Assembly: GCA_049509455.1 (NCBI GenBank)
Contig: JBEKZX010000016.1
Span: 1-27,713, forward strand
From: Conexivisphaerales archaeon
GTDB lineage: Archaea; Thermoproteota; Nitrososphaeria; Conexivisphaerales; DTJL01
Length of the DNA: 27,713 bases
Reading direction: 5' to 3'
Positions 1 through 27,713 of the stretch are shown in pieces; position 1 is the stretch's first letter, and each line of letters begins with the position of its first letter. Both the position numbers and the translations under genes were made by a program. The notes under the pieces are model-generated. The model ran no database searches, was not told the origin of the DNA, and saw nothing but the letters and a program-made list of their open reading frames with translations.

Positions 1-67
1 GGACGACCACGATGACGACCACTACCAGCCATTCCGAACCCTGCAACAGCAACGGTGCGAACAACAT
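1..67 (-). CDS. tatA: 5' part of a probable twin-arginine translocase TatA/E subunit (runs off the left edge)
   Basis: Manual translation from ATG at 67: MLFAPLLLQGSEWLVVVVIVVV..., resembling the TatA N-terminus (G-x-E-W then a hydrophobic helix). TATA-like CCTATATC about 32 nt upstream. Only 22 codons are visible. Confidence 0.55.
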   Translation of the reverse strand, partial: MLFAPLLLQGSEWLVVVVIVVV

Positions 68-98
68 TAGCTATCTTCCTCGCAGAGACGAGGCGGGA

Positions 99-138
99 GA
101 TATAGGCTTTACGGATGTGGCGGAGCAACTCCTATAAG
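99..138. promoter_or_regulatory. Divergent archaeal promoter pair (TATA-like boxes)
   Basis: GATATAGG at 99-106 (CCTATATC on the minus strand, upstream of the tatA-like ATG at 67) and TATAAG at 133-138, 25 nt upstream of the ATG at 163. Confidence 0.5.
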
Positions 139-162
139 CGTGCGCCATCGGCCTCCTGAGCC

Positions 163-696
163 ATGGCTTCATGGACGAACACGCTGCTGGTAGCCCTCAT
201 AGCCATTCTGGCCATCGGCGCGGCCTACTTTTACTTGGAGGACCAGTCGCTCCAGACTCAGAACGCAGGCCTCAACTCTACTGTCAGCTCGTTACAGAAC
301 GAAGCCACTCAGCTCCAGGCGCAAGTGACGTCTCTTCAGACTGCCCTGTCCTCGTTGGGAGGCCAAGTTCCTGGCTCCAACCCTGGGGCCGAAAGGGTGG
401 TCCTGAACTCCTACGTCAAGAATGGCAGCCTCGTTATCTCCATCGGCAACATGGGGGCGTCTCAGATCACCGTGACGCAGGTTGTGTTCAATGGTTCGCC
501 GCTGACGAGCTCAAACATTGTTCCGGGCGGCCCTTTCACCAGCAGTGGCAACAGCTTCAGCCTAGCGTCCGGGGCCACCGGGAGCCTGACAGTAGCCGCC
601 GCTAGCCTTGGCAACCCGAAATCAGGGGTCACATACACCTTTACCGTGATCACGGCCGCCGGCAACAGCTATTCAAGTACCATCACTTGGCCCTAG
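163..696 (+). CDS. Membrane-anchored surface protein: N-terminal TM helix, coiled-coil stalk, C-terminal beta-sandwich resembling pilin/archaellin-type globular domains
   Basis: Hydrophobic LLVALIAILAIGAAYFYL, Gln/Leu heptads (LNSTVSSLQNEATQLQAQVTSLQTAL), Ser/Thr/Gly-rich beta region ending YTFTVITAAGNSY, several N-x-S/T sequons. Confidence 0.8.
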   Translation: MASWTNTLLVALIAILAIGAAYFYLEDQSLQTQNAGLNSTVSSLQNEATQLQAQVTSLQTALSSLGGQVPGSNPGAERVVLNSYVKNGSLVISIGNMGASQITVTQVVFNGSPLTSSNIVPGGPFTSSGNSFSLASGATGSLTVAAASLGNPKSGVTYTFTVITAAGNSYSSTITWP

Positions 697-984
697 CGTC
701 GACGATGTTGATCTCCTCTCCAACAGTAACAGGTATCCGGATCATCTCCTCGACTTGGAATGACGTTCAGTCCTGCAACTGCGCTCCGCCACCTTCCTTC
801 CTCCGAAGACACGAATCACCTGAGAGATCATTTGTTTCGATGACCCGCTCTTCGAAGCCTTCCAATAGAGCTTAAGTGGGTCGCTGCTCGCATCCAAGGT
901 TTCAATCGATGCCTCGGCGGAAGGAGAGGAAGGCGCGCCAGGCGCGAGGGGTTCGGAATTCCTGCGGTTCCGAGGATCAGAAGG

Positions 985-2367
985 CTACCCTTCTTTGGCC
1001 GACTCTGATACGGTCTGTGATCCGTTAAACCACCATCCCGCTGTCCTTTCCCGGTACAGGAAGTACAGCAAGCCTGCCACGAAAAACGAGACATAGTAGC
1101 TGAAGTCGGCGCCGCCGAACCATCCGGCCAGCGAGCCGACGGGCCAGCCGATGGTCGTGGGAGGGACCATGAATGGCACCGAGCACAGGATGGAGAGACC
1201 GTAGATGGAGAGGACGCCCACTTCCCAGTTTCGGGCGTGCAGGCAGCTTTCGACTGTGGTCCTCCTCAGGACGAAGAAATCGACCAAGATTATCGAGAGC
1301 CATGGCGTTATCCAATAGTCCAAAATCAGGAGGAAATTCTCGAAGAAGGACTCGAAGTTCGCGCCCCCGAGTATGGCGAGTCCAAGGCCGACCAATCCGC
1401 CGGCGATGACGGTGACCCACCGTTTGACCCTCAGATCCAGCACGAGGGCCGAGAGCGAGTTCGTGTATATGTTGAGCGCGTTAGCCGCCATGGCTCCGAG
1501 TATTATGGCGAACACGGCCAACGTGCCGAAGGTGCCCGCAAAGGCCTTCAGCGCCCCGAAGTAGTCGAAGCTTTGAGTCAGGCTGCCTACAATGCCTCCT
1601 ATCACCTCTATCGCGAACGATGCCAACGCGCCACCGGCGAGGGCGAGTGCGGCCACCTTCCTGACCGACGATGTCGCCGGGAGATACCTCGAATAATCTG
1701 ACGCGTACGGCGCCCAGCTCATTATGTAGGAAAAGGAGACGGCGAGGACGACCCCGATTGAGCCGATGGAGGGGACGTCGGACGCGCCCGCTGGAATGAA
1801 GGCGAGTGCTTCGCCCAAACGAGGGATGGAGATCACGAAGATGCCTAAGAACAGGATTCCCAGCACCACCGACATCAACTTCTCAAATGAATGAATTAAA
1901 TCATGTCCGAAGATGGCTATGATGACCTGCAATGCGACGAGCAGCACGGAGGTCGCGATAAGACTGAACCCTGGAGCGATGGCTTCGACGGCCTCCGCTC
2001 CCAGGATTGTGTTGACCGTAAACCAGCCTGCGGTGCTTATCCAGTTCGCCATCCCAAGGGCGTAGTTTCCACGTCGACCGAACACGGCCCTGGAGGAGAA
2101 CATCTGAGGAAAGCCCAGCCTGGGGCCCATAGCCGCGGAGAGCCCGAGCGCGAGGCCGCCGAGAACGTTTCCTGCCGCGAGTATCGGGATGCTTTGGAGC
2201 AACGTCAGGTGGAACGCCAGCACGCAGAGGACGCCTATGACGTAGTCAGCGATGGTGAGGTTCGCGGCGAACCAAAGCGTGAACACCCTCCCCGTCGAGC
2301 CGTGTCTCTGGTCCTCCGGGATGTGTTCGATTCCGAATCTCTCCATGGTGCCCGGTTTGTCAGTCAT
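985..2367 (-). CDS. NCS1-family purine/cytosine permease (CodB-like)
   Basis: GIEHIPEDQRHG start, WFAAN, FPQMFSSRAVFG, SWAPYASDYSRY, NALNIYTNSL and many TM helices. Start moved from 2583 to ATG 2367 because a TATA/BRE-like element lies just upstream of 2367. Confidence 0.92.
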   Translation of the reverse strand: MTDKPGTMERFGIEHIPEDQRHGSTGRVFTLWFAANLTIADYVIGVLCVLAFHLTLLQSIPILAAGNVLGGLALGLSAAMGPRLGFPQMFSSRAVFGRRGNYALGMANWISTAGWFTVNTILGAEAVEAIAPGFSLIATSVLLVALQVIIAIFGHDLIHSFEKLMSVVLGILFLGIFVISIPRLGEALAFIPAGASDVPSIGSIGVVLAVSFSYIMSWAPYASDYSRYLPATSSVRKVAALALAGGALASFAIEVIGGIVGSLTQSFDYFGALKAFAGTFGTLAVFAIILGAMAANALNIYTNSLSALVLDLRVKRWVTVIAGGLVGLGLAILGGANFESFFENFLLILDYWITPWLSIILVDFFVLRRTTVESCLHARNWEVGVLSIYGLSILCSVPFMVPPTTIGWPVGSLAGWFGGADFSYYVSFFVAGLLYFLYRERTAGWWFNGSQTVSESAKEG

Positions 2368-2391
2368 CTGGGCTTGCGTTTCGTCGTCTGT

Positions 2392-2407
2392 GCTTAAAGC
2401 ATTTCGA
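2392..2407 (-). promoter_or_regulatory. BRE/TATA-like promoter of the NCS1 permease
   Basis: Minus strand CGAAATGCTTTAAG, with TTTAAG ending about 25 nt before ATG 2367. Confidence 0.45.
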
Positions 2408-2697
2408 AGCAGAGGAGCCCCCTGGCTGGGAGGCGAGGGCGAAGCTATGGAGGCCAACGGCCAATCCTGTGAAGGCGCCGTCAGGTCGGGCCTTGGAGGG
2501 GAATAAGAGATTAAGTGACGGAGAGGCAATTCCTGACCCGCTCGACCAGCTGGACCAAGTCTCTTCCCTCCCATGTCTACCATGTTGGACGTCTACGCTA
2601 TCAGAGTAGAGGTCATGTTTTGGCACACACCATTCTGTCCCCAACTGTGCCATAGACCAGTAGCTCCGCGCAGACCCTGCCAATTGTAGGACACGCA

Positions 2698-3399
2698 TCA
2701 TGCGGAGAGTCGGAAGTTCACCTGGTTGCGAAGATCGTCCTTGGCTGCCTTGGAGAGGTTCAACCCTTTGCCGGTCAAGTAGGAGTCCAGGCTTACCTGT
2801 GTGACCCTGCGAAGCTGTTTCAATCTGCACCAACCGATGACGTCGTCGACCAGTTTCGGCACGAGCTCCTCGTCCTTTCGCAACATCTTCTCTTCCACTA
2901 TCTTGTATATCCTCATCATTCGCATCTTTAGCTCCGGGTTCTCCGAGAAGGTGCCAGCGACGCCCAGCGACTTCCAGAACTCATACGCCACCTCGTCCAA
3001 GGGGGGAGTCTTGTCGCGGCCGTAGGTGTTGGCCGCGAACTTCAGAATATCCTCGGCTACCTCTTCATCGCTTTTGGTTATCCACGCGCCCTTCGACTCC
3101 TTCCTGCTCCACCAGTCGGCGGTCTTCACGTAGGAATACACCGCGCCGTCCTTGGCCCAGGAAAGCTCGATGAACCCAAGGTCCTGCGAGTGAGAGCCGC
3201 TCCCCCATGCGGTGCTGATGACCAGGCAAGGGGCCCCGGCCTCCCTTGCGACATCTATGAAAGCCTTCCAGTCATCGCTCCTCTCGTCCCAGCGGAACAG
3301 GATGGCTGATCCTTCAGAAACACGCGCCCCGACGAAAGTCTTGAGGTCCAAGGTCACCGCGTAGGTGGAGATCTCTTGATAGATGTCGTTGATGCCCAT
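2698..3399 (-). CDS. Hypothetical soluble protein
   Basis: Long ORF with normal globular composition and no recognised motif. Start placed at ATG 3399; the ORF track extends to TTG 3441. Confidence 0.7.
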   Translation of the reverse strand: MGINDIYQEISTYAVTLDLKTFVGARVSEGSAILFRWDERSDDWKAFIDVAREAGAPCLVISTAWGSGSHSQDLGFIELSWAKDGAVYSYVKTADWWSRKESKGAWITKSDEEVAEDILKFAANTYGRDKTPPLDEVAYEFWKSLGVAGTFSENPELKMRMMRIYKIVEEKMLRKDEELVPKLVDDVIGWCRLKQLRRVTQVSLDSYLTGKGLNLSKAAKDDLRNQVNFRLSA

Positions 3400-3532
3400 A
3401 TTCGAGATCGTCAACTGTAAAGGCTCGACCGAGGTTGTCAACCGGTGGATGGAGGATATAAGCTATGATACTATCTAACGCTCGGCTACGCAGGGATTCC
3501 CCTCGCCAGACGTGGGGGATCAGGAAGCGCGA

Positions 3533-3745
3533 CTACATGGTCCGATGAAAGTCAGTATTTGACTTCAACTTCGTAAGAATCTCGTCCCTGCGGAAGGTGG
3601 ACCCGATGAATAGCAAGATCAGGTCGACCAGGAGGAGAACCGTCGAGATGACCAAGAGGGTGTCAGCGTCTAACGAGACAAGGTCGATCTCCTCCGCGAC
3701 GTACAGCCCCGCGAAGGGGAGTACAATCAACCCTCCGAACCAGAT
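3533..3745 (-). pseudogene. C-terminal remnant of an ABC-2-type permease
   Basis: GGLIVLPFAGLYVAEEIDLVSL...LLLVDLILLFIGSTFRRDEILTKLK resembles the ...TFxREEILTKWK end of ABC-2 permeases as I recall it. No N-terminal part or ATPase partner; abuts the 3' end of the PAP2 gene. Confidence 0.45.
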
Positions 3746-4527
3746 TCGGCAGCCCGAGAGGGGGTCCACAGTCTATCGAAGAGGGGCTTGCCGACGGCCC
3801 AAGCGAGTACTATCCCGGAGACCTCGTCGGCGATGTAGTGCTGCTTGATGAACAGGGTCGAGAGGATGACCCCTACCGCCACGCCCAGAGAAAGGAGGGT
3901 CAAGGCCCAAGTGCCCCTTCCGGGCCGCACCCTGGCGTATCTGTACCAAGTGTAGAAGCAGATGGTGGAGACCGCGGCGTGAAGGCTGGGGAAGCAGTTG
4001 AAGGAGGTGTCGCTGGCGAATATGTCGTAGACTTGGGTGGCCCAGAAGTTGCCGGTGATGGGTTGCGCCAGCAGCTCCTCCCTCCACCAGTACGTCGAAA
4101 CGGGAAAGACCACATAAATGGCTAGGGCGATGGCGTTGATCGAAACGAGAGACCATCCGACGGCATAGCCTCCCCTGTATTCGACGAACGCGAAGTAGAG
4201 CATGGTCAGTATGACCATGGGGTAGAACAGGTAGACATAGAAGATGACCGTCTGTGGCACGAACGGAATCGCATCGTCCAGGCCGCCGGTCAGGACGTCG
4301 AGGCGGAAGCCTGTGCCGGGGGCGTACAGCCGTCCGGTCCAGTCATAGCCGACCGTGTTGAGCAGGAAATAGAAGAGCACCAGCATCAGAATGATGCTAC
4401 CAAGCACGTAAGTGACGTAGGCGCTCGCCCGCGTCGACTTGCCCCCGAAGAAGGTCTTCTCTATCCCACGCTGCAGCTTGCCATGCAGTTTCGACATGGT
4501 CCGATCAACCGGTGCGCGTTTCGCCAA
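3727..4527 (-). CDS. PAP2-superfamily integral membrane phosphatase/phosphotransferase (AUR1/IPC-synthase-like)
   Basis: C2 motif NCFPSLHAA and C3 motif KQHYIAD, about 6 TM helices, TATA-like CCTATATAC upstream of the TTG start. Confidence 0.85.
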   Translation of the reverse strand: MAKRAPVDRTMSKLHGKLQRGIEKTFFGGKSTRASAYVTYVLGSIILMLVLFYFLLNTVGYDWTGRLYAPGTGFRLDVLTGGLDDAIPFVPQTVIFYVYLFYPMVILTMLYFAFVEYRGGYAVGWSLVSINAIALAIYVVFPVSTYWWREELLAQPITGNFWATQVYDIFASDTSFNCFPSLHAAVSTICFYTWYRYARVRPGRGTWALTLLSLGVAVGVILSTLFIKQHYIADEVSGIVLAWAVGKPLFDRLWTPSRAAESGSEG

Positions 4528-5121
4528 TCATCGTAGCCCTGGCAAGTATATAGGGGATGCCTTGCGCTTCGTCAATGGCCGCTTCTCTCTGGCACTGTCA
4601 GTGGCGCAAGGCGTTGTCGTGGAAGGGTCTGACTGAATCATAATCCTTAAGCCATTAAACGGGCGACAGCGTCCATGAATTGAAGCCAGACGAGCCAAGG
4701 GTCATGGCGAAGATTAGTGTGCGGCGGGGTGATGCCGTCTCTTGAATCTGTACAAGGCCCTGGCAATCTTTCTTTCTGCACGTTCTTGGCTTCAGTCATA
4801 CTAGCCTTCCTCTTCTCTTAGGTTGGGGTTCCCCCTTCTAACTAAACGATCATCGCCCGGCTTGTAGCGTTGGGAAGCTCCTTGTCGCCGTCCCTTGGTT
4901 TCTTCAGCACGCGGAATCGGGAGCGGATCATCGAGCTATTGAAGGAGATTCAGGACAACCCGAAGGACCAGGACAACCTTGGAGCCTCTCTCCACCGTCC
5001 TGGCCTTCCTGGGTGTGGGCTCTCTGGGACCATGTCATTCGCTAAGCCTTATCGCTAGATTTGGGTACGTTTCCGGAAATCCGTTATATGGGCTCTGCAG
5101 GACATTGGGAACCGTCGGGAA

Positions 5122-5535
5122 TTGATGCAGAAGAGCTTGGCCTCCGCCGACGGCCGGACGCCGGCCGCACCATCCGTGGGCGCCATTGGACAGATTAGGG
5201 TCCTGGACATCCGGGTCGACAGGATCGTCTCCTCCAACTTCCGCCACGTCATAAAGAGGTACCTGAAGAGGGTGGGCTTCTATGCCCTGAAGGCGCACCA
5301 CGTGGCGGACACGGACCCGTTCTCCATGAGGCTGCAGGTGGAAGGGAGCGTCAGCAAGCCGCTAGTTTCCGACCAGATGGCCAAGTTATCCTACCTTTGC
5401 GATCGTCTAGCCTTCGTCATGAACGGCGGAGTAGTGGGCTTCCCTCCTCCGTCTGGGGCCGACGCAGAACTGCTGAGGACCGAGCTGGCCAAGGTGGAGC
5501 CGCGTCTGAAGACGGTCTATTATAGAAGGGCCTGA
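5122..5535 (+). CDS. Hypothetical protein
   Basis: 137-aa ORF with plausible alpha/beta composition; TATA-like TTATAT at about 5084-5089. No motif recognised. Confidence 0.55.
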   Translation: MMQKSLASADGRTPAAPSVGAIGQIRVLDIRVDRIVSSNFRHVIKRYLKRVGFYALKAHHVADTDPFSMRLQVEGSVSKPLVSDQMAKLSYLCDRLAFVMNGGVVGFPPPSGADAELLRTELAKVEPRLKTVYYRRA

Positions 5536-5937
5536 ACGGCGACCCAGACGAAGGGGCTGCCTGGAGAATGTATGAATGCCGGAATCAATAGCAAGAAGCG
5601 TCAAAGTGAAATCTGTGGGCTTCGACGGACGAAAGGCCAAGATGGTGCTTTCATCACGAGGCCTTTCCGCAATGATCTGTGGGTCCCCCGAAAACGTCTT
5701 CTACGTCTCCAGACATCCGAGGAGGCATTCCTCGGTTAATTCGGCCCCCTTCGTGCTAAGGAACCAGCACCCCGGCATTTTGCGTCATCTTCCCCGAGGG
5801 AAAGGCGATCCTGATCGCCTGTGTTGCGGTCGTGATATGAGCCGGATGGGAAACGTGGGGGAGGAAGGAATGGCCCACCTATTTGAGGCGTATCCGGGAG
5901 TCTGGAGAGCTCCTCGCAAGCCTTTGGTGTAGGGGTA

Positions 5938-5949
5938 TTTGATATAAAC
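5938..5949 (+). promoter_or_regulatory. TATA box of the acidic-protein/ppk2 unit
   Basis: TTTGATATAAAC about 27 nt upstream of ATG 5975. The core TGATATAA also occurs upstream of sixA on the minus strand. Confidence 0.5.
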
Positions 5950-5974
5950 AGGGGAAGCGTATCAGAAGGCGACG

Positions 5975-6259
5975 ATGAACTCGACGAGCGGCAATCCAGA
6001 CGAAGAGAAGGAAGCCGATAAAGAATCCGAGGCGATAGAGCAGGAGCATGAGGTGGACGCTGCTGAGGATGTCAAGCCAGTGGAGGAATTGGAGTCCGAA
6101 GGGCAGGAGCAGGAGACCGAAGAGGAATCGGAGGAGCACGAGTCAGAGGAGATAGAAGACAGGGAAACCGAGCAAGATAAGGCTAGAGCGCACAAAGAGA
6201 AAAGACCAAATCTCTCGACAAAGAAAAAGACGATGCGCAGGAGAGAACATCTAGATTGA
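5975..6259 (+). CDS. Small disordered protein with acidic body and basic tail, translationally coupled to ppk2
   Basis: 32 D/E in residues 9-68 and 11 K/R in residues 69-90; TATA box upstream; TTGA stop/start overlap with ppk2. Confidence 0.65.
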   Translation: MNSTSGNPDEEKEADKESEAIEQEHEVDAAEDVKPVEELESEGQEQETEEESEEHESEEIEDRETEQDKARAHKEKRPNLSTKKKTMRRREHLD

Positions 6260-7077
6260 AAGGAGGCTCTCACACCAAACGATACAGGATTCGTCCAGGT
6301 CAAAAGGTCCGCCTGAACAAATGGAATCCCAATGATACGTCGGGTTTCGATGGAAACGAAAGTGAGGCGCTGGAAGAGTCAAAGAGGCTGAGCAAGGAGC
6401 TCGAACAACTTCAGGAGAAGCTCTACGCGGAGCATGAACACGAGGTGCTATTCGTTCTGCAGGCCATGGACACCGGTGGCAAAGACGGCACCATTAGACG
6501 CGTCTTCGAGGGGGTCAATCCTCAAGGAGTGCGAGTTGCGCGTTTTGGGGTTCCATCTACTGAGGAACTCAACCATGATTTCTTGTGGCGAGTGCACCTC
6601 CAAGTACCTGGAAAAGGCGAGATTGTCATATTCAACCGCAGCCACTATGAGAGCGTATTAGTCGAGCGGGTCCACAAACTCGTTCCTGAAGAAGTCTGGA
6701 AGAGCAGATACCAGCAGATCAACGGCTTCGAACGGTCGTTGTGCGAAGAAGGCATGACCATCGTGAAGTTCTATCTCCACATCGATGAGGATGAACAGAA
6801 GAAACGATTGCAGGATCGCCTTGATGATCCTAACAAGAGGTGGAAGTTCAGCACCTTTGATGTGTCGGAACGGAAGCTCTGGCCAGAGTACATCAAGGCA
6901 TACGAAGACGTCTTGGAAAAGACCAGTACTGATTGGGCTCCTTGGTACCTGGTGCCAGCAAATCACAACTGGTTCCGGGACGTGATAATTTCCAGCGTCA
7001 TCGTGAATACGTTGGAGAAGCTGGACATGCATTATCCGCCCCTGGCCAAGGATCTCAAGTCGATCGTCATCAAGTAG
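6256..7077 (+). CDS. ppk2: Polyphosphate kinase 2 family (class III-like polyP:nucleotide phosphotransferase)
   Basis: Walker A QAMDTGGKDGTI, HDFLWR, Walker B region FNRSHYE, lid RLDDPNKRWKFS, TSTDWAPWYLVPAN. Confidence 0.95.
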   Translation: MKGGSHTKRYRIRPGQKVRLNKWNPNDTSGFDGNESEALEESKRLSKELEQLQEKLYAEHEHEVLFVLQAMDTGGKDGTIRRVFEGVNPQGVRVARFGVPSTEELNHDFLWRVHLQVPGKGEIVIFNRSHYESVLVERVHKLVPEEVWKSRYQQINGFERSLCEEGMTIVKFYLHIDEDEQKKRLQDRLDDPNKRWKFSTFDVSERKLWPEYIKAYEDVLEKTSTDWAPWYLVPANHNWFRDVIISSVIVNTLEKLDMHYPPLAKDLKSIVIK

Positions 7078-7173
7078 GAGATCGTCTAAGGAGACATGAC
7101 GGGACCAACAGGCACAATTCAGAAGGAGCCTGTTCCTCGTGCGGGTCTCGGCGGAGGTCGGGCTCCAAAGTGG

Positions 7174-8010
7174 CTAGGTCCTCGGTGTCGGCGAACTTGA
7201 CGGGGAGATTGCGACCAGTTTGCGCCTGAAGGACTCGCAGAATGACAGGTAGCCCTCATGCCTCCTGCGCAGCTCTTCCTCCAAGACCCTCCGAACAGCC
7301 GGGTGACCCCTCAGTTGACGGAGGTAAGTGATCATCAGGTCTTCGTCGTGGATGGCGCCCAGCTCATCCTGGAGCTCCTCCAGGATGCCCAGCAGCGAAG
7401 CATTCCCCCGATCGGTCTCTGCGAACTCTACAACATAACGCAGCTGCTTGCAGTGTTTCCGCAACCGATGGAGTGTCGCTTCGTCGGTCTCGTCTCCGAG
7501 GACGGTCTTCACTTCATCGTCGATCAGGTCGCTGAGCTTGCCCACGACCTTCCTGACCTTGTTGTTCAACCTGCGCCCTGACACCGAAGAGGGGAGAACC
7601 ACTGGCTCTTTGGCCTTGAGCAAAGACCCAGCCGCGGCCCGAGAGGACCGCACGTGGATGGCCCTCTCCTGCGCGAGGTCGTCGATCAGACGCAGGAGCC
7701 TATCGTTCCGCGCTTCGCCGGTCAACCTGTCAGTCATGACGTCCGAATCTCTGACCTTCGTCGTGAGCTTGAAGACGTTCTTACAGCCCGCCCGAAACTC
7801 CCTGTGCGCGCCGGACCGACGAAGCTTGTTGGTGACGACCGCCTCGGCGGCTTCGAACCGCCTGATGGCCGTCCTCAGGTCGTGGATGTTCGCGGCGCTG
7901 GGATCGGCCCTGAACTTTTTCAGCCTCTTGGTGACTCCGCCGACCCGCTCCCCGAATATGGAGGCGAAAGCGTCGACGTCTAAGTCGCTTCTGGTCAAGC
8001 TAGTCGTCAA
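7174..8010 (-). CDS. CHAD-domain polyphosphate-binding protein
   Basis: Paired His/Arg motifs IHDLRTAIRR and LHRLRKHCKQLRY, plus LQDELGAIHD; all-helical; SD-like GAGGAAGG before the TTG start. Confidence 0.92.
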   Translation of the reverse strand: MTTSLTRSDLDVDAFASIFGERVGGVTKRLKKFRADPSAANIHDLRTAIRRFEAAEAVVTNKLRRSGAHREFRAGCKNVFKLTTKVRDSDVMTDRLTGEARNDRLLRLIDDLAQERAIHVRSSRAAAGSLLKAKEPVVLPSSVSGRRLNNKVRKVVGKLSDLIDDEVKTVLGDETDEATLHRLRKHCKQLRYVVEFAETDRGNASLLGILEELQDELGAIHDEDLMITYLRQLRGHPAVRRVLEEELRRRHEGYLSFCESFRRKLVAISPSSSPTPRT

Positions 8011-8258
8011 CCTTCCTCGGGAGGTCGACGTCTAAGGCACCGAGACGACACCCCAGTAGGATGCCGGGAGAGGTAGCCTGCACTCACACCAGTACACCCT
8101 TCAAGCCAAGAGTAGATAGAGGCTCTGAATCGTATTTTAGACTTTGCATCGTATGTGCGGAAAGGGGGACGTCGCAATCCCATCCAGAGCAGTAGACCTC
8201 AGGACTTTATGCAGGCTCCAAGTAGGCGCATGTCTGGAAAAGATGTCGACGGGTCATG

Positions 8259-8367
8259 GGAACGGTGGGAACGTGGGAGAACGACAAGGAATGGGGCAGA
8301 ACGGAGGGGTAACGCCTAGAGAACGATGGAGGAATGGGGCGGGAAAGATGAGTAACGCATGGGAACG
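8259..8367 (+). repeat. Helically phased array of 11 RKAAYG hexamers (mean period 10.3 bp)
   Basis: AA cores at 8261, 8270, 8280, 8290, 8300, 8311, 8322, 8333, 8344, 8354, 8364; 10 of 11 match RKAAYG (one is GGAAAG). AGGAATGGGGC occurs at both 8287 and 8330. Confidence 0.7.
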
Positions 8368-8500
8368 GCATAATGCCTTCCCACCGCAAGTCTCGCCTCG
8401 TACAGGTCAGTTGAAGAGGGCAGAGCAGCACTGACAGTTGATCGATTGCGTCAGAAGAACTCGCACGAGTGGGAAGAATGTGGCTCGACTTAGCTGGGCA

Positions 8501-8911
8501 TCAGTTGCCCGGCTTGACTTCCTTTGGCTCTTCGACGCTCGTAGCGACCTTCTTCGATTCGTTTGGTGTATTCTTCATTCGTGCTTCAATTGCCGCCTTA
8601 GCCTTCCCGGTCGCCTTTGCCGCCTTCTCTTCAAGGGCTTGGACTTTCCCCTTGATCTTCTTCTCTTCGCGTTTGGCGCCTGCAGCCGCTTTCAGCGCTT
8701 CCAGCTCGGCCTGCATCTTCTTATGCAGGTTGTCTATCTCGTCCTTGAGCTTGACTCTCTGCTCAGTTCGCAAGTGCGCCAGCTCTGTTTTCAAGCTAGC
8801 AACTTCCGTCTTCAGAGCCAACTCTGTTTTCAAGCTGGCAATTTCCGTCTTTAGAGCTGCCAGCTCCTTAGCGAGTTCTTTCTTTGTCATCTTCTTAGTC
8901 TTTTGTGCCAT
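8501..8911 (-). CDS. Lys/Ala/Glu-rich coiled-coil protein of unknown function
   Basis: MAQKTKKMTKKELAKELAALKTEIASLKTELALKTEVASLKTEL heptads and a KAAKATGKAKAA tail. Start placed at ATG 8911. Confidence 0.75.
   Translation of the reverse strand: MAQKTKKMTKKELAKELAALKTEIASLKTELALKTEVASLKTELAHLRTEQRVKLKDEIDNLHKKMQAELEALKAAAGAKREEKKIKGKVQALEEKAAKATGKAKAAIEARMKNTPNESKKVATSVEEPKEVKPGN
8780..8857. repeat. 39-bp tandem duplication (2 copies) within the coiled-coil gene
   Basis: cagctctgttttcaagctagcaacttccgtcttcagagc / caactctgttttcaagctggcaatttccgtctttagagc, encoding ALKTE(I/V)ASLKTEL twice. Confidence 0.9.
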
Positions 8912-9196
8912 TATGCTACCACACACTTAATGACGTCGATGGGGTATTTGAACAAGACGTGTATACTGTGGTCCGAATGAACAGCCTGCAACCTTGAAAT
9001 GAAAAGTCTATGTGTTTCTTGCACGGAATTCCAACAAGATGATAGCGAGCCATCCTTTCCTGGCGGAACAGGCATCAAGAACCGTGACGTCGAGCGGCAG
9101 CTGAATGCAGTCTACTACCACCGGCATCCGTAACCCCTGGTCCTAGAGGTCGGCCAATCCCGAGAAGGGGACTGTCTCTTGTAACATCTAGTGAGG

Positions 9197-9226
9197 CCAA
9201 GCAGGAACCGAGCGATGACTGCTTGG
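9197..9226 (-). terminator. Inverted repeat downstream of the ppx-kinase operon (possible terminator or processing hairpin)
   Basis: CCAAGCAG (9197-9204) and CTGCTTGG (9219-9226) form a perfect 8-bp stem about 20 nt after the stop at 9248. No U-tract. Confidence 0.3.
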
Positions 9227-9247
9227 GCTAGGTCACTGTCCAGCTTT

Positions 9248-9973
9248 TCACTGCTGTTGGTCGAGGTAGTCGTCAATCATCCTCTGCAGGTCCGCGTTGA
9301 CTTCATTCACGCTTCTGTTGCCGTCTACCCTGATCAGCTTGTACTTCTTCTCCATGGAGGCGAACTCCCTAACCATGAGCCTTTGGTACTTGATGAATGA
9401 ATCGTAGAGGTCGTCGGAAAGCCCCATGTCGGCCCCCGACTCGTAGTAGTCGAGGGTTCCGTCCTTCTTGAAGGCCCTGTCGAAAAGCTCGACGGGCTCC
9501 ACATCGAGACAGAAGGCCAAGTCTGGCTTCAGGGCGAAGCCGAAGAGGTCATGGGACCACTTCCTGCTTATCCCCCTGACTACACTCCTGGCTATCAGCG
9601 TATAGATGTAACGGTCGGCTAGGACCAACTGTCCAGCGTGAAGCGCGGGGAGGATCTTGTGCTCAAGCTGGTCGGCGAAGTCGGCGGCATAGAAGAGGGT
9701 CAGGGTCTTCTTTCCCAACGGCAGCCTCTGCTTGGCGGTGAGTATCCCCGCCCCAATGAGTTCGGACCTCTTCAGCCCCGTTGTCACAACGGCATGTCCC
9801 GCCGTCTCCAGCTTGCTCATTATGAGGTTCGTCTGCACGCTCCTTCCGGCAGCGTCGGGCCCCTCGATGACGATGAGCCTGCCCTTTACCTCCGCCTTAT
9901 TCAAGTTGGGGAGGCCCTCTCCGTAGTACTCGATAAGCTTCGGCCGAATGTTGCGCGCTGGCCTACTGAGCAA
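9248..9973 (-). CDS. Thymidylate-kinase-fold protein with degenerate P-loop; probable regulatory subunit of heteromeric PPK3
   Basis: EGPDAAGRSVQ replaces EGxDGxGKTTQ; DRY motif retained; second gene of a tandem pair downstream of ppx; overlaps its partner by 11 nt. Confidence 0.8.
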   Translation of the reverse strand: MLSRPARNIRPKLIEYYGEGLPNLNKAEVKGRLIVIEGPDAAGRSVQTNLIMSKLETAGHAVVTTGLKRSELIGAGILTAKQRLPLGKKTLTLFYAADFADQLEHKILPALHAGQLVLADRYIYTLIARSVVRGISRKWSHDLFGFALKPDLAFCLDVEPVELFDRAFKKDGTLDYYESGADMGLSDDLYDSFIKYQRLMVREFASMEKKYKLIRVDGNRSVNEVNADLQRMIDDYLDQQQ

Positions 9974-10667
9974 GGCCCTTCTCCTCCTGGACGCCGACTT
10001 CGGGGGATATCATCATTTTGACCTTATCGCGGACGAAGTTCTGCTGAGTCTCTATGTCCTGGGTCCCATCAACCACAGTGAAACCCTCCCGCAGCACCAT
10101 CCCTTCGTACTGCTGGGTGATTCTCCCCTGAAATATCCTGTAGCTTTCATAAATGTCGTTGCTGAGGTTGAGGTCCATGCCAGATTCGTAATGCTTGAGT
10201 TTGGGCCTCCCTTCGAGGATTCTGTCCACTGCCACGTCCACTGGGACCCTAAAGTAGAATGCGATATCGGGCCTGGCCGGGAAGCTGTACACCTTCCTGA
10301 CCCAGTCGGGGGAGCATCCCCGGACCACGTCCCTCGCATAGGCCGTGTAGACGTACCTGTCGGCGAGCACAAAGTAGCCGGCCCTCAGAAGCGGGAAGAT
10401 GTTCCTCTCGTAACGGTCGGCAAAGTCCGTGGCGTGGAGGAGGCTAAATGTGGTCGGCGTCAGCAGTCCCTTCTTCTTACCCTGGGAGGTGATCTCCTTC
10501 ACGACCTCCGAAGAGTTCCATTCCGTGCGGAAGACCCGAAGGCCTAGGCTAGTGAGCCACTTCTCCAGGAGGTGGAGCTGTGTGGTCTTCCCTGATCCGT
10601 CAATCCCCTCTCCGACGATCAGCCGCCCTTTGACCGGCAACCTGTGACTGCTCGTGCTCGTGATCAT
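9963..10667 (-). CDS. Thymidylate-kinase-fold protein with intact P-loop; probable catalytic subunit of heteromeric PPK3
   Basis: EGIDGSGKTTQ and LADRYVYT; ATGA overlap with the ppx stop. Gene order ppx-kinase-kinase matches the Sulfolobus PPK3 locus as I recall it. Confidence 0.82.
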   Translation of the reverse strand: MITSTSSHRLPVKGRLIVGEGIDGSGKTTQLHLLEKWLTSLGLRVFRTEWNSSEVVKEITSQGKKKGLLTPTTFSLLHATDFADRYERNIFPLLRAGYFVLADRYVYTAYARDVVRGCSPDWVRKVYSFPARPDIAFYFRVPVDVAVDRILEGRPKLKHYESGMDLNLSNDIYESYRIFQGRITQQYEGMVLREGFTVVDGTQDIETQQNFVRDKVKMMISPEVGVQEEKGLAQ

Positions 10668-12196
10668 CTCTCCTTGCTAAAACTGGGATCTCGGGCTTTC
10701 CGGCCTTTCGAGGGCTCAGGAGCTTCCCTCTTCACCTTGACCGCGACCTTCAATCCGAAACCACCTTCAAGGGTCTTGACGGCTTCTTCAAACTGCCGCC
10801 GGGGGAAGCCCCTCTCGAGGGGGATCACCTCCAGCGTGATCTCGTTCTTGCCTAGGCGCGCGGTGACGTCACAATGGGTCCTTTCGAGCAATTCTATGAT
10901 GGTCGTGCAGTAGGCCAGTCCCTTTATGGCTTCCCTGCCTTCCACATCTAGTATCGACTTGTACCTCGCGAAGAACCAGTCAGCCACCCTGGGCTTCCTT
11001 GTCCTTACGAGAGCGATGGAGGCAGCGAGCTGGAGGGAGTGGCTGAGAGGGCTGTTCTCATACATCGATGCGTAGAATAGGGTGAAGGGGTCTAGGCAGG
11101 AGCTTTCACCCGTGGCCAGCCTGACCGCATGAACCAGCGCGGGAACATGCTCCTCTTTTATGAGGCCGGCACCTTCGAAGGCCTCCAATAGGGGGCGTGA
11201 ATAGCGGAGGAGGTTCCTCCAGGCGGGAGGCTTGGCCAACTCGGCAACATGCGCCTCCCTCATCGACCTCTTCGAATAGACATAGGGGTCGTCGAGAAAC
11301 GCCTTGAGGACGCCGTCCCTGAGGCCGTGGGTGCTCGCGTGGAGGTCGTCGATGGACAGGCTTTCCATCAACGACTTGCAGACAAGGGCCCCTGCAACGA
11401 TGGTTTCAGCGCGGCCGCCGCCGATGGGTTCAATCTCGGCTATCTCGACGGCGGGCAGCTTCTGAAGCCTTTCGAACATCGATTCCACAGCCGCCCTCTT
11501 TAGAACGTAATTGTGGACCTTATAGAACGGGTACTTCCTCAGCTCCTGATCATAGCGAGCCAGGGCCCGAACCGTTCCACCGACGCCGGCGAGAGCCGCT
11601 CCGCCCTCGATCTCGAGTTCTCTCCTGTTGGGGAGGAGTTTCAGGACCTCCCGCTCCATTCCTTTCAGTTTCCTCCTTGAGTATCCCCCCCGAGAGTCCG
11701 CGAAGGACTGAGTCAGCTTCAGAGCTCCAATCGGGAGGCTCATCACCTTGACCAGCTTAGCCTTCCTTGTAGCGGTGATTTCTAGGCTCCCACCGCCTAG
11801 GTCGAAGAAGACGGAGGAGGAAAGGTTCATCGCTTCCGCGGCACCTAGGAAGGAGAAGAGCGCCTCCTCCTTCCCCGAAAGGACCCTGAAAGCAAAGCCC
11901 GTCTCCTTATTCGCCCGCTTGACGAACTCCATGCCGTTCTTCGCTTCTCTGACGGGGCTGGTTGCGATGGGCAGCACACGGTCCAGGCCTTCCGTATTCA
12001 CTATCTCCTTGTAGAGGCGAAGGGTCTCAATGGTGCGATGCATGGGGTCCTCTCCCAGCCTTCCGGTCGTGTTCAGCCCTTCACCCAGCTTCGCCATCGC
12101 GCCGTACTGATCATACGCTTCAAAGGAACCGCTGTCGGTGACTCGATAGATCACCATCTTCAGAGAGTTAAAGCCGAGATCGATGACGGCGACCTT
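10664..12196 (-). CDS. ppx: Ppx/GppA exopolyphosphatase (start codon anomalous)
   Basis: KVAVIDLGFNSLKMVIY lies in frame upstream of ATG 12157; also RVLSGKEEALFS, FFDLGGGSLEI, GVGGTVRAL, RAETIVAGA, GLRDG. No in-frame ATG/GTG/TTG before the first motif. Confidence 0.92.
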   Translation of the reverse strand, partial: KVAVIDLGFNSLKMVIYRVTDSGSFEAYDQYGAMAKLGEGLNTTGRLGEDPMHRTIETLRLYKEIVNTEGLDRVLPIATSPVREAKNGMEFVKRANKETGFAFRVLSGKEEALFSFLGAAEAMNLSSSVFFDLGGGSLEITATRKAKLVKVMSLPIGALKLTQSFADSRGGYSRRKLKGMEREVLKLLPNRRELEIEGGAALAGVGGTVRALARYDQELRKYPFYKVHNYVLKRAAVESMFERLQKLPAVEIAEIEPIGGGRAETIVAGALVCKSLMESLSIDDLHASTHGLRDGVLKAFLDDPYVYSKRSMREAHVAELAKPPAWRNLLRYSRPLLEAFEGAGLIKEEHVPALVHAVRLATGESSCLDPFTLFYASMYENSPLSHSLQLAASIALVRTRKPRVADWFFARYKSILDVEGREAIKGLAYCTTIIELLERTHCDVTARLGKNEITLEVIPLERGFPRRQFEEAVKTLEGGFGLKVAVKVKREAPEPSKGRKARDPSFSKER

Positions 12197-12243
12197 CGAT
12201 GCACTTCACCACGCGAGAGCCAGGACAGCGGTCAGGAGAACCC

Positions 12244-12735
12244 TTACCTAAGCCTCTTGATGATTCTGGGGCTCAGGAGCCACCGCAGCTCGCCCGTCAT
12301 CTTGGGAGTGAAGGAAGTCACGGAGATGCGAGCCAGCCCAGACTTCTTGAGCAGGATCTTCGCTTCAGGCCCCGCCCCAACCGCCTCTGCCACGAACGAA
12401 GAAAGAAATGGCTCGTGGCCGACAAGAAGAACGGAGGAGTCACGCCTGATCCTCGAAAGCTTCTTCACCAGGTCCTCCCTGTTCGCCTCGGGCTTGAGCT
12501 CCGCCCACTCTTCGACTTCGACCTTGAATGTCTTCCCGGCTATCTCGGCCGTCTCCTTCGACCTCTTCAGGGGGCTAGTGGCTATCCTGTCTAACTTGAG
12601 GCCCAAGGCGTCTAGCCTCCCGCAAACCTCCCCCACCTCCTTCCTGCCTGTGGAGGTCAAGGGACGCTCGGCGTCCAATCCTCCCATTGGAAGCGTCTTG
12701 CCGGCCTCCCCGTGCCTAAGAATGTAGATGTCCAC
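12244..12735 (-). CDS. sixA: SixA-like phosphohistidine phosphatase (histidine phosphatase superfamily)
   Basis: LRHGEA, RPLTSTGR, TSPLKRSKETA, LLVGHEP, LKKSG; GTG start. Confidence 0.9.
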   Translation of the reverse strand: MDIYILRHGEAGKTLPMGGLDAERPLTSTGRKEVGEVCGRLDALGLKLDRIATSPLKRSKETAEIAGKTFKVEVEEWAELKPEANREDLVKKLSRIRRDSSVLLVGHEPFLSSFVAEAVGAGPEAKILLKKSGLARISVTSFTPKMTGELRWLLSPRIIKRLR

Positions 12736-12756
12736 GGAACTTCGCTCGTTTCGCCG

Positions 12757-12764
12757 TTATATCA
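12757..12764 (-). promoter_or_regulatory. TATA box of the sixA-ppx-kinase operon
   Basis: TGATATAA on the minus strand, 22 nt upstream of the sixA GTG. Confidence 0.5.
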
Positions 12765-12894
12765 GTGTATTGTGACTCCAGAAAGCGCTCCCGAATGTTT
12801 TTCCCCAGTTTTCGAGGAATCGGATTTGGAACGAGCAAGTGGTGCTCGACGAAGCAAGCCGAGGAGATACAGGGCATCTCCCAGATGGCAGGGA

Positions 12895-15444
12895 TTAGAA
12901 TTTCACTCGACTGTAGAAAATCCTCTTGGCCACTTCGCCTGAGACAATATAGAGTAGCACGATCACCGCCATCGCCAACATAAACGAAACGGGGGGCGGG
13001 CTAAATCCGAACAAGCCTCCTAGAAGAGTGTAGGGAAGGATAAGGGAGACGCCGACAGTCGCTATAGTAGCTACCACTAATTGCCTCCCCGGAACACTCT
13101 TGAAGAAGGGACGCCGGCTCCGGATGACCATTACAACTAGAGTCGCTGAGACGACCGACTCCACAAACCAGCCGGTTCTAAATAGGACGGTCGACGAACG
13201 CAGGACAAGCAACAGCATTCCAAAGGTGAGATAGTCAAACACCGAACTTAGGATGCCGAACGTTATCATGAAATTGCGAATGAATTTGACGTTCCACCGT
13301 CGAGGCTGTTCGACCATTTCACTATCCACATTGTCTGTGCCGATGGTCATCTCTGGGAAATCTGTCATTAGATTGGTAAGCAGTATCTGCGTGGGCAGGA
13401 GCGGGAGAAAGGGGAGGAAGAGGGATGCACCTGCCATGCTGAACATGTTTCCGAAATTGGCGCTGGTCGCCATGAATACATACTTGAGGGTGTTGGTGAA
13501 GGTTCTTCTTCCTTCCTTTACTCCTTGGACAAGCACGCTCAGGTCTTTTTCACGCAGAACGATGGATGCCGATTCTTTCGCGACATCCACGGCGCTCTCA
13601 ACTGAGATCCCGACGTCAGCAGCATGGAGAGCTGAGGCATCGTTGATTCCATCTCCCATGTACCCTACAACATTCCCGGCCTTCTTGAGCGCGAGAATGA
13701 TGCGTTCCTTCTGGTTTGGCTCCACCTCCGCGAATATGTCAGTCTGATTCACGCTTGCGAGCAGCGCCTCGTCACTCATCTTAAGGAGGTCCGGACCCGC
13801 AACGACTCTTGGAGCTGGGAATCCGACCTGCTGAGCAAGGACACCTGCGACCAGTCGGTTGTCTCCTGTCACGATCTTCAGTGAGATTCCGAGATGTTTC
13901 ATCTCGCCAATGGTCTCGGCGATGTTTGGCTTGACAGGGTCGAAGAGGAGAAGGAATCCCAAGAAGGTCATTCCGACTTCACTATCTTTCGTAATGAGTT
14001 TCTCAGTTCCAGTGGACTTGTAAGCGACCCCCAGAACTCGAAGGCCTTTGGCGCTGAACTCTTCAAAGCGTTGTTGAACCTGCTTTCGCGCCTCCGCGAT
14101 TTCAACGATGGTACCCTCGGAAGTTTCAACCGAGGAGCAGGCATCAAGCACATTCTGCAGAGCACCTTTCGTCACCATCAGGCCCTCTCCGTCCTTTGAC
14201 ACCAAGATGCTCAACCGCTTACGAATGAAATCATACGGGACCTCGTCCAGCTTCCGGTAAGCGGACACATCAAAATGATGAGCCTGAATCGCTTCGTCAG
14301 TCCGAATCGCTTCGTCTATGGGATTGGTGAATCCAGTCTGGTAATAAGCGTTGAGAAAAGCGTAGAGAAGCACCTTTTCGCTTTCCTTTCCCTCAACGTC
14401 AAGCATGGACTGTATCTTTACCACGCCCTCTGTCAGGGTGCCAGTCTTGTCGGAGCAGAGCACGTTCATGCTGCCAAAATTCTCAATGGATTCCAACCGT
14501 TTGACTATGACTTTCTGCTGCGCCATCTTTTTCGCTCCCTGAGCAAGGTTGATGCTGATAATCGCCGGGAGCAGTTGCGGAGTCAATCCCACAGCGAGAG
14601 CTAATGAAAAGAGAAGAGATTCCAGCACCGGACGCGCAAGATACACATTTATGGCGAAAGTGACAACCACTAGTAGCATCGTAACTTCCACAAGAAGATA
14701 CCCGAACCGCCGGACGCCATGCTCAAACTCGGTTTCGGGTGGCTTTAGTTTCAACCGCTCGGAGACTTTGCCGAACTCGGTTCTTGATCCGGTCCCAATA
14801 ACCACTGCCTGTGCGCTGCCACTGACTACGTTTGTGCCCATGAAGAGACTGTTTGTCCGCTGACTGAGCGCTGTTTCAGGCGGTAGAACTCCGGCCGTTT
14901 TCTCAGCTGGATAAGTTTCTCCAGTCAAAGATGCTTCATTGACGAAGAGGTCTTTGGATTCTATAATCAAAGAATCTCCGGGGATAAGGTCTCCAGCGTT
15001 GAGGATGACAACGTCTCCAGGCACGATCCCCTCGACCGGGATCTCCTTTTGACTTCCATCGCGAAGTACGGTCGCCTTGGTCTGCACGATCGCGAGCAAC
15101 TTCTCGACAGCTTTGTTGGCGCCTCGCTCCTGCGAGAACCCGAGGAGGCTGCTTACCAGGATGATGACCAGGATGATGACCGCGTCCACGTGATCACCAA
15201 GGAAGAATGACAACCCCCCTGCGAAGATCAGGATGAGGATGACCGGGCTCTTGAACTGGGCGAGCAGAAGTGTGGGGGTATCCGATCTCTTCTTCGGCGT
15301 CAGAAGGTTCGGGCCATACTGCTTGAGCCGTTTTCCCGCTTCATCGTCAGTTAGGCCTTTCGATGATGTCTGTAGACGCTGAAATACATTTGGAGTGGGG
15401 ACGCTCCAGAAGGATTGCTCACTTTGGCTATCTTGGTCGCTCAC
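12895..15444 (-). CDS. mgtA: Magnesium-translocating P-type ATPase (MgtA/P3B-like)
   Basis: Phosphorylation motif CSDKTGTLT, TGET actuator variant, PYDFIRKRLS, TKGA, TGDN, MGDGINDASAL, SANFGNMFS; about 10 TM helices. Cation specificity is inferred from family only. Confidence 0.88.
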   Translation of the reverse strand: MSDQDSQSEQSFWSVPTPNVFQRLQTSSKGLTDDEAGKRLKQYGPNLLTPKKRSDTPTLLLAQFKSPVILILIFAGGLSFFLGDHVDAVIILVIILVSSLLGFSQERGANKAVEKLLAIVQTKATVLRDGSQKEIPVEGIVPGDVVILNAGDLIPGDSLIIESKDLFVNEASLTGETYPAEKTAGVLPPETALSQRTNSLFMGTNVVSGSAQAVVIGTGSRTEFGKVSERLKLKPPETEFEHGVRRFGYLLVEVTMLLVVVTFAINVYLARPVLESLLFSLALAVGLTPQLLPAIISINLAQGAKKMAQQKVIVKRLESIENFGSMNVLCSDKTGTLTEGVVKIQSMLDVEGKESEKVLLYAFLNAYYQTGFTNPIDEAIRTDEAIQAHHFDVSAYRKLDEVPYDFIRKRLSILVSKDGEGLMVTKGALQNVLDACSSVETSEGTIVEIAEARKQVQQRFEEFSAKGLRVLGVAYKSTGTEKLITKDSEVGMTFLGFLLLFDPVKPNIAETIGEMKHLGISLKIVTGDNRLVAGVLAQQVGFPAPRVVAGPDLLKMSDEALLASVNQTDIFAEVEPNQKERIILALKKAGNVVGYMGDGINDASALHAADVGISVESAVDVAKESASIVLREKDLSVLVQGVKEGRRTFTNTLKYVFMATSANFGNMFSMAGASLFLPFLPLLPTQILLTNLMTDFPEMTIGTDNVDSEMVEQPRRWNVKFIRNFMITFGILSSVFDYLTFGMLLLVLRSSTVLFRTGWFVESVVSATLVVMVIRSRRPFFKSVPGRQLVVATIATVGVSLILPYTLLGGLFGFSPPPVSFMLAMAVIVLLYIVSGEVAKRIFYSRVKF

Positions 15445-15851
15445 GGAAATCGCCAGGGAACTGCTCCCTCATCTTTCTTGAGGGAATGGAGAAAGCGGGT
15501 CTATAAACAGAGTGGTTGCTCGTCCTGGTACGTCTTGGCAAGGGAGAGGCCAAAACGGGCTCAGGTGACTCATCGTGTGGTTCGTCTCTTCGGTAACTGT
15601 CGTCGGACAAGAGGATGAAATGACGTCCTGCATCATATCAGCATGGAATTAGGCCACGCCATGCCACCACCCGCTAAGACGACCTTCGGCAGAATGCTAA
15701 TCCAAAAGGCCAGCCCGTCCCACCGAGGATAAAGCTCGGGGTGACAGGCGCGCCATTAACGTTGACCGCGCCCGAATCAGGGAGGAAGAAGCCTTAGGAT
15801 CCTTGGGTCTCGTACGAGTAGGGCCCTTCTTCTTCATTTAGACCACGAGCT

Positions 15852-16274
15852 CTAGTTCTGTTGCCCACCGATCGTCGATTGGTGTCCGCTGCCTCCGGGC
15901 TCTTCCTTGGGCTTGGGCTTCTTGATGACAAATTTGACCTTCGCGTCCACTATGGAGTAAAGTTGGGACTGGGACAGCCTCAGCTGATAGGCCCCAGCAA
16001 CATCAACGGGGTACACGAAGTGCAGCTTAGAAGCCGGCGGAGGACTCAGGACGGGCTCATGAACCGCGCCGCTCGCATCCTTCCTGAAGAGGTGCGCGAT
16101 TACTTTCACCATCGACGAGACCGACACCTCCAGGACTGTCCCGGGCTGAAGCTCCTCCGGCACCCTCATAATATAGGAGGAATGCCAGGCTGGCGGACCA
16201 GGCGGCATCACTTGCATCAGTTTCACCGACTGCTCGTATGCTACTTCCTCGTACTCGTCTGCAGCTTCGGACAA
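15852..16274 (-). CDS. Hypothetical beta-rich soluble protein
   Basis: 140-aa ORF starting 15 nt after the upstream gene; alternating beta-strand pattern; no motif recognised. Confidence 0.65.
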   Translation of the reverse strand: MSEAADEYEEVAYEQSVKLMQVMPPGPPAWHSSYIMRVPEELQPGTVLEVSVSSMVKVIAHLFRKDASGAVHEPVLSPPPASKLHFVYPVDVAGAYQLRLSQSQLYSIVDAKVKFVIKKPKPKEEPGGSGHQSTIGGQQN

Positions 16275-16288
16275 TGACCCTGACCCCT

Positions 16289-16993
16289 TTACACCCCGTC
16301 GGGCTTGTGAGGAATATTAGCCTTTCGACGGCCCTCCCTGCGCTCCACGTAAGCGAGCGAAACTACCAGAAGAACCACCACTAAGGAAATGGCGACTCCG
16401 ATGGAGAGCCAATTGGTCGTGTTCCGCGTCGATACGGGTGCCTGTGTGGCACTAGACGTGTTGCTACCGCTGGAGGGGGTAGTGGAGGTCGCAGGGGCGG
16501 TACTGCTCGCCGGAACGGTGGAGGTTGAAGACGTCGTCTCGTTGCCTGGTTCGGTTTTGGGCGTGTAGGTCACGACGAATGTGACGGCATTGCTCATCAC
16601 CGCCGTCGTGTTCACGAGAAGCGCGCTGGCGCGGAACTGGCCGTCCATGGGCATGTACAATTCGTATGAGAATTCCCCGGTTTCGTTGGATTGCAACCTG
16701 AAGTTCTCCCAGCTGCCGTCGGGCCAGGTGATGGTGAGGAGGATGCCTGCCACAAACGGGGGTGTCAAGACGCCTTCGAAGATGATCGTGTCGCCGACGT
16801 GAACGGCGGTGCTGTTGATGCCAAGCAGAAGGGTTTCGTTCGGGGGCTGAGCCTGCTCAGGGTCGGCGATTTCGGCCTGGGCAACCTGGGCGCGTGTGGC
16901 GCCGAGGTTCGACGTTAAGGGGGTCGGGGCAAGGATGCCCCCGATCAGTAAGAAGGCGCTAACCAACGCCAAATATCGATAGAAGGTATGCAA
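16289..16993 (-). CDS. Exported surface protein: signal/TM, Ig-like domain, Ser/Thr-rich linker, C-terminal TM anchor with basic tail
   Basis: N-terminal hydrophobic stretch, VHVGDTIIFEGVLTPP...TITWPDG...GEFSY Ig-like pattern, TTSSTSTVPASSTAPATSTT linker, WLSIGVAISLVVVLLVVSLAY then RREGRRK. Confidence 0.8.
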   Translation of the reverse strand: MHTFYRYLALVSAFLLIGGILAPTPLTSNLGATRAQVAQAEIADPEQAQPPNETLLLGINSTAVHVGDTIIFEGVLTPPFVAGILLTITWPDGSWENFRLQSNETGEFSYELYMPMDGQFRASALLVNTTAVMSNAVTFVVTYTPKTEPGNETTSSTSTVPASSTAPATSTTPSSGSNTSSATQAPVSTRNTTNWLSIGVAISLVVVLLVVSLAYVERREGRRKANIPHKPDGV

Positions 16994-17405
16994 GGACCAC
17001 TACCTGGAACCAGATCAGGCCGGCATAAAAACCCAGAAGGTAGAGCATCGAGGTCTTGGATCCGCTGGCAGCTGCTACGTGCTGTTTGGTCGGGCACCCT
17101 CCGGCGAGGACGGAGAAAAGCCCGAAGCCTATTCCGCCTATGAAGATCAATATCATCGTATCAAGCGTGAGGCCCGGGGTCTTGAGCAGCGCGAGGAAAT
17201 CGCCTTCGTAAGGGCTGAAGGGCCTCAGGACAACGAACCCAACGAGGGCACCCACGAACATCCCCAGGACCGTCTTCAGGAGGTAGGTGTCCTTGAAGAG
17301 GTAAAAGTCTCTGTAGCCGGAGACCGAACATGCCTTGGAGCGCTGCCACAGGAAGCCTATAATCAGGCCGGCGATCAGCGTGGCGACGGTGACCTCTAGT
17401 CCCGT
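16959..17405 (-). CDS. YeeE/YedE-family sulfur-compound transporter, C-terminal half (probable ACG start)
   Basis: The frame extends 48 codons upstream of ATG 17261: (T)GLEVTVATLIAGLIIGFLWQRSKACSVSGYRDFYLFKD, then GGCPTKQHV. No ATG/GTG/TTG in the extension; ACG at 17405 lies 8 nt after GGAGG. Confidence 0.8.
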   Translation of the reverse strand, partial: TGLEVTVATLIAGLIIGFLWQRSKACSVSGYRDFYLFKDTYLLKTVLGMFVGALVGFVVLRPFSPYEGDFLALLKTPGLTLDTMILIFIGGIGFGLFSVLAGGCPTKQHVAAASGSKTSMLYLLGFYAGLIWFQVVVLAYLLSIFGVG

Positions 17406-17848
17406 GCTTTAACCCTCCATTTGACGAAGCGGCAGGCGACGACCACGCCTATGAGGATCCCGATCAGCCCGGGCACGGCCAGGAGGTTCCCGTAAGCCAA
17501 CAGCATGACCGCCCTGACCGAGCAGAAGCCCATGAGCATGCCAAAGTTGGCTACTGCGAAGCCATATATCACGGGAGAGGCGCGGTCGGGGACCGACCTG
17601 AGCCGTAGCTCCTTCTTCTGGTATGCCGAGATGGCCGCTCCGAGCACGATGCCCACATAGGTCAGCACAGGGATGACGAGGGAGTAGTTTGAGAGAAAGA
17701 AGTTGGTGCCGAGAAGCTTGTTGAAGACGAAATCAATCATGTCTCTCGGATGAGATATGCCGCAGATGCCGAAGGCTTCGGGGATGTTCATCGCGAAGAT
17801 CCCCACTGCGATGGCGGCCCAGAGGCCCGTTACGAGGCCTGCAATCAA
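17396..17848 (-). CDS. YeeE/YedE-family sulfur-compound transporter, N-terminal half
   Basis: FGICGISHPRD, GIVLGAAISA, MGFCSVRAVMLLAYGN Cys motifs with TM helices. The true start may lie upstream, near 17880. Confidence 0.8.
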   Translation of the reverse strand: MIAGLVTGLWAAIAVGIFAMNIPEAFGICGISHPRDMIDFVFNKLLGTNFFLSNYSLVIPVLTYVGIVLGAAISAYQKKELRLRSVPDRASPVIYGFAVANFGMLMGFCSVRAVMLLAYGNLLAVPGLIGILIGVVVACRFVKWRVKARD

Positions 17849-17876
17849 GGGAGTGATCTTGAAGCGCTTCGAGAGC

Positions 17877-18389
17877 TCAACCGCCCCCAGTTATGAGCCG
17901 AATTAACGGGATCGTCTTGGGGACTGGGTAGGTCAACGTCGCGTTGCTGGCTTGTAGGAGCGCCGTGGAGAAGGCCAGCGTCGGGAGGACGGGAGCGTTC
18001 TGAATGGAGACTTGAGCAGGCATCTGTGCTCTGGCGATGAAATTCGAAGAATTTGCAGGGACCTCAAAGGTCAAGGGATACTGTGAGAGGAGGACTCCGG
18101 TCTTTTCGTAGCTGGTGTAGACTATCACCGACGCGTTGATCGGAACCACGGCGGCATTGGAGAAGGTGAAGGTCAGGTTGGTCGTGTACACCGCATAAGT
18201 GCCACATCCCAGTCGCACGGTGTTCACCACCAGCGAGCTGAAGTTCAGGAGCCTGATATTCTCCATCCCCACGATACTTACGTGAATCGCGCCTGTTCCA
18301 TGGCCTACCGGGTTTGGCACCTGATAGACCGCCGGGACAGTAAGTGCGGCGGAAATTACCAAGAAGACCAAGAAGATCTTGAGGCTCAA
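17877..18389 (-). CDS. Predicted secreted or membrane-anchored beta-rich protein
   Basis: Signal-like MSLKIFLVFLVISAALTVPA, several N-x-S/T sequons, TTGA overlap with the protease gene. Confidence 0.7.
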   Translation of the reverse strand: MSLKIFLVFLVISAALTVPAVYQVPNPVGHGTGAIHVSIVGMENIRLLNFSSLVVNTVRLGCGTYAVYTTNLTFTFSNAAVVPINASVIVYTSYEKTGVLLSQYPLTFEVPANSSNFIARAQMPAQVSIQNAPVLPTLAFSTALLQASNATLTYPVPKTIPLIRLITGGG

Positions 18390-18790
18390 GGCGATCCCTC
18401 CGTCAGCTCGACGATCCCCCGTGGAAAATCGTAGACAAGCTTGTAATTGCCAAGGAGGCTTCGGCCCATTACGAAATCGACGCCGAGTTCATTGCTGAGG
18501 TCCTGAGCCGCCGTCAACACGTTCTCCACGACAAGCTTCCCCACTTCGATCTTGCTGATCGTGATGAAAGGAACTTTAACCAGATAGTGAGGCGTGAGCA
18601 ATTTCGTTTTCAGGTTGGCTACTTCCGGAATGTAGAAGGCGTTGTAACCCAGCTCGATGGCATCGCTTCTCTGAATCAGGCAGAGCTCCGACGCCGTATC
18701 GAAGACCGCTCGCAGTTCACGGACGCCGTTGGGCCCATGAATCCTGACGAAGTAGGTCCCATCCGGGCGAAGACGGAATGCCACGCCCAC
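18386..18790 (-). CDS. Retropepsin-like (clan AA) single-domain aspartyl protease
   Basis: AVFDTASELCLI catalytic motif (D-T-A variant of D-T/S-G) and C-terminal psi-loop VDFVMGRSLL. Confidence 0.82.
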   Translation of the reverse strand: MGVAFRLRPDGTYFVRIHGPNGVRELRAVFDTASELCLIQRSDAIELGYNAFYIPEVANLKTKLLTPHYLVKVPFITISKIEVGKLVVENVLTAAQDLSNELGVDFVMGRSLLGNYKLVYDFPRGIVELTEGSP

Positions 18791-19029
18791 TAGATCATCA
18801 CCTTAGCATCTCGGGGTTCCCTCAGGGCTTGGAAGACGCACAGATCCTCTTCTGCCTGCTTTATCAACTCCTGTGAAAGCATCTTCCGGGTTATGTGTTC
18901 ACAGATGATGACGCCCTTGGTGGGCTGCCCATGTTCGTCCCTGGCGGTGACCTTGACCGCGTACCAGAACGGCGCGTACTTGGCGTCTATATGGGCCAAA
19001 TCAATTTCCATACGATTATCCGATGTCAT
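18790..19029 (-). CDS. Small protease-associated protein, DUF5678-like
   Basis: 79 aa, KYAPFWYAVKV...GVIICEH pattern resembling the KYxGxWVA small proteins found upstream of archaeal aspartyl proteases; 1-nt overlap with the protease. Confidence 0.55.
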   Translation of the reverse strand: MTSDNRMEIDLAHIDAKYAPFWYAVKVTARDEHGQPTKGVIICEHITRKMLSQELIKQAEEDLCVFQALREPRDAKVMI

Positions 19030-19097
19030 ATCACACTTACCACGATATTTGATTTACGTCAATAGACGATTTACCATGCGGTCTGTATGCCTTGTTT

Positions 19098-19147
19098 AAT
19101 AGAATAAATAAAAAGGGGTGTTGGGGATGAAGTGACAAACCTCATCC
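19098..19147 (-). terminator. Terminator of the molybdoenzyme operon
   Basis: Minus strand GGATGAGG-N7-CTTCATCC stem just after stop 19156, then TTTTTATTTATTCTATT. Confidence 0.55.
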
Positions 19148-19155
19148 TCAACTTC

Positions 19156-20118
19156 CTACGTCAGTATCGCTTTACTTACTAGTGCGCTTATGATGTTAGT
19201 CTTGTAATGGTTGTCGGCCAGCGGAACGGCGTTAGCTATGGCGGCTGCTCCAGCGTTCGTTGCTACGGTGGCGCTGATAGCGTTGCCCTTCAGGGCGGTT
19301 TCTGCGCCAGTCGCCTCGATCGGCGTCGGAGCGACCCCACCCAGCCAGATGTTGGCCGTGGTGACTGTCCCTGAAGCCGGCGCGGCCATCAGGCCCACGC
19401 TTGTGAGGGCGAAGTCGAAGTTCTTCCTGACCTGCTGCTTGATGAAGACCTGCTTGTTGCCCGTGGGTGGAGCCGGCACGTCAATCTCCGTGATGATTTC
19501 GTCGGCTTTGAGGACGGTGCCCGGAGCGAGGGCGTAGAAGAACTTGTTAATCGGTATGGTCCTCGAGCTCGTTACGACTGACGCTCCCAGAGCAAGCAGC
19601 GCGATGGCCGTGTCCGACGCTGCCACGGAGTAACAGCCCAGAGGTCCGCCGAACACACTGTGGAACTGATTCAGGCCACTCACCGCGTAGCAGGTGCCTC
19701 CTCCCTTCCTCAGGCAGGGGAACATGTTGCCCTCCCAGCGGTAGTACCAGCACCAGACCTCCTGGCTGATGTTTCCGCCGATGGTCCCTATGTTCCTGAT
19801 GTTCGGGGTAGCCACTTCGCTGGCCGCCGCGGCAAGCATAGGCCAGGTGGCAAGGACCGTCGAATTGTTGGCGATGCTTGCCAGTGTGGCGAGAGACCCC
19901 ACGTGCAGCACCCCGGACGCGTCCGAGGAGATCGCATTGAGGCCAGGTATAGTCTTGAGGTTGATGAGGTAGTCGGGGAGATCTGCCCTGATGAATCCCT
20001 TCAGCTGGTGAGTTAAGTCCGTCCCTCCGCCTATCACAGCGGCTGCGCTTCCGTACTTGTCCAGCATGGCAACGGCGTCGGAGACCGATGTCGCGTCATA
20101 GTGGTTAATGACTTTCAT
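19156..20118 (-). CDS. Xanthine-dehydrogenase-family FAD-binding subunit with [4Fe-4S] insertion (PaoB/YagS/HcrB-like)
   Basis: IGGGTDL, PNIRNIGTIGGN, four-Cys insert CWYYR...CLRKGGGTCYA...GCY, SDTAIALLAL, RKNFDFA. Confidence 0.92.
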   Translation of the reverse strand: MKVINHYDATSVSDAVAMLDKYGSAAAVIGGGTDLTHQLKGFIRADLPDYLINLKTIPGLNAISSDASGVLHVGSLATLASIANNSTVLATWPMLAAAASEVATPNIRNIGTIGGNISQEVWCWYYRWEGNMFPCLRKGGGTCYAVSGLNQFHSVFGGPLGCYSVAASDTAIALLALGASVVTSSRTIPINKFFYALAPGTVLKADEIITEIDVPAPPTGNKQVFIKQQVRKNFDFALTSVGLMAAPASGTVTTANIWLGGVAPTPIEATGAETALKGNAISATVATNAGAAAIANAVPLADNHYKTNIISALVSKAILT

Positions 20119-20128
20119 TCCATTTCAC

Positions 20129-22366
20129 CTACTGGCTCTTCCCCAACGCCTTCAGCACCGCCCATGGCGTTGCCGGCTGCGACCTGACCCATTTGCCAGT
20201 GGCGTTGTAGATAGCGTTGACGATCGCCGCTGCCGGCGTCGCCAGCGGCGGCTCGCCCAAGCCCTTTACGCCTAACGGACCGTTCTTGTCATACGACTCC
20301 TCGATGATGGCGGTGAAGTTGTCAGGGGTCGGGAAGTCATTTTGGGTGGGGAACCTGTGGCCCAGGAAGCTGGGGTTCATCGGAACCCCGACGCTATCGT
20401 CGACGAACCATGACCACATCAGCGCGTACCCAAGGGACTGCACGGCCCCTCCCATGATCTGGTTCGTGGTGCCGTTGTGTGTTAGGGACGTTCCCACGTC
20501 GTCGGCCGTCACCATATCCAGGACCTCTATGGCGCCCGTGGCTTCGTCGACCGCGACCTCGGCTGCCGTGGCGCACGTCGTCCTAGTCACCATCTTGGTG
20601 GGATATGTGTTGTATCCTCTGCCCACGATGGGATTCGGAGAGGCGGCTAGGACGGCCGCGACCGTCACGGACTGGGTCGGGGTACCTGTAACGAAGATAT
20701 TCCCTAGCTTTGCGCTGAGCTTGTCGGGCGTAGTCTTCAGCATCGGGGCGGCTACCGCGAAGAGTTGGCTCTGGACGTCGAGCCCTGCCTGTAACACGGC
20801 AGCCCCTGTGGTGATGCACCTCGTGCTTCCGCCTTGTCCCCCGCAGTTCTGGGTGACCGAGGTGTCGCCGTAAGCGCCAATGCGCACGTCCCCGGCGCTG
20901 ACGCCTATCGCTTCAGCTGCGAGGTAGGTCAGAGCGGAGACCGTGTCCTGTATGCTCGAGATGCCAACGTTCAGGAAGAACCCGCCGTCAGTGGTCGAGT
21001 TGATAATGGCACAGTCGATGTCGCCTCCGGAAGTTCCCTTGTTGCAGACGAAACCGCTAATGCCGATTCCGTGATACCTGCCGTCGGAGAGCACCTTGGT
21101 ACCAGGGGCGTGCCACTTTGTCGTCCATCCGATGCTGTTGGCTGCGTCTTGGATGCACTTCGCCAAGGCCATGCTTGAGAAGGGCAATCCCGACTGCCCC
21201 GCGTTGAGCCCCAATGACCCGTTGTCGGTGTCGTTCATGGTCTTCACGTTCTTGAGCAAGAACTGAACCTTGTCCATGTTCAGCTTCGCGCACAGCTGCT
21301 CGATTACGGGCTCCATGTCGAAGAGGCCTCCGGGCTCTCCTACGCACCTCCAGTACGCGCCCTGAGGCTTGTTGGTGGTGATTGTGTGACCAGTGAAGCT
21401 GGCGTTGGGCACGTTGAAGGTGATCTGCAGAGGCGATATCGCATCGCCCACTGCCGGCCAGGGGAAGGCCCCGATGTCGGTCCAGAAAGTGGCCTGTATG
21501 GCCATGAGGGTCCCGTCACTCTTGGCGCCCAGTTTTATGTCACCCCTGTCGGCGTACTGCTGGGTTGAGCTTAGGTAGTTCTGCTTCCTGCTCAAATGGT
21601 ACTGCACTGGGGCCCCTGCCTTCTTGGCAAGGACCGCAGCTACTACATTGTGCGTGTTGAAGTTAAGGTCACCGAACGCCCCTCCGGTGCCGTGGGTTTT
21701 GATGGTCACGTTCTCCAGAGGAATGTTCAGGGCCCCGGCTACGGTGGACCGGAAGGAGAACGGGTTCTGACAATCCGTGTAGATGGTGAGCTGATCCTGT
21801 ACAAGATTATCCCATACGGCGATGCAGGACCTCGGCTCAAGGGTTGAATGTTGGTATGACGCCGACATCCCTATCGTGTCTTCGACGGTCACGTCCGAGG
21901 CGGCGAAGCCTGCGTTAACGTCGCCCCAGCCTCCCGTCAAGGGTTCTCCCACTTCGTTGGTGTTCGGAATGAGCCCGGTCAGCGTATTGTTGGTAATGGC
22001 CGCGTCGATGTTCGTAACGAACGGCAGGACACTATACGTCACCTTGACCAGCAACAGAGCCTGGGAAGCGATGTGCGGATCTGTCGCGGCCACGCCACAC
22101 ACCTCTTGACCTACATAGAATAGCTCCTGGGTCATTATGGGGCAGTCCAAGTAGGTGGTGACAGCCTTGACGCCCGGAAGGGCCATCGCGGCGCTCGTGT
22201 CGATGGCGGTTATCTTCGCGTGAGGGTAGGGGCTGCCCAGCATCGCCGCGTACAGCTTTCCTTCGAAGACGTGATCGGTCGAGTAGTCGAGCTTGCCCGT
22301 CACCTTCTGCAGAAGAAGGAGGTCTGGGTTAGGTTGGCTCAGTACATTGAAAGTAGGAGTCGACAT
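20129..22366 (-). CDS. Xanthine-dehydrogenase-family molybdopterin-binding large subunit (PaoC-like aldehyde oxidoreductase)
   Basis: SPYPHAKI, LEPRSC, GTGGAFG, WRCVGEPGG, GGSTR, NQIMGGAVQSLG, GVKGLGEPP (catalytic Glu), AIVNAIYNATG. Confidence 0.93.
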   Translation of the reverse strand: MSTPTFNVLSQPNPDLLLLQKVTGKLDYSTDHVFEGKLYAAMLGSPYPHAKITAIDTSAAMALPGVKAVTTYLDCPIMTQELFYVGQEVCGVAATDPHIASQALLLVKVTYSVLPFVTNIDAAITNNTLTGLIPNTNEVGEPLTGGWGDVNAGFAASDVTVEDTIGMSASYQHSTLEPRSCIAVWDNLVQDQLTIYTDCQNPFSFRSTVAGALNIPLENVTIKTHGTGGAFGDLNFNTHNVVAAVLAKKAGAPVQYHLSRKQNYLSSTQQYADRGDIKLGAKSDGTLMAIQATFWTDIGAFPWPAVGDAISPLQITFNVPNASFTGHTITTNKPQGAYWRCVGEPGGLFDMEPVIEQLCAKLNMDKVQFLLKNVKTMNDTDNGSLGLNAGQSGLPFSSMALAKCIQDAANSIGWTTKWHAPGTKVLSDGRYHGIGISGFVCNKGTSGGDIDCAIINSTTDGGFFLNVGISSIQDTVSALTYLAAEAIGVSAGDVRIGAYGDTSVTQNCGGQGGSTRCITTGAAVLQAGLDVQSQLFAVAAPMLKTTPDKLSAKLGNIFVTGTPTQSVTVAAVLAASPNPIVGRGYNTYPTKMVTRTTCATAAEVAVDEATGAIEVLDMVTADDVGTSLTHNGTTNQIMGGAVQSLGYALMWSWFVDDSVGVPMNPSFLGHRFPTQNDFPTPDNFTAIIEESYDKNGPLGVKGLGEPPLATPAAAIVNAIYNATGKWVRSQPATPWAVLKALGKSQ

Positions 22367-22368
22367 GT

Positions 22369-23109
22369 CTAGCTGCTACCTCCCACTGACGCTACAGCCG
22401 TCAAAATTCTGTTGTACACGCCACATATGCACAGGTTGCCCCCCATGGCTGTACGTATCTGAGCCGTCGTCGGTTTGGGGATGGCGTTAAGAAGCGCCCT
22501 CGCTTGCATTATCTGGCCTGGAGTACAGTAGCCGCACCCTTCCGCTTGGTTCGCTATAAACGCCTTCTGCACAGGATCGAGGTTGTTTCCGTAGTCGCTT
22601 ATCCCTTCAAGGGTCGTTATCTGGTGGCCTTCCGCCTCGATCGCCAGGATCTGGCATGAGTTGATGCCCATTCCATCCATCATGATGGTGCATGCTCCGC
22701 ATTCGCCCAATGAGCAGCCGTCATGCACTGAGAAGAGGTTGAGCTTTTCCCTGAGCACTTCCAGAAGAGACCAGTTGGCCTGTACCAACAACGTCTGTGG
22801 GTTCCCGTTTACGGTGAGCGTCACCACTTTGGACGTCACTGGTCCCGTTGGGGTTGTAGAAGTCCCCGTGCCGGTCCCCGTGCCGGTCCCCGTGCCGGTC
22901 CCCGTGCCGGTCCCCGTGACCGTTGTGGTCACCGTTTTCGTAGAGGTCACCGTGGTCGCAGCTGACTTGGGCAGGCCCGGTATCCGTACGCCTTCCTCGA
23001 CACCGGCCACCACGACAGCGCCCACCACTGCGCCTGCGACTGCTCCCTTCATGAAGTTCCTTCGCGAGACTCCCTTCTTCTCGATGAGTTCGTCGTCTGG
23101 CTCTGTCAT
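22369..23109 (-). CDS. (2Fe-2S)-binding small subunit with Tat signal and Thr/Gly linker (PaoA/YagT-like)
   Basis: SRRNFMKG twin-arginine motif with hydrophobic helix, Thr/Gly linker, GCSLGECGACT...SC, GCGYCTPG, GNLCICG. Confidence 0.93.
   Translation of the reverse strand: MTEPDDELIEKKGVSRRNFMKGAVAGAVVGAVVVAGVEEGVRIPGLPKSAATTVTSTKTVTTTVTGTGTGTGTGTGTGTGTGTSTTPTGPVTSKVVTLTVNGNPQTLLVQANWSLLEVLREKLNLFSVHDGCSLGECGACTIMMDGMGINSCQILAIEAEGHQITTLEGISDYGNNLDPVQKAFIANQAEGCGYCTPGQIMQARALLNAIPKPTTAQIRTAMGGNLCICGVYNRILTAVASVGGSS
22862..22918. repeat. 12-bp tandem repeat (GTCCCCGTGCCG x4.75) encoding a TG stalk
   Basis: Four perfect units from 22862 plus a 9-nt partial unit, in frame as TGTG repeats. Confidence 0.95.
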
Positions 23110-23127
23110 CTAGGAGCTACCTCCTAG
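23110..23127 (-). promoter_or_regulatory. Perfect 7-bp inverted repeat covering the SD of the first molybdoenzyme gene
   Basis: mRNA CUAGGAG-GUAG-CUCCUAG directly followed by AUG (23109); AGGAGG lies in the 5' arm and loop. Confidence 0.5.
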
Positions 23128-23772
23128 TTGACGAGAGCACCTTTGCCTAGTAAATAGATTAAGACTAGTCGTGAATCTTACACTCTCCGCATAGCTAAAC
23201 AGCCTCAGCCTCTATTAAGTCTTTAAATCACGAGCTATTTGTGTAGACTACCTATGGTAAATAGAACTGTTTCAGTAAACAAAACCATTTTCCCAGCCAT
23301 GCGTTCTGGTTTTCAGGCTCGCGGAAATCAGTCGCCACGATATCCTCGCAGCTCGCAGGTGCTCCTCTTCGTGGTTCGTGTGTGCCTGGCTGCACCCCGT
23401 ACCGCATGCGGACGAAAATGCGCTTCGAGCATCCCTGAATCATCTTCCCCAAACGCCGTCGGCAAGGCCGAGGAACCGGATTCAATGAGTGCGCTCTGGA
23501 GTGACCAGCTACATCTCCAAAAGGCGAGGCCAGGCTTAGTGGAAGAAAACCCTGCTGCCGTTAGAGTCAGATAGGGATTCCTCTTCCGATGAAGGGAGAG
23601 GACCAGGGAAGGGAAGACAGAAGGAGGGAGGTGGAGAGGGTGAAGGAGTTCGCCGGCCAGATGGCTTGCGGGCTTTCGTGGGTGGGATGGTCAGACTCAA
23701 GCATCGACCCTCCGTCACCTCCTCTTTCGTGTGGAGGGTCCCAATCACGGCTCCTGGTGGACAACAGCCAGA

Positions 23773-25485
23773 CTATCCGTGCTGGTGCTTTCCCATGTAC
23801 CTCTCCACGATCTCGCGAAGTGCCTTCAGCGGCACCGCCCCGTCGCCCAGAAGGGCGTCGTGGAACTCCTTGATGTCGAGCCTCTCGCCCAGCCGCCCCC
23901 TCGCCTCCTGACGAAGGCGAATCATCTCCAGCTGGCCCGCCTTGTAGGCTAGGGCCTGCCCCGGCCAGGTGATGTACCTGTCGACCTCGTTCACGATGTT
24001 GTTCTCCGCCAAGGCCGTGTTCTCCAGCATGAATTCGATGGCCTCCCCGCGAGTCCACCACATCGCATGCATCCCGGTGTCCACGACCAGGCGACACGCC
24101 CGCCAGGCGTCGTAGGAAAGCATCCCCATCCTGTCTAGGTCCGACGAGTAGAGCCTCATTTCATCCGCGAGCCGCTCCGAGTACAGGCCCCACCCCTCCA
24201 CGAAGGCTGTCACGCCGCTGTTTCTCCTGAACTCCGGGATCCCCTCCAGCTCTTGGGCTAACGCGATTTGGAGGTGGTGGCCGGGAATCGATTCGTGGTA
24301 GGCGAGGGCCTCGGCTTCATAACGAGGCCTGGTCTTCGGCGCAGACGTGTTAACGCAGTATCTGCCCGGCCTCGAGCCGTCGGCCGCGGGCTGGCGATAG
24401 TACGCTATCGTCGAATGCCTCTCTTCGTGCTCCCCCATACGCACGACCTCGCAGTCGGCCTTGGGGACGCGCCCGAACCAATCCGCGATCGCGGCCTTCG
24501 CCCTCGACAGCGCCGCCTCCGCTTTCTCCGCAACTTCGTCTCCGCAAGCGAAGTGTAACGAAGGGTCCGTCCGGAGGCGGTGGAGTATCTCCTTCCTGTC
24601 CTGAACGCCAAAGACCCTCTCGCCCAGCACCTCAATCTCAGCGTTGACCCTGGCCACCTCCCTTAGGCCTGTCTGATGGAGCTCCTCCGGAGTCAGGTCA
24701 AGGGAGGTGTGCACCCGAATCAATCGTGCGTAGGCCTCGGAGCCACCTGGCACGTGGATTATGCCTGGGCGCTCCTGTGGGCGAGCCCTCGGCAGGATAT
24801 CCGATGTCAGGAACTCCATGTATCGGACGAGCGCGGGACGTACGGAATCCCGGACGGCGCCAGTCAACCTCTCTCTGAAGTCGCGCCGTTCGTCTTCCGA
24901 CCAGTCATCATGAGGCATGGCGAGAGGGCGCAGGAACGCCCATTCCGATTCGGGCTTGGCGATCATTTCATGGACCTCGTCGACGGCCTTCTCCACGCAG
25001 GCGCGCACGACCACCCTGCCTTCGGAAGCCCCTCGTCTGAGGTTCGCCATGTGGTCGTCGAAGTATCGGCCCATGGCGGTCCAGCGCTTTGTCATCGCTC
25101 GGCCTTCGGCAGGACTTCTCACTGGCTGATAGGACTCGACGTTGACGAATTCGACCTGCGGGCCACTGAGCGGATCCACGGTCCACTCCTCAAGGCGGCA
25201 CAGGGAGTAGTCCAGCGCCGACCGCACGTCGTCGAGAAGGGCCGTCCTGGTCAACCTGTCTTCGTCGGACAGGTCCCTCTCTGGGATGGCATAGCACCGG
25301 TCGATGACGGACTCGTACTCTCTCTCCCTCCGCGAACGCCCTTCAGGGGTGATGTCGGGGAGCCGGTCGTCGAATCGCCTATCCCCCAACAGGGTGGCGA
25401 ACAACGGGTCGTCCACCAAGCGCTCCTCCCAGTACTCCTTCGCCAGCGCACTCAAGGATTCCGCAGGTCCGACTTTCGGATCCAT
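23773..25485 (-). CDS. DUF885-family protein (HExxPGHH metallopeptidase-like)
   Basis: AYHESIPGHHLQ, FVEGWGLYSE, WRACRLVVDTGMH, EVDRYITWPGQALAYKAG, FHDALLGDGAVPL; no signal peptide. Confidence 0.92.
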   Translation of the reverse strand: MDPKVGPAESLSALAKEYWEERLVDDPLFATLLGDRRFDDRLPDITPEGRSRREREYESVIDRCYAIPERDLSDEDRLTRTALLDDVRSALDYSLCRLEEWTVDPLSGPQVEFVNVESYQPVRSPAEGRAMTKRWTAMGRYFDDHMANLRRGASEGRVVVRACVEKAVDEVHEMIAKPESEWAFLRPLAMPHDDWSEDERRDFRERLTGAVRDSVRPALVRYMEFLTSDILPRARPQERPGIIHVPGGSEAYARLIRVHTSLDLTPEELHQTGLREVARVNAEIEVLGERVFGVQDRKEILHRLRTDPSLHFACGDEVAEKAEAALSRAKAAIADWFGRVPKADCEVVRMGEHEERHSTIAYYRQPAADGSRPGRYCVNTSAPKTRPRYEAEALAYHESIPGHHLQIALAQELEGIPEFRRNSGVTAFVEGWGLYSERLADEMRLYSSDLDRMGMLSYDAWRACRLVVDTGMHAMWWTRGEAIEFMLENTALAENNIVNEVDRYITWPGQALAYKAGQLEMIRLRQEARGRLGERLDIKEFHDALLGDGAVPLKALREIVERYMGKHQHG

Positions 25486-25816
25486 GATTCAATGCACTGC
25501 AACCGGCGCCTTTACTCTTTGCCCTGGTTGCTCGTCCCCCATGGGGAATAGGCGACGTCCGGGTCGGAGAGACGGATGCCTGGCCTTCCCTGGCCTCGCA
25601 AGACTTGGTTCAGTGAGACCTGTCCACCCGTCTCAATAGATTCGGAATACCAAGGGCTCCCTGTTCATGCCTGGCTGGGCTTAGGGCGCAAGGGCCCTTG
25701 CTTCAAGCCGACCCTCACCGCCTTCGAAGTTTTTCAAGCCCCGTCCATGTTTCCCCGGCGACCTCGAGAGGAGCAAGCTTTGTAGAGCGAAACGACAGAC
25801 AAGATGGCCATAGGGG

Positions 25817-26165
25817 CTATAAGTCTTCGATGGCAGCCCGACGCGTCATTTTGACCGAGTTCACGTCATTTTCGTCATCATCGTCATCAAATACGTCAGA
25901 TACGTCAGATTCGTCATTTTGCCAGCTAGCGCCCGCCATAGGCTGGCAGAAGGCGGGATTCAGGCTGGGGACAGCCTGTAGAATCCGTCTGCCAGACAAG
26001 CCTCTGACGTCATGAAAACGGAAGAAGGAATTTCGATCTGGCAATCTGACGGAGGAGGCCTAGCTCCAGCGGCAATGAATTTCCCCCGTCGAAATCCCAC
26101 CGTACATGTTCTGCTATTGCCTTGATTATCCTCTCCGCGGCGTGACCACCTCTGAGGGTAATTGG
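25817..26165 (-). pseudogene. Possible frameshifted relic of a mobile-element primase/helicase-type C-terminus
   Basis: Two frames join as ...IIKAIAEHVRWDFDGG...LLRQIARSKF / DVRGLSGRRILQAVPSL...NDESDVSDV, reminiscent of such C-termini. Pattern recognition only. Confidence 0.25.
25844..25916 (-). repeat. Cluster of seven TGACG pentamers (iteron-like)
   Basis: CGTCA on the plus strand at 25844, 25864, 25873, 25882, 25894, 25903, 25912 (spacings 20, 9, 9, 12, 9, 9); palindromic TGACGTCA at 26005. Confidence 0.65.
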
Positions 26166-26275
26166 GCCACTCCGTCTTCCTCTACGCTCATTGGAATCAC
26201 CGATCCTATGACGACAGGGAAGTGTCAGCGCCATCCGGCCCTGCCACACGACGAAGACCTATGGGATTGGATCTC

Positions 26276-26566
26276 TTAGCTTCTTGCCAACGCGATCACG
26301 GCGACGATAATAATGGCAATAAGAGCCAGGACAAGGAGGCGGAGGACGCCATTCCTCTCCCATATCGCGATGGTGGCGTTCATGTGGGCGAACGGGTTGG
26401 GGGAGTTGAGCATCCTAACTAGATCGAGGGCCTCTTCGTATACGAACGTTCCGCCGTCCACCCTGACTATGTTCTCCTTCTCGATAGTAAAGGTGTGCCC
26501 CTTCACTGCCAGGGGAGCGTGAGGTCCCCTTCCCCCTGCCCAAATTCGGAACTGGTCTTCGCTCAC
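26276..26566 (-). CDS. Small C-terminally anchored membrane protein
   Basis: Start moved to GTG 26566 (MSEDQFRIW...), with TTAATA about 30 nt upstream; single C-terminal TM LLVLALIAIIIVAVIAL. Confidence 0.65.
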   Translation of the reverse strand: MSEDQFRIWAGGRGPHAPLAVKGHTFTIEKENIVRVDGGTFVYEEALDLVRMLNSPNPFAHMNATIAIWERNGVLRLLVLALIAIIIVAVIALARS

Positions 26567-26754
26567 AAGCCTCAAGGGGGTGATGGCACTGGTACCTATT
26601 AAGCTGCGCTGCATGCGTCCGCATAAGGCCTCGAACACTTCACACCCAGCGCATCCTGCATCGCATCTGTCACCTGCGATGCTGTCACTCAAGTGACAGG
26701 GCCCACGGGTTACAGCCATCGTAAAGCTGCCGCCCAGTCCCCAACGGTTAGGGA

Positions 26755-27405
26755 GTGTTTACTGTGTCAGAATTCAGCAAGAAATGGGTCGCTCCCAACA
26801 CCACAGGGTTCGGGGATAAGGTCAAGGATGCGGTAAGGCCTGCGGGTCCACTGAAGCCACGCATCGACTCCGCAGTTCGCAACATTCAGGTCCAGGTCTC
26901 CAAACTCGAAAACACTAGCAACAGGCTGAAAGAGAGGGACGGAGCACTTTTCAACAAAGTGGTCTCCTCCATACAGAAGCATGACATGCAGCACGCTTCG
27001 ATCTACTCCAACGAGCTCGCCGAGGTCAGGAAGATGACCAAGCTGGTCACCTCCGCCAAGATCGCGCTCGAGCAGATCGTCCTCAGGCTCAGCACCGCTA
27101 CGGAGCTAGGTGACATAGTGGTCACCCTTGCCCCCGCCATGGCCGTAATAAAGGCCGTAAGGTCTGGCCTGGTCGGCGTGATGCCGGAGGCCGAGCAGGA
27201 GATAAGCGAAATCAACAGCGTGCTCAGCAGCATACTGGTCGACGCCGGCCAGCTCGGCGGCCTGACTCTCAACTTCGAGGCTGCCAACGAGGACGCGGAG
27301 CACATAATTGCAGAGGCATCGGCGGTGGCGGAGCAGAACATGAAGGAAAGATTCCCAGAGCTCCCCGGCTTAGGCGGAGAAGCCGGCCAGAGCTCTTCAC
27401 AGTAG
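26755..27405 (+). CDS. cdvB: CdvB / ESCRT-III (Snf7-family) protein
   Basis: FSKKW...PLKPRI, YSNELAEVRKM, KIALEQIVLRLST, ELGDIVVTLAPAM, NEDAEHIIAEASAVAE...FPELP: typical thaumarchaeal CdvB pattern. The start could be GTG 26764. Confidence 0.93.
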   Translation: MFTVSEFSKKWVAPNTTGFGDKVKDAVRPAGPLKPRIDSAVRNIQVQVSKLENTSNRLKERDGALFNKVVSSIQKHDMQHASIYSNELAEVRKMTKLVTSAKIALEQIVLRLSTATELGDIVVTLAPAMAVIKAVRSGLVGVMPEAEQEISEINSVLSSILVDAGQLGGLTLNFEAANEDAEHIIAEASAVAEQNMKERFPELPGLGGEAGQSSSQ

Positions 27406-27442
27406 ATTGAGGGGTAGCCTGACGGCCCCCCAATCTCTTTTT
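27406..27442 (+). terminator. cdvB terminator
   Basis: ATTG(A)GGGG / CCCCCAAT stem immediately after the stop, followed by CTCTTTTTT. Confidence 0.6.
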
Positions 27443-27713
27443 CGCTTGATGAAGACATTGTGGGTCGCCAAGCGTAGTAAGCCAAATGGGGTCCTGTCCT
27501 TCGCGTAACGATGCTGAGAGTGAGGTCAGTGAGGAACGACGTTGGGAGCTTCACCACCATCACCTTCCACAACTGCGGGCGGATGCGCAAACAGAATGGA
27601 CGCGCGAGTCATCAAAGAGTGCACCTCACAACCAAATAGATGCCTAGTCACTCCTCCCCCCGAGGGAATTGTCCCAGGAGATCCCGTTCCGATTCTATCG
27701 CTGCGTGCTGGAC

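Follow-up and report, generated by a model that had tools for sequence, protein, structure and literature searches.

Does a 9.5-kb cluster of polyphosphate (polyP) genes in an archaeal genome encode a storage compartment of a new kind, with kinases, phosphatases, a polymer-binding protein, a cation pump and two charged scaffold proteins, or does it hold a polyP operon of a known kind beside which other genes have come to lie? We examined this question for a 2.05-Mb Conexivisphaerales MAG, within a window of 27,713 nt (the whole stretch of DNA analysed), and established the identities of the genes, their orthology, their synteny and their distribution. The core of the locus is likely to be the PPK3 polyphosphate operon of archaea (SixA-PPX-cPPK3-rPPK3-CHAD) in its Conexivisphaerales form, to which the genes for MgtA and for a basic and an acidic protein were added later. 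The locus as a whole is thus a known system with a lineage-specific variant, and the compartment reading is unsupported.

Gene content and identity of the core operon

All nine ORFs of the cluster were confirmed (Table 1), including every family that had been named in the sequence-only reading (PPK2, CHAD, a tandem TMK-fold pair, Ppx, SixA and MgtA) and the two orphans of opposite charge. Seven of the nine match named families above the curated cut-offs when profile matches are scored against Pfam gathering scores or TIGR curated cut-offs. No PPK2, CHAD or PPK3-type gene was found in the genome outside this cluster, and the grouping of these genes is therefore not due to chance; a PPK1 gene was not found in the genome. 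An Rfam search of the window returned no RNA family, and a scan for bacterial-type promoters and terminators, a model that is not applicable to archaea, gave nothing usable.

Table 1. Features of the polyP locus (positions in the window)
Feature	Coordinates	Strand	Properties
Small acidic protein	5975..6259	+	pI 4.5, net charge -20; motifs EAIEQEHEVDAA and ETEEESEEHESEEIEDRE conserved
PPK2, single-domain, class III-like, convergent with CHAD	6256..7077	+	PF03976 245 bits; TIGR03709 379 bits (cut-off 247)
CHAD-domain protein, predicted polyP-binding	7174..8010	-	PF05235 76.4 bits (gathering score 25.6); pI 9.8
Phased array of 11 RKAAYG (GAACG-type) motifs, ~10.3 bp spacing	8259..8375	.	candidate regulatory site
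Basic coiled-coil protein, lineage-specific, 141 aa	8501..8926	-	pI 9.7, net charge +12; likely start ATG at 8911
rPPK3, putative regulatory subunit	9248..9973	-	TMK fold, Thymidylate_kin ORF; E 8.7e-32 to 2plr
cPPK3, putative catalytic subunit of family-3 polyphosphate kinase	9963..10667	-	TMK fold, Thymidylate_kin ORF
PPX, predicted exopolyphosphatase (Ppx/GppA family)	10664..12157	-	PF02541 184 bits; TIGR03706 231 bits
SixA-type histidine phosphatase, first gene of core operon	12244..12735	-	TIGR00249 96.6 bits (cut-off 74.5)
MgtA-type P-type ATPase	12895..15444	-	TIGR01524 817 bits (cut-off 610.75), full-length; DKTGT motif

The core runs on the minus strand from 12735 to 7174 in the order SixA, PPX, cPPK3, rPPK3 and CHAD, with the coiled-coil gene lying between the last two. 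SixA carries the RHG motif at residues 7-9 (RHGEA, residues 7-11) and has its own TATA box (GATATAA, 27 nt upstream). The stop of PPX overlaps the start of cPPK3 by 4 nt, and cPPK3 and rPPK3 overlap by 11 nt.

The same five families, in identical order and on one strand, make up the operon saci_2017-2021 of S. acidocaldarius (Hofmann et al., J Biol Chem 2026, PMC12995831), which also shares with our locus the replacement of the P-loop lysine of rPPK3 by arginine and a separate housekeeping TMK (here the third Thymidylate_kin match of the genome, at G000:C1:145907-146503, apart from the locus). For the core, it was therefore incorrect to say that no described system has this arrangement, and the supposed tandem TMK pair is the polyP kinase itself. 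Our locus differs from the Sulfolobus operon in having the 141-aa coiled-coil gene and a 490-nt spacer with the motif array between rPPK3 and CHAD, in having MgtA directly upstream, and in the DRX motif of rPPK3. It also has an adjacent PPK2 gene, whereas most PPK3 genomes lack both PPK1 and PPK2. Although the PPK3 family had already been reported in Nitrososphaeria (PMC12995831), the host order Conexivisphaerales lies outside the two families highlighted there.

The PPK3 subunits and the predicted activities of the core

By sequence comparison, cPPK3 is a clear orthologue of S. tokodaii STK_15430 (PDB 2plr/5h70; E 2.1e-62, 213.6 bits over residues 13-213), the cPPK3 homologue cited in PMC12995831, and it retains an intact P-loop (GSGKT) and the DRY motif. 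In rPPK3 the P-loop is degraded by a lysine-to-arginine change (AAGRS) that is common to all 16 Nitrososphaeria rPPK3 sequences examined and, with one exception, to those of Sulfolobaceae. The replacement of the DRX arginine that is expected of a regulatory subunit (PMC12995831) is not seen in the rPPK3 of our locus. This protein and all 15 of the other Nitrososphaeria sequences have DRY, in contrast to the DGY of those Sulfolobaceae sequences in which the motif was found. Because the DRX arginine is retained, the assumption from Sulfolobus that rPPK3 is inactive and regulatory may not transfer to these archaea.

The activities of the encoded proteins, the assembly of their subunits and any association with granules we infer from the genes. 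If they behave like the characterised enzyme of Sulfolobus, cPPK3 and rPPK3 would form a heteromeric, reversible ATP:polyP phosphotransferase that may serve mainly to regenerate ATP from ADP and polyP at low energy charge. PPX would hydrolyse polyP and CHAD would bind the polymer, as CHAD domains are known to do (PMC6537752). PPK2, whose sequence predicts that it converts AMP and polyP to ADP and ATP, would probably add polyP-driven phosphorylation of AMP, and the locus as a whole might thereby couple the entire adenylate pool to polyP.

The nearest solved relative of PPK2 is 5lc9 (E 1.3e-106), which like the other class III structures (5lc9/5o6k, 6aqe and 6an9) was deposited as a polyphosphate:AMP phosphotransferase. 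Compared with these enzymes, the locus protein is a single domain of 273 aa with the Walker A motif TGGKDG; its class is assigned by similarity only, and it begins at a TTG after loss of the start of an N-terminal extension. The ancestral extension, present in congeners, is still readable in frame upstream of the TTG, without a start codon, and the TTG overlaps the stop of the acidic ORF, which displaced the ancestral PPK2 start in this genome. The fusion-like junction looks like the result of a recent rearrangement that also gave PPK2 a promoter.

Distribution and synteny

The PPK3 pair occurs in 31 of 401 sampled Thermoproteota genomes and is confined to four families. PPK2 co-occurs with it in 6 of these 31 genomes, but in the other five of those 6 it lies far from PPK3. 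Across 80 cPPK3-centred loci from Nitrososphaeria outside the genus, the core families recur frequently (rPPK3 in 78, PPX in 69, SixA in 61 and CHAD in 41), whereas PPK2 is present at a single locus, and none of the 80 carries MgtA, the coiled-coil protein or the acidic protein. The sequence-only reading had proposed that it would be undermined if the two orphans and mgtA were not co-conserved with the polyP genes in relatives, and the survey largely bears out this outcome.

Within the genus (five genomes, all MAGs, 59-95% complete), the extra genes do occur near PPK3, but their arrangement differs from one congener to the next. In one of them, G001, MgtA, the coiled-coil gene and PPK2 are again found within 8 kb of the PPK3 operon even though the region has undergone an inversion and the insertion of genes for a DUF47/PiT phosphate transporter, and this survival of linkage through rearrangement hints at selection for proximity rather than accident. 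Three separate contigs carry PPK2, the coiled-coil gene and PPK3 in G002, where an orthologous MgtA was not found. In a third congener the acidic protein and MgtA are present, and a polyP gene was not found. In G004, a contig break falls inside mgtA (G004:C7 position 4).

The additional genes

The acidic ORF encodes a genuine small protein family, as indicated by an alignment of 11 homologues. A codon-position test was unsuitable as proof of the ORF, the sense and antisense frames sharing their third positions and hence being inseparable; we accept it as real because of its conserved start, its conserved motifs and its promoter, a TATA box of its own at -32. Members of the family lack polyP neighbours in three other genomes (G004, G726 and G634), and a functional tie between this protein and polyP is unlikely. 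Only the basic orphan keeps to polyP-related neighbourhoods wherever it occurs, and it does so within a single genus.

The basic protein matched no family above cut-off in profile searches, coiled-coil matches being sub-threshold only, and homology to granule-associated families (AlgP/PhaF-type proteins and phasins) was not found. Its gene contains a 39-nt tandem repeat (8778-8857), and AF2 models residues 15-126 as a single helix (pLDDT 80). Only 14 relatives were recovered among 5.8 billion proteins, the orthologues being restricted to the genus; a metagenome scan with the alignment returned one 1.4-kb contig, and a protein atlas search yielded no named cluster, only generic long-helix look-alikes with scores of 0.80 or less. 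Like AlgP, the basic, histone H1-like protein that localises to polyP granules in Pseudomonas aeruginosa (PMC9239181), the locus protein is small, basic and rich in Lys and Ala, and it is encoded beside polyP genes. Sequence homology between the two was not detected, however, and the basic part of AlgP is a disordered KPAA repeat whereas the locus protein is predicted to be one continuous helix, so that the likeness is an analogy only.

The motif array in the spacer between the coiled-coil gene and CHAD holds 11 motifs where ~0.16 are expected per 110 nt; one further such array is present in the genome, on contig C86.

MgtA appears to be a transcription unit of its own, 159 nt upstream of SixA, and its GC3 of 0.61 puts it in the bottom 5% when ORFs of at least 500 aa are compared. 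Bacterial mgtA is regulated in response to Mg2+ (by PhoPQ and a leader), and to our knowledge it is not part of polyP operons. Adjacency of an MgtA/MgtB-type gene (TIGR01524) to a PPK3 operon was seen only here and, for the orthologue, in G001. The G001 copy might be taken for a pseudogene, but this is unproven, as the rPPK3 gene of that contig carries a frameshift too, pointing to indel errors in the assembly. None of ten other MgtA loci (paralogues and homologues) contains polyP genes. Mg2+ is both a cofactor and a counter-ion of polyP. A functional tie to polyP is plausible but unproven both for MgtA and for the basic helix, the latter through polyanion binding.

Alternative interpretations

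It is quite improbable that all nine genes form one granule module, in which PPK2 and PPK3 synthesise polyP, PPX turns it over, MgtA imports Mg2+, the basic and acidic proteins serve as coat or scaffold and SixA exerts phospho-His control. The confinement of every polyP-specific gene of the genome to 9.5 kb would fit such a module, as would the recurrence of the same gene content in G001 together with phosphate uptake genes, and AlgP shows that a basic protein can reside on polyP granules. The basic protein, moreover, lies beside polyP-related DNA in all three genomes that carry an orthologue, although in G002 this neighbour is only a weak CHAD remnant (tblastn 30% identity, three stops, Pfam E 0.16). 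Against the module stand the absence of MgtA and both small proteins from PPK3 loci outside the genus, the MgtA loci and acidic homologues that lack polyP neighbours, and the dispersed genes of G002. In addition, MgtA, the coiled-coil gene and CHAD, with gaps of 159, 321 and 490 nt, seem to be transcribed separately, and in vitro the two kinase families work preferentially in the direction of polyP consumption (PMC12995831). A complete storage compartment is unsupported, but the locus is a polyphosphate one, and it carries the sole PPK2, PPK3 pair and CHAD of the genome.

The opposite reading, which we regard as possible though doubtful, is that MgtA and the coiled-coil and acidic proteins are unrelated to polyP, were possibly acquired horizontally and landed in a rearrangement-prone region, only PPK2 belonging functionally with the core. 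In its favour, the add-on genes (MgtA, coiled-coil, acidic and PPK2) have an atypical GC3 in common (0.60-0.64, versus 0.73-0.80 in the core and flanks), and local synteny is scrambled among all congeners, which do not share the flanks of the window. The contexts of distant coiled-coil paralogues are likewise unrelated, with DUF1269 and DUF308 genes on either side, and MgtA paralogues and homologues elsewhere lack polyP neighbours. Nevertheless, G001 keeps MgtA, the coiled-coil gene and PPK2 near its PPK3 operon after rearrangement, and in the three carrier genomes the coiled-coil orthologue was not seen away from polyP-related DNA. In a bolder reading, the PPK3 operon of this genus would have recruited three partners: the class III PPK2, an ATPase dedicated to Mg2+ import, and the basic coiled-coil protein, which would act as a polyP-binding granule protein (a functional analogue of AlgP or phasins with sequence relatives in this lineage only); the GAACG array would be the site of a dedicated regulator. 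We consider this improbable as a whole and retain as our preferred reading a PPK3 operon with later additions.

Implications

Although the locus reveals no new kind of storage compartment, it extends the PPK3 system to Conexivisphaerales, and its basic helix is one candidate polyP-associated protein of archaea that can be put to the test. The Nitrososphaeria rPPK3 proteins keep a catalytic arginine that is lost in Sulfolobus, and it may be necessary to test the regulatory-subunit model anew in this clade. The locus is also among the few cases found in which PPK3 and PPK2 lie side by side, and it is therefore relevant to the way in which AMP, ADP and ATP are coupled to polyP in archaea.

Gene content of the island

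ORF listing and translation gave nine genes between positions 5975 and 15444. Every named family among them scored above its curated cut-off in Pfam and NCBIfam, and the two small proteins, one acidic and one basic, matched no family in either. The window corresponds to contig C49 in an assembly of 2.05 Mb and 95.5% completeness. Searches of this genome yielded a single PPK2, a single CHAD protein and, on a different contig, a third thymidylate kinase, but no PPK1; the clustering of polyphosphate (polyP) genes noticed in the sequence-only reading is therefore real. The flanks are unrelated (permease, PAP2 phosphatase, split sulphur-transport proteins, molybdo-flavoenzyme, DUF885). The PAP2-superfamily membrane phosphatase lies at 3727-4527, 1.4 kb off the island, and its proximity to the polyP genes is not shared by congeners.

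Genes of the island and their occurrence at cPPK3-centred loci
Gene	Position	Strand	Length (aa)	All loci	Full-flank loci
Acidic ORF	5975-6259	+	94	0/80	0/25
PPK2	6256-7077	+	273	1/80	1/25
CHAD	7174-8010	-	278	41/80	19/25
Basic coiled-coil ORF	8501-8926	-	141	0/80	0/25
Thymidylate-kinase-fold gene, downstream (rPPK3)	9248-9973	-	241	78/80	25/25
Thymidylate-kinase-fold gene, upstream (cPPK3)	9963-10667	-	234
PPX	10664-12157	-	497	69/80	23/25
SixA	12244-12735	-	163	61/80	22/25
MgtA	12895-15444	-	849	0/80	0/25

The PPK3 core operon

In Sulfolobus acidocaldarius, ppx lies in an operon with SixA (saci_2017), saci_2019 and saci_2020, both annotated as thymidylate kinases, and the CHAD protein saci_2021 (Hofmann et al., J Biol Chem 2026, PMC12995831). 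Together, the products of saci_2019 and saci_2020 make up PPK3, a heteromeric reversible polyphosphate kinase with a catalytic (cPPK3) and a regulatory (rPPK3) subunit; the enzyme runs preferentially towards ATP, made from ADP and polyP, and its family is reported from Sulfolobaceae, Nitrososphaeria and a few bacteria (PMC12995831). All five families recur in the window in identical order, so that an arrangement once taken to match no described system has a published operon as its core. The upstream kinase matched the S. tokodaii cPPK3 homologue STK_15430 (PDB 2plr/5h70; E 2.1e-62) and has an intact GSGKT P-loop and a DRY motif; the downstream one matched the same structure more weakly (E 8.7e-32), and its P-loop Lys is changed to Arg. 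SixA, PPX, cPPK3 and rPPK3 look like one transcription unit, because PPX overlaps cPPK3 by 4 nt, cPPK3 overlaps rPPK3 by 11 nt and a TATA-like box stands at -27 of SixA.

Replacement of the DRX arginine in Sulfolobus rPPK3 has been given as a ground for its inactivity (PMC12995831). Whereas Sulfolobus rPPK3 has lost this arginine, Nitrososphaeria rPPK3 keeps it: among the loci compared (the window and L105-L134), the motif is DRY in the window's copy and 15 other Nitrososphaeria copies but DGY in the Sulfolobaceae copies. The P-loop Lys-to-Arg change is common to both groups, one Sulfolobaceae copy excepted. Judged by these motifs, the published rationale does not appear to hold in the Nitrososphaeria clade.

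Distribution and synteny

Of 401 sampled Thermoproteota genomes, 31 yielded the PPK3 pair, and they come from four families only. One is the window's own family, names of the surveyed loci suggest that two are ammonia oxidisers, and the fourth is presumably Sulfolobaceae. Within the order, the pair was found only in the window's genus (three of the four other genomes). Six of the 31 genomes carry a strong PPK2, and in the five besides this one the gene is remote from PPK3 or sits on a separate contig.

With all nine proteins as queries, we searched 80 loci from named genomes, each centred on cPPK3 and reaching up to 10 kb to either side; 25 had full flanks. MgtA and both orphan proteins, which had been proposed as pump and scaffold of a whole polyP storage compartment, accompanied the polyP genes at none of the 80, and no polyP genes were present at ten further loci built around other MgtA homologues or paralogues. 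This broad survey goes most of the way to refuting the compartment reading by that reading's own standard. Outside the genus, the sole PPK3 locus to share the window's arrangement of a PPK2 directly convergent with CHAD was L070, from a Nitrosopumilales MAG (CAZHNH010000031), where the PPK2 lies at 12294-13088 (62% identity).

Arrangements within the genus

The congener genomes are all MAGs. In G001 the order is CHAD-rPPK3-cPPK3-PPX-SixA, DUF47, PiT transporter, MgtA, coiled-coil gene and convergent PPK2, with the acidic ORF 3 kb past CHAD. The PhoU_div (DUF47) gene and PHO4/PiT phosphate transporter lie between SixA and MgtA (L002, on G001:C25, 12884-14510), and this island therefore brings polyP genes together with phosphate uptake and an MgtA-type pump. 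Its rPPK3 (L002 9175-9898) and MgtA (L002 14931-17442) are frameshifted and split over several frames; because estimated completeness is only 59%, these are probably assembly indel errors rather than true pseudogenes.

In G002 only the core genes stand together. PPK2 is on a second contig and the coiled-coil gene on a third, where it adjoins a weak possible CHAD remnant; of MgtA, only paralogues (44-45% identity) were found. The G003 operon is on a 2-kb contig. G004 (86% complete) has an MgtA 91% identical but interrupted by a contig end, and an acidic ORF that lies on a large contig with no polyP genes nearby; searches of this assembly for PPK3, PPX, CHAD, PPK2 and the coiled-coil gene found none of them.

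Composition and origin of the added genes

The four added genes (5975-7077, 8501-8926 and 12895-15444) have a GC of 0.51-0.52 against 0.58 for the genome, and a GC3 of 0.60-0.64 against 0.73-0.80 in core and flanks. Among ORFs of at least 500 aa, MgtA ranks in the bottom 5% for GC3, and PPK2 and the coiled-coil gene fall below core composition in G001 and G002 too.

The nearest solved chains to PPK2 are deposited as polyphosphate:AMP phosphotransferases (top 5lc9, E 1.3e-106), which we take to be the class III PPK2 group. Its TTG start overlaps the stop of the acidic ORF (TTGA). Upstream, in the PPK2 frame, an ERTS-L-G-SHTKRY extension is still readable (6184-6259), and the acidic ORF overlaps it in a different frame. 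Because this extension has no start codon left in the window and is part of PPK2 with its own ATG in G001 and G002, the acidic ORF looks to have replaced the ancestral PPK2 5' end, so that the pairing resembles the outcome of a recent rearrangement more than a long-standing association. Alternatively, the overlap possibly yields a frameshift-fused product. The acidic protein belongs to a small but genuine protein family in which two motifs and the start are conserved, and a TATA box of its own precedes the ORF. In two genomes from a different taxonomic family, no polyP genes adjoin its homologues.

The basic protein is predicted to form one helix (residues 15-126). It has 14 relatives in 5.8 billion proteins, occurs within the order in the window's genus only, and has weaker paralogues in unrelated gene contexts; one metagenome scan gave nothing productive. 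Its homologues differ by exactly one 13-residue unit, so helix length follows repeat copy number. A 39-nt tandem repeat within the coiled-coil gene (8778-8857; 2.1 copies, 90% match) encodes this 13-residue unit.

Eleven RKAAYG (GAACG-type) motifs, spaced by about 10.3 bp, separate the coiled-coil gene from CHAD (8259-8375), against an expectation of about 0.16 per 110 nt. The array may be bound by a regulator. A second similar array adjoins a hemerythrin-domain gene elsewhere in the genome (G000:C86:45990-46135; L135 about 4990-5135), and none was seen in the fetched polyP loci of congeners.

Interpretation

That CHAD domains bind polyP is established (PMC6537752), and AlgP is a precedent for a basic protein on polyP granules (PMC9239181). 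The operon may be functionally linked with MgtA, the coiled-coil gene and PPK2, because all three are still near it in G001 despite rearrangement. The best-supported reading of the island is a known PPK3 operon which, in one genus, gained a class III-like PPK2 along with three neighbours whose relevance is uncertain.
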